Below the pieces are notes generated by a model. The model saw nothing but the letters and a program-made list of their open reading frames with translations. It did no database searches and was not told the DNA's origin. From assembly GCA_050251055.1 (NCBI GenBank), contig JBFWNL010000005.1, forward strand, positions 160,001 through 224,000: a stretch of 64,000 bases of DNA, read 5' to 3'. The position numbers were made by a program, and so were the translations under genes. Source of the stretch: Bacteriovoracia bacterium (GTDB lineage: Bacteria > Bdellovibrionota > UBA1018 > JBFWNL01). Shown here piece by piece: positions 1 through 64,000 of this stretch (positions are counted from its first letter, which is position 1; each line of letters begins with the position of its first letter).

Positions 1-903
1 TTATTTGCCCTGCTGCTGATCGTATCCGAGGCCGCCGCCGCCCCTTGCTGCGGCGGTAGCGCGAGTTTGCCGACGCTGATTACGGGTGACGACCAGGCGC
101 AGCTCTCGTTTTCGGTATCCCGTGCCTCGGTGATTGGCGATGCTCCGGCGGCGGGGCTGCCGGTCTTTCGTAGCTCGCGCGATGCCGAAACCACGGAAAC
201 ATTGAAGCTGGACGGAGCATGGATGCTTTCGGAGCGTTGGCAGGCGGGCGCGAGCTTGCCTGTCCTCTGGCGCGCGCGAGAAACCACGACCAGTTCGGCA
301 CGGTCCCAAGGGCTGGGTGATGTGAGCGTCAGTGCTGCTTATGAGTTTCTACCCGAGCGAACTTACTCCGTGTGGAGGCCGCGCGGTTTTTTCTTTCTCC
401 AATCCACCCTACCCACCAGCCCGTCCATTCACGACGCCGTCGCGCCGTATCTGGTGGATGCGCGAGGTCGCGGTTTTTTTTCCGTCGCGGGCGGCGCGGC
501 GTTCGTGAAAGTGCTGGGTAATTGGGATCTGCTCTTAACGGCCGAGCTTCATCGTGCATTCGCGCGGACCTTCCAGGACGCCGATGGTTCGATCACTCGG
601 TTTTTTCCGGGCTGGGGCGGGAGTGCGCTCCTGGGAGCGGGTTGGAGCCCGGGGGGCGGGGCTTTTCGGCTGGGTTTAAGTTTCGCACCGGTTTTTGAAG
701 GTGCGATCACCAGTGAAGGGGGGGTAAATACGACTTCCTCGTCGCAACTGGTTTGGAACAGCTCGGCTCAGTTCGCGTATGCCTTCGATGAAGCTTGGGC
801 AACGAATGTCGCCTATACCGACCAAACTCTCCTGGGACCAGCTCGCAATGTAAGTCTGAGTCGGACAGTCATCTTTTCCCTCCAGAAGCGCTGGCCGCTC
901 TAA
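1..903 (+). CDS. Secreted/outer-membrane beta-barrel-like protein, 5'-truncated
   Basis: Frame is open from base 1 (LFALLLIVSEAAAAPCCGG...), giving the end of a signal peptide, a CC motif, then alternating beta-strands ending QKRWPL; GLGDVS motif seen in MetA-pathway-like barrels. Confidence 0.6.
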   Translation, partial: LFALLLIVSEAAAAPCCGGSASLPTLITGDDQAQLSFSVSRASVIGDAPAAGLPVFRSSRDAETTETLKLDGAWMLSERWQAGASLPVLWRARETTTSSARSQGLGDVSVSAAYEFLPERTYSVWRPRGFFFLQSTLPTSPSIHDAVAPYLVDARGRGFFSVAGGAAFVKVLGNWDLLLTAELHRAFARTFQDADGSITRFFPGWGGSALLGAGWSPGGGAFRLGLSFAPVFEGAITSEGGVNTTSSSQLVWNSSAQFAYAFDEAWATNVAYTDQTLLGPARNVSLSRTVIFSLQKRWPL

Positions 904-976
904 GGCCATTCCAATAAAAATTTGAATTTTGTGCGTCGCGCCTATATGGTGCGTCAAGATTTCTGGGGAGGTAGGA

Positions 977-1966
977 ATGGGATCTTTTTATTCACTTCAA
1001 GTAGGAGCGGTACTATTCATTCTGGCGCTAACCACGGGCTGCGGCCCCGGCGCCTTGAATCGTGATGATGTGGTTGGTGCGCGGGCGGTGAATCCGCAGG
1101 CTCCAGCCCCTCAGATCGTACCTATACCGGATGAGCCGAGCGCGACCGAAACGCGCATCGTTCCCACGGAACGCACGGTTCCCAGCACGGTCACCCGTGA
1201 CAAGCGCTTCATCTACTATCGTACCGCATGGAAGGACATGCGGGGCTCGGCCAAGAAAGCGGCGGTCAAATCCTCGATTAGCATGCTGCAAGACACCTTG
1301 CAGATCCTGCTTGGGATCAATACGCGCTCAAGCGGCGCGCAGGTGTTTACCGATGACTTGCTCGATCAGGTGATTAAAGACGCGCGGGACAACACCGAAG
1401 TCGCCGAGGGCATGGGCATCACGGTACGTGATCTCATTCCGAGCGGATTTTTCGTGTTTGGCAACGTGAGTATTTCCGGCAAATGGGTCTTGGGCGCAGG
1501 GGGATCCGCGGATTTGATGTTAGTCGCGGTGCCGGTGGAAGTCGTGCGCGTGAGCATTCAGGATCCGCAGCAAGTTTACCATTATGTGGAACTGGACTGG
1601 GCGTTGGCGGCCATTCCTCAGCTGCACGCGGGCGCCGGTGCCGGCGGGCAGGTGGGATTTGAGTTTGGCGCCGGCCTGATTTGGGGTGCTCTACATCACG
1701 CGAAGGATTTCGCAGGGCCCCTGGGTGCCCTGAGCGCGACCGCGAAGTTTGGCATCGGCCTCGAGCTCATGGCGGGCGTCGTGCGCAACATGGGCCTGAA
1801 GCGAAACTTCCCGTTCCTGTCACTAGCCATCGACACTGGCGTGGCCGCCGAAATCGCGGTGAACGCCAACGGCGGCGTGGTGTTACCGCTCGACAAGCTG
1901 AGTTCGCTGGTGCTGGGCACGCCCGCCGACACGTTCTCGGGTACTTCGAAGGCACCGGTGTACTAG
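977..1966 (+). CDS. Hypothetical lipoprotein with Gly-rich beta-strand C-terminal half
   Basis: GGAGG RBS upstream of ATG 977; lipobox LTTGC. Confidence 0.7.
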   Translation: MGSFYSLQVGAVLFILALTTGCGPGALNRDDVVGARAVNPQAPAPQIVPIPDEPSATETRIVPTERTVPSTVTRDKRFIYYRTAWKDMRGSAKKAAVKSSISMLQDTLQILLGINTRSSGAQVFTDDLLDQVIKDARDNTEVAEGMGITVRDLIPSGFFVFGNVSISGKWVLGAGGSADLMLVAVPVEVVRVSIQDPQQVYHYVELDWALAAIPQLHAGAGAGGQVGFEFGAGLIWGALHHAKDFAGPLGALSATAKFGIGLELMAGVVRNMGLKRNFPFLSLAIDTGVAAEIAVNANGGVVLPLDKLSSLVLGTPADTFSGTSKAPVY

Positions 1967-2002
1967 GGTAGACGTTCCGGCCGGATTTTGCCGGCCTTCC
2001 CC

Positions 2003-2188
2003 TTACGGGAGCGTCTTCGGTGTTCTTCCGCCCGTCACCAAGTGGGCGATGAAGCTAACCAGCGCGAAGATCAAGAACACCACGAGCAGAGTGCGGCCGA
2101 TCTCTACCGACATTCCGGCGAAACCGTTCGCCCCGAAGAGCATGGCGATCAACCCGATGATGAAAAATACAATAGATGCTCTGAGCAT
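2003..2188 (-). CDS. DUF1328 (UPF0391/YtjA-like) small membrane protein
   Basis: MLRASIVFFIIGLIAMLFGANGFAG.S.EIGR.L matches the family; AGGAGG RBS. Confidence 0.9.
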   Translation of the reverse strand: MLRASIVFFIIGLIAMLFGANGFAGMSVEIGRTLLVVFLIFALVSFIAHLVTGGRTPKTLP

Positions 2189-2208
2189 AATATCCTCCTT
2201 CTTGGCCG

Positions 2209-2604
2209 TTACGCGGCCTGATCGATTTTGTACTCCGTTTCCACTTTCACGAGGACGGCGGACTTATTCGTCGTCGTCACCAGAAGCACGGCACCTAGGC
2301 CCAGCACGATGTGCACGAGCGCTTGTCCGGTTGTGAGCAGTCCCCGATATCCAAATAGCCACGGCCCGCTCATCACGAAGAGCCCTACGATCACGTCGAG
2401 CGCCATGTGCGTGCTAACGGGAATGAGTTTCCAGATGGAAAACTCGTATTTCGTGGCTAAGCTGTAAAAGAAAAGTGAAAGACCGCATATCGCGAGCAGG
2501 TTCTGCGCGCGCACGATGTCGGAGAAACCGAAAATCCAAGGCGTGGCGACTAATACGGCGGCGATAATGTAGTCGAAGATGTTATGCGTTCTGAGTGAGA
2601 TCAT
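2209..2604 (-). CDS. SPW repeat membrane protein
   Basis: THNIFDY...ATPWIFGF and H.ALD...SGPWLFGY repeats. Confidence 0.8.
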   Translation of the reverse strand: MISLRTHNIFDYIIAAVLVATPWIFGFSDIVRAQNLLAICGLSLFFYSLATKYEFSIWKLIPVSTHMALDVIVGLFVMSGPWLFGYRGLLTTGQALVHIVLGLGAVLLVTTTNKSAVLVKVETEYKIDQAA

Positions 2605-2640
2605 ATTCTTTCCCTTCCGATTCTTTTCTACCGTAAGGCA

Positions 2641-2656
2641 TGCATTCGATATGCCA
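2641..2656 (-). promoter_or_regulatory. sigma54 -24/-12 promoter (SPW/DUF1328 unit)
   Basis: TGGCATATCGAATGCA, GG-N10-GC. Confidence 0.65.
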
Positions 2657-2671
2657 GCGTCTATTCGGGAT

Positions 2672-2687
2672 CGGCACGGGCGATGCA
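2672..2687 (+). promoter_or_regulatory. sigma54 promoter (BON gene)
   Basis: CGGCACGGGCGATGCA, GG-N10-GC. Confidence 0.6.
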
Positions 2688-2699
2688 CACGCTATGAGC

Positions 2700-3005
2700 A
2701 TGGAAAAATCACGAGGAGTAACCAACAGCATCGAAGCCATGGATAATGAAGGGCCTAACCCCAAGGTGGATCCTGGAATGCTGGCGCATGCCGACGAAAA
2801 ACTCAGCGACGATGTGTCAAAGTGTCTCAGCGAGGATGCGAAATTGGACGCTTCCCGTATCCGGTTCGACATCAGCGCGGGTGAGATCACTCTCTTCGGC
2901 GTCGTGCCAGACGAGAACATGCGGGAGTATGCGGCTGAGCGCGTTTCGAAGCTGCCGGGAGTGAAAGGCGTGCGTAATCATCTGGTGGTGCGGCAGGTCG
3001 CCTGA
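2700..3005 (+). CDS. BON domain protein
   Basis: DEKLSDDV...LDASRI...GEITLFGVV...A.RV..LPGVKGVRNHL; start could be 2694, 2700 or 2739. Confidence 0.85.
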   Translation: MEKSRGVTNSIEAMDNEGPNPKVDPGMLAHADEKLSDDVSKCLSEDAKLDASRIRFDISAGEITLFGVVPDENMREYAAERVSKLPGVKGVRNHLVVRQVA

Positions 3006-3027
3006 TGAGCATCCCAACTTGCCGGTT

Positions 3028-4158
3028 TCAGGCCGCGCGTGGTTTGACGGCGGGACGGGGACTTTCGTCACGACGGAGGTAGGAGGTTTGGTAGTGGTCC
3101 CGCCAGATTTGCAGAAACGTCAACAGCGTCCCCGCCAGGATCGGGCCTAAGAGTAGGCCAATTAACCCGAATTGATAAACTCCGCCGATCGCCGCGAGCA
3201 AGGCCACCAGGGTCGGCATGTTCCCTCCGCCGTTTAGCACGAGCGCGCGCGCTAGGTTGTCGACGATGCTGGTGAGACCGCCCGCCGCCAGCATGAGCAT
3301 GGCCTTTCCCGGAGCGCCAGTGAAATAGAAGTAAGCCGTCATTCCCAGCCATACGGGACTGCAGCTGATGACCGGTATCCAGGCGAGTAAAAACGTGAGG
3401 CCGGCCGCGAAGAATGGCACCGGGGCGCCTAGCGCGATGAGCGCGAGGAACATCACGCCTGCCTGGGCCGCCGCCGCCGCGAGAGATGCGACGAATGCCC
3501 GCACCACGTTGGTGCGGAAACCGTGAAAAATCCGGTGTTGCACCTCCGCCTCCAGCGGCAAAGTGCCTTGTAGCCATCGAAGAAACGGCTTTCCCTGACG
3601 TAGCAAAAAGAAGCAAGTGAGCAATGCCACGAGTAGCTGCAACGCCATTCCGGGAAGGTGGCCCAGCCATCCGAGCAGTTGGGAGGTGCCGAACTTGAGC
3701 GCGGAGCGGATTCCATCGTTGATTTGCTGATCGAGCCCCCGCTCGGCCCCCAGATATCTTTGCACGATAGGGTAGCGCGCGATCTCTTCGTTCAGCGAAG
3801 CCATGGTCTGCTGCCAAAACTGGTTAGATGACTGGGAGAGTCGATCGAGCGCACCGGCGCCCTGCTCGATCGCCGTGACAGTAAAACTCAAAACGGGTAG
3901 CACAATGCCGAGGGTCACTAAAGCCGTAACGATAGCAGCAGCCCAGTTTTCCGCGGAACGCTTGCCTCCCCAGCGGCGCGCGAGGAACCCATAGAAACGG
4001 TAAGTGGTTAACGCGAGGATTACCCCCGCCAACAACGCGGAGCCAAACGGCCTCATCATGAATGCCACCGCGACGAGTAGTGTCGTCATCAAGATGAGAA
4101 AAAATGTCATCGTCTGTCTCGTTTTGGCACGCGGAGGCGCCTGAAATTTTGAATTCAT
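3028..4158 (-). CDS. AI-2E family transporter
   Basis: Multi-TM protein with DNLAR and GG...FG.IGLLLGP motifs. Confidence 0.9.
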   Translation of the reverse strand: MNSKFQAPPRAKTRQTMTFFLILMTTLLVAVAFMMRPFGSALLAGVILALTTYRFYGFLARRWGGKRSAENWAAAIVTALVTLGIVLPVLSFTVTAIEQGAGALDRLSQSSNQFWQQTMASLNEEIARYPIVQRYLGAERGLDQQINDGIRSALKFGTSQLLGWLGHLPGMALQLLVALLTCFFLLRQGKPFLRWLQGTLPLEAEVQHRIFHGFRTNVVRAFVASLAAAAAQAGVMFLALIALGAPVPFFAAGLTFLLAWIPVISCSPVWLGMTAYFYFTGAPGKAMLMLAAGGLTSIVDNLARALVLNGGGNMPTLVALLAAIGGVYQFGLIGLLLGPILAGTLLTFLQIWRDHYQTSYLRRDESPRPAVKPRAA

Positions 4159-4175
4159 CTGCGTTGTCAGAGAGC

Positions 4176-4191
4176 TGCATGTGGCATGCCG
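4176..4191 (-). promoter_or_regulatory. sigma54 promoter (AI-2E gene)
   Basis: CGGCATGCCACATGCA, GG-N10-GC. Confidence 0.55.
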
Positions 4192-4197
4192 ATTGCT
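4182..4197 (+). promoter_or_regulatory. sigma54 promoter (hemerythrin/OMP unit)
   Basis: TGGCATGCCGATTGCT, 24 nt before ATG 4221. Confidence 0.75.
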
Positions 4198-4220
4198 CGT
4201 ACGCAGGAAAAGGAGAGCAC

Positions 4221-4613
4221 ATGGATATCGATACACGTTTTCGCCAAGACCACCTCGCCATCGTGCAAGGTTTCGAAAGACTCGAGAAAAGCTCGCACGG
4301 CTCCAAACGGGAGCGTTATGACCTTTTCGACGATCTGGCTTCCCTGATTCGTGCCCACATCTGGCGGGAGCAGGCGGAGCTCTATGCCTATCTACGGGCC
4401 CACTCCACGACAGGGGACTTCGTGGAGAACTTGCGCGTGGATTGCCGGGTGATGGCCGATCTTTTGGATCGGCTGGAAGCGATGTCGAATCTAGACGAGA
4501 ATTGGGAGCCGACGTTCATGGCCCTCAGGGTGATCGCCCTGCACCATATTCAAGAGGAAGAAGCAGTGTTGTTGGAGCGACTGCCGGCGCTTGCTGTGCG
4601 GCAGGCCGCATAA
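4221..4613 (+). CDS. Hemerythrin/HHE domain protein
   Basis: QDH...AHIWREQAELY...HHIQEEE; AAGGAG RBS. Confidence 0.8.
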   Translation: MDIDTRFRQDHLAIVQGFERLEKSSHGSKRERYDLFDDLASLIRAHIWREQAELYAYLRAHSTTGDFVENLRVDCRVMADLLDRLEAMSNLDENWEPTFMALRVIALHHIQEEEAVLLERLPALAVRQAA

Positions 4614-4639
4614 ATCGTGGTCAAACCAAGGAGAACAGA

Positions 4640-5191
4640 ATGAACAGGAATCACTTGAAATGCATGGCGGCAGGATTGATGGCGCTAGCCTACACAGTTC
4701 CCGCCAACGCCCTGGAAAGCTCGGTAGGGTACGCGGGTTTCTTGCTCGGTGGTAATATCGCGAGCACTAGCGGATCCGACGGGGATACCCGCCCAAACAT
4801 TGGGCTCACTCTAGGCGGAAAAATCTCCCCCGAATTTGGGTTGGGTTTTTATGGCGGATTCTCGGGACAACGAAGCTCGGGCACTTTTCTGGGGCTGCCC
4901 TCGGGGACCTCTACCAGCATGACGATATTGGCGGGGCAACTAAATTTTTTTGCGGGGCCTTTGCATCTTGGCGCCGAAGCGGGTGCGGCTATTAGCTCTT
5001 GGTCGGGTAATATCTCGAGCGTGCATGCGGGCGATTCCACGACCGACTTCGTGTATGGTCCGCAAGGCGGCGTCGATTTTCAGTTGGTTCCCAACTTATC
5101 GCTTGGAGCTGAGTTGCATTACCTGATTACGACGGCCGATAGCGGGGTAAATAATCTCCAAGCCCTCGCGGCGTTGAAGGTATGGATGTAG
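4640..5191 (+). CDS. Small outer-membrane beta-barrel protein (OmpA-TM-like)
   Basis: Signal peptide ANA-, amphipathic strands, YGPQGGVDF...SLGAELHY; AAGGAG RBS. Confidence 0.75.
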   Translation: MNRNHLKCMAAGLMALAYTVPANALESSVGYAGFLLGGNIASTSGSDGDTRPNIGLTLGGKISPEFGLGFYGGFSGQRSSGTFLGLPSGTSTSMTILAGQLNFFAGPLHLGAEAGAAISSWSGNISSVHAGDSTTDFVYGPQGGVDFQLVPNLSLGAELHYLITTADSGVNNLQALAALKVWM

Positions 5192-5203
5192 AACGTGGGA
5201 TTC

Positions 5204-5722
5204 TTAGCTGGCGCGAACTTCGTGAATGGGAGGGCGCGGCTCCGCCGCGGCCTCCCTTGCTTTCACCGCTTGATTGGCGAAGGCTTGCGCGAGCTTCTCT
5301 TGCACCAATTCGGCGACAATGGATTCCAAGCCGGGAGGATTGGGGCGGCGTGGGGCCGCCTGCAGTTGATTTAGTTTTTCACTTATTCGAAACGCGCTAA
5401 GCCACTGACGCTCGGAGAGCTGCCAACGTAAAAACACCAGCGCAATAATTCCAATTCCCAGCAAAGTGAACACCACGCCATCGAAGCGGAAGTGTCCCGT
5501 CCGCACGTAGGTCATCGCCAGATAGAGCACGGCGGACCCGAACGAAGCCGCGACCAGGGTGAACCAGGTCAGCGCGCGAATGGAAAGCAGGGTGAGGTTG
5601 CGCGCGCCACGGAGTATTTCCAGGGAGATGGATAGGGTCTTGAGTTTCGCCAATCGCTCGCCTTCATGCCAAATATGCTCTAGGTAATGATTGGCCACGC
5701 GCTCGAAAACCGACATATCCAC
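5204..5722 (-). CDS. Hypothetical 2-TM protein (YqjE-like position after DUF883)
   Basis: Two hydrophobic helices; lies directly downstream of DUF883 on the same strand. Confidence 0.6.
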   Translation of the reverse strand: MDMSVFERVANHYLEHIWHEGERLAKLKTLSISLEILRGARNLTLLSIRALTWFTLVAASFGSAVLYLAMTYVRTGHFRFDGVVFTLLGIGIIALVFLRWQLSERQWLSAFRISEKLNQLQAAPRRPNPPGLESIVAELVQEKLAQAFANQAVKAREAAAEPRPPIHEVRAS

Positions 5723-5748
5723 CTCGCCCGGTTAATTTTGATACTGCA

Positions 5749-6120
5749 CTACTTGGAACGACGGCCCAGCAAGAACGCGCTGAGACCGACAAAAGCCGCC
5801 GTCGCCGAGATGAATGCCCAAGGGCGCTCATGCGCGGCGGTGTCGACTTTCTTCGCAGTTTCGACGGTAGTGTCGACGATTTTTTCCCTAGCCTGCTGCA
5901 CCGACTGCGTGGTGGCCGCGCTGATCTCGCGCAGGGCGCCTTTGACGGCCGGACGCATGCCCGTGAGCGTTTGCTTGAAGCGCTTGTAGTCGCGATTGAT
6001 CATGTCTCTAATTTCTTCCGAGCTGTCCTTCGCGGCGTCGTTCAGTAAGCTCAGCGCGTGCGAGATGGATTTTGCATCATGGTCGTGGCGATGGGAATTT
6101 ACGGCGTGCAGGTTTTTCAC
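5749..6120 (-). CDS. DUF883 (ElaB/YqjD) family protein
   Basis: C-terminal D.AAHERPW...A..GL.AFLLGRR; GTG start after AAGGAG. Confidence 0.85.
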   Translation of the reverse strand: MKNLHAVNSHRHDHDAKSISHALSLLNDAAKDSSEEIRDMINRDYKRFKQTLTGMRPAVKGALREISAATTQSVQQAREKIVDTTVETAKKVDTAAHERPWAFISATAAFVGLSAFLLGRRSK

Positions 6121-6174
6121 GAATAGCTCCTTCTTATTATTTGAGTGATAAATTGCGTTTCGGTGATCAAAAGG

Positions 6175-6190
6175 AGCAAGGCGCGTGCCA
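6175..6190 (-). promoter_or_regulatory. sigma54 promoter (DUF883 unit)
   Basis: TGGCACGCGCCTTGCT, full consensus. Confidence 0.8.
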
Positions 6191-6308
6191 TCCTCTACGT
6201 CGACTCGATTGGATTTGGGCGCGCTATCGCCCATGCGTTGAGAAAATATGGCATAGGTTCCTCCCAGCCTGTCCCGGTCATTGGTGAGAGACTTCTCGTT
6301 GCACGGGT

Positions 6309-6324
6309 TGGCCTACGCTTTGCT
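6309..6324 (+). promoter_or_regulatory. sigma54 promoter (BON/DUF3341 unit)
   Basis: TGGCCTACGCTTTGCT. Confidence 0.7.
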
Positions 6325-6354
6325 TTGTTACCCAGCTAGCGGAAAGGAATAAAA

Positions 6355-6715
6355 ATGGAACCCATTCCCAGTTTTTTTCGGCTACAGGTATTGGTTGCGG
6401 GACTCAGCGTCGCCAGCGCGTCGGGTATTCCGGAGGCCACTACGCCGCCGGATCGCGCGTCGATGGAGCAAACCAACCAGGCGGGAGACGCCGAGCTGCG
6501 TCGCATACTTCGCCAGGAGATCATTGAGGATGAGGCACTCTCTGGCTACGCGAAGAACGTCTCCGTCATTACATCGAGCGGGAGCGTGGTGCTTGCGAGG
6601 AGGGGTTCGGAACGACCAAGAGAAAGACCGTTTGGAGTACCTGGCCCGGAAGAACGCCGGGGCCGGGAATGTGGTGAGTGAAATCACGGTGACGGTGCCT
6701 ACCGTCACCTATTGA
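6355..6715 (+). pseudogene. BON domain protein split by a +1 frameshift near 6592
   Basis: ...LSGYAKNVSVITSSGSVV in frame 6355 continues as LRGGVRNDQEK...AGAGNVVSEI in frame 6395. Confidence 0.75.
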
Positions 6716-6732
6716 ATCAAGGAGAGAGTCGT

Positions 6733-7311
6733 ATGCACAAGCAAATCGCGGTATTTGGCCTTTACTCAAATCGATTGAGCGTGGAACGCGCGGTGGATCG
6801 CCTAAAGATGGAAGGGTTTCGTAACACCGATATATCGGTTCTGATGCCGGAAAGCGTGGGTGACCGGGAGCTCGCCCATGAGAAGCAGACGAAAGCACCT
6901 GAAGGAGCTACGGCGGGCGCGGGCACGGGCGCCGTTGTCGGCGGCGTGCTGGGATGGCTTGCGGGTATCGGCGCGCTGGCGATTCCGGGCGTCGGTCCCC
7001 TGATCGCGGCGGGTCCCATCATGGGCGCGCTTGCGGGGGTGGGCGCGGGGGGAGCACTGGGCGGCGTCAGTGGCGCGCTGATCGGCTTAGGTTTTCCCGA
7101 GTACGAGGCTAAACGTTACGAGGGTTACATCAAGGACGGGGGGATTCTGCTTTCCGTCCATGTTGATGGTTCGGAGTGGAAGAAGAAAGCCGAAAAGCTT
7201 CTGAAGGAAACGGGAGCCGAAGGCGTTTCGTCCTCCGCGGAGGTGGCGGCCGCGTCGCCGTCGCTCACGCGTGGCGATGGAAATGATCGCGACATTGACG
7301 TCGCGATTTAA
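6733..7311 (+). CDS. General stress protein (DUF3341/YflT-like) with Gly-zipper
   Basis: AVFGLY...GF...DISVL; KAPEGA.AG; IPG.GP.IAAGP; G.PEYEAKRYEG. Confidence 0.85.
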   Translation: MHKQIAVFGLYSNRLSVERAVDRLKMEGFRNTDISVLMPESVGDRELAHEKQTKAPEGATAGAGTGAVVGGVLGWLAGIGALAIPGVGPLIAAGPIMGALAGVGAGGALGGVSGALIGLGFPEYEAKRYEGYIKDGGILLSVHVDGSEWKKKAEKLLKETGAEGVSSSAEVAAASPSLTRGDGNDRDIDVAI

Positions 7312-7331
7312 AAGTAGAGAAGGAGGCGATT

Positions 7332-7805
7332 ATGAAGCCGATATACGTGCTATTTTTGGCCGTCGTCTTGGCCGTTTTGTCCCCGGGTTGCGCCACCCGC
7401 AAGTCGGATGCGGTCTTGGATGCAAAGCTACGCGCGGAGTCGCCGAATAAAGATGCCGCCGCGCTTAGCGCGCAAACGGGGGCGGCGATCGACCGTATGC
7501 CTGATTTGACGGACGAGCAAAGGGTGAGGCTGAATGACTTGCGCATATCTACGCGAAACGAGTTGCAGAGGTTGCGTGACGAGTCTGTGAAGCTGAGATC
7601 GGCCTTAATCAAGGACATAGTGAGTACGACGTATAACGCCAAAGAGATCGATCTGATCAAAGACCGCTTGCGTTGGAATTCCAATCAGCGGCTGTCGACG
7701 ATTTTCAAGGCGATCGATCAGACCAACACGATCCTTGAGCGCAAGCACCCGGAGAATCTCCGGGCGATGCGGGATCTCTTGGGCGCGCCCGACTCGATTG
7801 ACTGA
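7332..7805 (+). CDS. Helical lipoprotein (Spy/CpxP-like)
   Basis: Lipobox LSPGC; LTDEQ motif; AGGAGG RBS. Confidence 0.6.
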   Translation: MKPIYVLFLAVVLAVLSPGCATRKSDAVLDAKLRAESPNKDAAALSAQTGAAIDRMPDLTDEQRVRLNDLRISTRNELQRLRDESVKLRSALIKDIVSTTYNAKEIDLIKDRLRWNSNQRLSTIFKAIDQTNTILERKHPENLRAMRDLLGAPDSID

Positions 7806-7821
7806 GAGTAGCCGACGGCGC

Positions 7822-7837
7822 TGGCGCGGTAGTTGCT
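7822..7837 (+). promoter_or_regulatory. sigma54 promoter (CsbD/SYLF unit)
   Basis: TGGCGCGGTAGTTGCT. Confidence 0.7.
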
Positions 7838-7892
7838 TGTACCGTCGGCACGCAGTCTAAACTTAAACCAATCGTCCAGAGAGGAAACCGAT

Positions 7893-8234
7893 ATGGAAAC
7901 CAATCAGAATCAACCCAATGAAGCAAACAAATCTGATCGTATGAATAGTCAATCGAGCCCAGGCACCCAGTGGGAGCAAACCAAGCGGAAGATCAAGGCG
8001 CGTTTTAGCAAGCTCAACGACAGTGACATCGACGAATGCCGGCACGACCTAGACCAGCTGCGTGGCAAAGTGCAGAAGGCGTACGGCTACTCGGACGAAA
8101 AAGCGGGCGAAGAGTTCGACTCATTCAAACAGTCGCTAGACGGCATGCGGTCGAATACTCAGTCCGGGTTAAATCAGTCTAAAGACCAAGATCAGACGAA
8201 GGACCAAGATCAGTCCTACTCCAAAGCAGTATAA
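7893..8234 (+). CDS. CsbD family protein
   Basis: W...K.KIK..FSKL.D.D...DQL.GKVQ.AYG. Confidence 0.8.
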   Translation: METNQNQPNEANKSDRMNSQSSPGTQWEQTKRKIKARFSKLNDSDIDECRHDLDQLRGKVQKAYGYSDEKAGEEFDSFKQSLDGMRSNTQSGLNQSKDQDQTKDQDQSYSKAV

Positions 8235-8257
8235 TCGTTCGAAAGGAAATCCACAGC

Positions 8258-8956
8258 ATGAAGAAGTTGGTTCTCTTGATTCTAGGCATGGCGCTCGCGT
8301 GTCCCGCGATCGCCGATGATTCTCAGTTCGCTATGCAAAGCCGTTATGAAAAGGCGGTCATCCGTCTGGACAAAGCAGGCATCGTGCTCGACGAATACAT
8401 GGCGGACTTCAAGTCCGCTATTCCCGACGAGCTGCTCAAGAAAGCGCAATGCGTTTTCGTCGTTCCGAGCGTCGTGAAGGTGGGTTTTATCTTCGGCGTC
8501 CGCACGGGAAAGGGCGTGGTGAGCTGTCGTACCGGCGAGGGTTGGAGTAACGTCTCCTTCACGAACATCACCGGGGGAAGCCTCGGGCTCCAGGCGGGAG
8601 TTCAAGTCAGCGACTTGGTCTTAGTGTTCACCAATCGCCAGGCCGTGGATATTCTCGTAAAGGGCAACCTGCAATTGGCGGGTGAGATGTCGGTAGCGAT
8701 CGGGCCCTTGGGGCGCGACTTTCAAGCCGGTACGGAAGGATTCAAGAGCCCTGTTTACTCGTATTCACGGGCCAAGGGACTCTACGCGGGGATCTCACTG
8801 GCCGGTGCCGTGCTGGCGCCATCGAAGAAAGACAACCGCGAAATGTACGGAGAAGGTATCACTGCGCGCGAGCTATTACTGACGTACGACGCGAACCCGC
8901 CGGCCCCGGTAGCCGAATTCCTCGGTAAGCTGGAAGCGTACTCTCCCAGCTACTAA
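8258..8956 (+). CDS. Lipid-binding SYLF/Ysc84 domain protein
   Basis: IP..LL.KAQC; K.GFIFG; GGS.GLQ.G; YSYSRAKGLYAGISL.G. Confidence 0.9.
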   Translation: MKKLVLLILGMALACPAIADDSQFAMQSRYEKAVIRLDKAGIVLDEYMADFKSAIPDELLKKAQCVFVVPSVVKVGFIFGVRTGKGVVSCRTGEGWSNVSFTNITGGSLGLQAGVQVSDLVLVFTNRQAVDILVKGNLQLAGEMSVAIGPLGRDFQAGTEGFKSPVYSYSRAKGLYAGISLAGAVLAPSKKDNREMYGEGITARELLLTYDANPPAPVAEFLGKLEAYSPSY

Positions 8957-8960
8957 GGCA

Positions 8961-9011
8961 TTGCGTCCCCCGGAGCCCCCTATCCACCTAGGGTGGCCAC
9001 GGGGGACGCAA
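8961..9011. terminator. Hairpin between convergent genes
   Basis: TTGCGTCCCCCG...CGGGGGACGCAA inverted repeat followed by ACTTTT. Confidence 0.6.
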
Positions 9012-9023
9012 ACTTTTAGGGGG

Positions 9024-9899
9024 CTAGCTCCAGCTTCGCTTAAGCTCCCGAATTAGGGTCTTGGCCTCAAGCTTCATTCCGCCACTAACTTTTCGCCAGT
9101 CTAGGTCTTCGACCGCGCCAATCAGAGCAAGGGCAAAGTTCAGATTCAAACGCTTAGGCGCGTTCTCAACTACCCGCTGGAATGCGTCTTCCCAGCCTGC
9201 GCTTCGCAGTTTTTCGATGGTGTCAATACCGATGCCACGGAGGTCTACTCCCGACATCGGCCCGAGGTTGCGGGCCGTTTCGATCGGGGTTTGGCCTGGG
9301 GGATATCTTTTTTTCCACTTCTCCGTTGCTTCCACTATCCTTCGAAGCTTCGTTCCGGCGGCTGAATCTTCTATCAGCATGGACAGCCGCTGTTTTCGGG
9401 TCTCGACGCGCTTGGCCTGATTCACCCAACGGGTCATGTATCGTTGATAACTGGAGGTCTGTTCCGAGAAAAACCGCCACGCCTTCGGGTGGGAACGGAA
9501 CTCCCGCCGTTGGGCGGGTGTAAACTGGGGAGGGGTTTCCTCAGACGAGGCCCGGTCGCGAGCCGCAAAAGCGCGTTCGCCGGCGGGTTGGGTTCGCTTT
9601 TGCCGACGCAACGCTTCGAAGCGCTTGATCGTCGGCAAGCTCCAGGTGCCTCCCAGCTTCCGCCGCATGAACTTCACTTGGTACGTGAAAGGATCGATGC
9701 TTCGAACGATGATATTTACCCAGCCAAAACAAAGCATCTCGTCGAATGCGTCGCGATAAGCTAGGGCATCGTCCCGAAAGCCCGCCTTATGGAAGCCGGC
9801 CCATAACTCCGGCTGCTTCGCGTGATTTTTCTTCAGCCAGGAGCGAAGTTCGGCTGCGGTTCGAAAAAAATGAGGACGGGGAGGCGCGGGGTTGGGCAT
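9024..9899 (-). CDS. YdeI/OmpD-associated protein fused to a TfoX-C domain
   Basis: FF....R.WL.KNH, LCFGW, AKR.ETR..R (YdeI/OmdA); NLGP...L..IGI.T...LR...L.GA (TfoX_C); start 9899 or 9935. Confidence 0.8.
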   Translation of the reverse strand: MPNPAPPRPHFFRTAAELRSWLKKNHAKQPELWAGFHKAGFRDDALAYRDAFDEMLCFGWVNIIVRSIDPFTYQVKFMRRKLGGTWSLPTIKRFEALRRQKRTQPAGERAFAARDRASSEETPPQFTPAQRREFRSHPKAWRFFSEQTSSYQRYMTRWVNQAKRVETRKQRLSMLIEDSAAGTKLRRIVEATEKWKKRYPPGQTPIETARNLGPMSGVDLRGIGIDTIEKLRSAGWEDAFQRVVENAPKRLNLNFALALIGAVEDLDWRKVSGGMKLEAKTLIRELKRSWS

Positions 9900-9992
9900 G
9901 GGGTACGGGTTCGCATACGGGAGCCATTTTCTCAATTGAAATCCAGTTACAACTCAGTGGAAGTTCAGGTGATTAAAGGCTACCTTTTAGGG

Positions 9993-10907
9993 ATGGGAAT
10001 TCGCGGGATACTGAGTTGTATAGCGGTGATGGGACTGCTCTTGGGTGGCGTGGGCTGCTCGCGCGTTTCCATCATGTACCGCTTCGCCGGCCCGTTCGTC
10101 GTTACCGCGATCGATAAGTATTTTGACTTGGATTCAACGCAAGCGGAAAAGACTCGGACGCTCGTGGATAAAGAGCTGAAAGGCCTGGTTCAGCATCAGA
10201 TACCCCACGTAAACGAATCACTGCGGGAGTATCTACGCCTCGTGAAGAATCCCGACCTGACCCGCGCGCAGTATGACGCGTTCGCCGATCGGGCTCGGGA
10301 TAAGTTCTTGGCGGCTTTACCCCAACTCGAGGGCAGCGTGAAGGAATTCACAGCTTCGCTGACGCCCCGCCAGATGGAGCATTACGGAAAGATCGCGCTC
10401 GAAAATTTACGCAAGGAAGAAGAGCGGCTTAAAAGCTCCGCGGGCCGGGAGAAACAGCTTCGGCAGCGAATCAGTTTTGGTTACGACCTCGTGGGGCTCG
10501 AGCTTAACGCGGCCCAGAAGGAGCAATTCGCGCGATTCCTGGCCGAGAGCAAGTATCCGTTCGAGCTTGAAATTCGGAATCGTGAGCGTACGATCCGAAA
10601 GTTTCTCGAGGCGGCGAAGAAACCCGATACGCGTGATGCCTTTTTACACGAAATTTTGCACCATCCCTTGAGATTTCGGGACGACGCCTATCGGAAGGCT
10701 TACGAAGAGTACCGACAAATTTCCCACTCGTTCCAACACCGGCTTATTCGCTCGTTCACCGAAGCCCAGCAGATCCGCATCGAGCGGAAGGTGCGCGACC
10801 TTATCCAGCAGCTGGAAGAGTTACGGAGGGCGGAGGGATTCGCTTGCCCGTCACCATGCGGTTCACCAATGACATCATCGCTAGCACGAATAGCATCGCG
10901 GCGGTAA
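9993..10907 (+). CDS. Helical lipoprotein (DUF6279-like)
   Basis: Lipobox GVGC-S; Y.F......IDKYFDL...Q; LT..Q repeats. Confidence 0.7.
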   Translation: MGIRGILSCIAVMGLLLGGVGCSRVSIMYRFAGPFVVTAIDKYFDLDSTQAEKTRTLVDKELKGLVQHQIPHVNESLREYLRLVKNPDLTRAQYDAFADRARDKFLAALPQLEGSVKEFTASLTPRQMEHYGKIALENLRKEEERLKSSAGREKQLRQRISFGYDLVGLELNAAQKEQFARFLAESKYPFELEIRNRERTIRKFLEAAKKPDTRDAFLHEILHHPLRFRDDAYRKAYEEYRQISHSFQHRLIRSFTEAQQIRIERKVRDLIQQLEELRRAEGFACPSPCGSPMTSSLARIASRR

Positions 10908-12072
10908 CGACGTAGCCCAGGACTTCGTAGCGTCCTAGACTGCCATCGGGACGCGGAATCACGATCATACCGGCTAGCCCCGCCGCCAATCCGCCGGAGA
11001 TTTGCTGGATCGATGCGTTGACCGCCATAAAGGCGCCCCGATCGGCCGGAGCGGGCACCGCCGTAATCAAGGCGGACGAAGAGATGATGCGGGCCGTGAT
11101 GCCGATGAATAAAAGCGCGCTGAGCAACGTCACCGCCCAGAACGGAGTCGGCCCCAACCGGGTATAAATGAGCACGATCGTGATGCTCAGTAGCGAACCG
11201 AAGAAAAACACGGGGAACTTTCCATGCCGATCGCTGGCGCGCCCGAGGAGTGGGCCGGCGATGATCGTACAGGTGCCGGTGATCATGTAAATCAACGGCA
11301 GGCGGTCGAAAGGGATGCCGAGATTGTGCACGGTAAAGGCGCTACCAAAAGGCATGAGCATGAAACCACCGGTGGCGAGCAGGGCCATCGTTAGGAAGCC
11401 GATCTGGTGACGGGGCTTCAGCACCGTCTGAATGAGGTGTCGCACGGCCTTGCGCTCGGTTTGTAGCTTGAGATGCCCGTCGATCGGACGAAGCCGGGCG
11501 ATGATCAATCCCCCGACCAGGGAACTAATGACGACAATGAGAATAAAGGGGGCATGCCAGCCCCAGAGGCTCGAGATGTAAAGCCCTAGCGGGAGTCCCA
11601 TGACCTGGCTCGCCGCGAACGCCGATTGGACCACGCCCATGACGCGCCCCCGGGTTTCCAGGGGAAATAGGTCGGTGGCGATGGCCAACACGATCGAACC
11701 GATGACGCCGCCAAAGAGTCCCGTGATCATGCGGGCGAGCACCAATAGATGATAGGTCGGGGCTAAGCCACAGAAGAGCGTGCCCAAGATGAAGCCAGCG
11801 TAAAAAAAGAGCAGCAGGCGCTTGCGGTCGAAGCGATCGGCGAAGCCAGCCGATAAAAAGCCAGAAATCCCCGCGCTAAATGCGTAGACGGAGACGACGA
11901 ACCCGAACTGAGAGGGGGTGATGTTCAGGGTGGGCATCAGGATCGCGCCCAACGGCGAGAGAATCATGAAGTCGAGGATGATCGTGAACTGTAAGAAAGC
12001 GAGAATTCCAACGACGAATTTTTCATAGGAAGTGAGTGCCGGCACGGGTGTAGTGGTGGGATGGGTCGCCAT
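10801..12072 (-). CDS. MFS transporter
   Basis: About 12 TM segments; ADRFDRK motif. Confidence 0.92.
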   Translation of the reverse strand: MATHPTTTPVPALTSYEKFVVGILAFLQFTIILDFMILSPLGAILMPTLNITPSQFGFVVSVYAFSAGISGFLSAGFADRFDRKRLLLFFYAGFILGTLFCGLAPTYHLLVLARMITGLFGGVIGSIVLAIATDLFPLETRGRVMGVVQSAFAASQVMGLPLGLYISSLWGWHAPFILIVVISSLVGGLIIARLRPIDGHLKLQTERKAVRHLIQTVLKPRHQIGFLTMALLATGGFMLMPFGSAFTVHNLGIPFDRLPLIYMITGTCTIIAGPLLGRASDRHGKFPVFFFGSLLSITIVLIYTRLGPTPFWAVTLLSALLFIGITARIISSSALITAVPAPADRGAFMAVNASIQQISGGLAAGLAGMIVIPRPDGSLGRYEVLGYVVTAAMLFVLAMMSLVNRMVTGKRIPPPSVTLPAAG

Positions 12073-12169
12073 TGGGTATTTTTAACATCACTCGGCCGGT
12101 TGGGCCATATCTGACTTGGCGCCCCACGGGGACTAGGGCTTTGTGGGAGCCCGGCGATGATCTAGAGAC

Positions 12170-12523
12170 TCAGAGCGGATTCATATCGTATCCGTACGGG
12201 CTTTCCCCCGGCGAGGTCATGCGGCGCGGGATGTAGCGGCGCGGAGCGGGGGCATCGGTGGGACGTTCTGGACGGGGGCCGCAGCGCCCGGCGCGGCTTT
12301 GATAGGCGGTGAGCGCCAGTCCAGTGCAATCGAGTAAGTCATCGAGCCGGTCCTCGTCGAAGCCGATGATTTCGTAGCATTGCTGAAGATCGGCGCGGTA
12401 CTGGCGCTGGGCCTCGAGGATGCAGTTGACGTAAGCCCGCTCTTCCGGCGTAAGCTCATCCGCGTTGGACCAAGCGCTGAACCCTAATCCGATCAAGCAC
12501 CAGATCACCCAAAATTTGCTCAT
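12170..12523 (-). CDS. Small secreted twin-Cx14C protein
   Basis: Signal peptide; GGAGGG RBS; four Cys in the mature part. Confidence 0.6.
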   Translation of the reverse strand: MSKFWVIWCLIGLGFSAWSNADELTPEERAYVNCILEAQRQYRADLQQCYEIIGFDEDRLDDLLDCTGLALTAYQSRAGRCGPRPERPTDAPAPRRYIPRRMTSPGESPYGYDMNPL

Positions 12524-12570
12524 TTTAGCCCCTCCGAAAGGAATAACCCTTCGGAGGGAACGGACTGACG

Positions 12571-12951
12571 CTAGTCGTGGCAAACGGCTTCGATATTGTG
12601 TCCGTCAGGATCCAGGACAAACGCGCCATAGTACCGGTCATGGTATTCTGCCCGTGGCCCCGGAGGCCCGTTATCGCGTCCGCCCGCGGCCAGAGCGGCC
12701 TGGTAAAACGCGTCTACCTCCGCTCGAGTGCCGGCGCGGAAGGCGACGTGAAGGGGTGGGACTTGGGGTTTTCCTTGAGCCACCCAGAAGTCCGGTTTGG
12801 GCGCCACGCCAAAGCCACCGATATCGTTCTCTCCGCCTTCGGTCATGGAGAATTCCATGATCGGGGTGTAGCCCAACGGCGCGAGCGCCTTCGTATAAAA
12901 TTCCCGGCTTTTTTTGTAGTTCGAAACATTCAATCCGGTGTGGTCGATCAA
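12571..12951 (-). CDS. VOC/glyoxalase family protein
   Basis: IDH.G; HVAF.A; GG.DNG.PG.R; YYGAFVLDPDGHNIEAV. Confidence 0.92.
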   Translation of the reverse strand: MIDHTGLNVSNYKKSREFYTKALAPLGYTPIMEFSMTEGGENDIGGFGVAPKPDFWVAQGKPQVPPLHVAFRAGTRAEVDAFYQAALAAGGRDNGPPGPRAEYHDRYYGAFVLDPDGHNIEAVCHD

Positions 12952-12962
12952 GTGAGCTCCTT

Positions 12963-12978
12963 TGGCTTGCGGTTTGCA
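12963..12978 (+). promoter_or_regulatory. sigma54 promoter (DUF4142 gene)
   Basis: TGGCTTGCGGTTTGCA upstream of AGGAGG/ATG 13009. Confidence 0.65.
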
Positions 12979-13008
12979 ATTTTATATCTCACCCAGGAGG
13001 GCTTGCCC

Positions 13009-13542
13009 ATGAAAGTTTCGGAAGCGATTTTATGCGTTTTGGCGTTTTGGTGCATCGGCGCGTCGGCCAGTTTGGCCAACGACTATGCCAGCGACAGCCT
13101 GACGGATCCCCAGATCGCGCAAGTAGTCATTCACTTGAATCGGGGAGAGATAGAAATGGCAAATTACGCCAAGAGTAAATCCACTAATCTCGCGGTTCGC
13201 GGCTTCGCCGACAAGATGATCCGGGAGCATGGCTCCGCTCGGGATAAGACTTTAGCGTTCGTGGCTAAACACGGAATGGAAAGCGAGAGCAGCACGGTCG
13301 GCGAGCAACTCAAGTCCAGTGCGGGCGCGGCGGAAGTAAAGTTAAAGCAAGCCCCGCCGGACGACTTCGACCGTGTTTACGTAGATACTCAGATTCAAGC
13401 CCACCAAGAGGCGCTAAAAACCATCGACGAGAAACTAATTCCCACCGTGAAAAGCGCGGAGCTGCGTAAGTTGTTGACGGAAATCCGCCCCAAGGTCGCC
13501 GCTCACTTGGATCACGCGAAGGACTTGAAACGCAAGCTTTAG
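13009..13542 (+). CDS. DUF4142 domain protein
   Basis: EI..A..A; V..FA..MI.EH; FDR.Y...Q..AH; P.V..HL..A. Confidence 0.9.
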
Positions 13543-14594
13543 GCCGTACCCCGTAGAGAGGCGAGATCGATCACGAAGCGGTAGCGCACGTCACTTTTGA
13601 TCACCCGCTCATAAGCTTCGTTCACCTTTTGCATCGGGATTTTCTCGATATCGGAGACGATATTGTGCTTGCCGCAGAAATCGAGCATTTCTTGGGTTTC
13701 GCGAATTCCGCCGATCAGGGAGCCCGCGACCGAGCGGCGGCCCATCACGAGCGGGAATGCGCCGACGGGCACTTCCTTATCTGGGATACCCACGATCACG
13801 AAGGTGCCGTCGCGGCGGAGAAGCTGGAAATACTGATTCCAATCGATCGCCGCGGAAACCGTGTTGACGATGAGATCGAACTGCCCGGCCAGCTTCTCGA
13901 AAGTTTTTGCGTCCGCCGTAGCGTAAAAGTGACGGGCGCCCAGGCGCTTGGCGTCCTCGGCCTTTTTCATGGACTGACTCAGCACCGTCACCTCCGCGCC
14001 CAACGCGTTGGCGATCTTCACGCCCATGTGCCCCAGGCCGCCCAGGCCGACGATCGCGACTTTCTTGCCCGGACCCGCGCCCCAGTGTTTGAGCGGAGAA
14101 TAAAGCGTGATGCCGGCGCAGAGCAGGGGAGCCGCCCCATCGAGAGGGAGATTTGCCGGAATGCGGAGCACGTAGTTTTCGTCGACCACGATCTGGGTCG
14201 AGTACCCGCCTTGGGTGGGGGTAACGCCATCGCGCTCTTTTCCGTTGTAGGTGACGCTCATTCCGCCTTCGCAATACTGCTCCAGGCCTTCGCGGCAGCC
14301 CCGACAGTCACGGCAGGAATCCACGAAGCAGCCGACGCCGACACGATCCCCCGCCTTGAAGCGCGTGACCTTGGCGCCTACCCGCGAGACCACGCCCGCG
14401 ATTTCGTGCCCGGGCACCATGGGAAAGGTGGAGCCCCCCCATTCGTCGCGCGCCTGGTGGATGTCGGAGTGGCAGATGCCGCAGAAATGGATGTCGATCA
14501 TTACGTCGTGGGGACCGGCGTCTCGCCGCGAAAACTGAAAGGGTTTCAGAGGGCTTTTGGGGTCGAGGGCGGCGTACGCGAGGGTATTGGGCAT
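13539..14594 (-). CDS. Zn-dependent NAD(P) alcohol dehydrogenase (CAD family)
   Basis: CGICHSD, PGHEI, GLGGLG, RYRFVID. Confidence 0.95.
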
Positions 14595-14711
14595 GTTTAG
14601 ATTCCTTCAGAAAAAAGGTTTGGTGAATAACGCTGGGTTTTCAACCCTATACCCCGGGGTGCCCAATTGTAAATGGATCCCAATAATTAAATCGTTAATT
14701 GCCAGATACCG

Positions 14712-15065
14712 ATGCGTAACCTGGTACGTATGAAGCAACTAAATACAGTTCTGGTGGTGTCAGAAGATTTGGAACTGAGTCGTCGTTTGGCGACTTGCCT
14801 GCTCGGGCTGGGATTTATGGTCGTAACGGCAAGCGGTCCGGGCGCCGCCGAGACGGTGGTGGGAGCTTGTACCGTAGATGCGATCATTTCAGACGTGCAT
14901 CTGCGCGGGAATCTCGGCCGCTCGCTCGTGAGGGCTTTGCATCGCCGACATTCGGGGGATCCGGCGTACTTCTTCACGAATGATTATGCGGGGGAATGCC
15001 TGAGCTGCGTGGTGATATCGGGTCACTACGATTCGCTCGTGCCGAGTTTAAAGCGGTTGGCTTGA
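14712..15065 (+). CDS. Degenerate response-regulator receiver protein
   Basis: VLVVSED, DAIISDVHL; conserved Lys/KP not seen. Confidence 0.6.
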   Translation: MRNLVRMKQLNTVLVVSEDLELSRRLATCLLGLGFMVVTASGPGAAETVVGACTVDAIISDVHLRGNLGRSLVRALHRRHSGDPAYFFTNDYAGECLSCVVISGHYDSLVPSLKRLA

Positions 15066-15117
15066 GTTAAGATAATTGAACTTCAGTTTTTGGTGAGGAG
15101 GCGTAGAGAATCGGGCT

Positions 15118-16302
15118 ATGGAGATCAATCGGAAGCCGGCAGCTACGGTATTGACGGAAGTGGTGGAGAGGCTCTCGCTCGCGTCGACCCTAACGGCAAT
15201 CACCCAGACCGTGGCCGAAGCGGCCCGCCACCTTTCCGGCGCCGATGGCGCCACCTTCGTTTTGAAAGATGGCGATCTTTGCCATTACGCGGACGAATTC
15301 GCGATATCGCCTTTGTGGAAAGGCAAACGTTTTCCCATGGAGGCGTGCATCAGTGGATGGAGCATGATTCATCGGCAGGTAGTGGTGATCCGGGATATTT
15401 ACCAGGACAACCGTATCCCGCACGATGCGTATCGTCCGACTTTCGTAAAAAGCCTGTGCATGGTCCCCATTCGCCAAGAATCGCCGCTCGGCGCGATCGG
15501 AAACTATTGGGCGCGCGAGTATTTGCCGACCGCCGAGGAAATCAAGCTGTTGCAGATTCTGGCGAATAGCTGCGCGGTGGCTCTCGAGAATTTGGAGCTT
15601 CGGCGAGCCGCGGAAACCAACCATGCCCGCGAGCTGGAAGTCGCGATGCATTCCCTGGCGCATGACCTGCGCAGCCCGCTTTTCACGATGATGGGCTGCG
15701 CGGACGTGTTGCAGATGCAGCTCGATTCCCGCCTGGATGTCAGCCAAGTGGATCTGTTTAACTCAATTCAAAAGACCGGACGCCAGGCCACCGAGCAAAT
15801 TGAAAAGATGCTCATGCTCTTTAAGGTGACGAATCGTCGCTTAGAGATGGCGCCTTTGAACCTGACTGAAATGGGGCAAGAGATTTGCGAGGACTTGAGG
15901 CGGCAGGAGCCGAAGCGTCGGGTGGAGTTTGCCATCGAAAGTGGTTTACGCGCATTTGGCGACCCTCACTTAGTCCGGGTCGCACTCGAGAACCTGCTGT
16001 CGAACGCGTTCAAGTACACTCGCAAACAGCTGACGCCAGCGATTGAGCTCGGTCGGGTGCAGGATAAGATGGTCAAACCCACTTTTTTTGTGCGGGACAA
16101 CGGAGCGGGCTTCGATCCTCAGCAAGCGGTGAAGCTCTTTCGCCCTTTGGCGAGGTTGCACAGCGATCAAGAGTTCTCCGGCACCGGGCTGGGGCTCGCG
16201 TCCGTCGCGCGGATCATTGAGCTTCATGGAGGTAAGGTCCGCGCCGAAGGGCAGAAGGCTCTCGGAGCCACCTTCTATTTCGAGCTACCGCAGGTCGGCT
16301 AG
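15118..16302 (+). CDS. GAF sensor histidine kinase
   Basis: GAF domain; AHDLRSPL; NA.KY; DNG.GF; GTGLGL. Confidence 0.93.
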   Translation: MEINRKPAATVLTEVVERLSLASTLTAITQTVAEAARHLSGADGATFVLKDGDLCHYADEFAISPLWKGKRFPMEACISGWSMIHRQVVVIRDIYQDNRIPHDAYRPTFVKSLCMVPIRQESPLGAIGNYWAREYLPTAEEIKLLQILANSCAVALENLELRRAAETNHARELEVAMHSLAHDLRSPLFTMMGCADVLQMQLDSRLDVSQVDLFNSIQKTGRQATEQIEKMLMLFKVTNRRLEMAPLNLTEMGQEICEDLRRQEPKRRVEFAIESGLRAFGDPHLVRVALENLLSNAFKYTRKQLTPAIELGRVQDKMVKPTFFVRDNGAGFDPQQAVKLFRPLARLHSDQEFSGTGLGLASVARIIELHGGKVRAEGQKALGATFYFELPQVG

Positions 16303-16393
16303 ATTAAATACTGAATAAAGTTAGGTCTTTGCCTTTCGGAAGAGTTCTGCCGACAAGGTTGTCTTTAAATGCAATGCATTATAATAACCCGCC

Positions 16394-18124
16394 ATGAAGT
16401 CCTGGCCTCTCTTCGCGCTTCTGGCGCTCTTCGTGGTTCCCGGCGCGTTCGCTCAACCGTCGGCGGAGGCTTTCGATTACCCCGCGCTCGAAAAATTGAT
16501 TCATGATCGCGATATCCGCAGCATCGATGCGCTTTTGCCGGAGCTTCCCCGCGAATACCGCAAGTTTTATACGTTCATTTTCCGCACCGAGAGTCTCCAG
16601 TCCGAGGGCGTCGATGAGATGCATCCACGCGTGGTGCTTTACGGGCCGGACGCGAAGCTGATTTTGACCTACACGCGGGGCGTGCCCGGCCATGACGAGC
16701 TGGAGATCCTTTCGTTTAACTCGGCAAAAAAAGAATTCGAGCTGCGTAGCCTCGGCTTCGATGGCGTGACTCCGCCTTTGGCCGAGCCGGTGAAGGTGAA
16801 CCCTCCCCGTTGCACGAAATGCCATCTCGATTCTCCGCGGCCGATCTTCGAGCCCTATAACTTATGGGCCGGCGTATACGGCAGCTTCAGCCGTCATGGT
16901 TGCGACTCCATCACGACGGGCACGCGCGAGCATCGGGATTACGAAAAGTTTCAAGCCACGGGGCGGGTGGGGAGGTATTCCCGCGAGATCTTGCCCGATT
17001 ATCCCGACGATCTGGATTATCGCGCGCCGATCGCGTTCGCCGATCCCCCTAAAAGTTTGCGGGAGTGCTTGCAGGATTTGGCGGGAGACGAGGTGCCGTT
17101 CATCAACGGCATCGTCACCAATCCCAACGACTTCATGACCGAAAAAATGCAACGGCTGGATTACCTGCGGATCCACCAGATATTGCGCCAAAGCGCGCGC
17201 TTCTCGGAAACCAAGTACGCTTGGGCCGCGCTTTCGCGCGGGTGCATCGCACCCGCCGAAATTGAGAAATACTTTCCAGCCGCGGCGCTGGCTCACGGAA
17301 GGAATTACCCGAGTACGCTCGAGCACGTTCGTACCGTGAGCGACGCCCAGTACCAGACGCGTCTGCAGGATTTTCATCAGTTCAACCCAAATACGGGGCA
17401 GGATTTGAATCGTATGCCTTATAACTTCGACCACTTGACCCCGGCTCCAGGCTGCTCCCCGCCGGACGTGGCCGAGCGTTTGCGCCGTGCCGGTCGGCCG
17501 ATCGAAGAGATGGATTCCACGCCACTGATTGCCGCGAGCGCTTTTTTAGCCGATCGCATGGGCATCGGCATGGACGGGTGGGCGATGAGCAATCGATCGG
17601 GTACTTACGCGTTCAATGACGGAGGTAACGGGTTCGAGGCTTTCTTCAGTGACTTCCCGAATCCGCAGTGCTCGAAACGTTACACTTGCGCCGAGCTGAA
17701 ACAGAAGAGCTTGGCGGCGATCGCGGCGAATCCCGCGTTTGTCGATCCGTCCGGGGACGCGGGCGGCCCCGATGGTCCGACCCTGGAGCCAGGCGCGGGT
17801 GCCCAGATCCTGGAAAAGCGCTGCGCGAGTTGCCACGAGGCCTCCGATCCCCAGGTGCCGACTTTCTTTCCCTTCTACACGGGAGAGGCTTCCCAGTTGA
17901 CCGCAATGATGCTCGGGCCGAAGGGGCGGTATTGGATCGACCGCATCCGCGTGCGCATCAGCGGGGAGGGGGGCGAGCGACCGATGCCTCCGCGCGGTAA
18001 GCTACTGACGGAAACGGAGCGAACCGCAGTGTTGGAGTATCTCGAGGACCTGCGGGGAGAAAACCGTCCCCGCACCCGGGGCCCGAAAAACCCTCGCGAT
18101 CCCCAAGACCCCTGCGTTTGGTGA
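16394..18124 (+). CDS. Secreted c-type cytochrome with two CXXCH motifs
   Basis: Signal peptide; CTKCH and CASCH; distal MPP. Confidence 0.75.
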   Translation: MKSWPLFALLALFVVPGAFAQPSAEAFDYPALEKLIHDRDIRSIDALLPELPREYRKFYTFIFRTESLQSEGVDEMHPRVVLYGPDAKLILTYTRGVPGHDELEILSFNSAKKEFELRSLGFDGVTPPLAEPVKVNPPRCTKCHLDSPRPIFEPYNLWAGVYGSFSRHGCDSITTGTREHRDYEKFQATGRVGRYSREILPDYPDDLDYRAPIAFADPPKSLRECLQDLAGDEVPFINGIVTNPNDFMTEKMQRLDYLRIHQILRQSARFSETKYAWAALSRGCIAPAEIEKYFPAAALAHGRNYPSTLEHVRTVSDAQYQTRLQDFHQFNPNTGQDLNRMPYNFDHLTPAPGCSPPDVAERLRRAGRPIEEMDSTPLIAASAFLADRMGIGMDGWAMSNRSGTYAFNDGGNGFEAFFSDFPNPQCSKRYTCAELKQKSLAAIAANPAFVDPSGDAGGPDGPTLEPGAGAQILEKRCASCHEASDPQVPTFFPFYTGEASQLTAMMLGPKGRYWIDRIRVRISGEGGERPMPPRGKLLTETERTAVLEYLEDLRGENRPRTRGPKNPRDPQDPCVW

Positions 18125-18253
18125 CACCGGCGCTATTTTCTTTGGCCCAGATAAACCCACTTGAAATCAGTAGTTTAGCGGTCTTTTTCTGTACTGAAAT
18201 AATCAACAATTTTATGACAAAGCGTGGTAATCACTGCGGTTTAGGAGTATTCC

Positions 18254-19933
18254 ATGCAGTCTTTCCGCGACTTGAATTTGCATCCGGCGTTAGCCCAGGC
18301 CATTTCCGAACTGGGCTATGAAACGCCTAGCCCCATCCAGGCGGCGACCCTCCCCATCTTATTGGCCGAAACCCCCACGGACTTTTTGGGCTTAGCGGCT
18401 ACCGGCACGGGTAAGACCGCCGCGTTCGGCATTCCGCTCTTGCAACGGCTGCAGGCCTCGCGCCGTAAGCCGCAGGCGATCGTGCTATGCCCCACGCGCG
18501 AGCTCGCGATGCAGGTCGCCGGTCAACTCTCTCTCCTAGGCAAGCATCTGCGCGTGACGGCGCTTCCCGTGTACGGCGGCGCTAGTTACGTCGACCAGAT
18601 GCATGGCTTAAAGCACGGCGCGCAGATCATCGTCGGTACTCCCGGTCGCGTGATTGATCACATTGAACGGGGGACCTTGCGCCTGGAGGAAGTGCGGGCG
18701 GTCGTGCTCGACGAAGCCGATGAAATGATTTCCATGGGTTTCAAAGACGAACTTGAGCTGATTCTGCAACGGATTCCCGCCGAACAGCGAACGATCTGGC
18801 TATTTTCGGCGACGATGAGCCCCGAAGTGCGCCGGATGGCGAACGATTATCTACGCGCCCCGCAGGAAGTGAAAATCAATACGCAGGAGATGCTCTCCGA
18901 GAACGTACAGCAATATTACTACGTCACCCAGGAATCGAATAAGCCCGAAGTACTCTGCAAGCTCATTGACGCGGCCGATGATTTTTACGGCCTGGTGTTC
19001 TGCCAGACGAAGTCGCTGACGATGGATTTGACCAAGTATCTCGTGCAGCGCAAGTACCAGGTGGATTGCCTGCATGGCGACATGGATCAGACCGCACGCG
19101 ATCGCACGATGAAGGGTTTTCGCGACAAGAAGTCCCGTATTTTGGTGTGTACGGATGTCGCCGCTCGCGGTCTCGACGTGAAGGACGTTTCCCACGTCGT
19201 CAATTACTCGCTGCCGCGCGAGCTTGAAAATTACGTGCACCGAATCGGACGTACGGCCCGCAGCGGAAAATCCGGCATCGCCATGAGCCTGGTTACGAAC
19301 AGCCACCGCGGGTTGGTGGGTGCCATTGAGCGTCTGACCAAAAGCAAGATGGAAGAGGGCAAGATCCCGACCCGTAAAGAGTTAGCCGGGAAAAAGTTGG
19401 CCCAAGTGCTCGCTACTTTCAAAGAGCAAAAAAATTTCACGCGCGCTCTGGAGTTGATGGGTGACGACTGGAAGGCGGCGCTCGCGGAGATGCCGCCCGC
19501 GGAAATCGGCGCCCGCATGCTCTCGCTCTTATTTCCCGAAGTGTTCGCCGAGGAAAAAATGGGCGGGTTTGCCCAGAAGCACGAACACCGCACGACGCGC
19601 CCGTTTTCGGGCGGTCGTCCGCGCGGCCCTCGCCGATCGGATGGAGATGGCGCTCGCTTTGAACGGCGCCCCCGGTTTGACCGCCGTGAACGCTCGGGTG
19701 AATCCGGGTCGTTCCAGCCAGGTGATTCCGGAAAACCGCGCTTTGACCGGAAGCCGCGCTTTGAGAAAAAGAAATTCGTAGACCGTCCCGCGGGCGCGCC
19801 AGGCGCCGACGGGGGCCCGCGCTGGAAGCCCGGCAAGGGCAAGTTCGGCGCGCGCCCACTACGTCCCCGTTCGGAGAAGATCCGTGGCGCGGTCGGCGGC
19901 GCCAATCGCCCCGGCCCGACTCGCGCGGAGTAA
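18254..19933 (+). CDS. deaD: DEAD-box RNA helicase (DeaD/CsdA-like)
   Basis: Q motif, GTGKT, PTRELA, DEAD, SAT, HRIGRT; Arg-rich tail. Confidence 0.85.
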   Translation: MQSFRDLNLHPALAQAISELGYETPSPIQAATLPILLAETPTDFLGLAATGTGKTAAFGIPLLQRLQASRRKPQAIVLCPTRELAMQVAGQLSLLGKHLRVTALPVYGGASYVDQMHGLKHGAQIIVGTPGRVIDHIERGTLRLEEVRAVVLDEADEMISMGFKDELELILQRIPAEQRTIWLFSATMSPEVRRMANDYLRAPQEVKINTQEMLSENVQQYYYVTQESNKPEVLCKLIDAADDFYGLVFCQTKSLTMDLTKYLVQRKYQVDCLHGDMDQTARDRTMKGFRDKKSRILVCTDVAARGLDVKDVSHVVNYSLPRELENYVHRIGRTARSGKSGIAMSLVTNSHRGLVGAIERLTKSKMEEGKIPTRKELAGKKLAQVLATFKEQKNFTRALELMGDDWKAALAEMPPAEIGARMLSLLFPEVFAEEKMGGFAQKHEHRTTRPFSGGRPRGPRRSDGDGARFERRPRFDRRERSGESGSFQPGDSGKPRFDRKPRFEKKKFVDRPAGAPGADGGPRWKPGKGKFGARPLRPRSEKIRGAVGGANRPGPTRAE

Positions 19934-19942
19934 GGCACTCCC

Positions 19943-21421
19943 ATGGCCCTGGAATCAACTCAAACGAGCTTGCTTTCTCCGGAACTAGAGGCCGTGACCC
20001 GCGAGCTGGGTTACCACACGCTCACGCCCGTGCAGCGGCGGTGCATTCCGGTGATTCTGGCGGGCCGGGACCTAGTGGCGCAGTCGAAGACCGGCAGCGG
20101 CAAGACCGCGGCCTTCGCGCTTCCGATGATTGAACAGCTGATGAAGGATGTCGCCCCCAAGCGTCCAGGCGAACGCCCGTCCCTGCATGGGTTGGTGCTA
20201 TGCCCCACGCGTGAGCTCTGTACCCAGGTGGCGCGTGAAATCCGTAAAGTGGGACGCCGCTTGTCGGGGCTCCAGGTTTTAATTCTTTCCGGCGGTCAGC
20301 CCGGCGGTCCGCAACGGGCTTCGCTCGAAAAGGGGGTGCACGTCGTGGTGGGTACGCCCGGCCGGGTGCTCGATCATCTCAATCGCCAGAGCTTGGATGT
20401 CTCGCGCGTGCGCACGCTTGTGCTGGATGAGGCGGATCGCATGCTCGACATGGGGTTTCAGGTCGATATGGAAAAAATTCTCGTCGCATTGCCGGCGGAG
20501 CGCCAGACGGTGTTCTTCTCGGCCACTTATCCGGCTTCGATCGTAAAGCTTTCCCGCCGTTATCAAAAAGATCCCGAGCGCGTGATCATAGAAGATCCGG
20601 AAGGTGGAGGTGCGCCTACTGAAATCGTCCAGCGCGCGTATTTGGTGGCTCCACCCGCCGAAGGCCTGCGTGAGGACGCCAAGGTAAAAGCCCTCCGCGC
20701 GGTTTTAGAAGAAATCCGTCCGAATTCGGCGATGATCTTTTGCAATTTGAAACAAACCGTGGCGGATCTCGCGCGGGACATGGCCAGCGCCGGCGTTAGC
20801 GTCGCCGGCCTTAGCGGCGATCTGGAGCAGTCGGCTCGTGATCGCGTCATGGCGAAGTTTCGTAACCAAAGCACGCGCGTGCTGGTGGCGACCGACGTCG
20901 CGTCCCGGGGGATCGATGTCGAGGCGCTCGACCTCGTTGTTAATTTCGACTTACCCCACGAGCCGGAGATCTATGTGCACCGGGTGGGCCGGACGGGGCG
21001 CGCGGGCCAGTCGGGGCTGGCGGTTTCGCTCTATTTTTCCTCTGAAGAACGTCGCTTAAAGCAGATTGAGCGATTTACGAATAAACCGATTGAACGCCTG
21101 GCCGCGGCTACACCGGCTCCAACCGTGAAGCCCGAGCTCGTGAAAGGCGCCGTCTTGGCAAAGCCCCTGGCGATGCCCACGGCCGCGATGGAGACCTTGT
21201 ATATTTCCGGTGGACGCAAAGAGAAGATGCGTCCGGGGGATATTCTGGGTGCCCTGACCGGTGAAGCGGGCGGATTACCGGCGGCGCAGGTGGGGAAGAT
21301 AGAAATTCACGATCATTTTTCTTACGTCGCGGTGTCGCGCGAGGTGGCGCGCATTGCGCTGGCTCGTCTTCGGAACGGTCGTATCAAGGGTAGAAAGTTT
21401 AAGATCGAGCCCGTTCGGTAG
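19943..21421 (+). CDS. dbpA: ATP-dependent RNA helicase DbpA
   Basis: DEAD motifs plus C-terminal GG.K.K.RPGDILGALTG RNA-binding domain. Confidence 0.92.
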   Translation: MALESTQTSLLSPELEAVTRELGYHTLTPVQRRCIPVILAGRDLVAQSKTGSGKTAAFALPMIEQLMKDVAPKRPGERPSLHGLVLCPTRELCTQVAREIRKVGRRLSGLQVLILSGGQPGGPQRASLEKGVHVVVGTPGRVLDHLNRQSLDVSRVRTLVLDEADRMLDMGFQVDMEKILVALPAERQTVFFSATYPASIVKLSRRYQKDPERVIIEDPEGGGAPTEIVQRAYLVAPPAEGLREDAKVKALRAVLEEIRPNSAMIFCNLKQTVADLARDMASAGVSVAGLSGDLEQSARDRVMAKFRNQSTRVLVATDVASRGIDVEALDLVVNFDLPHEPEIYVHRVGRTGRAGQSGLAVSLYFSSEERRLKQIERFTNKPIERLAAATPAPTVKPELVKGAVLAKPLAMPTAAMETLYISGGRKEKMRPGDILGALTGEAGGLPAAQVGKIEIHDHFSYVAVSREVARIALARLRNGRIKGRKFKIEPVR

Positions 21422-21446
21422 ATCGAAAACCGAAGCAGGGGATGCG

Positions 21447-21674
21447 CTACTTCGAGCTTAAGGTCGCGCGGGCGAGCGCCACGGCTTTTTCTTCGTCGAT
21501 GACTTCGGCTTGCGCGAATTCCCCGGTGGCTGCCTTGCCGCGGGCGTCGGCTAGCGTGGACATGGCTTGACGGATAATCTGCCGCATTTCTTCGACGCCG
21601 AGATCGGGATTGATTTCCAGGATTCGGTTCATCACTTTACCGATGGAAGGGCTGCGCATTACTACCTGAGCCAT
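21447..21674 (-). CDS. Small hypothetical protein resembling a subtilase C-terminal tail
   Basis: ILEINPDL.VEEMRQII...VIDEEKAV. Confidence 0.5.
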   Translation of the reverse strand: MAQVVMRSPSIGKVMNRILEINPDLGVEEMRQIIRQAMSTLADARGKAATGEFAQAEVIDEEKAVALARATLSSK

Positions 21675-21705
21675 GCCGGATAAATAGCATATACCCGACC
21701 AAAAG

Positions 21706-22089
21706 TCACCCTTTGGTCCGGATGCCTTCTTTCTCAAGTAAGCCGCGGATTTGGTCGCGTTTATCGCCTTGGATTTCGATCAGGCCTTCTTTACCTTCCA
21801 TCGAATAGGTCCCGCCGGTCCCGCACTTCTTCTTGAGTAGCGTGGTTAGATCTTTTAGGAAGAGGATGTTCTTGGGCAGATCGTCGATCACGGTGACCGT
21901 CTTGCCGCCGCGGCCTTGCTTTTCGATCCTGAGCTTGGCCACGAAGTTATACCTCCCGCTGTTTTCGGACTTCGTGGGCGTGGCGGCCTGGGGTGGGCAG
22001 CGGCATTCGGATTGGACCTCTTTGCAGCGGTCGCATTTCCGGTTCTGGGCGGGGTCGGTCGAGTAGACCAAACGGCGGTCGGAGCTCAT
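21706..22089 (-). CDS. yciH: SUI1/YciH translation initiation factor family
   Basis: LVYST; GRGGKTVT; LKKKCGTGG; IEIQGD. Confidence 0.9.
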   Translation of the reverse strand: MSSDRRLVYSTDPAQNRKCDRCKEVQSECRCPPQAATPTKSENSGRYNFVAKLRIEKQGRGGKTVTVIDDLPKNILFLKDLTTLLKKKCGTGGTYSMEGKEGLIEIQGDKRDQIRGLLEKEGIRTKG

Positions 22090-22135
22090 GACCTTGTTCT
22101 TGTCAAATTTCGGAGAAACCCGCAAACTCAAAGCC

Positions 22136-22801
22136 ATGCGGCACCACCCCGATAACCAGCGAATTCCCTGCCTGCGTTGCCGTAAATCCCCCCGTACTTG
22201 TTACTGCCACCTCTTGCGGCCGTTTCGGTCCTCGACCCAGTTCGTGATTTTGCAACATCCCAAGGAGCGTCGCAAAGCCATCGGAACCGCCCGCATGGTC
22301 CATCTGTCGATGGAGGGCTCGGAGCTGCGGGTGGGGAAGGAGTTTGATGACGACCCGGTGGTGAGCCAGTACCTGAAGGACGAGAGTCGCCATTGCGTCG
22401 TGCTCTTTCCAAGCGAGCGTTCAGCGAACTTAAGCACCGCGCGAGAGGCGGGGGAGTTGGACCGATGGATTCCGCCCGGCAAGAATCTCGTGGTTTTCGT
22501 GCTCGATGGTACCTGGACCCAGGCCAAGCGCATCTTGGAGCGGAGCCTGAAGCTCGCGCGCTTGCCCCAGGTCTGCTTTACGGTTCGTGAGAAATCACAG
22601 TACCGGATCCGCCAACAGCCTGAAGATTATTGCCTTTCCACCTTAGAGGCGGTCACCGAAGTATTGAATATCTTGGAGACCGGCGCTCCCGTCGAAAACC
22701 TGACCCAGGTTTTTCATTCCATGGTAGAGACCCAGCTAGGATTTTCTGCCTATGTCAAAGCGCCCGCCTCAATCCCGAGCCCTGCCCCAGCAGCCTTATG
22801 A
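22136..22801 (+). CDS. DTW-domain tRNA-uridine aminocarboxypropyltransferase
   Basis: C..C....C.C; QHP.E; LFP; DGTW; LSTLEA. Confidence 0.9.
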   Translation: MRHHPDNQRIPCLRCRKSPRTCYCHLLRPFRSSTQFVILQHPKERRKAIGTARMVHLSMEGSELRVGKEFDDDPVVSQYLKDESRHCVVLFPSERSANLSTAREAGELDRWIPPGKNLVVFVLDGTWTQAKRILERSLKLARLPQVCFTVREKSQYRIRQQPEDYCLSTLEAVTEVLNILETGAPVENLTQVFHSMVETQLGFSAYVKAPASIPSPAPAAL

Positions 22802-23612
22802 CGAGCTGCTCTTGAAGCGGAGTCGCCTCTATCGGCGCTCGCGCGAACTTTACCGCGCGCAAGGGGGAACCTTCGAGGCCGCGCTTTGGTCCTCGCCTCG
22901 CAGCCTGGGTTCGCCTTTGTTGCTCGAAAACCATATTGGCTATAGCCCATTGGGTGCCGAGCTCGAGTGGTCGCTCACGGACCGCTTGCAGAAGCGCGAA
23001 AAAAAGCATCTGGAACAGGTGCGCTCCTTCGTGACGAACGTATTTCATGAGCAGAGCCATCGCATCCTGTGGCGCCATTTCCGGGAAGCGGGGATTGCGT
23101 GCCCGCAGTCGCGTGAGGAAGCCTTCCGTTTTTTGAATCTGGTTGAAGCGTTGGTGGTGATCCTGGATATGGCGCTCGGCGATGATCTGGGAATGCGCGT
23201 GGCGCGTCCGCTGTATGGGTTGGGGGTCGTTTATAATCCTGGCTCGACTTTCATGAGCCCGCGTAAGCTAGGTCCGCGCGGCTATCGCAATGCTTTACAG
23301 GTAGCGCTCCACGCGACTTACTTGCGACTCGAAGGTATGCACGCCGACGATATTCCCGGCGCCGTGCGGGCCGCTTTCCCAGGGCTGAGCCCGAAGTTAG
23401 TGGATGCGGCGACTCGCCGCGCGCTTTTGATTGAGCCGCTCTTCGTGGAGCTGACGAATCCCATTTGGCAAAAACGCCACGTGAAGGTGGTCATGCGCGA
23501 GTGGGCGCCTCGAAGGGGAGCAAAGCCGCTACGGCTGCCGCATCGGAAGCCCACCGAGAATCACCAAGCCTATCTCATCGCGGAAACGTGGCTCGCGAGG
23601 TTCGGGCTATGA
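22752..23612 (+). CDS. Hypothetical HExxH protein
   Basis: FHEQSH...VEALV; overlaps both neighbours in an operon-like way. Confidence 0.7.
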   Translation: MSKRPPQSRALPQQPYDELLLKRSRLYRRSRELYRAQGGTFEAALWSSPRSLGSPLLLENHIGYSPLGAELEWSLTDRLQKREKKHLEQVRSFVTNVFHEQSHRILWRHFREAGIACPQSREEAFRFLNLVEALVVILDMALGDDLGMRVARPLYGLGVVYNPGSTFMSPRKLGPRGYRNALQVALHATYLRLEGMHADDIPGAVRAAFPGLSPKLVDAATRRALLIEPLFVELTNPIWQKRHVKVVMREWAPRRGAKPLRLPHRKPTENHQAYLIAETWLARFGL

Positions 23613-24205
23613 AGCGCGGATCGGACCCCCGCAAGATGACGGAAGTCACGCCGGAAGTGATCATCGAACTGTTTGACCGTACGTTTCTCGCCTCGACGAA
23701 CACGCGCTTGCGCGGGGGCTTTCCGGAGCCGATCTACCTACCCGAGCAGGCACCGGGGCCGGCGGAAATCCGCTTTACGCGCGACTATCTCCGCAGTGCG
23801 CTTCACGAAATCGCCCATTGGTGCATTGCCGGGGCCGCGCGGCGGCGCGAAGTAGATTATGGGTACTGGTATCGTCCGGATGGACGCAATGCCGCAGAGC
23901 AGATGGAATTCTTTCGTATTGAAGTGAAGCCGCAAGCAGTCGAGCTTGCGTTCTCGCGCCGGATCGGAGTCGACTTCCAGGTGAGCTGCGACAATCTCGA
24001 CGGGGTGGTGCCCGCGCACGGAAGCTTCACGGAGAAGGATTTCGCGGCTCTGGTGGATCGGCAGCTCGCCGACTTTGAGCGGGATGGGTTTCCTCCGCGC
24101 GCGCGGATTTTCCTGGATGCGCTGGAGATGCGGTGGAGACGCGCTGGGTGCGTTGAGAATTCCGAGAGCATCGGAAGCTGGATTAACGGTCGCCGACCGA
24201 GCTGA
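23609..24205 (+). CDS. epmC: Elongation factor P hydroxylase
   Basis: EP.YLP; SALHEIAHWC.AG..RR..DYGYWY.PDGR; EVKPQA.E; S.DNL. Confidence 0.92.
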   Translation: MKRGSDPRKMTEVTPEVIIELFDRTFLASTNTRLRGGFPEPIYLPEQAPGPAEIRFTRDYLRSALHEIAHWCIAGAARRREVDYGYWYRPDGRNAAEQMEFFRIEVKPQAVELAFSRRIGVDFQVSCDNLDGVVPAHGSFTEKDFAALVDRQLADFERDGFPPRARIFLDALEMRWRRAGCVENSESIGSWINGRRPS

Positions 24206-26252
24206 ACTGCGGATGGGCCAGGATCGCGGCCTCGAACTTTTCTCGAACGCTCGCCCCGTCCTTTAAACCAACGGGGAATTTCGCGTTGCTCTTCTGCCAA
24301 CGCGACAGCCACTCCGGTCCCAGTAGGCCTGGTCCCGGACGCGTGAATGCCATCGTGGTTTCCGCCTTGGGACCGGTTGAAGCCCCGGCACCGACGAAGA
24401 ATCCCGCCGAGAGCAATCCCGCGCGGACGGCGGTTGAATTGGAATAAGTGAAGAGTTCCACCGCCCGCTCCGAGCAGCGATCGAAGAGCTTCGCGAAAGC
24501 AGCGGGGGTCCACAACGCGGAGTCCACCCGCGGTGAAAATGGATCATAGAATATCAGATCGGGGGGGGGGAGGACGCGTTCCCCGCGTTCTGCCTCGTCG
24601 AGATGCATTAGGAAGTCACCCGTGTGCAACTCCCATTGGAAGTGGCCTTCGCCGGAGGCCCAGCGCCCGTCTTTCAGTAGATAATGAGGAGCCGAATGCC
24701 AAAGATGCGGAAACAGAATCTGGTGTTTGAGCGCCAAGCGCAGGGGATCCAGGTCGATCTCGAAGCTGACGATCTTCAACGGACGGGTGCCGACCACGCC
24801 CTTCGCCTTGAGAACGCGCTCGTAAGCCTGTACCGCCGCCATGGCGTTCGTTGCCGCGCCCAGGCCTACGTCCCAGATCACGAGCGGGGCGGACGTGCCT
24901 TCGGGGCCCTTAGATTCCGGCTCGACGTCCGCTAAGCGTTCAGCCAGGCGGGATTGCTGGACATAGAGGCGATTGGCTTCTTCCGTCGGGTCGCTCACCG
25001 AATGCATCACTTCGCCGGAGCTGATTTGTCTCACGCTGGCGAAAGTTTCCGATTCTTGGATTTCGTAATTACCCAGGCGTAGCACCCGCGGCGCCTTCTT
25101 GGGCGGCCTACGCACTGATTCTGGCAGGTGGTCGGTATCGACGCGCACGAGGGTCTCGCGCTGGCGACGGTAGTATTCGGAGAATGTGCCGTCCAGGATC
25201 GCCGAACGCATTTCTCGCATCAATCGATGATAGAAATGAATGTTGTGGGTGCTGACTAAAGTCCAGCCCAGGGGCTCGTATGCCTTATGTAAGTGATGGA
25301 GGTACGCGCGCGAGTACTGCTCGCAGGTTGGGCAATCGCAATCCGGATCGAGCCCCGCTTCGTCGAACTTGTAGTCCGAGCGTTTGAGCTGCAGCTTGCC
25401 CCTCGAGGTGAAGGCCACGCCCTGCTGGGCAAACGCCGAAGGAATGATGCAATCGAACATATCCACGCCGCGGTGGACGGCTTCTAGGATGTCGATGGGC
25501 GTACCCACGCCCATGAGGTAGCGGGGAAGGTTGCGCGGCAACAAAGCGGCGGTCGCTTCGCAGAACTCTTCGCGCTGTCCCTTGGTTTCGCCGACCGCGA
25601 GTCCCCCGATGGCGAAGCCATCAAAAGGGAGCTGGGTCAGGAAATCCACGCTCTGTTTGCGCAGGTCGTGAAAGCAGGCGCCTTGGGCGATGCCGAACAT
25701 CGCTTGCGGCGAGTCACCGCGCGCATCTAGGCTTCGTTTCGCCCAGCGGTGGGTCAGCTCCATCGCGGCGATCGCTTCCGGCTTGCCCGCCGTGGAAGGG
25801 ATACACTGATCGAGCACCATCATGATGTCACTGCCGATGGCTTTTTGCATTTCGATGCTTGCTTCGGGCGACAGCAGGTAAGTGTCACCGTCCACGTAGC
25901 TTTGGAAGCGCGCGCCGTCTTCGCTCATCTGCCGCATGTCATGGAGCTTGAAGATCTGAAAACCGCCCGAGTCCGTGAGCACGGGTCCGTCCCAGTTCAT
26001 GAAGCGGTGGATACCTCCGAACTTGCGGAATACCTCCGGTCCCGGGCGCAATAGCAGATGATACGTGTTAGCGAGCAGGATACGTGATCCCGCCGCGCGA
26101 AGTAAATCCACGCTCTGGCTCTTCACCGTTGCCTGGGTGCCCACCGGCATGAAAATAGGGGTGAGCACTTCTCCGTGCAGGGTTTGAAAGCGTCCGGCCC
26201 GGGCGCGGCTGCCCGGGGCTTCGGCTTCGAGCTGGAAATTCAAGCGGGACAT
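24183..26252 (-). CDS. tgt: tRNA-guanine transglycosylase fused to an MnmC/MnmD-type methyltransferase
   Basis: FMPVGT, NTYHL, DSGGFQ, GGLAVGE, C.C..C...H; C-terminal DVGLGAATN, SFE, DPFSP...LW, TYS. Confidence 0.93.
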   Translation of the reverse strand: MSRLNFQLEAEAPGSRARAGRFQTLHGEVLTPIFMPVGTQATVKSQSVDLLRAAGSRILLANTYHLLLRPGPEVFRKFGGIHRFMNWDGPVLTDSGGFQIFKLHDMRQMSEDGARFQSYVDGDTYLLSPEASIEMQKAIGSDIMMVLDQCIPSTAGKPEAIAAMELTHRWAKRSLDARGDSPQAMFGIAQGACFHDLRKQSVDFLTQLPFDGFAIGGLAVGETKGQREEFCEATAALLPRNLPRYLMGVGTPIDILEAVHRGVDMFDCIIPSAFAQQGVAFTSRGKLQLKRSDYKFDEAGLDPDCDCPTCEQYSRAYLHHLHKAYEPLGWTLVSTHNIHFYHRLMREMRSAILDGTFSEYYRRQRETLVRVDTDHLPESVRRPPKKAPRVLRLGNYEIQESETFASVRQISSGEVMHSVSDPTEEANRLYVQQSRLAERLADVEPESKGPEGTSAPLVIWDVGLGAATNAMAAVQAYERVLKAKGVVGTRPLKIVSFEIDLDPLRLALKHQILFPHLWHSAPHYLLKDGRWASGEGHFQWELHTGDFLMHLDEAERGERVLPPPDLIFYDPFSPRVDSALWTPAAFAKLFDRCSERAVELFTYSNSTAVRAGLLSAGFFVGAGASTGPKAETTMAFTRPGPGLLGPEWLSRWQKSNAKFPVGLKDGASVREKFEAAILAHPQFSSVGDR

Positions 26253-26270
26253 GCGTACTGCCTTCGGCCG

Positions 26271-26777
26271 CTACTTACGGAACGGCATTTCTCCCAAGTA
26301 GTCTTTCTTGCCCACGTCCACGCCGTTGTGGCGCAGGATGGAGTAAGCGGTCGTGAGGTGGAAGTAAAAGTTCGGGATCGCGTGCTGAGTGAGATACTCC
26401 GCGCCGTTCAGCCACTTGCCTTCCCAGCGGGGTTGGCTCACCTTGCGCTCTTCGGCACCCTGAAAGTCGGCGGCCGTGAGCGAATTCAGGTAGCTGATGG
26501 TGCTCTCGATACGCGCCTTGAGTTCAGCCAAGGTCTTTTCCTTATCGTCATGCGACGGCGCCTCTTTGCCGGTGAGTCGGGAGCAGCTGAGCTTGGCGGT
26601 GTCGCAAGTGATCTGCACCTGGCGGATGAAATTGAATTGATCCGGGGCTAGGCGCGCGTTCATGAGCACCTCGGTGTCGAACTTCTTGGTTTCGGCGTAA
26701 AGGGCGCCTTTGCTCAAAATAGCGTTTAAATTCCGTAACATCTTCGTGTATTGCGGGACGGTCAGTTCGTAGTACAT
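26271..26777 (-). CDS. DUF1993 family protein
   Basis: RLAPD; PNFYFHLTTAYSILRHNGVDVGK.DY. Confidence 0.92.
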   Translation of the reverse strand: MYYELTVPQYTKMLRNLNAILSKGALYAETKKFDTEVLMNARLAPDQFNFIRQVQITCDTAKLSCSRLTGKEAPSHDDKEKTLAELKARIESTISYLNSLTAADFQGAEERKVSQPRWEGKWLNGAEYLTQHAIPNFYFHLTTAYSILRHNGVDVGKKDYLGEMPFRK

Positions 26778-26891
26778 GCGGGTCTCCTTGGGTCTTCTGG
26801 TATGTAAGGCCGCGACTTTAGATCAATAAGGCGATCGAAACAATCCATTTTTCGGTTGTGGACGGTCGGTCCCCGGGGCTAAGATCGGCCC

Positions 26892-27311
26892 ATGCAAAGC
26901 GCTTGGGTTTTGGTTTATCCGATGGCGGCACTGGTGGGTTTTACCCTGCTTTTTTCATGCGTTATGCTCTTCACGCGCATCAACGAAGTGCGCCGCGGGC
27001 GCATGAGTGCCAGGTATTTCAAGACTTTTACGGAGGGCACTCCCACGCCAATCGTAGTCAAGTTATCGCGTCATTATAATAACCTGTTTGAGCTTCCGGT
27101 CATTTACTACGCGACGCTATTAATGATGATGATCCTGGGCATAACCTCATCGGCGGCGGTTGGCTTTGCCTGGCTCTTCGTCGCCGCGCGCGTGGCTCAC
27201 GCCTACATTCACGTCGGGTCTAACAAAATCGTCCCCCGTATTTTTGCCTTTGTCTTGGGTTGGGTGGCGATCCTGGGGTTGTGGTTCCAGGTTCTCGGTT
27301 ACGCGTCATGA
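26892..27311 (+). CDS. MAPEG family membrane protein
   Basis: N.FELPV.YY; W.FV..R..H..IH. Confidence 0.88.
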   Translation: MQSAWVLVYPMAALVGFTLLFSCVMLFTRINEVRRGRMSARYFKTFTEGTPTPIVVKLSRHYNNLFELPVIYYATLLMMMILGITSSAAVGFAWLFVAARVAHAYIHVGSNKIVPRIFAFVLGWVAILGLWFQVLGYAS

Positions 27312-28093
27312 AGGGCGCCTTCTTTCAGCAGTCGCTGGAGTACCGCCTGGTCGTCGACGGTGAGAGCTGGCGTCAAGGAGGCGTGATCGCGGGCAACCTC
27401 CAAGTCAAAAATCACGGAGCGAAGCCCGCGGAGCTCACAAATCTTTGTGTCGCACTCGCCGACGGCAAGGAAAAAAAAGTGAAGGCCAAGCCGCTGGATC
27501 TAAAGGCGGCATTCGAGATATTGGACCGCGCAGGTTTTTCGGCGGTGACGGTCGCCCCCGGCGGGACCTCCGCTCCGCTCGAGTGGAAGTTCCAACTCAT
27601 GGGCGATTGCCGTGTCACCGAAAAGAATCATAGCCTGTATGTGATCTATGGGACGTCCGACTTCGCTCCGAGCGCCGGTATGTTACAGACGCGCGTGGTG
27701 CCGCGACAGCATTTTGAAGATTTCATCGAGTCGCTGGTGATTGCTAATCGCTTTAAGCTCAAGGGATACGCGAGCGGTAAAAAGGGAGGCGTGGAATTCA
27801 CACTCGATCCGCCGGATGGTCGGGAATTCTCCACGATCGAAGAGCTCGTCGTGACCTTGAAGATGGAAGCTGGTTCGACTGGGGAAGATCTTTCCGCGTC
27901 TTTTCTCTTTTATACGAAGGAAGTTAATCCGCAGGCCGCCGGGTTCGCGCTGCAAAAAGGAAAGAAGCTCGTGGAGCGTCGATTTACCCCGCCCCAGTAT
28001 CTGTCCGAGTTTAGCAAGCGCGTAGATAAAGAGCAGGTAGAGAAGGCGCTATTGGAAGTTCTGGCAAACTTTCGCGAAGGTCGCCTGATTTAA
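27308..28093 (+). CDS. Hypothetical protein (possible Spo0M/arrestin-like beta-sandwich)
   Basis: ATGA overlap with MAPEG gene; W.QG..I.G.L.V.N pattern. Confidence 0.65.
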   Translation: MKGAFFQQSLEYRLVVDGESWRQGGVIAGNLQVKNHGAKPAELTNLCVALADGKEKKVKAKPLDLKAAFEILDRAGFSAVTVAPGGTSAPLEWKFQLMGDCRVTEKNHSLYVIYGTSDFAPSAGMLQTRVVPRQHFEDFIESLVIANRFKLKGYASGKKGGVEFTLDPPDGREFSTIEELVVTLKMEAGSTGEDLSASFLFYTKEVNPQAAGFALQKGKKLVERRFTPPQYLSEFSKRVDKEQVEKALLEVLANFREGRLI

Positions 28094-28096
28094 GGC

Positions 28097-28867
28097 CTAG
28101 GGCTTGCGTTGGTACCCGTACCAGCCGCGCGCGTCGGCCGGCTGATGCGTGTACGTTTCTTTCAGCTTCTTTTTCACGTCATCCATTTTCCCCGAATCGA
28201 GGGGAATCCACTGGGCAAGATCCGGAAAGTCTGTTCTGCAGTTTCCGCAGTGTTTTTGGTCGTAGAATCGAATCGGGCACCAAAAGGATTCGTTGTTTCG
28301 GATCATCTCTCCGCCCAAGCTGTAAACGCCCGCGGCCCACTCGCAGTAAAGGCACCAGAGCAAATCGAGGCCAATCAAGCCTTCGAATTTTTGCCGCGAG
28401 ATTCGGATCCACTCGCCATGACGATACTTGGGGAAGCCTAAGGTAAAGGAAAGCAGAGGGTAGGCCGTGACCTGGCCCAGACGAATCACCAAGAAGGCGG
28501 GCAGGGCCAGGGTGGTGAGCCAAAACCCGACGACCACGCGCGTGGGGCCGACGATTCCGCCCAGAGTTTTACGCAGCGGGGATGCTTCTTGGCCGCGCAT
28601 GCGAGTGTGGAAGCGCGTGTGCAGCATGCATACCAGCGAAGCCGCCAGGAACTGGGCGAGGAAGCAGGTGAGAAGGGCGGAGATTCCGCCGCGGACGAGC
28701 GCGTACCCCCAGGGTAGCCAAGTGGTGGCGGCCACGATCGCGTCAAGAGCCGGCGCCCGGGCGAGCGTTTCGGCCGCGCCATGGCGGCCCGAAATCGCGA
28801 TCACGAATGCGCCGATTACGCAGAACTCCCAGAGAAACACGGATTCGAATAGGTGGATAATGGACAT
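28097..28867 (-). CDS. Membrane protein with a Cys-rich C-terminal domain
   Basis: TM helices; WCLYCEW, FWCPIRF, CGNC. Confidence 0.7.
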   Translation of the reverse strand: MSIIHLFESVFLWEFCVIGAFVIAISGRHGAAETLARAPALDAIVAATTWLPWGYALVRGGISALLTCFLAQFLAASLVCMLHTRFHTRMRGQEASPLRKTLGGIVGPTRVVVGFWLTTLALPAFLVIRLGQVTAYPLLSFTLGFPKYRHGEWIRISRQKFEGLIGLDLLWCLYCEWAAGVYSLGGEMIRNNESFWCPIRFYDQKHCGNCRTDFPDLAQWIPLDSGKMDDVKKKLKETYTHQPADARGWYGYQRKP

Positions 28868-28925
28868 GCGCCCGCAGTATGGCGCAGGCCGATCGATTCC
28901 GCAATGCTACGCGAGCCGCCGAAAA

Positions 28926-29321
28926 CTAAAGATTGCTCGGCTCTTCCGGCATTTCCTCGTATTCTTCCTCGTATTCGTGAGGCTCGCCTTGGCAAGCTTC
29001 CGGTCGGCAGGCGCGGCCAGGCGTGTATTCTGGGTACTGCGGCTTTTTAGCGATATAATCGCGCTGGTTCGAGGTGCCGTGGCGCCCCACGTGGGCTTTT
29101 AGCGCGGCGGCACCGACGGAAATCCACTTTGCTTGGCCCGGGTTTCCGGGCGGGATGTGGCAGAGCGCGATTTTCCGCTCGCCGCTGCCGTCATCGTAAC
29201 CATAGCGTTCCAACATGCCGTCAACGGTCGCGCTGACGGAGGAATCTTCTTTGTTGCAGGCGGAAATCGCCACGGTCGTCACCATGGAAAGCCCAAATCC
29301 CATCAGTTTCCAGATCTTCAT
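28926..29321 (-). CDS. Lipoprotein with CHIPPGN motif
   Basis: Lipobox ISAC; LCHIPPGNP...I.V...A..AH..HG; acidic tail; AGGAG RBS. Confidence 0.75.
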   Translation of the reverse strand: MKIWKLMGFGLSMVTTVAISACNKEDSSVSATVDGMLERYGYDDGSGERKIALCHIPPGNPGQAKWISVGAAALKAHVGRHGTSNQRDYIAKKPQYPEYTPGRACRPEACQGEPHEYEEEYEEMPEEPSNL

Positions 29322-29360
29322 GCAGTCTCCTAGCCCTCTTCACCCTGCTCCTCTATAAAA

Positions 29361-29376
29361 AGCAGGAACTATGCCC
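29361..29376 (-). promoter_or_regulatory. sigma54 promoter (CHIPPGN lipoprotein)
   Basis: GGGCATAGTTCCTGCT, GG-N10-GC. Confidence 0.55.
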
Positions 29377-29477
29377 GCGCTTTCAGATGTGAATGCTTGA
29401 TTTTATGGGTGTTTCTAAGGGTTTAATTGACTAGGTTTTGGGCGGTGTCCAGGGGCTAGGCGGAGGAATATACCTGC

Positions 29478-29975
29478 CTAGGCCGCGCAGCACTTCTTGT
29501 ATTTTTTTCCGCTGCCGCAGTGGCAAGGATCATTGCGGCCTAGCTTTGGCTCCGCGCGCACGATGGGCTTCGGGGTGGCGTGATGATGGCCTTGCCCTTC
29601 TTCGTGGATGTGCGAGTCGCCGTCGACAAAGTACCAACGGTCCTTGATCTTGCGGAATTTGGAGGTCTCGTGGTGCTCGAGCACCTTGCCTTCCGTTTTG
29701 TACCTCGCGGTGAACTCGACGATGTTGTCTTGGGCCGATTCGATCTTGAGGCCCATCCATTCGGAATCCTTTGCCCAGCTGCGGGCGTCGGCTTCGTTGA
29801 AGTCCTTGCGGGACTCGGGCGCCAGGGTTTCCTTTAGATAACCCATCTCGGCCTTGGTGTAGGCCGTGTAACGGGAGCGCATCAGTGCTTCGGGCGTGGG
29901 GGCGTATTGCTTTCCCGAGATATAGCGTTCGCAGCAGTCGGCATAATTACTTTGGGTTCCACAGGGGCAGTTCAT
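29478..29975 (-). CDS. ychJ: YchJ family SEC-C protein
   Basis: CPCG...Y..CC; LMRSRYTAY; E.S.F; W.FVDG; [17 protein letters not shown]. Confidence 0.92.
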
Positions 29976-30057
29976 CCCTCCTTTCTAAGCTGTCGGTCCG
30001 CCTGCGCGCAAGGGCAAAACCTTTTCCAGAACTCCCGCCGCGGTGTATACTCGGGCT

Positions 30058-31011
30058 ATGAGACACCGTCCGACCCTGACGATTTCGATGCTGGGATTGG
30101 CCACCCTGGCTTGGTTTTCAGGCTGCGCTACCTTTCAAACGTCGATGGGAAACAATCCCCTCGTGGAGGAGGTTTCCGGTAACCGCGCCTACGTGACCGT
30201 CTTTAATTCGGGGGGGACGACCGTCGATTACGGAATTACCGCCAATACGATCCGCCACGAAGCGGGACTTTGGTTGAAGGAGCGTGGCTATGTCATGGAG
30301 GAAGCCCCTTATAAGGCGAATGTGGTGATTCAGTTCCGCCCGCTCCAGGAAGAAAAAAATATCGTGAACGGCAGCCCGACTTACGTGCTGTCGACGGGCC
30401 TGCCGGCCGCTGGATCGCCCGGCACCTCTAAGCCGAGCCTGGATGCGCTTGCGGCCGCCGCGGGTGGACAGCTGGTCTTCAAGAAAGGCGATCTCGACGA
30501 GAAAAATAGCAAGCAGCGGAAGGTGCTGCTGACGGGATTGGCGTTGAGCATCACCAAGCAGGAGCACAACAAGTCCGATGAGGTGGTGACCACGGGCGGG
30601 GTAGGACCGGAAGAAGTAAACCAGAACCTATTCACCGACGAGTATCAACTACGGGCTGCCGTGAAGCGAGCGTTGGAAGATTCCAAGCTCGGGGATCTGC
30701 GCATTGCCACTCAAGCCTCTTCCGTGCGCGACGAAGATCCCGGTTGTAAATACCGGGTCGGCGTCCGGTTCTTTGAGAAAGCGGAGCGTGGTGGAACCGC
30801 CGCCTATGTCGAGTCGTTCGAAAAGGGGAGTATGGGTGAAAAAGCGGGCCTGAAACGCGGGGATCGTGTCTTGGAGCTTGACCACCGCCGGCCTGGCTCC
30901 CCGATGCGGGAGTTCATGCCGGGCGAGCTCGTGCAGATCCGCGTCCTGCGCAACGGCAACGAAGTAGAGGCCGAAATCCCGGTCGCGCTGATCTGTAACG
31001 ATATCCACTAG
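30058..31011 (+). CDS. Lipoprotein with C-terminal PDZ domain
   Basis: Lipobox FSGC; GS.GEKAGL..GD.V...V.RNG. Confidence 0.75.
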   Translation: MRHRPTLTISMLGLATLAWFSGCATFQTSMGNNPLVEEVSGNRAYVTVFNSGGTTVDYGITANTIRHEAGLWLKERGYVMEEAPYKANVVIQFRPLQEEKNIVNGSPTYVLSTGLPAAGSPGTSKPSLDALAAAAGGQLVFKKGDLDEKNSKQRKVLLTGLALSITKQEHNKSDEVVTTGGVGPEEVNQNLFTDEYQLRAAVKRALEDSKLGDLRIATQASSVRDEDPGCKYRVGVRFFEKAERGGTAAYVESFEKGSMGEKAGLKRGDRVLELDHRRPGSPMREFMPGELVQIRVLRNGNEVEAEIPVALICNDIH

Positions 31012-31012
31012 C

Positions 31013-31177
31013 TTAGTCGGCGATGTATTCGACTTCGAGGAAGGTGACGTGTTCGGGCGCGTCTTCTTCGGTGACCGCGCGCGGACAAAATTCCGGCACC
31101 GATTTTGGACGCGCGATCCGCACCTCACGGCCGTTGATTTCGACGCTCCAATATTTCTTATCGTTCTGAATGTCCAT
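31013..31177 (-). CDS. Small hypothetical protein
   Basis: 54-aa ORF with AGGGG RBS; fills the intergenic gap. Confidence 0.5.
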   Translation of the reverse strand: MDIQNDKKYWSVEINGREVRIARPKSVPEFCPRAVTEEDAPEHVTFLEVEYIAD

Positions 31178-31365
31178 GGTTTTGCCCCCTAAAACCACCC
31201 CTGGTTGTGGACAATTACGAGAATACCGTCGCGTCCGAAAAGTTGCGATCAAACGAAGCGCAAACCCCGCCTTCGCGTGTGCGGGCGTGTGCTGATTCGC
31301 GTGTCCGCCGTGACCGGGCTTGAAAATATTGGTGTTTTGCCCTTCTTCGGATTAGAGTCGGGGCC

Positions 31366-32283
31366 GTGATTTCGGCGAAATCCCTCGTAAAATCGTTCCT
31401 GCCCGGTAGCCCGCCCGCGGTCGGTGGCATGGACTTGGTCATTCGTCCGGGGGAGTGCTTCGGGCTGCTCGGTCCAAATGGGGCGGGGAAATCGACTTTT
31501 ATTGGCATGATCTACGGGGCGGTTCAACGAACGGCGGGTGACCTGTCGGTGTTCGGATACGATCCGCGCACTCAGAGCCGGGAAATCAAGAAACGCTTAG
31601 GAGTTGTGACCCAAGAAAACGCGCTCGATGAAAGCCTGACCGTGCTGGAAAACATGCTGCTCTATTGCGCCTTCATCGGGGTGCCCGCTGTCGACCGCCG
31701 GCCCCGCGTGATGGCGTTGCTCGAGTATATGAACATTGCCAATAAGCAGAACGCGCGTATCCAGACGCTTTCCGGCGGAATGAAGCGCCGACTGGTGTTC
31801 GTGCGGGCGCTACTGGGGAAGCCGGAGCTGCTGATTCTCGACGAGCCCACCACGGGCCTGGATCCCGCCGTCCGCCATCTGTTGTGGGGCAAGGTGAAGG
31901 AGCTGCATCAGCAGGGCACGACGGTCGTTCTTACGACTCACTACATGCACGAAGCTGAAGTGCTTTGCGACCGGCTCGTGATCATGAATCAGGGAAGCGT
32001 CGTCGCTGAAGGAACGCCGCAGGAGATGATTCTGCGACATACGCCGGGATACGTGGGAATCTTTAGCTCGGGCGACAAGTTAAAAATACAGGAGTTGACC
32101 TCTGGCCGGCCGGATTTGCCTTGCCACGAGGATGCCTCCGGCGTTTATGTGCGCGCGGGCGCCCTCGAAGATCTGACGAATTTCCACTCGGTGCACGGGC
32201 TGCGTCCGCTCCAGATCCGTCCTTCGAATCTCGAAGACGTGTTTCTCCAGCTAACGGGAAAGGAGCTTGCGTCAGATGCTTGA
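31366..32283 (+). CDS. ABC transporter ATP-binding protein (NodI-like)
   Basis: GPNGAGKS, LSGGM, DEPTTGLD, TTHYM. Confidence 0.92.
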   Translation: MISAKSLVKSFLPGSPPAVGGMDLVIRPGECFGLLGPNGAGKSTFIGMIYGAVQRTAGDLSVFGYDPRTQSREIKKRLGVVTQENALDESLTVLENMLLYCAFIGVPAVDRRPRVMALLEYMNIANKQNARIQTLSGGMKRRLVFVRALLGKPELLILDEPTTGLDPAVRHLLWGKVKELHQQGTTVVLTTHYMHEAEVLCDRLVIMNQGSVVAEGTPQEMILRHTPGYVGIFSSGDKLKIQELTSGRPDLPCHEDASGVYVRAGALEDLTNFHSVHGLRPLQIRPSNLEDVFLQLTGKELASDA

Positions 32284-33055
32284 GTGGAAAGAGACGGTCA
32301 AGCTCTGCCTTCACATCACGCGGCGGAACTGGACGGTTTACCAAAAGGACCTAGTGGCGAATATCTCTCCGACGGTGGCGGACCCGGCGCTCATCATGGT
32401 CTCCCTAGGCTTGGGCTTGGGCGTCTACTTGACTAACGTCGAAGGCATGTCTTACATGCAGTTCCTGGCCCCGGGGTTGACGGTGGCGACTTCGCTTTTT
32501 ACCTCCTTCTTCGAGAGCAGTTACGGATTTTACGTGCGCTTGACGTTTGAAAATGTCTTTAAGGCCATGCTTACGACCCCGATCGGGGTGAAGGAGGTGG
32601 TCATTGGCGAGATGTTTTGGGTCGGGCTAAAGGGAGGAATCATGTCGCTTGGCGTGGCCGTGGTGCTCGCGCTTTTCGGCATGATGAGCAATCCGTGGCT
32701 TATTCCCGCGCTTTTCGGCGTGGGTTTTCTGGTGGCGGTGCCCTGCGGGGCGATGGGGTTGCTCGCGACGGCGCTGGTGCGGAACATCAACCAGTTCCAG
32801 TCCGTGTATTCCTTTATTATCGCGCCCCTTTATTTTTTGTCGGGAATTTTCTTTCCCATTGAACAGATGGCCGCGCCCGTCCGGGTCGTGGCGGAGTTTT
32901 TTCCGCTGATTCACGGCGTGCGGATGGCCCAGGCCATCTTTTGGGAGCGTGATCTTGTTTCGGCTTGTCTGCCCAGCGGCGCGGCCTTGGTTCTACAGAG
33001 CTTGATTTTCTGCGCACTGGCCTACGTCAAGATACGCAAGAAGCTCGTTAGTTAG
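32276..33055 (+). CDS. ABC-2 permease (NodJ-like)
   Basis: Y.QFLAPGL; LTTP; P..FLSG.FFP. Confidence 0.9.
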   Translation: MLEWKETVKLCLHITRRNWTVYQKDLVANISPTVADPALIMVSLGLGLGVYLTNVEGMSYMQFLAPGLTVATSLFTSFFESSYGFYVRLTFENVFKAMLTTPIGVKEVVIGEMFWVGLKGGIMSLGVAVVLALFGMMSNPWLIPALFGVGFLVAVPCGAMGLLATALVRNINQFQSVYSFIIAPLYFLSGIFFPIEQMAAPVRVVAEFFPLIHGVRMAQAIFWERDLVSACLPSGAALVLQSLIFCALAYVKIRKKLVS

Positions 33056-33225
33056 GACCGTCCCGAGCCGGTTTTCTTTCCTCCGCCGTCCCGTTTATTC
33101 ACGGTCGCGTAGCCGATCTGCTTGGCCCTCTTCGCGGAGCGGCCGAGCTTTCGCTCGCTCTCTTCGATGTGATGAGCTTGACGTCGCTGCTTGTCGGTAT
33201 AACTCGATTTGTCTCCTCTTGGCAT
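33052..33225 (-). CDS. 57-aa basic stress-associated protein (MPRGDKS.YTDKQ family), absent from the ORF track
   Basis: Manual translation MPRGDKSSYTDKQRRQAHHIEESERKLGRSAKRAKQIGYATVNKRDGGGKKTGSGRS; AGGAGG RBS; sigma54 site upstream. Confidence 0.85.
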   Translation of the reverse strand: MPRGDKSSYTDKQRRQAHHIEESERKLGRSAKRAKQIGYATVNKRDGGGKKTGSGRS

Positions 33226-33249
33226 ATTTAGCCCTCCTCACGGTGAAGT

Positions 33250-33265
33250 TGCAGAATAAATGCCA
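33250..33265 (-). promoter_or_regulatory. sigma54 promoter
   Basis: TGGCATTTATTCTGCA. Confidence 0.65.
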
Positions 33266-33388
33266 GGGCCGTGGCGGTGAAGAAGCATGCGTGATGGTTT
33301 GAATGTGCGTGCATGCCACGAACTTCGCCAATTTCGGCTCACGCAAGCCGCCCAGGCTTGATCTGCCCCGGATCTGCTTAAGCTGACC

Positions 33389-33404
33389 TGGCACCGCAAT
33401 TGCT
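33389..33404 (+). promoter_or_regulatory. sigma54 promoter
   Basis: TGGCACCGCAATTGCT. Confidence 0.75.
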
Positions 33405-33448
33405 TTATCTCGACGCGAACCTCAACCGCATTACTTAAGGAGATCACT

Positions 33449-34057
33449 ATGAAATCGAAGAAGAAGAAAACAAGCGCGCGTCGTGGGCCCTCATCGCGCG
33501 GACAACGCCGCTCGACGTCGGCGCGTGCCGTTGGTCAGAGGCGCGAAGGTCGGAGTTGGGAGTATGAAGGAATTTCCGGCCGTCGTGACCTCAACGATCG
33601 GCATCAGGGGATGATGGATCGCGAGCCGGGATTTTCCTCCGAACGCCGCTATCTGGAGGATCGTGATGAGGCGTATGATCGTGGATATGGTGATAGGAAC
33701 CGGATGTCCAGGGAACGCCCCGAAGGCGACTATCCTCGGCGCGATTACTCCGGATACAACGATCGCGAACGCAGCTTCGGTGGGACCATGCGCGACAACC
33801 GAGACTACAACGATCGTGGTTACGGGATCGACGAACGGGAGTATCGCGATCTTGATCAGTGGGGCTCTAGCGGGCATGGCAGCGAAGGAGAGAGCTTTGG
33901 TCGGCGGAGTCGGCGCGACGAAGGTCCCCGACGAGGGTTGCGCGTGTACGCGGACGGCTTAAACGGATCGTCGCGCGGCGGCGGCTCGAATAACTCGCGT
34001 CGATCGGTCACCCGAGGTTCCCGCGGAACCGCGGGTTCACGCACCTATTCAGAATAG
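33449..34057 (+). CDS. Low-complexity R/D/G/Y-rich disordered protein
   Basis: AAGGAG RBS; RDY/DRGYG repeats. Confidence 0.7.
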   Translation: MKSKKKKTSARRGPSSRGQRRSTSARAVGQRREGRSWEYEGISGRRDLNDRHQGMMDREPGFSSERRYLEDRDEAYDRGYGDRNRMSRERPEGDYPRRDYSGYNDRERSFGGTMRDNRDYNDRGYGIDEREYRDLDQWGSSGHGSEGESFGRRSRRDEGPRRGLRVYADGLNGSSRGGGSNNSRRSVTRGSRGTAGSRTYSE

Positions 34058-34078
34058 CCGGTTGCCATAGTGCGGGCC

Positions 34079-34120
34079 AGCTCGACGGCGTCCTCGTATT
34101 TTTGGGGCGCCGTCGAGTTC
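34079..34120. terminator. Hairpin between convergent genes
   Basis: AGCTCGACGGCGTCC...GGGCGCCGTCGAGTT; second hairpin GGTCAGG-TCTT-CCTGACC follows. Confidence 0.5.
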
Positions 34121-34171
34121 GCTCGAGCATGAGGTCAGGTCTTCCTGACCCTGGGTGGATGCCGCCGAGGA

Positions 34172-34555
34172 CTAGTGCATGTTGCGCAGATCGCGCAAGA
34201 AGAACAGGGGGATCTTGACGTTAAACTGCGCGCCCAGGTTGTTCACCATTTGAAACGTGCCGCGCATATTGCCAGTGGGCGTCGGCAGCGGACAGAAGCT
34301 AGAATACTCGTGCTTTTCGCCGGGCTTCAGCTTTGGCTGTTGGCCCACCACGCCCGGCCCTTTGACTTCATGTACCTCGCCCTTGCCGTCGGTGATGATC
34401 CAGTGCCGGCTCAGGAGCTGGACTTCAGTCTCGCCCCGATTGCTGATCGTGATGTGGTAGGCGAAAATGAAGCGGCTCTCCGCCGGTGAAGACTCGCCAG
34501 GGAGGTATTCAGGGCGAACTTCGACTTCGATGCCTTGGGTCGTTTCGTAGTACAT
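34172..34555 (-). CDS. apaG: ApaG protein
   Basis: FAY.ITI.N; QLLSRHW.ITD; V.G.GVVG.QP; G.M.G. Confidence 0.95.
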   Translation of the reverse strand: MYYETTQGIEVEVRPEYLPGESSPAESRFIFAYHITISNRGETEVQLLSRHWIITDGKGEVHEVKGPGVVGQQPKLKPGEKHEYSSFCPLPTPTGNMRGTFQMVNNLGAQFNVKIPLFFLRDLRNMH

Positions 34556-34577
34556 GGCGCGGGGATACCTCGTTTCT

Positions 34578-36446
34578 CTATTTTTCGCAACGCTCGCCGG
34601 CGTCCCGGGTTTGGCGCCAGTTCGCCTTGGCGGGGCATAGCTTTCCTTGGGGGTCGGTCCAGGCTTCGGCTAACTCACCCGCGTAAATCTTCATGCCGGG
34701 TTCGGCCAAGATCAGGCCGCGCAGGGACTTGCCTTGCCACGTAAGGGGGCGATCTGAATAGAGGGAAAGACGTTTATCGGCGATGCGGCTTGCCTCGGGC
34801 AGGAGGTTTTCACCGACGAAACTTACTTCCGTATCGGCCGGCAGCGTGAGCGCGCCCGCTTTCACGGGTTCGGCCAGCGTCAGCGTCGGGACCCCGCAAA
34901 GGGAATAATCCTTCGGCTGGGTAAGCGTGATTTTCCCGCCCGCCTTGGCTTTAAAGCCCTGGATTTCGAGATCCTTGAGCGCGGTGAAAGAGGTGGGTTT
35001 GCCGTCCAGGCCTAGGCACACCTTGGTTCCCCCTTTGAGGGGATACCCCGCCACCGTTTGGTCGTCGGCCAGCTCGCCGCTCCAACCGGCGTTTTCAGTC
35101 CGTTGGATCCAGGTCCCGCGTTTGAACTTTACGCCGGTGAGGGTGAAGTTCTCCGCCAGCTTCAATTTGAATGGTTCTAGCGCTTCTCCGACCTTCATCA
35201 GGCTAACGGGTTCGCTGGGGTCGTAAGGAATTCCCATGACGGCCACCGGACGGTTGAGTTTGAGGCGTGCGGGCTGGTCGTCGTAAGGGCCCGCGAGCAG
35301 AGGTGGGCGGGTAAAATTCAGGTAGGATTTGCCTTCGAGGGTGAGCTCGTTGAACGCGAGAAAATACTTGAGCTCGTCGGCGCTCGGCGCGGGAGGTTGG
35401 TCCCGCAGTGACTTTGCCACGCCGCTGGGTAACCCAAACTTCCGGCCCGGGTAGAAGGCGTGCATCTGTTTTTCATAGATGTAGAAGTGCACCAACGCCT
35501 GTGGTTTGCGCGAGCTTTTCAGGTAAAGATCCGCCAGATTGTGGTGGGTTTCGGTTCTTCCCGGAAACTCGCTCAGTACGAGCTCAAACAGCTCCTCGGG
35601 CACCGCTACTTCCCCCGCCTGCATCAGGTAGTACCCCAAATCATTGAGCATCTGCGCGTGCACCGCCCGCACCTGGCCCTGGTGCCGCGCCTTAAAGAGA
35701 TCGGCAACTTGGGTCATCGCACCTAGACCGAGCGCGCTGGATAACTCGGAAGCGCGCTTGGGGTTCGATTTGATGGAGCTTTCAAAAAGCGGATAGACCT
35801 CGGTTAGAATCGTGAAGGTGTAATCGGTGCGGCCGTCCGGACGCTTCTCCAGCGCATGGATTTTCTTGATGGCTTCTTCGGTCTTACTTGGGGTGGGTTT
35901 GGTCATCAGCCCTTTGATCGCCGCCAGGGTTTCGGCATACGTACTGGTTTGCCAGCTGCGGACCGCTTTGAATTTCTTATTTGCCGTGTCCAGTTCGTAT
36001 TGGGTGACTTTTTTCGCGCCCTCGAAGGCGAAGCGGGAGGTGTCGGGTTCCTCCTGCACGAGCACGCCTTTTTCAATATTGAAATCCACGCCATCGGCGT
36101 CGGCGAAGAGTTCTTCCACGGAGGTCCCACGCATGAGCAACAGCTGGGTGTTTGCGCTGCCTTTTCGCTCGATGCCCATCGTGTAGCAGCTCAGCCGATA
36201 GGGGCTGCCGCGTAGATTTTGGTGCAGATAAGTGTGCTGGTCGAGCTTGATGGCGTGTCCCTTGAGGCTGCCCACGAGGCGAATCACGTGGCCGTTGATC
36301 TCTTCGAAACCGGCTTTGCGGATTTCGCCGACGGTGCCCGTGCAGATGGCGCGGTTTTCGGCGTCGGTCGGGCCGGGAAGGGGTTCGGCTGTCCGGGCAG
36401 GCAAGGCAACCATCATGAAAACTAAGGGAAAAAAGAGTCTTCGCAT
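34578..36446 (-). CDS. Secreted protein with a TPR segment and a beta-repeat C-terminal region
   Basis: Signal peptide; NDLGYYL...P.R...NLADLY; repeats of L...I.G..K.GT. Confidence 0.7.
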   Translation of the reverse strand: MRRLFFPLVFMMVALPARTAEPLPGPTDAENRAICTGTVGEIRKAGFEEINGHVIRLVGSLKGHAIKLDQHTYLHQNLRGSPYRLSCYTMGIERKGSANTQLLLMRGTSVEELFADADGVDFNIEKGVLVQEEPDTSRFAFEGAKKVTQYELDTANKKFKAVRSWQTSTYAETLAAIKGLMTKPTPSKTEEAIKKIHALEKRPDGRTDYTFTILTEVYPLFESSIKSNPKRASELSSALGLGAMTQVADLFKARHQGQVRAVHAQMLNDLGYYLMQAGEVAVPEELFELVLSEFPGRTETHHNLADLYLKSSRKPQALVHFYIYEKQMHAFYPGRKFGLPSGVAKSLRDQPPAPSADELKYFLAFNELTLEGKSYLNFTRPPLLAGPYDDQPARLKLNRPVAVMGIPYDPSEPVSLMKVGEALEPFKLKLAENFTLTGVKFKRGTWIQRTENAGWSGELADDQTVAGYPLKGGTKVCLGLDGKPTSFTALKDLEIQGFKAKAGGKITLTQPKDYSLCGVPTLTLAEPVKAGALTLPADTEVSFVGENLLPEASRIADKRLSLYSDRPLTWQGKSLRGLILAEPGMKIYAGELAEAWTDPQGKLCPAKANWRQTRDAGERCEK

Positions 36447-36559
36447 GGGCCTATACTCGCCGGGCCTCCTCCGTTTGTCAAAACCTACGGCGTATCGCGG
36501 CGATAGCGGGGGATAAAATCAGGGGTGCCGAAGCCCCCGAAAATGTGTATAATGGAGAG

Positions 36560-36643
36560 GAATTCGAGGAGCGTTGCGAGGCAGCCCGCGATTAAAAGCG
36601 ACGGCGCCCTAGGCTCGGATTCCCGGTATTAACGGCGCTCACC
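36560..36643 (+). ncRNA. SAH riboswitch
   Basis: GAGGAGCGTTGC...AGGCTCGG...AACGGCGCTCAC, with pairing GAATTCGAG/CTCGGATTC, directly upstream of ahcY. Confidence 0.9.
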
Positions 36644-36728
36644 TAAACCATCGTGCCAGCCACGAGAAGCAGGTGAGAGAGCCCCTCCCACTCACTTCCA
36701 GCTGGTTTTACTAGAGGAGTCACCTTCC

Positions 36729-38132
36729 ATGGTTACGTCCAAGCAAGACTACGTCATTGCTGATATTAAACTCGCCGACTGGGGTCGCAAAGAAATCAAG
36801 ATCGCGGAAACTGAAATGCCGGGCTTGATGGCCATCCGCGAGGAGTTCGCCGCGAAGAAGCCGCTGAAGGGCGCGCGCATCACGGGCTCTTTGCACATGA
36901 CCATCCAGACCGCGGTGCTGATCGAAACCCTCACCGCGCTGGGTGCGGAAGTCCGCTGGGCTTCGTGCAACATCTTTTCGACCCAGGACCACGCCGCCGC
37001 CGCGATCGCCGCGACTGGCGTGCCGGTTTTCGCCGTGAAGGGCGAGTCGTTGAAGGATTATTGGGAATACACTCACCGCATTTTCGAATGGGCCGATGGT
37101 GGTCACTCGAACATGATCCTGGATGATGGCGGCGATGCGACGCTGCTTCTGCACCTAGGCGCGCGCGCGGAGAAGGACCAGTCGGTGCTCGCTAAGCCGA
37201 CTTCCGAAGAAGAAACGATCCTGTTCGCGGCCATCAAGGAAAAGCTGAAGGTTCACCCGACCTGGTACTCGAAGCGCCTCTCCCAGATTAAGGGCGTGAC
37301 CGAGGAAACCACCACGGGCGTCCACCGCTTGATCCAGATGCACGCCCGCGGTGAGCTGAAATTCCCCGCCATCAACGTGAACGATTCCGTGACCAAGTCG
37401 AAGTTCGACAACCTCTACGGCTGCCGCGAATCGCTGGTCGATGGCATCAAGCGCGCGACCGATGTGATGGTAGCGGGCAAGATCGCCGTCGTCGCCGGTT
37501 ACGGCGACGTGGGTAAGGGCTCGGCCCAGGCCCTGCGCGCCCTTTCGGCCCAGGTGTGGGTCACCGAAATTGATCCCATCTGCGCGCTGCAAGCCGCGAT
37601 GGAAGGTTATCGCGTGGTCACCATGGAATACGCCGCCGACAAGGCGGACATCTTCGTGACGACGACCGGCAACTTCCACGTCATCACCCATGACCACATG
37701 ATCAAGATGAAGAACAACTCGATCGTCTGCAACATCGGCCACTTCGACAACGAAATCGACGTTGCCTCGCTCGAGAAGTACAAGTGGGAAGAGATCAAGC
37801 CGCAGGTCGATCACGTGATCTTCCCGAACGGCAACCGCATCATCCTGCTCGCCAAGGGCCGCCTGGTGAACCTCGGTTGCGGCACGGGCCACCCAAGTTA
37901 CGTGATGTCGTCCTCGTTTGCGAACCAGACGATCGCGCAGATTGAATTGTTCTCGCATCCCGACCGTTACCCGCTCGGCGTGCACGTGCTGCCGAAGCAC
38001 CTGGACGAGAAGGTGGCGCGTTTGCAGCTCAAGAAGCTCAACGCCCAGCTCACCGTGTTGCGTGAAGATCAGGCGAAGTACATTCACGTGCCGATCGAAG
38101 GCCCTTACAAGCCGAATACCTATCGTTACTAG
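36729..38132 (+). CDS. ahcY: Adenosylhomocysteinase
   Basis: [39 protein letters not shown]. Confidence 0.98.
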
Positions 38133-38155
38133 TTTCCGGCATTAGTTAGAATCTG

Positions 38156-38192
38156 AAAGCCCCGGCCCGCGCGAGCGGGTTGGGGCTTTTTT
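38156..38192 (+). terminator. Rho-independent terminator
   Basis: AAAGCCCCGGCCCGC-GCGA-GCGGGTTGGGGCTTTTTT. Confidence 0.88.
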
Positions 38193-38198
38193 ATTGGA

Positions 38199-38828
38199 TC
38201 ACGGCCTGGCGTAATCGCAGTCCAGCGTCTCACCTTCGTAAATCATGGTGTTGTAGATGGCGCCGAAAGACGAAAAATCGGCGTCATCTACTTTTCCATC
38301 ATGGTTGAAGTCAAACTCGGCCGCGGCCGACTCCCATACGAACATGAAATCATAGAATTTATAAAAGCCGACGGCGTCCCGATCGTCGACTACCCGGTCT
38401 TCGTTGTAATCGCCGGGAAAGATGTCGAGCTTAATGGTCGGGGCGTACAGCATCTTGACGCAAGCCTCGCCGAACCCGGGGGGACTCTTTTCAAATTTGA
38501 GAAATACTTCGCCTTCGTCCGCGTGGACGTCCAGGGTGACCCCGGTTTGCCAGGTCGTGCGGACTTCGAGCGCGTCCCGGATTTGGCCGGCGTCGACGGC
38601 GTCGCGGTAGCGGAACCCATATACCGCGTCGGGCCGGTTCTCCAGGCGGTAGCTGCCTTGGCTTTGGATCTCGAAGTCCAGGTCCTGCGGTCCGACGGCG
38701 TAAGATGACCAGTAAAGCAGGGTGTTTGCCGCCCGGCCAGCGGGCGAGCGTTGCTGGATGGGCAGACCCAGCGTGCATGCTTGGCCAAGGAGCAGGACTA
38801 GGGCGGCGGCGAGATACGGGGCTTTCAT
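38199..38828 (-). CDS. Lipoprotein with dockerin-like twin EF-hand loops
   Basis: Lipobox GQAC; GDYNEDRVVDDRDA and DFNHDGKVDDADF. Confidence 0.7.
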   Translation of the reverse strand: MKAPYLAAALVLLLGQACTLGLPIQQRSPAGRAANTLLYWSSYAVGPQDLDFEIQSQGSYRLENRPDAVYGFRYRDAVDAGQIRDALEVRTTWQTGVTLDVHADEGEVFLKFEKSPPGFGEACVKMLYAPTIKLDIFPGDYNEDRVVDDRDAVGFYKFYDFMFVWESAAAEFDFNHDGKVDDADFSSFGAIYNTMIYEGETLDCDYARP

Positions 38829-38910
38829 GGCGTTTCCTCTTATAGGTCATTCTGCCTGCGCCGGAGACGAAGCTCGACTTCCGGGGACCTCGGCACGCAT
38901 AACCCGCTTT

Positions 38911-39420
38911 CTAGTGCTTTCTCGCTTTAAGGCGCTCGATCGCCAAGAGGCGCGACTTTGCCTTCAACCCCCCGGCGTAGCCTCCCAGCGTCCCATTTGA
39001 GGCAATGACGCGGTGACAGGGCATAACGATAGAAAAGGGGTTGCGCCCATTGGCTGACCCCACGGCACGCACCGCTCGTTCGTGATGAATTCTTCGGGCA
39101 AGGTCCCGGTAGGAGACCGTCCGGCCGTAGGGGATCCTGGCCAGTTCGGCCCAGACTTTACGCTGGAAAACGGTGCCGCCCGCGAAGTGGAGGGGGAGAT
39201 CAAAATTTTTCCGTTTCTTCGCGAAATATTCGCCAAGCTGTCGCTTGGCTCGCGCCAATATCCGCTTCGCGCCGGCCAAGTCGCGTCGATCGGTTGGCTC
39301 GCGGAGGTCGCTTCCCGCTCCGCGCGGTCGCCGCCAGTAGATTCCAGAAAGTCCCTTCGCGGTCGCCACGAGAAAGAGGGGGCCAACCGGGGAGTCATAG
39401 CGATGGCTCAATTGTTTCAT
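38911..39420 (-). CDS. ogt: O6-methylguanine-DNA methyltransferase
   Basis: RAVG.ANGRNP...PCHRVI...GGY.GG. Confidence 0.93.
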   Translation of the reverse strand: MKQLSHRYDSPVGPLFLVATAKGLSGIYWRRPRGAGSDLREPTDRRDLAGAKRILARAKRQLGEYFAKKRKNFDLPLHFAGGTVFQRKVWAELARIPYGRTVSYRDLARRIHHERAVRAVGSANGRNPFSIVMPCHRVIASNGTLGGYAGGLKAKSRLLAIERLKARKH

Positions 39421-40016
39421 TTTATTTTCCTTAGGGCGGATGGGGGTTGACGGTAACGCGCTTTGAACGCGTCGTTGAAACGGCGAATCGAGCGAAAGCC
39501 CGCCGCTAACGCGATTTCCGTGATCGGCTGTACCGTGGTGGTCACCAGGTGGTGGGCGTGCGCCAGTCGATGCGAGAAGGCCACCTGCTTTGGGGTTCGG
39601 CCCAATTCGGCGTTAAACAGCCGGCGCAAATGCCGCGCGCTCATACCGAAGCGGGCCGCGAATTGGTCCTCGTTCAGTTCCAACATTTCCAACGCCGCGT
39701 CGCCTTCCAGTAGCTTGAGCGCACGTTGAAGCACCGCCTTTGTGCCCACCCAAGCCGGTGAGTGCGGCCGGGTCTCCGGTCGGCACCGTCGGCAGGGTCG
39801 GTAGCCTGCCCGCTCGGCCGCGCGCCGCGTGAAAAAAAATTCGACATTCTCCCGCTTTGGGCGGGCAGGGCACACGGGGCGACAGTAGATTCCAGTCGTC
39901 TTCACGCCTACGAAAAACTTGCCGTCAAAGCGGACGTCCCGCGCGCGCATGGCGGCGTAGTAGCGGGCGTGAAGGGGGTCGCGGACGGAGCGAATGCTCG
40001 ACATACGGCGGACCAT
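39417..40016 (-). CDS. ada: Ada Zn-binding/AraC regulator (AdaA-like)
   Basis: RD..FDG.F; TTGIYCRP.C; GYRPC.RC.P; AraC HTH; ATGA overlap with ogt. Confidence 0.85.
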   Translation of the reverse strand: MVRRMSSIRSVRDPLHARYYAAMRARDVRFDGKFFVGVKTTGIYCRPVCPARPKRENVEFFFTRRAAERAGYRPCRRCRPETRPHSPAWVGTKAVLQRALKLLEGDAALEMLELNEDQFAARFGMSARHLRRLFNAELGRTPKQVAFSHRLAHAHHLVTTTVQPITEIALAAGFRSIRRFNDAFKARYRQPPSALRKIK

Positions 40017-40081
40017 ACGCCAAGCCCCCTGAAAAAAATAGCCATTTTCGGACAAGATCGTTTTGGGAACCGGGAAGGGCG

Positions 40082-40771
40082 CTACTCGTACACCTGGTTG
40101 CCGACGCGAACGTGCTTCACGTAGAGGATTTCGCAGGCACCGCCGCCTTGGTCGTCGCGCCGTAGGCTCGTGTTCCACTGGAATTCTTGGTGCCGCCGCG
40201 TGCCGGAAATGTTGACTAACCAGCCTTCGAGTTCGACGAGGTCGCCGACGGAAAGGCGTCGGATTGCTCGATCTATGTTTCGGTTGGCGGGAACAAGATG
40301 GTGATTGGAAGAAAGGAGGTAAACTTCCGAGCTGTTCAACGAGGCTCCCGGGTCGATGTAAAAGTGGTAAAACCGCTCGCCGTGATCGAACCGAAGGCCC
40401 GAGTCATGGGAGGGCGTCGCGAGTTTCCCCCAACCCAGGGCAACGTCGACGGGGCTGATGTGGCGTTGCCATTCCATGTAGTACGTACGGGTGGAAAGTA
40501 CGCGCGCGGCGACTCGATACGTGGCCACGGGTTGGGCTTGCAGATTTGCATCGGGAACGGAGAGGGGAATCGTTGTTTCGCCCGAAAGGGGAACTTGAGC
40601 GGGATCGGCCGATGCGTCTAGCGCACGGGTTTCGATGCGGGTGATCCGCGGGGTGCCCCGGGTCCAGGCACACCCGGACTGGTAGCACAGGTAGACGATA
40701 GTCCCGGCAAAGAGTCCGAGGAGAAGTTTGCCCATTTCCGGTATTGTAGAGCTGATCGTGATTGAATTCAA
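40082..40771 (-). CDS. Membrane-anchored hypothetical protein
   Basis: SPVD.ALGWG; N.HL.P; L.G.LV; W.TSL.R.D.G.GACE. Confidence 0.75.
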   Translation of the reverse strand: MNSITISSTIPEMGKLLLGLFAGTIVYLCYQSGCAWTRGTPRITRIETRALDASADPAQVPLSGETTIPLSVPDANLQAQPVATYRVAARVLSTRTYYMEWQRHISPVDVALGWGKLATPSHDSGLRFDHGERFYHFYIDPGASLNSSEVYLLSSNHHLVPANRNIDRAIRRLSVGDLVELEGWLVNISGTRRHQEFQWNTSLRRDDQGGGACEILYVKHVRVGNQVYE

Positions 40772-43700
40772 TCACGTGGGCCGACGACTCCGAACGCGAT
40801 GGGAACGAATCCCGCCTCTACGACCGCCGGAGCGTTCGCGGGGAGGATAAAGTTATTTTGTGCGGGCGCGACGAATCCTGGCTCGATGGCAAGTGAGTGG
40901 CCCGAGTCCATTTTCACGCGGATCTCATCGACATAGGTTTGCGAGGTCGGCAGGTCGAAGGAGAAGTAGGCGTTGAAATCGGCGTAGCCAATCAGAGAGT
41001 GATCGCTTTCAAAGTTCACGGGCCGACTTTCCTTGACCGATGAGTATACGATATTATGGGTAAACCAGTTGCCGGAAGGGATAAAGCCTAGGCCGGGTAT
41101 GATATTCGCGCTGGCATTCAGTCCGTACTGCCCGGATTCTGCGAAGATATTGTTCGTGATGCCGTTGCCGATACTTCGATGTAGGTTCATCGCCATGCGT
41201 CCGACGCCGTAAACGAGATTATCGCGCACGAGGAAGCCTTCGGAAGCTTCGTCTAAGTAGATGCCGGCTTGACCCTGGGCCGGAATCCAACAGGCGTAAA
41301 GGGCGGCGTCCAGATTGGCGGTTCCCCAAGCTTGCGCCGCTTGATATCCGTGAGGACATCCTTCCGTTTGGGTGATCGTGTTTACATAGACGCTTTGATG
41401 GCCGCGGCTGTACATTCCTCCGAACTGAAAATCGGCCACCTGGGTGGGCGTCGACGGGCGGTAACAGTAAAAAAGCGGCCAGTCGAGATTTTGGGTGCCG
41501 AGCGCTTGATGTGCGAGGTAACCCGTCGGACAACGATCTGTGCGGGTAATGGGGTTGGGGTGGATTACGACTTGCCCGTTGCTCCATCCGTAGCCGTACA
41601 TTCCGCCGAAGTCGTAGAGGGATGCGACCCCGGGCACGTGCGGACGCTGGCAGTAGTAGAGCGCGTGATCTTGGTTGTAAGTCCCTGCCGCCGCGGTTGC
41701 GGTATAGCCGCTTGGACAGCTGGCTTGCCCCGTGGCAGGATTCACGATCGGCGCGCCCCCGACGGTGTGCCCCCACATCCCCCCGAAATCGAGCCAATTG
41801 GCTTCAAGCTGCGGATCGAGCTTACGCACGTCGAATACGATGTTTTTTCGAATAATGCTCCCCGCCTGGGTACCCAAGGTGTAGATGCCGGCGCCATCCC
41901 GCAGTTCGCGCATCACGCGGAAAATACGGTTATTTTCGATGACCTGACTGCGCGCAGAAGTCACTTCGGGTCGCCAACGCCAGCCCACCGAGATGCCACT
42001 GTAAGGGCCATCGTGAATTTGGTTGTGGCTGATGGTCGCGTGATCGGTGATGAGAGCGGCGATGCCCACGCCTTCGCGGTACACGTGCCCGAAATGATGG
42101 ATACGATTGTCAGAGATTACATTGTCGATTGAAACGTCGTTGCTATTGCCACCTCCGATTTGGACGCCGCCGCCGGCGGCGTCGGTGATTTCATTGCGCT
42201 CGATCTTCAAGTCCCGACCGTACCCGTAGATCGCGTATCCACCTCCGACCCCACGAATCACGTTCCGACGAAATCCGATCTGGCGCGCGAAGCTGAAGGA
42301 AACGGGGCGCTCTTGTCCAGCGGCCGCCGCGGCTTGGCTTCCGGGGGCGCCCGTCGTGGGATTAAACCCCCAGTCGGAGTATTGAAAAGTCATATTCTCC
42401 CAGTTCAGATTGGAAACGAATTGGTAGGGAGGGTTGCCATTGCCTTGCATCAGGACGAATTCACGTAAAATGGGAACCAGTACTTGCATCGTCGTGGGAT
42501 CCTCGCCCGTGCGGGGCCAATACGAGAGCGTCCGGGAAGCAGGATCGAAATGCCATTCGCCAGGACTATCCAGGAAAGCTAGCGAGTTTTCGAGATAAAA
42601 ACGCGCGGGCCCGAACCAGTTAAAGGCGTTGTAGTTGAAGGCCGGCGAGGTTCCCGGATCGCCCATGACTTTGGCGAACGTGCCCGTGATTTGGGTGATG
42701 ACGTAGCGCGATTGCATCCATTCGTTGTTGGTGACGAGCTCGGTCTTTCCGGGGATCACATTCAATGCGGGCACGGCTCCTAGTCGGTACTTTAGTCCGC
42801 GAGCTTGGTTGGGCGCATCGAGCGGGCCGAGCGAGGGGAGCCAGCCCACGTTGGGAAAACGCGAGCGGATTGCCCGACGACCGTTGACGAAGAGGGAGCG
42901 GAAATCTTCGGGATAGACGCTCTCGGGTACGCGCACTTGGTAGATCGCGGGATTTGTCGGAGAGGGTTCAAAGCCACTAATGGATTTGGCGCCGGTCCAG
43001 CGCACCCATTCGCCGGGATAAGGTTGGTAAGTGATGGAATAGGAATCCGAGCCGGAGTCCAAGCTGGAAAGCGCGAAGACAGAAGTACGCAGGTAGTCTC
43101 CGCCCCGCACCACTACCTTAACGGGACGCGTGAGCGTGCCTTCGGCTTTGAGCGCGCGAATGGCGTCACGCGCGCGCTCAAGCGTCGCGAAGGGACCGTC
43201 GTTGACGGGATTACCTATCGGCGCAGGGTGTCTCCCGCTCCACGCGTCGTTCCCATTTTTCGCTACGAAGTACAAGGTATTGAGTTGGCTCACGGAGGCG
43301 GCAAGTGATCGCGAGCGTACGCAATATTTTAGCGAGTGATCCTTGCCTACGGTACCGAGCGTGGCCCACATGGAAAAGCCTATGGGGCAGCTGGGGGTAC
43401 CGATCGCCGGGTTAGGGTAGGCACCACCCTGCCGGTTTCCAAAGACTCCGCCGAAATCGTAACCCGAAAAGTCCAAAGACGCGGTCGCAGGGATATGGGG
43501 GCGATAACAATAGAACACTGGCCAGTCGAAGCCGCTGGTTCCGAGGATCTGTCGTTTCATGAACCCGTCCGGACACGATTCGCGGCCTGTGGCCGGGTTG
43601 GGATAGGCCCGACTTTCTCCGATCCAGTTTCCCCACGGAGTGTTGCCCGCGCCGTTTGCGTAGCCGAACATACCACCGAAGTCAAAGAACGGGGCCGCGC

Positions 43701-43917
43701 CCGCGGAACGTTGGCAAAGGTAAATCGCCCGATCAAGACCGGGAGTTCCAAATACCTGGGAAGGAGCATATCCGGCTGGACAGCTTTCCGCGTTTGTCGC
43801 GGGATTGGAATAGCCGGGTCCGTACATACCGCCGAAGTCCCAGTTCGCTTGCACGTTGTTCACAAAAACATACACAAAAATCTGCGCAAAGAGCGCACGT
43901 CTCAAGATTTTGCCCAT
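40768..43917 (-). CDS. Secreted right-handed beta-helix protein (GH141-like) with two 3x FGG-NP-CPxG modules
   Basis: Signal peptide; GPFATLERARDA, GEW.FD, DGAGIYTLG, GIYLDE; six Cys-containing repeats. Confidence 0.85.
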   Translation of the reverse strand: MGKILRRALFAQIFVYVFVNNVQANWDFGGMYGPGYSNPATNAESCPAGYAPSQVFGTPGLDRAIYLCQRSAGAAPFFDFGGMFGYANGAGNTPWGNWIGESRAYPNPATGRESCPDGFMKRQILGTSGFDWPVFYCYRPHIPATASLDFSGYDFGGVFGNRQGGAYPNPAIGTPSCPIGFSMWATLGTVGKDHSLKYCVRSRSLAASVSQLNTLYFVAKNGNDAWSGRHPAPIGNPVNDGPFATLERARDAIRALKAEGTLTRPVKVVVRGGDYLRTSVFALSSLDSGSDSYSITYQPYPGEWVRWTGAKSISGFEPSPTNPAIYQVRVPESVYPEDFRSLFVNGRRAIRSRFPNVGWLPSLGPLDAPNQARGLKYRLGAVPALNVIPGKTELVTNNEWMQSRYVITQITGTFAKVMGDPGTSPAFNYNAFNWFGPARFYLENSLAFLDSPGEWHFDPASRTLSYWPRTGEDPTTMQVLVPILREFVLMQGNGNPPYQFVSNLNWENMTFQYSDWGFNPTTGAPGSQAAAAAGQERPVSFSFARQIGFRRNVIRGVGGGYAIYGYGRDLKIERNEITDAAGGGVQIGGGNSNDVSIDNVISDNRIHHFGHVYREGVGIAALITDHATISHNQIHDGPYSGISVGWRWRPEVTSARSQVIENNRIFRVMRELRDGAGIYTLGTQAGSIIRKNIVFDVRKLDPQLEANWLDFGGMWGHTVGGAPIVNPATGQASCPSGYTATAAAGTYNQDHALYYCQRPHVPGVASLYDFGGMYGYGWSNGQVVIHPNPITRTDRCPTGYLAHQALGTQNLDWPLFYCYRPSTPTQVADFQFGGMYSRGHQSVYVNTITQTEGCPHGYQAAQAWGTANLDAALYACWIPAQGQAGIYLDEASEGFLVRDNLVYGVGRMAMNLHRSIGNGITNNIFAESGQYGLNASANIIPGLGFIPSGNWFTHNIVYSSVKESRPVNFESDHSLIGYADFNAYFSFDLPTSQTYVDEIRVKMDSGHSLAIEPGFVAPAQNNFILPANAPAVVEAGFVPIAFGVVGPRD
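41290..41796 (-). repeat. Internal protein repeat module 2 (3 units)
   Basis: DFGGMWG..NPATG..SCPSGY / DFGGMYG..NPIT..RCPTGY / QFGGMYS..NTIT..GCPHGY. Confidence 0.85.
43321..43842 (-). repeat. Internal protein repeat module 1 (3 units)
   Basis: DFGGMYG..NPATN..SCPAGY / DFGGMFG..NPATG..SCPDGF / DFGGVFG..NPAIG..SCPIGF. Confidence 0.85.
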
Positions 43918-43945
43918 CTTTGATCTCTCTCTTGAGCACGAAAGG

Positions 43946-43961
43946 AGCAAGGGGGGTGCCA
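43946..43961 (-). promoter_or_regulatory. sigma54 promoter (beta-helix gene)
   Basis: TGGCACCCCCCTTGCT, 29 nt upstream of ATG 43917. Confidence 0.78.
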
Positions 43962-44169
43962 GCTTGAACTGGCTTGTGCGAAGGCAGATGGAAGATCGTG
44001 GCTCACCGCTGCCTAAGGATCAAGCAGACGAACAGCTGACGCTACGTTCGTCGGGCGGGAGTGCCGTTTAAACGAATTGGCACGACCCAATCGACGACTC
44101 GCGATGAGGAAAGCTGGCTTCTGCTCAGAAAAAAATGTCCACACCTGTTCACGAGGGGATGGGAGGCGT

Positions 44170-45774
44170 CTAATCGCATTCGCGTAAATCGCTCGGGATC
44201 GTTTTCCGCCAGCTTCGGGAAGCACGGTATTTTCGATGGGAGGGTTCGCCGTCGGCGAAAAGCACGATCGTATACCCGTCGGCGGCCAAGCGAAAGCGAT
44301 CGCTTTGGGACATCTGGTAGCTTACGTCCACCCACGATTCATGGCCCGGCACTACGAGATCTGCGATTCGGTTCGGCTCCGTTGGCCAGCGTTCGGCGCT
44401 TTGTCCGCCGCGGAAATAGAACGTAGGGGAGAGAAGGTGCATTAAATCAGATTGGCGGGCTTCGGTGATGAAACGCGCTTCGGGGTATCGCGATCGCAGC
44501 ATTTCTAGCCAACGGAAGCAAGGCCAATCCACCCCGTTTGCGCCGGGAGGCTGGTAACAATAGGCGTCCAGTCCAATCTCACGGGCGCCAAGTTCATAGT
44601 ATGCGATGTCCATTTCCCGAAACGCTGCCGCCGTCGTAGATGGATCGGTCAGATTCAGGGGCGTGACTTCCGTGGGATTCCACGTGCGCATGATTTGAGT
44701 CGATCGTCCCCACCATAGCCCCAAAGAAACTTGCGTGGCTTCGCTCGCCGCTCGCAGAAGTGAGGCAGTCGCGTTCATGAGTGGAGTAAAGAACATTCCG
44801 GAGGCAAACTGAAACGGATAGTTGTAAGGCGATCGATCAAATAAACCAGAGGGAGCCCAAAGCATAGTCCGATGATAGCCGAGTGGCTCTTGCTCGCGCA
44901 GATGATTACTCCAGCCCAACCAACCTCTGCGGTCCGGACGCCGGGGGCCGTACGTGAATCCGCGGGGATTGTTTTGCACATCAATGTGGCCAGGTTCCGC
45001 GATCATGAACGGGAGCACGGGATCTCCGTCGCGTTCGTAGCGCACGGACCCGTATTTTTCACGAAAGTAGTCCCGGTAGGGGCGTAAGCCATGAATCCAT
45101 GGCTTGTTCACCGGGATTACACGAAGCGCGATTTCATAGTTTCGCGTTTCCCCCGGGGCGAGGTTTCCCTCGAGCACGTAGTCCATCACCCACTGCCGTC
45201 CATCTAGCCACCAGAGCAACACTGAAACGGGATGACGGTATTCCAAAAGCGGGTAGAGCAAGCTCGTAGCAAAGTGATAAGTGTCGCTCGAGATGACCTG
45301 GACCGGGCTGTAAGCATGATTGGGGTACTCCCATTCGGAGGCCAAGTAAAAAGGCTGGGTTGCGGAAGTCTGGGCCCGTTTCGGGCGCGCGTTCGCATAA
45401 CCCCCTACGTCCACGACCTTGATCTCACGCGGGAGTTGAATGCCGGAGATGCGGATGCTGCCGAGGGCGAGGGGCATTGATTCAGGATTCCGCAAGGTGA
45501 CTTCTGCGTTTACGCCATTCGGTACTTTACGGAAGCGGACATTCGCTTCGAGCTGTGTAATCGCGAGCGGATCCCGCGTCGAAACGATTGGGAGATTTCT
45601 TCGGCCCGTCGTATCGTGGAGAGAGAAGGTTTGGGGACCGTTGGAGTCGGTCTCAAGGCGTAGGGAGAGATAGGTTTGCGCCGGTTGACCGCAACCTACG
45701 GCGGCCTGGCTGACGGCGGGAAGCGCCCATCCTCCCCAGATCGCTATTAGTGTAAACCAAAGCACGCTCGGCAT
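44170..45774 (-). CDS. Secreted hypothetical protein, possibly glycoside-hydrolase-like
   Basis: Signal peptide; aromatic-rich; LGLWWG, IGLDAY, FITE motifs. Confidence 0.65.
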   Translation of the reverse strand: MPSVLWFTLIAIWGGWALPAVSQAAVGCGQPAQTYLSLRLETDSNGPQTFSLHDTTGRRNLPIVSTRDPLAITQLEANVRFRKVPNGVNAEVTLRNPESMPLALGSIRISGIQLPREIKVVDVGGYANARPKRAQTSATQPFYLASEWEYPNHAYSPVQVISSDTYHFATSLLYPLLEYRHPVSVLLWWLDGRQWVMDYVLEGNLAPGETRNYEIALRVIPVNKPWIHGLRPYRDYFREKYGSVRYERDGDPVLPFMIAEPGHIDVQNNPRGFTYGPRRPDRRGWLGWSNHLREQEPLGYHRTMLWAPSGLFDRSPYNYPFQFASGMFFTPLMNATASLLRAASEATQVSLGLWWGRSTQIMRTWNPTEVTPLNLTDPSTTAAAFREMDIAYYELGAREIGLDAYCYQPPGANGVDWPCFRWLEMLRSRYPEARFITEARQSDLMHLLSPTFYFRGGQSAERWPTEPNRIADLVVPGHESWVDVSYQMSQSDRFRLAADGYTIVLFADGEPSHRKYRASRSWRKTIPSDLRECD

Positions 45775-45866
45775 GGGCCCTCGGTGATAAAACCCCAGCC
45801 TAGGTCCCCACTGACGCGGCGATTTTTCATGGACAAATTTTAGCGGTCGGCGCATTCAGAGAGTCG

Positions 45867-46160
45867 ATGAATTCACGTGTGAATTGGCCTTCTTCTTTCC
45901 TCTGGATCGGGCGCATGGAGGGGATTTCACTCCTGCTTTTATTCTTTTTGGCCATGCCGCTGAAGTATCTGGCGGGCGAGCCCGCCGCGGTACGATGGGT
46001 GGGAGCCATTCACGGCGTGCTCTTTCTTGCTTATGTCTTCGCAGCCTTCAATCTCTCGGGGGCGCGGAGTTGGCCGGGGAGACTTCTGCTGATCTGCATG
46101 GTGCTTTCCTCGGTTCCCTTCGGTACTTTTTATTTTGAGCGAAAATACGGAAATCATTAG
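45867..46160 (+). CDS. DUF3817 membrane protein
   Basis: EG.S.L.L...AMPLKY; G..HG.LF..Y; PFG. Confidence 0.88.
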   Translation: MNSRVNWPSSFLWIGRMEGISLLLLFFLAMPLKYLAGEPAAVRWVGAIHGVLFLAYVFAAFNLSGARSWPGRLLLICMVLSSVPFGTFYFERKYGNH

Positions 46161-46237
46161 TTTTTCTAGCATTAAGAAATCAACACATCGCTTCCATTCT
46201 CTCCAAAGAAGCAGGGCTTAATCTGGTCTCAGAGGAA

Positions 46238-46534
46238 ATGGTCGATGAATCACTCAATTACGTCTACTCTGAAGCCCCCGATAGCTTTCACTCGTTTACC
46301 CGGGTGGACCACTCGCCTAGGGTTGTTTGCTTTGATGTTTGGGTGCCTATTTCTCCAGGACATGGGACCTCGGGAGGCAAGGTGGCTGTCCGGTCGGCCG
46401 TCAAGCATTTGGCGCAAGTGAGTGCGCCAAACGAGGCCCCAGCGCTCCAGGGGGTGTTCTCGCCGAAGTTGGTGGCTCGGCTACGTGAACTGGCGGCTGA
46501 CCGTCGAATTTTCGTCGCCGTTGGATCTAGATAA
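46238..46534 (+). CDS. Hypothetical protein
   Basis: AGAGG RBS; fills the gap; no recognisable motif. Confidence 0.35.
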   Translation: MVDESLNYVYSEAPDSFHSFTRVDHSPRVVCFDVWVPISPGHGTSGGKVAVRSAVKHLAQVSAPNEAPALQGVFSPKLVARLRELAADRRIFVAVGSR

Positions 46535-46579
46535 GTCCGCGTTCTCTGGTTTCGTTGTAATTCCGCCGATAAGCAGCTG

Positions 46580-49231
46580 ATGGCGCTCGAGGCTCAATCA
46601 GGAAAGTATATCCGCTGGGCGGTTGCGATGACTGTGGTTTTGCTCACGGTGCCGGTCTTAGCGGGCTGGAATTCCGTCGACGCTGGATATCCATTCGCGC
46701 TTTGGTCCCGCATGCAGTTTAACACCGCTTTGGGATTGTTGTTTTCAGCGGGGTTTGTCGGTTGGACCGGACGGTTCCGGCACCGCGTGGTAGCGAGCTT
46801 CTCGATCGTGGTAGGTGCCTTAGGTGGACTTACGCTCATTGAATATGTGTTCGGAGTGAATTTTGGTATCGACGAACTTTTCCGTCGGGCCATCTCGTCC
46901 ACGGTGGATGGCCACCCAGGTCGCATGGCGCCGAACTCAGCCGGTGCATTTTGTTTGCTGGGATTGGCGGGTTATTTCGTCAGCCGGGAGATACGCGCGA
47001 CGAATCGGCCGGTGTCGTGGCGATCGGTACTCGCCGCGCTCGCCGCGTCCGCGGTCGCGGCAATCGGGCTCGTGACCTTGCTGGCTTTTGGTTTTCGTTT
47101 TGCAGATGGCGCGGATATCGCGTCCTACGCGCGGATGTCCGCACCGACGGCGTTGGGCTTTGCCCTGCTAGGCGTATGGCTGGCCTTAGATATTTTTACA
47201 CGATTACGGCGATCGGTTTCTTCTACCGAGCACTTCCTTCCGGCCGTGGTGGCTTCCTCGATGCTTTTCCTCTCGGTCCTGGTCTGGCAGCATTTATTGG
47301 CTCAGGAAGCGCGAATGATACGTACTGCCGTGGAGAACGCGAACAATAAGCATAAGGAAGAGATCCTCGAGTATTTGAAGCAAATCACCTATGCAATGCA
47401 GCGATACGCCGATCGAGTTGAGTTTCTAGGCACGAAAAATCAGCGCTACTTAGAGCTGGACAGTAAGAACTACTTGGCGGGCCTGCCGGTGTTAAAGCGG
47501 ATCGGCATCACCGATTCTCACTTTAAGGTGATCTGGTCCTATCCGCCGGAGCTGCGACATCAAGTAAGCGGTTTTGACCAATCGGGTGAGGACGTGCGGC
47601 GCGACGCTTTTATGGCGGCGCGGGAAAATCGGATCCCGACCCTGAGCCGAACGGTCGAGCTTCGTTCAGGGGGATTTGGACACCTTCTGCCAGTTGCTTT
47701 GTTCCCCGGGGGAGAATTCGCGGGAGCGGCTTATGCTACCCTACAAACAGATAATATTTTCGCCCAACGTCCGATCTCCCAAGACTTCCATTTACAGGTA
47801 CAAGAAGGTGGCCGCCGGGTTTTCAGCGAGGACGGTCGCACGCCGGCGGTGGTCGGTTTCGCCGATCGACTGGAGATTGCTTGGGGGCTGGCGCGGTGGG
47901 AGGTGGTGGCTATCCCGACGACCGCGTTTGTCGATAGCCGGAGTTCCGCGGCCCCGCATACTATTTTCGCGCTCAGTTTGTTTTTTTCCGCGCTATGCGG
48001 GTTCCTGTTGCGATCGGCCGCGAGGCTTCAGGTCGATCGGTTGAAGTCGATGGACCAGTTAGAACGTGCTTTGTATGACGCGAAGGCCGCCACCCGGGCA
48101 AAGTCAGATTTTTTGGCGACGATGAGCCACGAGATTCGAACCCCACTGAATGGAGTGATCGGCATGAGCAGCTTGCTGATGGAGACAAAGCTCAGTCAAG
48201 AGCAACAAGAGCTTGTGCATACGGTTTCTAACTCGGGTAAGACGCTGCTCAGCCTGATCAACGATATTTTGGATTTTTCCAAAATCGAATCTGGACGAAT
48301 GCAGCTCGAGGAAGTCGAGTTCGATGTCGCCGAAACGCTTCGGGAAATACTGAAACCGTTTGAACTCGCGGCGAAAGGTAAAAACATCTATTTTCGATTC
48401 GACGCCGATACCTACGGCCACCGTGTGATCGGCGACAGCGGGCGGCTGGGCCAAGTGGTCTCGAATCTGGTGTCCAACGCGCTGAAATTCACACCCCAAG
48501 GCAGCGTGCTGATCCGCTTGAATTTACGGGCGCTGGGGGACCGCACGATCATGCGCCTCGAGGTGACGGACACCGGAATTGGGATTCCGGACCAAGCTAA
48601 GAGCCGCATGTTTGAAGCGTTTTCCCAGGCGGAGCAATCCACCAGCCGGAAGTTCGGCGGTACCGGTCTTGGGCTTTCGATTTCAAAGCGTATCGTTCAG
48701 CTGATGGGCGGCACGATCGGCTTCCAAAGCATGCTCGGGGTGGGCACCACCTTCCGGGTGGAGTTTGCCTTCCGTACGGGGCAGGCCATCGCGCATTCTC
48801 CTTCCGGGGAGCCGTCGACGGTAGCGAGCTCCACGAAGCCGCTCGAGGGACGGGTGCTTGTAGCTGAGGACAATCCTACCAATCAGCTGGTGATTGCCCG
48901 CATGCTCGAAAAGTTGGGCTGCAAATATCACCTGGTGGCCAACGGTAACGAAGTGCTCGACGCGCTTCGCGAAGCTCCGTTCGACCTCATCCTGATGGAC
49001 TGTCAGATGCCCGACATGGACGGCTACGAGGCTACCCGGCTCATCCGCCAATCCTCGACGCTCAATCGCGCGATTCCGATCGTTGCCCTCACCGCAAACG
49101 CGGGCGTGGAGGACCGAGAGAAGTGCAACACCGTGGGGATGAACGATTTTCTAACGAAGCCCGTGGATCGGAAGGCGCTGGAGGCCGCGCTCCGACGTTA
49201 TCTCGCCGCCTCCGATCCGAAAGCCGCCTAG
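46580..49231 (+). CDS. Hybrid sensor histidine kinase/response regulator with CHASE-like domain
   Basis: Multi-TM; MSHEIRTPLNG; NA.KFT; GGTGLGL; receiver LMDCQMP...KP. Confidence 0.93.
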   Translation: MALEAQSGKYIRWAVAMTVVLLTVPVLAGWNSVDAGYPFALWSRMQFNTALGLLFSAGFVGWTGRFRHRVVASFSIVVGALGGLTLIEYVFGVNFGIDELFRRAISSTVDGHPGRMAPNSAGAFCLLGLAGYFVSREIRATNRPVSWRSVLAALAASAVAAIGLVTLLAFGFRFADGADIASYARMSAPTALGFALLGVWLALDIFTRLRRSVSSTEHFLPAVVASSMLFLSVLVWQHLLAQEARMIRTAVENANNKHKEEILEYLKQITYAMQRYADRVEFLGTKNQRYLELDSKNYLAGLPVLKRIGITDSHFKVIWSYPPELRHQVSGFDQSGEDVRRDAFMAARENRIPTLSRTVELRSGGFGHLLPVALFPGGEFAGAAYATLQTDNIFAQRPISQDFHLQVQEGGRRVFSEDGRTPAVVGFADRLEIAWGLARWEVVAIPTTAFVDSRSSAAPHTIFALSLFFSALCGFLLRSAARLQVDRLKSMDQLERALYDAKAATRAKSDFLATMSHEIRTPLNGVIGMSSLLMETKLSQEQQELVHTVSNSGKTLLSLINDILDFSKIESGRMQLEEVEFDVAETLREILKPFELAAKGKNIYFRFDADTYGHRVIGDSGRLGQVVSNLVSNALKFTPQGSVLIRLNLRALGDRTIMRLEVTDTGIGIPDQAKSRMFEAFSQAEQSTSRKFGGTGLGLSISKRIVQLMGGTIGFQSMLGVGTTFRVEFAFRTGQAIAHSPSGEPSTVASSTKPLEGRVLVAEDNPTNQLVIARMLEKLGCKYHLVANGNEVLDALREAPFDLILMDCQMPDMDGYEATRLIRQSSTLNRAIPIVALTANAGVEDREKCNTVGMNDFLTKPVDRKALEAALRRYLAASDPKAA

Positions 49232-49301
49232 GCCGAAGGTAGGGATCTAGCGCAGTATCCGTTGGCAACTATTCACGCCCTAAGCGATAATCCAATCTCC
49301 T

Positions 49302-50666
49302 ATGCAGACCGAACTCACGCGCTGGAAAGCGCTTTTGAAAATGGCTTGGCCGCTCATCGTGGCCAATAGCTTTTGGAACATCCAGCTCACGATCGATCGG
49401 GTCTTTCTGGGCAGTTTCTCCACTGAAGCGTTAGGGGCCGCCATGGCGGTGATGGGGGTGTTTTGGGTCCCCATGGCCTTGCTTCAGCAAACCGCCAGCT
49501 ACGTCACGACTTTTGTCGCCCAATACTTCGGGGCAAACGAACATCAGAAGATCGGTGCCTGCTTGTGGCAGGCGCTTTACGTGAGCGTGGTCGGCGGCGT
49601 CCTCTTTTTGGCGTTCAATTTTTTCTCCGCGGGATTTTTCGAAAAGGTCGGCCATGCCCCGAGCATCCAGGCGTTGGAAGTGGAATACTTTAACGCCCTG
49701 GCTTACTCCGCCCTACCGACGGCGATTGTTGCCGCGGTCAGCGGATTTTACACGGGCTTGGGGAAAACGAGCATGGTGATGAAGATCAACTTCGTAGGCT
49801 TGATCTTCAACGTGATCCTCGACTACGCCATGATCTTCGGTCACTTCGGTTTTCCGAGGTTGGGCGTGGCCGGAGCCGGCTACGCGACCGCGATCGCCAC
49901 TTACTTTGGCGCCTTTTACGGACTATGGCGGCTATTCAGACGCGAGAACGAGGCCGCGTACCGCGTGTTTTCGGATCGGCGGTGGAATCCGCCGTTGCTT
50001 AGGCAGTTCCTGAGATATGGGCTGCCGAGTGGGCTCCAGTGGGCGCTCGAGGGTTTGGCGTTTACGGTCTTTCTCATCATCATGGGAAGGCTGCACAACG
50101 GGGAGGCCGCGCTTGCCAGCAGTAGTATAGCCGTGACCGTGATGATGCTTTCCGTGCTGCCCACCATGGGAGTGGCCCAAGCCGTCCTGACGTTAGTGGG
50201 GCAACGGATGGGCGAAAAGAGTCCCGACCGGGCGGCGGTTTGTACCTGGGACGGGGTGAAAATCTCGTCCATTTATATGGGAGTGATCGCGCTCACGTTT
50301 TGGCTCGTTCCGGAATTTTATCTCGCATGGTTCAAGAACGAGCAGAATCCCGCGCTGTGGGCCGAGGTTTCGCGGCTGGTGCCCACGTTGCTAAAGGTCG
50401 TGGGCGTGTTCACTATCTTTGACAGTATCTATCTGAATATTTCGTTCGCCCTGAAGGGAGCCGGCGATACCCGTTTTGTTTCCCTGGTCGCGCTCACCGT
50501 GCCTTGGCCGCTGATGGTGCTGCCCGCGTACCTGGTCAGCGGATACGATCGGGCCGTAGAGCTCGCTTGGATATTCGCCGTGGGTTACTCGATGACGACC
50601 ACGTCCATATTGTGGTTAAGGTTCCGGCAGGGGAAGTGGCGGAGCATGAGCGTAATTCAGATTTAG
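49302..50666 (+). CDS. MATE efflux transporter
   Basis: AWPL; D..F.G; FG.P.LGV.GA..AT; L.GAGDT. Confidence 0.93.
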   Translation: MQTELTRWKALLKMAWPLIVANSFWNIQLTIDRVFLGSFSTEALGAAMAVMGVFWVPMALLQQTASYVTTFVAQYFGANEHQKIGACLWQALYVSVVGGVLFLAFNFFSAGFFEKVGHAPSIQALEVEYFNALAYSALPTAIVAAVSGFYTGLGKTSMVMKINFVGLIFNVILDYAMIFGHFGFPRLGVAGAGYATAIATYFGAFYGLWRLFRRENEAAYRVFSDRRWNPPLLRQFLRYGLPSGLQWALEGLAFTVFLIIMGRLHNGEAALASSSIAVTVMMLSVLPTMGVAQAVLTLVGQRMGEKSPDRAAVCTWDGVKISSIYMGVIALTFWLVPEFYLAWFKNEQNPALWAEVSRLVPTLLKVVGVFTIFDSIYLNISFALKGAGDTRFVSLVALTVPWPLMVLPAYLVSGYDRAVELAWIFAVGYSMTTTSILWLRFRQGKWRSMSVIQI

Positions 50667-50857
50667 GGCTGCCCGTCCGCCTCGGCCATTTTTCTGAGCA
50701 CGAGGGTGATGGTGCGCGAATCCACCCTGGCTCGGCGCAAGAGCAACTCCGCGCGCCCAAAGTCGTCCGCGTCAATCGCCTCATAGAACGCGTCGACTTC
50801 GCCGATTTCCGCGAGCTTTTCCAGGATCAGGGTGCCTTCGAAATCCGTCTCGTCCAT
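50663..50857 (-). CDS. Small acidic hypothetical protein
   Basis: MDETDFEGTLILEKLAEIG...; plausible helical 64-aa protein. Confidence 0.65.
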   Translation of the reverse strand: MDETDFEGTLILEKLAEIGEVDAFYEAIDADDFGRAELLLRRARVDSRTITLVLRKMAEADGQP

Positions 50858-50910
50858 AGGTTGCGAGTAAAAGTGTAGCGCAGCATCCTGGAGAAAGATA
50901 GGGAAGCGGA

Positions 50911-52443
50911 CTAAGGACAGCGGTACGTTACGCCGCTGATGACCCCCGACAGGTCCGGGGGCAGGCGGCAGTATTGCGCCTGTGGATAGGAATAAAAGCG
51001 AGTGTTCTGCAAGACCACATGCGATGCGGTGAAGCTCGCTTCCCACGCCGCCGGCCCAGTAAACTCCGAATCCTTCACGACGAGATTTTTCGTCGGGCCC
51101 ATGAACAAGAAGGCACGGCCGGCCTCGTTCGTCACCTGGTTGTTCACCTGCGACTTCACGATCGCCACGTTCGTGATCGCGATCCCATTGCCGGCGAAGA
51201 TGCCTTGGGCATGAATAATTCCACGGGTCTTTAGCCCGTATATGATCGTGTTTTCGTGGGAGCTTTCGGGTCCGTAAAACTGATAGACGTCAGGATGGTG
51301 ATCGGGGTCGCTCGGTCCGTTTAGGGTGTCGATGGTGCAGTTCACCAAGAGGTCGGTGCCGGTGAACGGATGGCCACCGATGTCTTTGGCCGTGACGTTG
51401 CGTTGAAGCGCGGCGTGCTTGAATCCATCCATCGCGGATTCAACGCTGGTCTCCGTCACGTATTGGGCTTGATATGCCGGATCCACCCAAGTGAGATCCG
51501 TGAAAGGTCCGCGCCCGATGAAGCGCATGCCGTCTAACCAGATTTGCTCCACGCCGGGGTTCTTGGTGCGGAAAATCGTGGTCGGGCGAATCAGCTCGGT
51601 CGTGAGCGTGAGGAAGCGGACCTTGGGGATGCCCAAGGGCATGGAATTCGGGTTATCGACTAGCTTCACCCGGGAAATGAGACTCGAAGGAAGACGGGCG
51701 ATGGTCAGCCATCGGTTTTGCGTCCGGACTTCGTCGTTCCACGAACCCATTCCGAGGGTATGACTGCCCGGAAGGAGATAGATCGTACCTCCGCCGGCGT
51801 CGAAATCGGGGTGGAGGCTGCGATGTTCGGCTTCGATCGCCTTGGCCGCGCGCGAGATCGAACGAAAAGGGTTACTGGAAGTACCGTTGCCCGTGGTGTC
51901 GTTACCTTGAGGGCTGACATATTTGATGGCGCGGGGTAGGCCCCCCCGGGCATTGGCATTCAGGTAGAGCGAGGGCAGGAGGCGTGGGATACCGACGCGA
52001 GGATGGGCGATAGCCCGTACTTCGATACGGCGGTCTGGGAAGTCGGCGGCTTTCAGCGCGACCCAATATTCTTCGGTACGGGATTGCGGATTGACGCTGA
52101 CCTGGGAAATCGACTTCCACGCACCCCCTTCGACGGAGAATGAAACTCTTTCGATGTCTTCCGAGTGGAAAGCGAGCACGCCTACGTGCAGGGTTCCCGT
52201 GAAATCCTGATGGGGCACGACGTTCCAGCGCGCGATAGCCGGATGCGAATATCCGGGCTGGCTGGGCTGTCCCGTAGGCGGGGGGAGAGCGGTGGGGCCG
52301 GTGAAGCCCGTCCCCGGCGTAAGGTATTCTACGCGCAGATTGGTCCCCTCCGCGCCGGATAGCTCGGCTTCAGCTTCCAGTGGGGTAAAATCCTGGGGAG
52401 GGGCGCAGCCCACCAATAGAAGTAAACAAAGAAATTGCTTCAC
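50911..52443 (-). CDS. Lipoprotein with Ig-like and pectin-lyase-like beta-helix regions
   Basis: Lipobox LVGC; YVSP.G.D..G.G...PF.SI; H.DVYQ. Confidence 0.7.
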   Translation of the reverse strand: MKQFLCLLLLVGCAPPQDFTPLEAEAELSGAEGTNLRVEYLTPGTGFTGPTALPPPTGQPSQPGYSHPAIARWNVVPHQDFTGTLHVGVLAFHSEDIERVSFSVEGGAWKSISQVSVNPQSRTEEYWVALKAADFPDRRIEVRAIAHPRVGIPRLLPSLYLNANARGGLPRAIKYVSPQGNDTTGNGTSSNPFRSISRAAKAIEAEHRSLHPDFDAGGGTIYLLPGSHTLGMGSWNDEVRTQNRWLTIARLPSSLISRVKLVDNPNSMPLGIPKVRFLTLTTELIRPTTIFRTKNPGVEQIWLDGMRFIGRGPFTDLTWVDPAYQAQYVTETSVESAMDGFKHAALQRNVTAKDIGGHPFTGTDLLVNCTIDTLNGPSDPDHHPDVYQFYGPESSHENTIIYGLKTRGIIHAQGIFAGNGIAITNVAIVKSQVNNQVTNEAGRAFLFMGPTKNLVVKDSEFTGPAAWEASFTASHVVLQNTRFYSYPQAQYCRLPPDLSGVISGVTYRCP

Positions 52444-52530
52444 GAGGTCCCCCTATCTAGGGCTAACCCGTGGCTAGGGAAGTACTGACGGAAAATAAAC
52501 CCGGTCCCGGCGGACACAAGGGCAGTCGCC

Positions 52531-53181
52531 CTAATTATTTTGAAGCGTACGGGCGTCGAGGATTTTTCGGGTTTTACGGTCGTAGGCGAAGTAGGCGCTC
52601 TTCACTTGGGTATCCACCGCCCACTCCAACTCCATCGTCCACTGGTGGGTCTTCTTTTGGAGCTGATTGGGATCGGGATAGTGGGTCACCACATTGAGAC
52701 TCTTGATCCGGATGGAGTCTGCGTTGAGTCCAGTTTGGGAGGTGACGTGAAGACGGAGCTGGTCATGGAAACCTTCGACAATGTTTCCCTGGTGGTCTTT
52801 GAACGAGAAAAACATGTCCGGCATCGCCGTTTCTTCATTCAGAGTTCTGCCGTTCTGGGCTGAAACCCTGGACTTTAGCTGATCCGCGTGGTTGCGCACT
52901 ACGCACTCCAGATCGGCTTCGGCCTCTTCGAAGGAGGCAAACAGGGGCGAATCGAATTTCCCGGTTTGTTTCCAGTTTTTCCCGGCCTCGGTTTTAATTC
53001 GGGGCCGTCCATCTTGAAACAGTAGGGCGTGGTCGAAGGAAAATCCAGGCTGCTGGGAGATCCAATTTGGGTTGGCCGCGCGCTCGCGGGTGGAAACCAG
53101 CTGACAAGGTTCAATGGGGTCGGCGGCCGATTGTGAGACCACGCCGCTCAACGCCAGCAGAATGAAAGTGAGGTGCTTCAT
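52531..53181 (-). CDS. Secreted hypothetical protein
   Basis: Signal peptide MKHLTFILLALSG...SAA. Confidence 0.6.
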   Translation of the reverse strand: MKHLTFILLALSGVVSQSAADPIEPCQLVSTRERAANPNWISQQPGFSFDHALLFQDGRPRIKTEAGKNWKQTGKFDSPLFASFEEAEADLECVVRNHADQLKSRVSAQNGRTLNEETAMPDMFFSFKDHQGNIVEGFHDQLRLHVTSQTGLNADSIRIKSLNVVTHYPDPNQLQKKTHQWTMELEWAVDTQVKSAYFAYDRKTRKILDARTLQNN

Positions 53182-53257
53182 GCGCCGTAGACTAGCATGC
53201 GATATGGCGCACTGCAATAATTTGACGGCTTAAATCTGAAATTTATGCGAATCTAAG

Positions 53258-53623
53258 TCAACGCCCCTTGGCCGCGTGGACGATGACCTTACATCCCGCC
53301 ATGGCGAAACGCTTCATGTCGAAGGGCATGTCTTTGGGGGCTCCGTATTTTTCCATTTCGATCTTCACCCCCCGAAATACCTTTCGGCTGTGGGCTTTGG
53401 ATTTGTAAGTGATGAAGGCGAAGATGGCGGTTTCGCTTGGCTTCAGTTTGCACATTTTCCGGAAGCCTTGCCCGTGCTTCACGAAATCACTCATGACGCA
53501 TTCGTAGTAGTTGATCGCTCCGTGCTTCATCCAGGCTTTCCGGCCCCATTCCGCCATTTTCTGGTAGGCCTTGAGGTTCTTGCGGGGGATGGGAATGACG
53601 AATCCTTCTACGTATCGGCTCAT
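53258..53623 (-). CDS. DUF1428 family protein
   Basis: YV.GFV.P; HGA..Y.EC; MPFD.KR. Confidence 0.92.
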   Translation of the reverse strand: MSRYVEGFVIPIPRKNLKAYQKMAEWGRKAWMKHGAINYYECVMSDFVKHGQGFRKMCKLKPSETAIFAFITYKSKAHSRKVFRGVKIEMEKYGAPKDMPFDMKRFAMAGCKVIVHAAKGR

Positions 53624-53740
53624 GGTGTTTGCTCCTATTGGGGAAAGAGTTTAGCGAGCCTATCGCGGACGTCCAGCATCAACTCGCCCCGGGACGTTAA
53701 AACCCTTCGCGAACTCGTCATGGTGTGTTAGTTTTTTTCC

Positions 53741-54922
53741 GTGAATCCAATCGATGAATTTGGGTACGTCGCGCTGATCTTTGGTCTTTTCGTCGTCCCC
53801 AGGTTGTTGGAGCGAGTCTATATCCCTTCGGGCATTACGGCATTCTTGTTGGGCGCCATTTCCGTCGCCGTCTTTGGATTGTTCAAGGACGATTCGTCGA
53901 TCGCGCTTTTGGCGGCCCTCGGCATCAATTCATTGTTCCTGTTCGCTGGTCTAGAAGCGAACCTGGAAGAAATATGGTCAAGTCGCCGGGCCATCGCGCT
54001 GCACGTCGTTTCCCGCGGAGTGGTCATGCTCTTGGCGGCGGCGGCGATCTACTTCACGTTCGGACTTCCTCCGATCGTGTCCATTCTTTACGCGCTGGCG
54101 CTCGTGACGCCTTCGGCAGGATTTATCCTGGACTCCATCCAATCCCTGCCTTTGAGCGAAGAGGGGAAGTTCTGGGTCAAGAGCAAGGCCATTGCCACCG
54201 AGCTTTTGGCGCTCGCGCTGATGTTTGTCTTACTGCAGGCTCATTCGGCGCGCGCACTGGCGCTTTCCAGCCTAGGCATGATCTTGATGCTGGTGGCGAT
54301 GCCGGTTTTGTTTCGGCTGGTCTCCCGAATGCTGACGCCCTACGCGGAGCACTCGGAATTCGGCTTCTTTCTGACGCTGGCGGTGCTGGCCGGCATCTTA
54401 ACGAAGAAGCTGGGCGCTTACTACCTGGTCGGCGCATTTATTGTCGGACTCTCCGTTCAGCGCTTTCGTTCGCTCTTTCCCAGGATGGACGTCGATCAAC
54501 TCTTGCACGCCCTCAAGCTTTTCAGCGCGTTCTTCGTGCCGTTTTATTTTTTTCGCGCCGGGAGCCGCGTTTCGGTCGATCATTTCTCGGTGTCGGCGGT
54601 CGGTTTGGGGCTGGGACTTGCGATCGTGGTTTCTGCGCTACGGCTCGGTTCGGTTGCTTTCTCGCGTTGGCGTGCGTTCGGCGAAAGTTTTTCCGCCAGT
54701 AAGCCGATCGCGTTGGCGCTGATGCCCACCCTGGTTTTCGGGCTAGTCATCGCCGGCATCCTTAGGGATGTCTACGGATTGCCTTCGATCTATTTTGGAG
54801 CCCTCATCGTTTACACCGTCGTGGTGACGGTTTTGCCGGGCTTTATCCTGCGGAACACCCGCATTCAAGACGTTCACGAGCCATTTGAACTCGTGGATCG
54901 ACCCTCGGCGGTGAAGGCATGA
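53741..54922 (+). CDS. Cation:proton antiporter (CPA2-like)
   Basis: About 12 TM segments; LFLFAGLE; GAF..G; F.P.YF. Confidence 0.85.
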   Translation: MNPIDEFGYVALIFGLFVVPRLLERVYIPSGITAFLLGAISVAVFGLFKDDSSIALLAALGINSLFLFAGLEANLEEIWSSRRAIALHVVSRGVVMLLAAAAIYFTFGLPPIVSILYALALVTPSAGFILDSIQSLPLSEEGKFWVKSKAIATELLALALMFVLLQAHSARALALSSLGMILMLVAMPVLFRLVSRMLTPYAEHSEFGFFLTLAVLAGILTKKLGAYYLVGAFIVGLSVQRFRSLFPRMDVDQLLHALKLFSAFFVPFYFFRAGSRVSVDHFSVSAVGLGLGLAIVVSALRLGSVAFSRWRAFGESFSASKPIALALMPTLVFGLVIAGILRDVYGLPSIYFGALIVYTVVVTVLPGFILRNTRIQDVHEPFELVDRPSAVKA

Positions 54923-57123
54923 CAACCATGGCGCCGCAGCGAAAACTATTCGGTACGTTCCAAGGGGTGTTCGTCCCGAGCGTACTTACCATCTTCGGCG
55001 TGATCATGTACTTGCGCCTGGGCTGGGTCGCGGGGCAGGCCGGACTGCTCGGCACCATCGTGATCGTCACCCTGGGTACCTCGATCACTTTCTTGACCGC
55101 GCTTTCCATTTCCTCGATCGCGACTAATATGCGGGTCGGCGCCGGAGGCGCTTACTATATGATCTCGCGCTCCTTCGGGCTCGAAGCGGGCGCTGCGGTG
55201 GGGCTGCCCCTCTTTTTCGCGCAGGCCTTGGGGATTTCGTTTTACGTCACGGGTTTCGCTGAAAGCGTCCATGGTTTTTTTCCCGAGCTACCCACGCAAA
55301 CGATCGCGATCGCATCCGTCATTGGCTTGGGAGTGGTCGCCTATTTTTCGGCAAGCGCGGCCCTGAAAACCCAGCTCCTGATCCTGGCGATCATTCTGGT
55401 TTCTCTCGTTTCTTTTTTCCTGGGCGCCGCCCCCGCGGAATCCCTGGCTCGGCCACCGACCGCGGCGCTGCCCGATGTGTCGTTTTGGGCGGTATTCGCG
55501 GTTTTCTTTCCAGCCGTCACCGGTATCGAAGCCGGAGTGGCGATGTCGGGCGACCTTAAGAATCCGTCGAAATCCTTGCCGATCGGGACCCTGGGCGCGG
55601 TTTTGGCGGGATATATCGTCTATCTCTTAATCCCCATTCTTTTGCTCTCTAAAGTTCCGCAGGAAGTATTAAAGTACGACACCACGATTATTCAGAAGTT
55701 CGCGCGCTGGGAAGCCGCGGTGGTCGCCGGGATTTGGGGCGCGACCCTTTCGAGCGCCTTGGGTGCGCTCATGGGTGCTCCGCGAACTCTGCAAGCGATG
55801 GCGCGGGATCGGCTCGTACCTCAGTTTCTGGGCAAAGGATTCGGCGTCTCCGACGAACCACGTTTAGCCACGCTGCTTGCCATTGGCATCGCGATCGTTG
55901 GTATCCGCATGGGCGACTTGAACGTGATCGCGCCCGTGCTTTCGATGTTTTTCCTGACGTCCTACGCATTCATCAATCTCGCCACGTCGGTGGAGGGTTT
56001 GGTCGGCAGCCCGACTTGGCGACCGAGTTTCCGTACCCCTCCATGGATCAGCCTGACGGGCACGGCGGCCTGCGTCTGCGCGATGCTCATGATCGACGCG
56101 GGGGCAACGCTCATGGCGGGGGTGCTGACTTACGCGGTCTATTGGCTGACCAAGAAACGCGGGTTGGCCCACCGCTGGGCGGATTTGCGGCGTGGCGTTT
56201 TATATATGTTGGCGCGTTCGGCCATTTACCGGCTGGATCGTTTCGACGCAGAGGCCGCAAAGACCTGGCGACCCAATCTTTTGGTGATGACCGGTTCGCC
56301 GACCCATCGTTGGTACCTAATTGATCTCGCGCGGTCCTTGACGCTCGGGAAAGGATTTTTGGCGATTTCGACGATCGTACCGAAGGCGGGGCTGACCGCC
56401 GAGCGGCTGTCCTCGATCGAAGGGACGATCCGCCGTTTTTTGGCGGGTAAGAACGTGCCCGCGCTTGTCGAAGTTTCCGCTTCGGATGATCCGCCAGCGG
56501 CGGCCCGGCATTTGGTCGAGAACTTTGGCCTGGGTCCGATCTATCCGAACACGATCTTACTGGGTACCAGTGCTGAAGCGGGTCTACCGGATTTGACGGA
56601 TCTGATCTTTACCGCCCAGCAAGCGCGTCGAAACGTGCTCGTTCTGCGCGACTTGGAGCCCGCGGATCCCGAAGCGCGTCCGAGACGGCATCGCGGGATC
56701 ATCCGCGTGTGGTGGAATCGGGACTTCAAGCAGAACGCAAACCTCATGTTGGCCATCGCGCACCTGCTGCATGGCACGCCCGCCTGGCGGCGATGCGACC
56801 TCCGGCTTTGTTCGCTCGTGCGCTCCGAGCCCGAGCAAGCCGGCGCTTTGGAGTTTCTGGAAGAGTTTTTGGGCAAGGCACGAGTCTCGGCCGAACCCGA
56901 GGTCTTCGTTAAGCCAGCCGAGCGTGGCTGGTATGAATCCGTGGGCGAGCTTTCCGCCGACTCCGAACTCTCCTTGGTGGGGATCAAGCCGTTACAGGAA
57001 GGCGGGAATGAGGCGGATCTTCGCGAACATTGCCGAGAGCTTTTCTCTTCCGCGAAAACGCTCAAGCGGGTACTTTTCGTTTCGGCTGCCCAGGATTTGG
57101 ATTTCCAAAAAATCTTCGACTAG
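54919..57123 (+). CDS. Cation-chloride cotransporter (SLC12/CCC family)
   Basis: GTF.GVF.P..LTI.GVI..LRLGW; GGAY.MISR; FFPAVTG..AG..MSGDL..P; WRP..L. Confidence 0.9.
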   Translation: MTTMAPQRKLFGTFQGVFVPSVLTIFGVIMYLRLGWVAGQAGLLGTIVIVTLGTSITFLTALSISSIATNMRVGAGGAYYMISRSFGLEAGAAVGLPLFFAQALGISFYVTGFAESVHGFFPELPTQTIAIASVIGLGVVAYFSASAALKTQLLILAIILVSLVSFFLGAAPAESLARPPTAALPDVSFWAVFAVFFPAVTGIEAGVAMSGDLKNPSKSLPIGTLGAVLAGYIVYLLIPILLLSKVPQEVLKYDTTIIQKFARWEAAVVAGIWGATLSSALGALMGAPRTLQAMARDRLVPQFLGKGFGVSDEPRLATLLAIGIAIVGIRMGDLNVIAPVLSMFFLTSYAFINLATSVEGLVGSPTWRPSFRTPPWISLTGTAACVCAMLMIDAGATLMAGVLTYAVYWLTKKRGLAHRWADLRRGVLYMLARSAIYRLDRFDAEAAKTWRPNLLVMTGSPTHRWYLIDLARSLTLGKGFLAISTIVPKAGLTAERLSSIEGTIRRFLAGKNVPALVEVSASDDPPAAARHLVENFGLGPIYPNTILLGTSAEAGLPDLTDLIFTAQQARRNVLVLRDLEPADPEARPRRHRGIIRVWWNRDFKQNANLMLAIAHLLHGTPAWRRCDLRLCSLVRSEPEQAGALEFLEEFLGKARVSAEPEVFVKPAERGWYESVGELSADSELSLVGIKPLQEGGNEADLREHCRELFSSAKTLKRVLFVSAAQDLDFQKIFD

Positions 57124-64000: not shown

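Follow-up and report, generated by a model that had tools for sequence, protein, structure and literature searches.

A Tgt paralogue fused to an MnmC2-like methyltransferase and its possible role in the N-methylation of preQ1 in RNA

Among the modifications of bacterial RNA, the only 7-deazaguanines described to our knowledge are queuosine and its derivatives, and the transglycosylase Tgt is, as far as we know, treated as a single-copy, single-purpose enzyme. A gene of a Bacteriovoracia bacterium, in which a Tgt runs in frame into a methyltransferase resembling MnmC2, raises the question of what such a protein does, and whether it joins two known wobble-base activities or performs another one. 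The window (the whole stretch of DNA analysed, 64,000 nucleotides) carries this gene as a single open frame on the minus strand (24183..26252), with an ATG start and 689 codons before the stop. The architecture is named in passing in a preprint, among MnmC2 fusions in genomes encoding MnmA, MnmG and MnmE (bioRxiv 10.1101/2023.12.21.572861); a functional study of a Tgt-methyltransferase fusion was not found in the literature.

Layout and distribution of the fusion

The frame comprises a complete Tgt domain, a basic linker of about 25 residues and an MnmC2-like SAM-dependent methyltransferase domain of 295 residues. The start codon is correct, because an alignment of 59 homologues has MSRLNFxLEA as its N-terminal consensus. 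Pfam assigns TGT to residues 16-365 (476.3 bits, cut-off 26.3) and Methyltransf_30 to residues 532-636 (52.2 bits, cut-off 22), and finds nothing else. Among the NCBIfam models, the Tgt equivalog TIGR00430 scores 444.4 bits (cut-off 306.75), and the MnmC2 model NF033855 scores 60.9 bits over residues 413-635, under its cut-off of 136. The features are as follows, in window positions:

24183..26252, minus strand: whole fusion frame, 689 amino acids plus stop; full length kept in 120 of the 120 matches listed
25143..26252, minus strand: Tgt domain, here called Tgt2, residues 1-370, TIM-barrel transglycosylase with a zinc subdomain (Pfam TGT)
25962..25973, minus strand: DSGG, residues 94-97, D94 = Z. 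mobilis D102 (alignment to 1ozm)
25587..25607, minus strand: GGLAVGE, residues 216-222 = G229, G230, L231, A232, V233, G234, E235, pocket of the bacterial preQ1 type (alignment to 1ozm)
25419..25454, minus strand: DCIIPSAFAQQG, residues 267-278, nucleophile D267 = D280, then V282I, R286A, R289Q and N290Q (alignment to 1ozm)
25323..25340, minus strand: CDCPTC, residues 305-310, three cysteines of the zinc site (alignment to 1ozm)
25245-25247, minus strand: H336, fourth zinc ligand (alignment to 1ozm)
25071..25142, minus strand: basic inter-domain linker, residues 371-394, with RRPPKKAPR at 381-389; predicted disordered (AlphaFold2)
24186..25070, minus strand: MnmC2-like SAM-dependent methyltransferase domain, residues 395-689 (profiles, PDB sequence matches, structure)
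24846..24872, minus strand: DVGLGAATN, residues 461-469, SAM-binding motif I (alignments of the fusions and of the domain)
24531..24548, minus strand: YDPFSP, residues 569-574, catalytic motif IV (D178-G179-F-x-P182 in MnmC, with Gly changed to Pro; alignment)

DQC lies at residues 148-150, SFE at 496-498 and TYS..VR.GL..AGF at 602-618, and every motif quoted in an earlier note, which had described a complete Tgt continuing in frame into a SAM domain of about 300 residues, sits where that note had placed it. The AlphaFold2 model has a mean pLDDT of 91.5 yet a pTM of 0.66, with residues 377-386 below a pLDDT of 50; the linker is disordered in this model, and no fixed domain arrangement or docking of the two halves is predicted.

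The fusion is confirmed as real, far beyond chance, and the concern raised in the same note, that it might be an assembly artefact absent from relatives, has been dispelled. Both Pfam domains are present in all 120 matches listed from a collection of 5.8 billion proteins, at 60-67% identity and 94-100% query coverage, and both halves lie in one frame in 78 of the 80 best loci of named genomes, the other two beginning at a contig edge. Judged by record titles, the carriers among these matches and loci come from eight or more phylum-level groups, cultured Leptospira among them. Of 151 genomes sampled from its own phylum, 35 carry the fusion, as do 8 of 41 in a sample of the genus Leptospira. Around the fusion in the 80 best loci, neither a conserved neighbouring gene nor a defence-island context was found.

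The two halves and the canonical genes beside them

With the bacterial Tgt of Z. mobilis and E. coli, the Tgt half shares the fold, the catalytic aspartate pair (D94 = D102 and D267 = D280 in the window protein), the zinc site, the preQ1 pocket and an equivalog score over the cut-off. Its identity to bacterial Tgt of the Z. mobilis type is about 46%, and against 1q2r_A, the Z. mobilis Tgt bound to RNA, its model gives a Z score of 54.3 and an rmsd of 1.6 Å over 371 residues. In Z. mobilis numbering, D102, S103, D156, C158, Q203, G229, G230, L231, A232, V233, E235, Y258, M260 and D280 are invariant in 150 of 150 fusions, and the zinc ligands C305, C307, C310 and H336 (= C318, C320, C323 and H349) in 59 of 59. 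At V233 and C158, the pocket is enlarged in enzymes that accept the bulkier queuine. Judged by the residues kept, Tgt2 appears to be a catalytically intact paralogue.

The fusion differs from bacterial Tgt in its C-terminal methyltransferase, in its patchy, accessory distribution and in forming a paralogue clade of its own, found alongside the housekeeping enzyme. One branch with 100% support parts 61 Tgt2 sequences (56 fused, 5 unfused) from 31 housekeeping Tgts. On average, Tgt2 sequences are 64.8% identical to one another across phyla and 43.6% identical to housekeeping Tgt, and the identity of Tgt2 across phyla exceeds that of housekeeping Tgt inside one phylum. The Tgt half belongs to this clade and is not the genome's housekeeping copy. 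Sixteen signature positions set the two apart, among them G69A, V282I, R289Q, N304R and R332H; the consistent changes relative to bacterial Tgt also include R286Q/A and, at 289, either Q or E. The segment DCIIPSAFAQQG, whose departure from the usual pattern had been pointed out in the earlier note, proves to be part of a family-wide signature: arginine stands at position 286 or 289 in none of 150 fusions, as against 31 of 31 co-sampled housekeeping Tgts, where the R286/R289 pair (D-C-V-x-P-T/S-R-x-x-R-x-G) is taken as a Tgt family trait on the basis of this 31-Tgt sample and the Z. mobilis sequence. The window protein has A273 and Q276 in place of the pair, and V282I is found in 150 of 150 fusions. 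Because these nucleophile-adjacent, putatively RNA-facing residues (the ribose-34/phosphate-35 region) differ consistently, the target guanine is unlikely to be, or to be solely, the G34 in U-G-U anticodon loops (tRNA Asp, Asn, His and Tyr) that the housekeeping Tgt exchanges for preQ1, and G34 of the GUN tRNAs is, for the same reason, not secured as the site.

The methyltransferase half shares with MnmC2/MnmD proteins its Pfam match, sequence matches in the PDB (3vyw, MnmC2, E 7.6e-7; 2qy6, YfcK, E 9.4e-5) and structural likeness (TM 0.66-0.73 over residues 395-639/664). D461, G463, G465 and N469 of motif I are invariant in 59 of 59 fusions and in 53 of 53 sequences of the domain alignment, and D570, F572 and S573 in 59 of 59 fusions. 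Motif I is kept, and so are the acidic residue in SFE and D-x-F-x-P (D570..P574), which match E101, D178 and P182 of MnmC, residues on which SAM binding and methyl transfer are said to depend critically (PMC3648344). The differences are equally consistent. Pro571 stands at the position of MnmC Gly179, which is more than 98% conserved in bifunctional MnmC (PMC3648344); the family mostly has Pro here and not Gly, so that the motif reads DPFSP rather than the DGFxP of MnmC2. The family also has a specific conserved C-terminal extension of about 50 residues (W..RW.RS...HPQF) that ends in HPQF, and, because of this extension and the G179P change, the acceptor site is not identical to that of MnmC2. 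In genome searches with this query, family members score at least 85 bits and MnmC2/MnmD proteins at most 43; like the fusion, standalone relatives stay under the NF033855 cut-off of 136 (52-73 bits in 9 of 9). Bona fide MnmC2 is present beside it in its own genome and in the Leptospira carriers, and this half is a distinct Methyltransf_30 subfamily and not the cell's own MnmC2.

The canonical genes, which the earlier note had suggested looking for, are indeed present beside the fusion. Its own genome encodes queC, queF, queA, queG, a separate Tgt of 386 residues on contig C1 and an MnmC of 682 residues, together with 4 GUN and 11 other G34 tRNAs. A separate Tgt was found in 45 of 47 carriers (33 of 35 in the phylum sample, 4 of 4 in other groups and 8 of 8 in Leptospira), and the fusion does not replace it. 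A strong MnmC2-type gene (109-132 bits) is found in 41 of 41 Leptospira genomes, all 8 carriers among them. QueF, which would supply preQ1, is present in 8 of 8 Leptospira carriers and in 33 of 35 phylum-sample carriers, and was not found in the remaining two of that sample (G073, 97% complete; G022, 91%); it has no discriminating power, because non-carriers have it nearly as often (99 of 116). The fused domain is the sole Methyltransf_30 match in 4 of the 35 carriers (G091, G046, G022 and G120). In genome G132 (95% complete, about 280 contigs), the sole Tgt found is of the Tgt2 type, which would fit a Tgt2 able to act as the only Tgt.

No partner other than Tgt recurs in this methyltransferase family: ten relatives with an N-terminal extension comprise nine truncated Tgt fusions and one protein with an AMIN domain. 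In four of the five cases of an unfused Tgt2, a family methyltransferase is encoded elsewhere in the genome (G087, G127, G132, G097); in the fifth (G122, 92% complete), the genome search found none. The methyltransferases of G132 and G097 group inside the fused clade A, and those of G087 and G127 sit outside it, in clade C or in a separate small clade. Standalone family methyltransferases also occur in 11 sampled genomes in which no Tgt2-type sequence was found, and the sole Tgt carries both arginines in each of the 10 that were inspected directly (all but G041). They form two standalone-only clades, with one clade-A member (G145). Because such members occur without Tgt2, the family has some Tgt2-independent role.

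Proposed activity and competing explanations

The layout of the fusion and its wide retention are observed, as are catalytic, pocket and SAM motifs that are intact, a Tgt half that is a paralogue, and canonical genes in the same genomes; which base is inserted, what accepts the methyl group, in what order the steps run and where in RNA they take place are inferred. Our best reading, to which we assign a probability of roughly 40%, is that the fusion inserts preQ1 and then N-methylates it, probably at a non-canonical RNA site. The protein would be a bifunctional RNA-modifying enzyme that works beside the ordinary queuosine and mnm5s2U machinery and replaces neither. Its Tgt2 half would exchange an RNA guanine for preQ1 (7-aminomethyl-7-deazaguanine), with D267 as the nucleophile and the preQ1 pocket of bacterial Tgt unaltered; the methyltransferase at the C-terminus, held on a flexible basic linker, would then add a methyl group to the aminomethyl nitrogen of this preQ1, yielding 7-(methylaminomethyl)-7-deazaguanosine. 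The only chemistry known for MnmC2/Methyltransf_30, as far as described in one account, is the SAM-dependent N-methylation of a wobble-base aminomethyl group (PMC3648344). More tentatively, this nucleoside might be installed at a guanine untouched by the housekeeping Tgt, in another G34 tRNA, at another position or in another RNA. We count against the best reading the standalone methyltransferases in genomes without Tgt2, the two methyltransferases outside clade A (G087, G127), G122 and G132, and also the two carriers in which QueF was not found, the lack of a fixed domain arrangement and of conserved neighbours.

That the two halves are fused, and remain so in their relatives, points to coupling, which might also take another chemical form: both halves could act on the same RNA with the exocyclic amine of a neighbouring base as the acceptor, or Tgt2 could insert some base that is not preQ1, from which the methyltransferase would complete a different product. 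The D-P-F/Y-S-P motif, which we take to be of the general amino-methyltransferase type, an acceptor site made unlike that of MnmC2 by G179P and the extra C-terminal residues, and the occurrence of standalone members all speak for such a chemistry. It is set against an activity whose one characterised form is aminomethyl methylation, as cited above, a preQ1-type pocket (L231-A232-V233-E235-C158) invariant in 150 of 150 fusions and the presence of QueF in most carriers, and we regard it as unlikely. The alternative offered in the earlier note, that one polypeptide carries two wobble pathways independent of each other, would have a Rosetta-stone fusion make preQ1-34 in GUN tRNAs and mnm5s2U34 in others. 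It has fared less well, because carriers keep their separate Tgt (45 of 47) and MnmC2 (8 of 8 in Leptospira, and a complete MnmC encoded beside the fusion in its own genome), which leaves it redundant in most of them; moreover, the clades of both halves are distinct from the housekeeping enzymes, the MnmC2 model score is under the cut-off and the arginine pair beside the nucleophile is lost in all fusions. Even with position-34 enzymes as homologues of both halves, the preprint's listing among MnmC2 fusions, the four carriers without another Methyltransf_30 match and the sole Tgt2 of G132 in its favour, we consider it improbable.

The order of events could also be reversed, with free preQ1 (or another small amine) methylated before its insertion by Tgt2. 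E. coli TGT is described as highly promiscuous towards preQ1 derivatives (PMC13416341; PMC9561289), and a flexible tether without docking is compatible with this order, but known MnmC2 enzymes are described as using tRNA-bound substrate and as having basic RNA-binding surfaces (PMC3648344). The pocket-shaping V233 and C158 are also unchanged, and little would be gained from fusion for a diffusible intermediate, which makes this order very unlikely in our view. We attach the least credence to a role on DNA, in which preQ1 would be placed in DNA and methylated to mdPreQ1 for self-marking or defence. This base is known in phage DNA (PMC10516641), and loss of the putative RNA-facing arginines could mean a changed nucleic acid; however, the fusion matches neither the PADLOC DpdA model at E <= 0.01, which even housekeeping Tgt matches weakly (E 1e-4), nor PHROG, its Tgt equivalog score exceeds the cut-off, the 80 loci offer no defence-island context or conserved neighbour, and the phage methylase has another fold.

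Known counterparts and implications

The proposed logic, preQ1 inserted and its amine then methylated, is that of phage DpdA2 and DpdM, with the same base as the putative product (PMC10516641). These proteins act on DNA and are encoded by separate genes; the fusion has no match to DpdA, which is distantly related to Tgt, and DpdM is a DUF3109 metal-cluster protein with CxxxCxxCC (PMC10516641), whereas the fusion has a Rossmann-fold SAM methylase and no DUF3109 found by Pfam. Bifunctional MnmC, an MnmC1 oxidase joined to MnmC2, likewise places two consecutive steps on a wobble side chain on one polypeptide, with an N-methylase finishing (PMC3648344). Its partner is an FAD oxidase and not a base-exchanging transglycosylase, the order of domains is reversed relative to the fusion, where the methylase is C-terminal, and it has a defined interdomain interface (PMC3648344), in contrast to the tethered domains of the AlphaFold2 model. 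Eukaryotic QTRT1 and QTRT2, both of which match the Tgt half, are an example of Tgt duplication with different roles for the copies; QTRT2 serves as a non-catalytic partner, in contrast to Tgt2 with its full set of catalytic residues, and the QTRT pair has no methyltransferase.

What emerges is a strongly conserved second Tgt lineage in which the chemistry is kept, the putative RNA-facing residues are changed and an amine methyltransferase is almost always joined. If the fusion merely duplicates known activities, it would be a useful case of paralogue retention. If N-methyl-preQ1 is formed in RNA, it would be a new nucleoside for the catalogue of RNA modifications, the phage DNA base mdPreQ1 would have an equivalent in cellular RNA, produced by a methylase unrelated to that of the phage, and a naturally retargeted Tgt would be of interest for site-specific RNA labelling. 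Should the more tentative reading of a guanine untouched by the housekeeping Tgt hold, bacteria from many phyla would have a second, queuosine-independent 7-deazaguanine pathway, in which N-methylation would also divert preQ1 from QueA.

Architecture and distribution of the fusion protein

The protein is encoded by a single open reading frame, on the minus strand of the window:

24183..26252 (-), Tgt-methyltransferase fusion, single open frame of 689 amino acids

Pfam places a TGT domain on residues 16-365 (476.3 bits) and a Methyltransf_30 domain on residues 532-636 (52.2 bits). With NCBIfam, the protein matches the Tgt equivalog (444.4 bits, cut-off 306.75) as well as the MnmC2 domain model over residues 413-635, the latter with 60.9 bits, under its cut-off of 136. 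All motifs quoted in the earlier note for a Tgt continuing into a SAM domain are present and were mapped to coordinates.

The fusion is not an artefact. In a collection of 5.8 billion proteins, both Pfam domains occur in all 120 listed matches (60-67% identity, 94-100% query coverage), and the methyltransferase domain lies in one frame with Tgt in 78 of the 80 best genome loci, the open reading frames of the other two starting at a contig edge. This recurrence rules out the assembly artefact which the earlier note had named as a way in which its reading could fail. The architecture is already visible in databases, where it is annotated simply as Tgt: the listed matches, from records of Oligoflexia/Bdellovibrionota and Opitutaceae/Verrucomicrobiota, carry the annotation 'Tgt' only.

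The genome scan covered one genome per species and used an alignment of the C-terminal domain as query. It confirmed at least 585 relatives, and the groups named in the record titles of the best 80 are Oligoflexia, Opitutae, Chthoniobacterales, Kiritimatiellia, Lentisphaerales, Binatia, Sulfopaludibacter, Syntrophobacter, Steroidobacteraceae, Riflebacteria, Eisenbacteria and cultured Leptospira (L. ilyithenensis, L. adleri, L. ognonensis, L. ainazelensis). The full-length fusion was found in 35 of 151 genomes of the own-phylum sample, the window's genome counted in, and in 8 of 41 genomes of the Leptospira genus sample, and it is thus a patchy accessory gene across many phyla; many of the sampled genomes are MAGs, so that absence here means not found in the genomes searched. 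Five more genomes of the phylum sample (G087, G127, G122, G132 and, at a contig edge, G097) have the same paralogous type of Tgt, here called Tgt2, unfused.

A preprint briefly mentions TGT-MnmC2 among four 'other MnmC2 fusions', with no function given in that passage (bioRxiv 10.1101/2023.12.21.572861). Our full-text literature search turned up no report of a bacterial Tgt that is fused in this way, nor of a second Tgt like it, and Supplemental data S3 and Figure S1 of the preprint may bear on the distribution of the fusion. The fusion is a variant on the known Tgt and MnmC2, not a new category.

The two halves and their tether

The Tgt half aligns with the Z. mobilis Tgt (1ozm and others) at about 46% identity (E 1e-109), and this alignment is the source of the standard numbering used here. 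In 150 of 150 fusions (149 others and the window protein), D102, S103, D156, C158, Q203, G229 and G230 are invariant, as are L231, A232, V233, E235, Y258, M260 and D280; an alignment of 59 sequences shows no change in the Zn ligands. Since catalytic residues, pocket residues and Zn ligands are all maintained, the Tgt half looks catalytically competent, with a tight pocket of the bacterial preQ1 type. In a structural comparison with the PDB, which covered residues 1-370 only, the AlphaFold2 model matched the RNA-bound Z. mobilis intermediate 1q2r (Z 54.3, rmsd 1.6 A, 371 residues).

The segment after the nucleophile is consistently different in the fusions. V282 is replaced by Ile in all 150; position 286 holds Gln, Ala or Ser, with Lys in one fusion, and position 289 holds Gln, Glu, His or Ser, Arg occurring at neither. 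V282, R286, R289 and N290 are kept in 21 of 21 standalone Tgts from fusion-bearing genomes; where other genomes of the phylum have a single Tgt, all 10 compared have both arginines. Altogether, 16 positions are conserved within both groups yet differ between Tgt2 and housekeeping Tgt, including G69A, V282I, R289Q, N304R, R332H and M240R. R286 and R289 reportedly touch RNA near nucleotide 35 in the Z. mobilis complex of 2003; their RNA contacts were not found in the literature searched. The consistent loss of the arginine pair and the changed pocket floor near the nucleophile suggest an RNA context other than U-G-U. Of the 15 G34 tRNAs encoded in the window's own genome, 11 are outside the U-G-U set, and other RNA positions or other RNAs may be the target of Tgt2.

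Trees of both domains were built with FastTree and carry local support only. Among 92 Tgt domains, a single branch with 100% local support separates 61 of the Tgt2 type (56 fused, 5 unfused) from 31 housekeeping Tgts. Although its members come from many phyla, Tgt2 has a mean pairwise identity of 64.8%, against 53.3% for the housekeeping Tgts, which are all from one phylum; between Tgt2 and housekeeping Tgt the mean is 43.6%.

With the METHYLTRANSFERASE half (residues 395-689) as query, 1327 proteins among 1.84 billion representatives matched at E <= 0.001 in an exhaustive search, 213 of them at E <= 1e-30. The best 150 of the 1327 include both full-length fusions and fragments, together with proteins about 270-310 amino acids long. 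N-terminal extensions of about 100-240 amino acids in ten matches comprise nine truncated Tgt fusions and one AMIN domain; the latter protein (P0245, 504 aa) has AMIN in place of Tgt and may be another fusion or a gene-call artefact. Conserved in the family alignment are SGE.MH, DVGLGAA.NA (SAM motif I), SFE.D, FYDP(F/Y)SP, TYS.ST.VR.ALL.AGF and a C-terminal W..RW.RS...HPQF. In MnmC, E101 and D178 are described as critical for SAM binding and methyl transfer, and conservation exceeds 98% at F67, G69, G70, D178, G179 and P182 (PMC3648344). The equivalents of these key residues are kept in the fused family, save G179, where the window protein has Pro.

Genome searches with the domain score family members at 85 bits or more and genuine MnmC2/MnmD at 43 bits or less; the MnmC2 model gives just 52-73 bits on nine of nine standalone members tested. 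In the ESM Atlas, the domain has TM 0.90-0.91 to its own family, in fused and 286-aa standalone forms, and 0.66-0.73 to clusters of the MnmD/MnmC type over residues 395-639/664. Because the latter match stops there, the last ~50 residues are family-specific. One Atlas cluster of standalone methyltransferases has 751 members, with Myxococcota as the commonest source. A tree of 130 methyltransferase domains, rooted on the own genome's MnmC2, resolves three well-supported clades. Clade A (99%, 83 rows) includes every one of the 57 fused copies. Its standalone copies come from G132 (two), G097 and G145 (one), and 22 more rows are metagenomic sequences, some of them fusion fragments. Clades B (99%, 26 rows) and C (97%, 16 rows) consist of standalone members only; such members of about 270-300 amino acids occupy loci L153-L163 and L166-L171, in genomes with a canonical Tgt only, some beside a bona fide MnmC (genomes G035, G096).

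AlphaFold2 of the full fusion (59 sequences; mean pLDDT 91.5, pTM 0.66) predicts that both domains are well folded and that a flexible, basic tether (RRPPKKAPR) connects them, pLDDT falling below 50 at residues 377-386; no fixed interface or confident docking between Tgt and methyltransferase was predicted in this full-length model.

Co-resident genes and gene neighbourhood

Besides the fusion, the own genome (93.5% complete) encodes a 386-aa Tgt with DCVLPTRNARNG, a 682-aa MnmC, and QueA, QueG, QueF and QueC. In the phylum sample, co-resident Tgts were counted with a housekeeping-Tgt-only query at E <= 1e-100. By this measure, a separate standalone Tgt is found in 33 of 35 carriers; in the remaining two (G073, G109) none was found at this threshold and a sub-threshold copy is possible. 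Four of four further carriers of other groups and eight of eight Leptospira carriers have one too. The earlier note had proposed checking for canonical tgt, queA/queG and mnmC beside the fusion. A separate Tgt accompanies it in 45 of 47 carriers overall; QueA/QueG and MnmC hold for the own genome and an MnmC2-type gene for all Leptospira carriers. All 41 Leptospira genomes have a strong MnmC2-type gene (109-132 bits), the eight carriers having the fused domain (40-63 bits) besides. Among the phylum-sample carriers, 10 of 35 have a further Methyltransf_30 match, outside the fusion, that reaches 76 bits or more; the fused copy is the sole Methyltransf_30 match in G091, G046, G022 and G120, and the remaining carriers have weaker family members. 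Both halves are extra copies beside housekeeping enzymes, fused in nearly all cases.

QueF is above cut-off in 40 of 41 Leptospira genomes, all eight carriers among them, and is found in 33 of 35 carriers vs 99 of 116 non-carriers of the phylum sample; in family f12, QueA and QueF are each present in five of five carriers. This presence fits a preQ1 substrate and barely discriminates.

Several genomes cut the other way with regard to a coupled reaction. Standalone methyltransferase family members occur in 11 genomes where the search found no Tgt2-type sequence, and in 10 of 10 of these checked directly the sole Tgt has both arginines. Such single-Tgt genomes include G016, G048, G079, G035, G059 and G096, where the second match to the fusion query is a standalone methyltransferase (C-terminal part). 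In G122, Tgt2 is present and the genome search found no methyltransferase family member; the methyltransferases of G087 and G127 lie outside clade A. G132 (95% complete, ~280 contigs) carries its Tgt2-type gene unfused, and two standalone clade-A methyltransferases lie on other contigs (C43, C46 and C123 for the set); no canonical Tgt was found there, the one match being of the Tgt2 type.

Two further observations concern Tgt copy number. Two of the four carriers from other groups, both MAGs, have their standalone Tgt split into a pair of adjacent matches (G153:C8:1145338-1146409, G155:C17:50309-51347), the second in G153 holding one TGA, which could be a frameshift, pseudogene or assembly error in these genomes. 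Many genomes of families f18 and f15 have two normal-length standalone Tgt-like genes, at ~405 and 350 bits to housekeeping Tgt (for example G009:C1:1550090-1551127 and G009:C1:2241458-2242522), neither of which scores as Tgt2. The pair represents a further Tgt duplication, apparently an independent one.

In the window, the fusion lies beside a translation-related run and a DUF1993 gene:

21706..22137 (-), SUI1/YciH-like protein
22088..22801 (+), DTW-domain protein
22752..23612 (+), unassigned 286-aa open reading frame
23465..24205 (+), EpmC elongation-factor-P hydroxylase, convergent with the fusion, the 3' ends overlapping by 23 bases
26271-26777 (-), DUF1993 gene (194.5 bits), ending 18 bases upstream of the fusion start

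The DUF1993 gene may be co-transcribed with the fusion; it is not conserved as a neighbour at other fusion loci, and the run at 21706-24205 does not recur at 80 other fusion loci. Clustering of open reading frames around 80 fusion loci found no neighbour common to more than 10, the commonest being an ABC-F-like protein at scattered positions, and around 20 standalone-methyltransferase loci no neighbour in more than three. The window neighbours (DUF1993, EpmC, DTW, SUI1 and MAPEG) were therefore set aside as uninformative. A second, divergent QueA homologue of 393 amino acids was considered as a partner; it lies outside the window, at G000:C5:15147-16325 of the own genome (locus L006 1474..2655, minus strand), matches Pfam Queuosine_synth with 165 bits vs 396 bits for the canonical QueA on contig C1, and adjoins a short-chain dehydrogenase gene. 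It was dropped, as a close relative was found in only 2 of 151 genomes (G000, G076) and the homologue does not track the fusion. No RNA data set was listed with the fusion gene; two DNA runs, possibly of the source sample, contain it.

Candidate reactions of the fusion

The fusion joins an intact transglycosylase with a preQ1-type pocket to an intact amine-methyltransferase of the MnmC2 kind. Both preQ1 and nm5(s2)U are position-34 bases with CH2-NH2 on their major-groove edge, and methylation of exactly this group is, to our knowledge, the sole known Methyltransf_30 reaction. Based on this shared group and chemistry, we infer that the simplest coupled reaction is preQ1 insertion followed by N-methylation, at a probability of about 0.4: the Tgt2 half would insert preQ1 in RNA, and the methyltransferase half would then N-methylate the inserted base. 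QueA may then be unable to act on the resulting secondary amine.

Coupling of the two domains with another methyl acceptor or another inserted base, to which the standalone family members in genomes with no Tgt2-type sequence found would point, we consider unlikely. The alternative already raised in the earlier note, two independent wobble activities in one chain, seems distinctly improbable: the fused copy is the only Methyltransf_30 match in four carriers and Tgt2 the only Tgt found in G132, but nearly all carriers have a separate Tgt and every Leptospira carrier a strong MnmC2-type gene. Methylation of the free base before insertion is given very little probability. DNA modification appears extremely improbable, the fusion having neither a PADLOC DpdA match nor a PHROG match. 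The rest of the probability is given to no named reading. A methyl-preQ1 base is made in phage DNA by DpdA2 and DpdM (PMC10516641), but DpdM is unrelated to the methyltransferase of the fusion, and the phage base lies in DNA; in the full-text literature search, methyl-preQ1 was seen in this phage-DNA paper alone and not found in RNA. The fusion is of interest because it offers two possibilities that can be tested, a new RNA nucleoside and a retargeted Tgt.

Follow-up and report, generated by a model that had tools for sequence, protein, structure and literature searches.

The P2 domain of perforin-2 (MPEG1; PDB 6SB1, 6SB4 and 6U23) is a three-fold pseudo-symmetric beta-prism made of three three-stranded repeats. 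One disulfide per repeat is reported in PMC6989145, which also describes the module arrangement of perforin-2 as previously unseen and locates membrane binding in a long basic hairpin of P2. The sequence similarity of P2 to other MABP domains is given as under 5% (PMC6753088). The classical MABP domains, represented by MVB12B (3TOW), Plu-MACPF plu1415 (2QP2) and Mp2Ba1 (8B6V), share with the modules described here the general beta-prism class, and bacterial MABP domains have already been noted as solo proteins and in fusions to MACPF or to beta-helix repeats (PMC2881412). On bacterial sequence relatives of P2 we found no paper in open-licence PMC and bioRxiv. Glycoside hydrolases of family GH141 include the alpha-L-fucosidase BT_1002 (5MQP), Xyn141E and the Wf141 endo-fucanases; D523 and D564 of BT_1002 are reported to be essential (PMC12786026).

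Here we describe a gene in a 64,000-nucleotide stretch of Bacteriovoracia DNA (the window) in which a GH141-like beta-helix carries two modules related to P2. The coding sequence, stop codon included, lies at 40768..43917 (-), and the protein on record (P0004, 1049 aa) starts with the ATG at 43917. The longest open reading frame (P0001, 1060 aa) opens with a TTG at 43950. This TTG belongs to the -12 element of a sigma54-type site, and we take the ATG as the start. Residue numbers are those of P0001, and P0004 numbering is P0001 minus 11. The first residues from the ATG form a probable Sec signal peptide, MGKILRRALFAQIFVYVFVNNVQA (43846..43917 (-), residues 12-35), by which the glycanase is probably secreted. 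Read from the sequence, it has a basic n-region, a hydrophobic core and VQA preceding N.

A regular-expression search of the six reading frames of the window returned six full-repeat matches with the consensus FGG..NP.T..CP.G[YF]..G..D..C, all in one minus-strand frame and all in this gene. Three are N-terminal (43714-43836, 43507-43680 and 43321-43470, (-)) and three lie further along the protein (41650-41787, 41464-41610 and 41290-41424, (-)), and each of the six has two cysteines. The core motif CPxG[YF] occurs six times in the glycanase, and at least one copy arose in 27 of 2000 shuffles of the same protein. A profile of the bacterial modules matched residues 37-212 (E 1e-65) and 720-889 (E 1e-70). 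The N-terminal module was accordingly placed at 43312..43845 (-) (residues 36-213), with a Trp/Gly-rich loop of about 15 residues in its second repeat, and the second module at 41275..41799 (-) (residues 718-892). When the protein is aligned with homologues that have no module, the second module takes the place of a short loop between ...RDGAGIYTLG...FDVRKLD and GIYLDEASEG. This loop directly precedes the second catalytic aspartate, so the module lies between the two catalytic aspartates. The initial annotation had described two groups of three repeats, one N-terminal and one between DGAGIYTLG and GIYLDE, and both the repeat positions and the homologue alignments agree with it. The distant relative P0232 (35% identity over 891 columns) has the same insertion, and among the proteins examined it is the only one to share it.

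To compare the modules with proteins of known structure, we searched the PDB by sequence and by predicted fold. With phmmer, the N-terminal module matched MPEG1 at E 4.6e-7, the next match being at 0.69; the inserted module alone gave a weaker match to P2 (E 1.5e-3). A profile built from 11 bacterial modules matched MPEG1 at E 3e-11, covering all three P2 repeats, and besides MPEG1 nothing in the PDB scored below E 1.9. In a search of 5.8 billion proteins, MPEG1 of a peccary scored E 7e-7. AlphaFold2 predicted the N-terminal module with a pLDDT of 85 and a pTM of 0.82 as three equivalent strand sets. Foldseek ranks 1-17 for this model were all perforin-2/MPEG1 chains, with E <=0.001 for 13 and 2.9e-7 for the best, and VIA-align superposed it on 6sb1_A with Z 17.7 and an rmsd of 2.9 Å over 145 residues at 29% identity. 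Both share the motifs FGG, NP.T and CP.G[YF], and both have a Cys pair in each repeat. This pair is kept in 88-100% of 217 modules, in agreement with the single disulfide that PMC6989145 reports in each P2 repeat. Collectively, these results support homology of the modules to the P2 domain, as judged from sequence and model, and a predicted fold as three-fold beta-prisms. The likeness to MPEG1 P2 that had been pointed out at first holds up under the profile and fold comparisons that had been proposed as checks, P2 being the best PDB match in both.

The next structural matches after P2 were the classical MABP proteins Mp2Ba1 (Z 5.5), the MVB12B MABP domain (5.0) and Plu-MACPF (4.7). In contrast to the match with P2, this similarity is weak, at 5-18% identity, and neither of the two modules nor the 11-module profile gave a PDB sequence match to MVB12B, plu1415 or Mp2Ba1. 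These scores agree with a common superfold, the relation that has also been published for P2. Kinship with jacalin-type lectins was considered for the GG and G-x4-D motifs and found no support, the sole such match having Z 2.2.

The bacterial modules differ from P2 in several respects. The long basic hairpin after repeat 1 of P2 is missing: about 35 residues of MPEG1 at the place of the hairpin, between the first two profile matches, are left unaligned, and the bacterial modules are 170-178 residues long, of which 145 align over a 202-residue span of P2. The two modules of the glycanase have pI values of 6.9 and 6.1, near-neutral rather than basic overall, and aromatic residues make up about 15% of them. 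A G-x4-D turn is invariant in every repeat of the 217 bacterial modules, whereas in the profile alignment it is substituted or gapped in MPEG1 repeats 1 and 2. P2 is joined to MACPF and a transmembrane tail; the glycanase modules are joined to a glycoside hydrolase in which Pfam detects no MACPF. Finally, the module is present twice in the glycanase, once inserted inside another domain.

The remainder of the protein was assigned by Pfam to Beta_helix (53 bits) and GH141_M (33.2 bits, cut-off 27). Its PDB sequence matches were 9rx2 (E 6.6e-38), an unpublished beta-helix entry mentioned in no paper that we found in open-licence PMC or bioRxiv, and BT_1002 (E 3.5e-27; about 22% identity in the structural alignment). 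Foldseek of the full-length model against 5mqp gave E 5e-27 and a TM of 0.68 by target. The first part of the beta-helix, with the GH141_M insertion domain, spans 41800..43302 (-) (residues 217-717), and the second part with the C-terminal region spans 40771..41274 (-) (residues 893-1060). Through the homologue P0009, D685 in RDGAGIYTLG (codon 41896-41898, (-)) aligns with BT_1002 D523 and D900 in GIYLDE (codon 41251-41253, (-)) with D564, taking the PDB chain index as the published numbering plus 5, an offset inferred from the 41-residue spacing. The sequence evidence therefore supports the GH141-like carrier that had been suggested, a right-handed parallel beta-helix with both catalytic aspartates kept. 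The glycanase shares the GH141_M-containing beta-helix and both aspartates with the described GH141 enzymes and differs from them in having a 175-residue domain between the aspartates and a second copy at the N-terminus. The second module is confident in the full-length AlphaFold2 model, which also matches P2 chains. Confidence is low for the N-terminal module and for residues 883-1049, so this model does not show where the modules lie with respect to the active site.

Across 1.84 billion proteins, the module was found in 250 representatives at E <=0.001, making this a rare bacterial family. The module is a mobile accessory domain of secreted hydrolases. It occurs at either terminus (C-terminal in 77 of 168 proteins), in tandem arrays or alone. 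Partners could be assigned to families for 25 of 60 proteins in one scan and 13 of 39 in another. They comprise proteases (trypsin with PPC, M10, M11, M12B and S8), GH141-like beta-helices (5/60 and 5/39), GH99, malectin, F5/8C, PA14, PG_binding_1, collagen stalks and Vps62-like domains; MACPF was present in 3 of 111 longer module-bearing proteins. The catalytic domain of P0094, which represents Lysobacter/Burkholderia-type fusions, had no PDB match. The module resembles the CBMs that are appended to or inserted in glycoside hydrolases: it is small, all-beta and repeated, and it is accessory to secreted hydrolases. No Pfam or NCBIfam model, CBM models included, covers it, so that among those models it matches no characterised CBM; for carbohydrate enzymology it is a candidate new accessory (CBM-like) family.

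Since the modules lack both the membrane hairpin of P2 and its basic character, we read them as ligand-binding and probably glycan-binding. We consider it reasonably probable that this gene, probably under the control of a sigma54 promoter, specifies a secreted GH141-like hydrolase whose two P2-homologous prisms bind a ligand, most likely a glycan. A possible three-site lectin, an idea that draws on conservation, would have one site per repeat, formed by the invariant G-x4-D turn and aromatic residues close to it. The N-terminal module would anchor the enzyme on a polymeric substrate, and the inserted module would widen the substrate-binding face beside the active site. The likeliest class of substrate is an extracellular or cell-surface polysaccharide. 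Both the glycan-binding role and the glycosidase activity are predictions from sequence. Several points count against glycan binding. P2, the only characterised relative, is described in PMC6989145 and PMC6753088 as binding acidic lipids and LPS rather than free glycans; many partners are proteases, to which the binding of glycans would bring a less obvious benefit; and some partners, such as MACPF, Vps62-like domains and PG_binding_1, are suited to cell attack.

The modules might instead bind cell envelopes as P2 does, through acidic lipids, LPS or another membrane component, and in this way direct the glycanase to prey or competitor cells. Isolated P2 is reported to bind acidic lipids, E. 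coli lipids and LPS, and deletion of the basic hairpin to abolish lipid binding (PMC6989145). It is this hairpin that the 170-178-residue bacterial modules are without, and they are near-neutral, so membrane targeting is not transferable from P2. Classical MABP domains have been linked to membranes (PMC2881412), MACPF, PG_binding_1 and numerous secreted proteases are among the module partners, and the named carriers are mostly predatory or lytic (Myxococcus, Pyxidicoccus, Minicystis, Lysobacter and a Bdellovibrionia MAG). By its cluster names the host genome also groups with Oligoflexia/Bdellovibrionota MAGs; however, only 5 of 300 other genomes sampled from the phylum have the module, and it is not general to the lineage. 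We regard envelope targeting as unlikely but as a serious alternative. The initial reading was therefore upheld in part: the prism, the kinship with P2, the carrier and the sigma54 site stood, and membrane targeting as in P2 found no support as written, nor did the mention of prey or competitor surfaces, whose basis is lineage (Oligoflexia/Bdellovibrionota) and fusion partners. We think it very unlikely that the beta-helix is a lyase, an epimerase or a non-catalytic adhesin with the prisms as structural or oligomerisation units. Parallel beta-helices do host many activities, the full model also weakly matches phage tailspikes and capsule lyases, and the collagen triple-helix stalks joined to the module in some relatives could hint at a trimer-head role. 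GH141 structures nevertheless outrank all other matches by a wide margin, the two catalytic aspartates of GH141 are retained, and the surface-loop motifs are conserved very strongly across the 217 modules, beyond what a spacer would need.

The suggestion that the modules bear on the origin of P2 is reasonable, and a bacterial P2-type glycanase is of real interest for the evolution of perforin-2. We tentatively propose, at somewhat less than even probability, that P2 is not an animal invention and belongs to a bacterial family of disulfide-stapled prisms that target secreted lytic enzymes, which animals inherited or acquired and to which they added the basic hairpin. The bacterial carriers would then be predatory and soil bacteria. 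The protein P0330, which may be bacterial or eukaryotic, combines MACPF with two modules and in its score lies far nearer the bacterial profile than MPEG1, and a search of metagenome contigs with it returned three distant MACPF relatives. If this proposal is true, the MACPF-P2 architecture would occur outside animals, as in P0330, and the P2 prism body would itself serve a conserved function in ligand binding, one that could be tested directly on bacterial modules. The bacterial family provides the first relatives of P2 that are clear in both sequence and fold. The origin of P2 thereby becomes open to phylogeny, the conserved prism body becomes a candidate for P2 function besides the hairpin, and small soluble secreted bacterial domains become available as material for binding and structural work.

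The glycanase gene is probably transcribed from a sigma54 promoter, as judged from its upstream sequence. The site TGGCAC-N5-TTGC at 43947..43961 (-) ends 29 bases before the ATG and matches the consensus exactly, in agreement with the initial annotation, and rpoN is present in the genome. The window holds three such sites, compared to 0.19 expected from shuffles. A scan of 18 neighbouring proteins revealed no sigma54 activator, and in 39900-46600 neither terminators nor sigma70 sites rose above chance. The adjacent downstream gene on the same strand had been described as ATGA-coupled to the glycanase; this is wrong, as the junction reads GATTGAATTC, a TTG/TGA overlap, and the record starts at the ATG at 40735, 32 bases past the glycanase stop. 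Its 217-aa product (40082..40735 (-)) has an N-terminal hydrophobic segment, matches no known family and returned only unnamed clusters in an Atlas look-up. The upstream gene (44170..45774 (-)) encodes a secreted protein with a predicted fold similar to that of GH36/GH31/DUF6259-type glycosidases; its Atlas matches, at TM 0.63-0.71, serve as leads only. This glycosidase-like neighbour was counted in favour of glycan binding.

When the window was translated in every reading frame, the whole-repeat pattern gave six matches, each of them in the gene for P0001, the 1060-aa product of the longest ORF, from which residue numbers are taken (P0004, the recorded 1049-aa protein, is numbered 11 lower). 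The six repeats form two groups of three: an N-terminal module (residues 36-213; 43312-43845, minus strand) and an inserted module (residues 718-892; 41275-41799, minus strand). Two cysteines are present in every repeat, and the two modules share ~50% identity. Their pI values are 6.9 and 6.1, respectively, and aromatic residues make up ~15%. The module was found in no other gene of the source genome (3.77 Mb, 93.5% complete). Repeat 2 of the N-terminal module contains a Trp/Gly/Asn-rich loop of ~15 residues, GYANGAGNTPWGNWIGESRAY (P0001 residues 97-118; about 43597-43662, minus strand), which has low confidence in the AlphaFold2 model. A similar loop occurs at the same place in P0094 and P0100, module-bearing proteins of the Lysobacter/Burkholderia fusion type.

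A phmmer search of PDB sequences with the whole protein found MPEG1 at E 3e-5, and single modules found it at E 4.6e-7 (N-terminal) and E 1.5e-3 (inserted). A profile of 11 bacterial modules matched MPEG1 in the PDB at E 3e-11, covering all three P2 repeats, and MPEG1 was the sole family below E 1.9. Among 5.8 billion proteins the same profile reached mammalian MPEG1 at E 7e-7. The N-terminal module was modelled by AlphaFold2 (pLDDT 85, pTM 0.82) as an all-beta fold with three equivalent sets of strands. When this model was searched with Foldseek, perforin-2/MPEG1 chains occupied ranks 1-17, 13 of the 17 at E <= 0.001 (best 2.9e-7), which supports the P2-like prism proposed in the initial annotation. 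An aligner independent of Foldseek superposed the model on the P2 crystal structure 6sb1_A with Z 17.7 and an rmsd of 2.9 A over 145 residues at 29% identity; the next unrelated entries were Mp2Ba1 (Z 5.5), the MVB12B MABP domain (5.0) and Plu-MACPF (4.7). P2 chains were also matched by the full-length model (E 2e-4). We infer that this match stems from the inserted module, given the poor folding of the N-terminal one there.

P2 has been described as pseudo-threefold symmetric with one conserved disulfide per repeat (PMC6989145), a description that fits the bacterial modules. Lipid binding by P2 needs a long basic hairpin after repeat 1, deletion of which abolished binding (PMC6989145; PMC6753088). 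In contrast to P2, the bacterial modules lack this hairpin, and in MPEG1 the bacterial profile leaves unaligned the segment that separates its first match from its second. In a set of 217 near-complete modules (168 proteins), FGG, NP.T, CP.G[YF], the closing Cys and a G-x4-D turn are each conserved at 83-100% in every repeat. In the profile alignment, MPEG1 repeats 1 and 2 show substitutions or gaps at the G-x4-D turn. Pfam matched only MACPF on MPEG1. A 2010 paper (PMC2881412) described classical MABP domains of bacteria, among them fusions with MACPF and with beta-helix repeat proteins, and P2 was assigned to the MABP fold by structure only (PMC6753088; PMC7593815). A full-text search of open-licence PMC papers and bioRxiv found no report of bacterial sequence relatives of P2. 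Relative to these sources, what is new here is a GH141-like enzyme with P2-type prisms of a bacterial branch that these sources do not describe.

Pfam identified Beta_helix, GH141_M and NosD on P0001 with no match over either module, and NCBIfam gave none over the whole protein. The best PDB sequence matches were the beta-helix protein 9rx2 (E 6.6e-38) and then the GH141 fucosidase BT_1002, 5mqp (E 3.5e-27). The full-length AlphaFold2 model (mean pLDDT 69) is confident for the helix and the inserted module and poor at the N-terminal module and residues 883-1049; Foldseek matched it to 5mqp at E 5e-27. D523 and D564 of BT_1002 are reported to be essential residues (PMC12786026). When the module-free homologue P0009 was aligned to 5mqp, the two aspartates showed a spacing of 41 residues, the first in D-x-A-G-V-Y-T-L-G and the second in Y-T-D-E. 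Their P0001 counterparts in an alignment with module-free homologues are D685 (RDGAGIYTLG) and D900 (GIYLDE), indicating that the second module takes the place of a short loop immediately before the second catalytic aspartate. This arrangement is not unique, because the 865-aa homologue P0232 (35% identity over 891 columns), which is without the N-terminal module, has a module at the same insertion place. In other relatives, such as P0148, P0166, P0170, P0223, P0237 and P0255 (the last named as a Bdellovibrionia MAG protein), the module is C-terminal to the helix.

The module family is rare. An exhaustive phmmer search of 1.84 billion representatives returned 250 proteins at E <= 0.001, of which 182 reached E <= 1e-10, and in a same-phylum sample 5 of 300 other genomes had the module. 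The named carriers are Myxococcus, Pyxidicoccus, Minicystis, Lysobacter, Burkholderia gladioli, Pseudomonas, Chitinimonas, Andreprevotia, an Acidobacteria MAG and a Bdellovibrionia MAG. Of the carriers scanned with Pfam, 25 of 60 in one set and 13 of 39 in another matched a family, and in neither set did a curated model cover the module itself. The partners comprise peptidases (trypsin+PPC, M10, M11, M12B, S8) as well as GH141-like helices, GH99, malectin, F5/8C, PA14, PG_binding_1, Vps62-like domains, collagen stalks and others. Five short proteins of 139-240 aa are scarcely more than a single module. Some Myxococcus-type proteins have six or seven modules. In P0005, P0121, P0265, P0038 and P0273, all Myxococcus-type, a Vps62-like C-terminal domain comes after the modules, which number two to seven; in some of these proteins Pfam PF06101 matches that domain weakly. 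P0250 and P0251 have collagen triple-helix repeats, placed first by the match coordinates, and one P2-type module, an architecture reminiscent of collectin or C1q heads.

MACPF was found in 3 of 111 longer carriers: mammalian MPEG1, the MPEG1-like P0341, and P0330. P0330, a metagenomic protein of 772 aa, has MACPF followed by six P2-type repeats forming two modules, is collinear with MPEG1 up through the first repeat, and scores E 2.5e-28 against the profile of bacterial modules, compared to 7e-7 for mammalian MPEG1. P0341 (723 aa) has MACPF, a P2 with a hairpin-like insert, and a C-terminal transmembrane segment with a short tail. The protein is rich in Asn, Lys and Ile, which suggests an origin in an AT-rich, non-vertebrate eukaryote.

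In its pattern of occurrence, the module resembles a mobile accessory domain that secreted hydrolases carry. Its likeliest role is ligand binding. The initial annotation had the modules target the glycanase to the surfaces of prey or competitors. P2 binds lipid and LPS, many carriers are predatory, and the partners include proteases, MACPF and peptidoglycan-binding domains, all of which speak for envelope targeting; we consider it the less likely reading. A glycan would be the favoured ligand, since glycanases and lectin-like domains make up many of the partners, the modules are aromatic-rich and neutral, the P2 hairpin is absent and one copy adjoins the catalytic residues.

The upstream gene (44170-45774, minus strand; 44170-45855 for the 561-aa product) encodes a secreted protein to which Pfam assigns no family. 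As a lead only, the Atlas model of this protein has TM 0.63-0.71 to glycosidase folds of the alpha-galactosidase/GH36, GH31 and DUF6259 types. The protein may represent an uncharacterised glycosidase family beside the beta-helix gene. The downstream gene (recorded start 40735, minus strand) encodes a hydrophobic N-terminus and belongs to no known family. An ATGA coupling of the beta-helix gene to this downstream gene had been proposed, and the junction, GATTGAATTC, does not contain it. Farther out lie housekeeping genes with no relation to the enzyme (ada, ogt, ahcY, a hybrid histidine kinase and a MATE pump). The adenosylhomocysteinase of the window falls in one 90% cluster with proteins whose names assign them to Oligoflexia and Bdellovibrionota MAGs.

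The P0001 ORF (43950 to 40768, minus strand, 1060 codons) opens at a TTG that is part of the TTGC of a perfect match to the sigma54 site TGGCAC-N5-TTGC (43961-43947, minus strand). The recorded 1049-aa protein, P0004, has its start codon, an ATG, at 43917, and by inspection its N-terminus, MGKILRRALFAQIFVYVFVNNVQA, is probably a Sec signal sequence of typical form. Sigma54 is encoded in the source genome, and the window has three TGGCAC-N5-TTGC sites compared to 0.19 expected from shuffles. Another exact site, at 33389-33403 (plus strand), ends 45 bases 5' of the start ATG of a 202-aa ORF (33449-34057) without a Pfam family. The third exact site (6176-6190, minus strand) is within the longest form of the ORF at 5749-6234.
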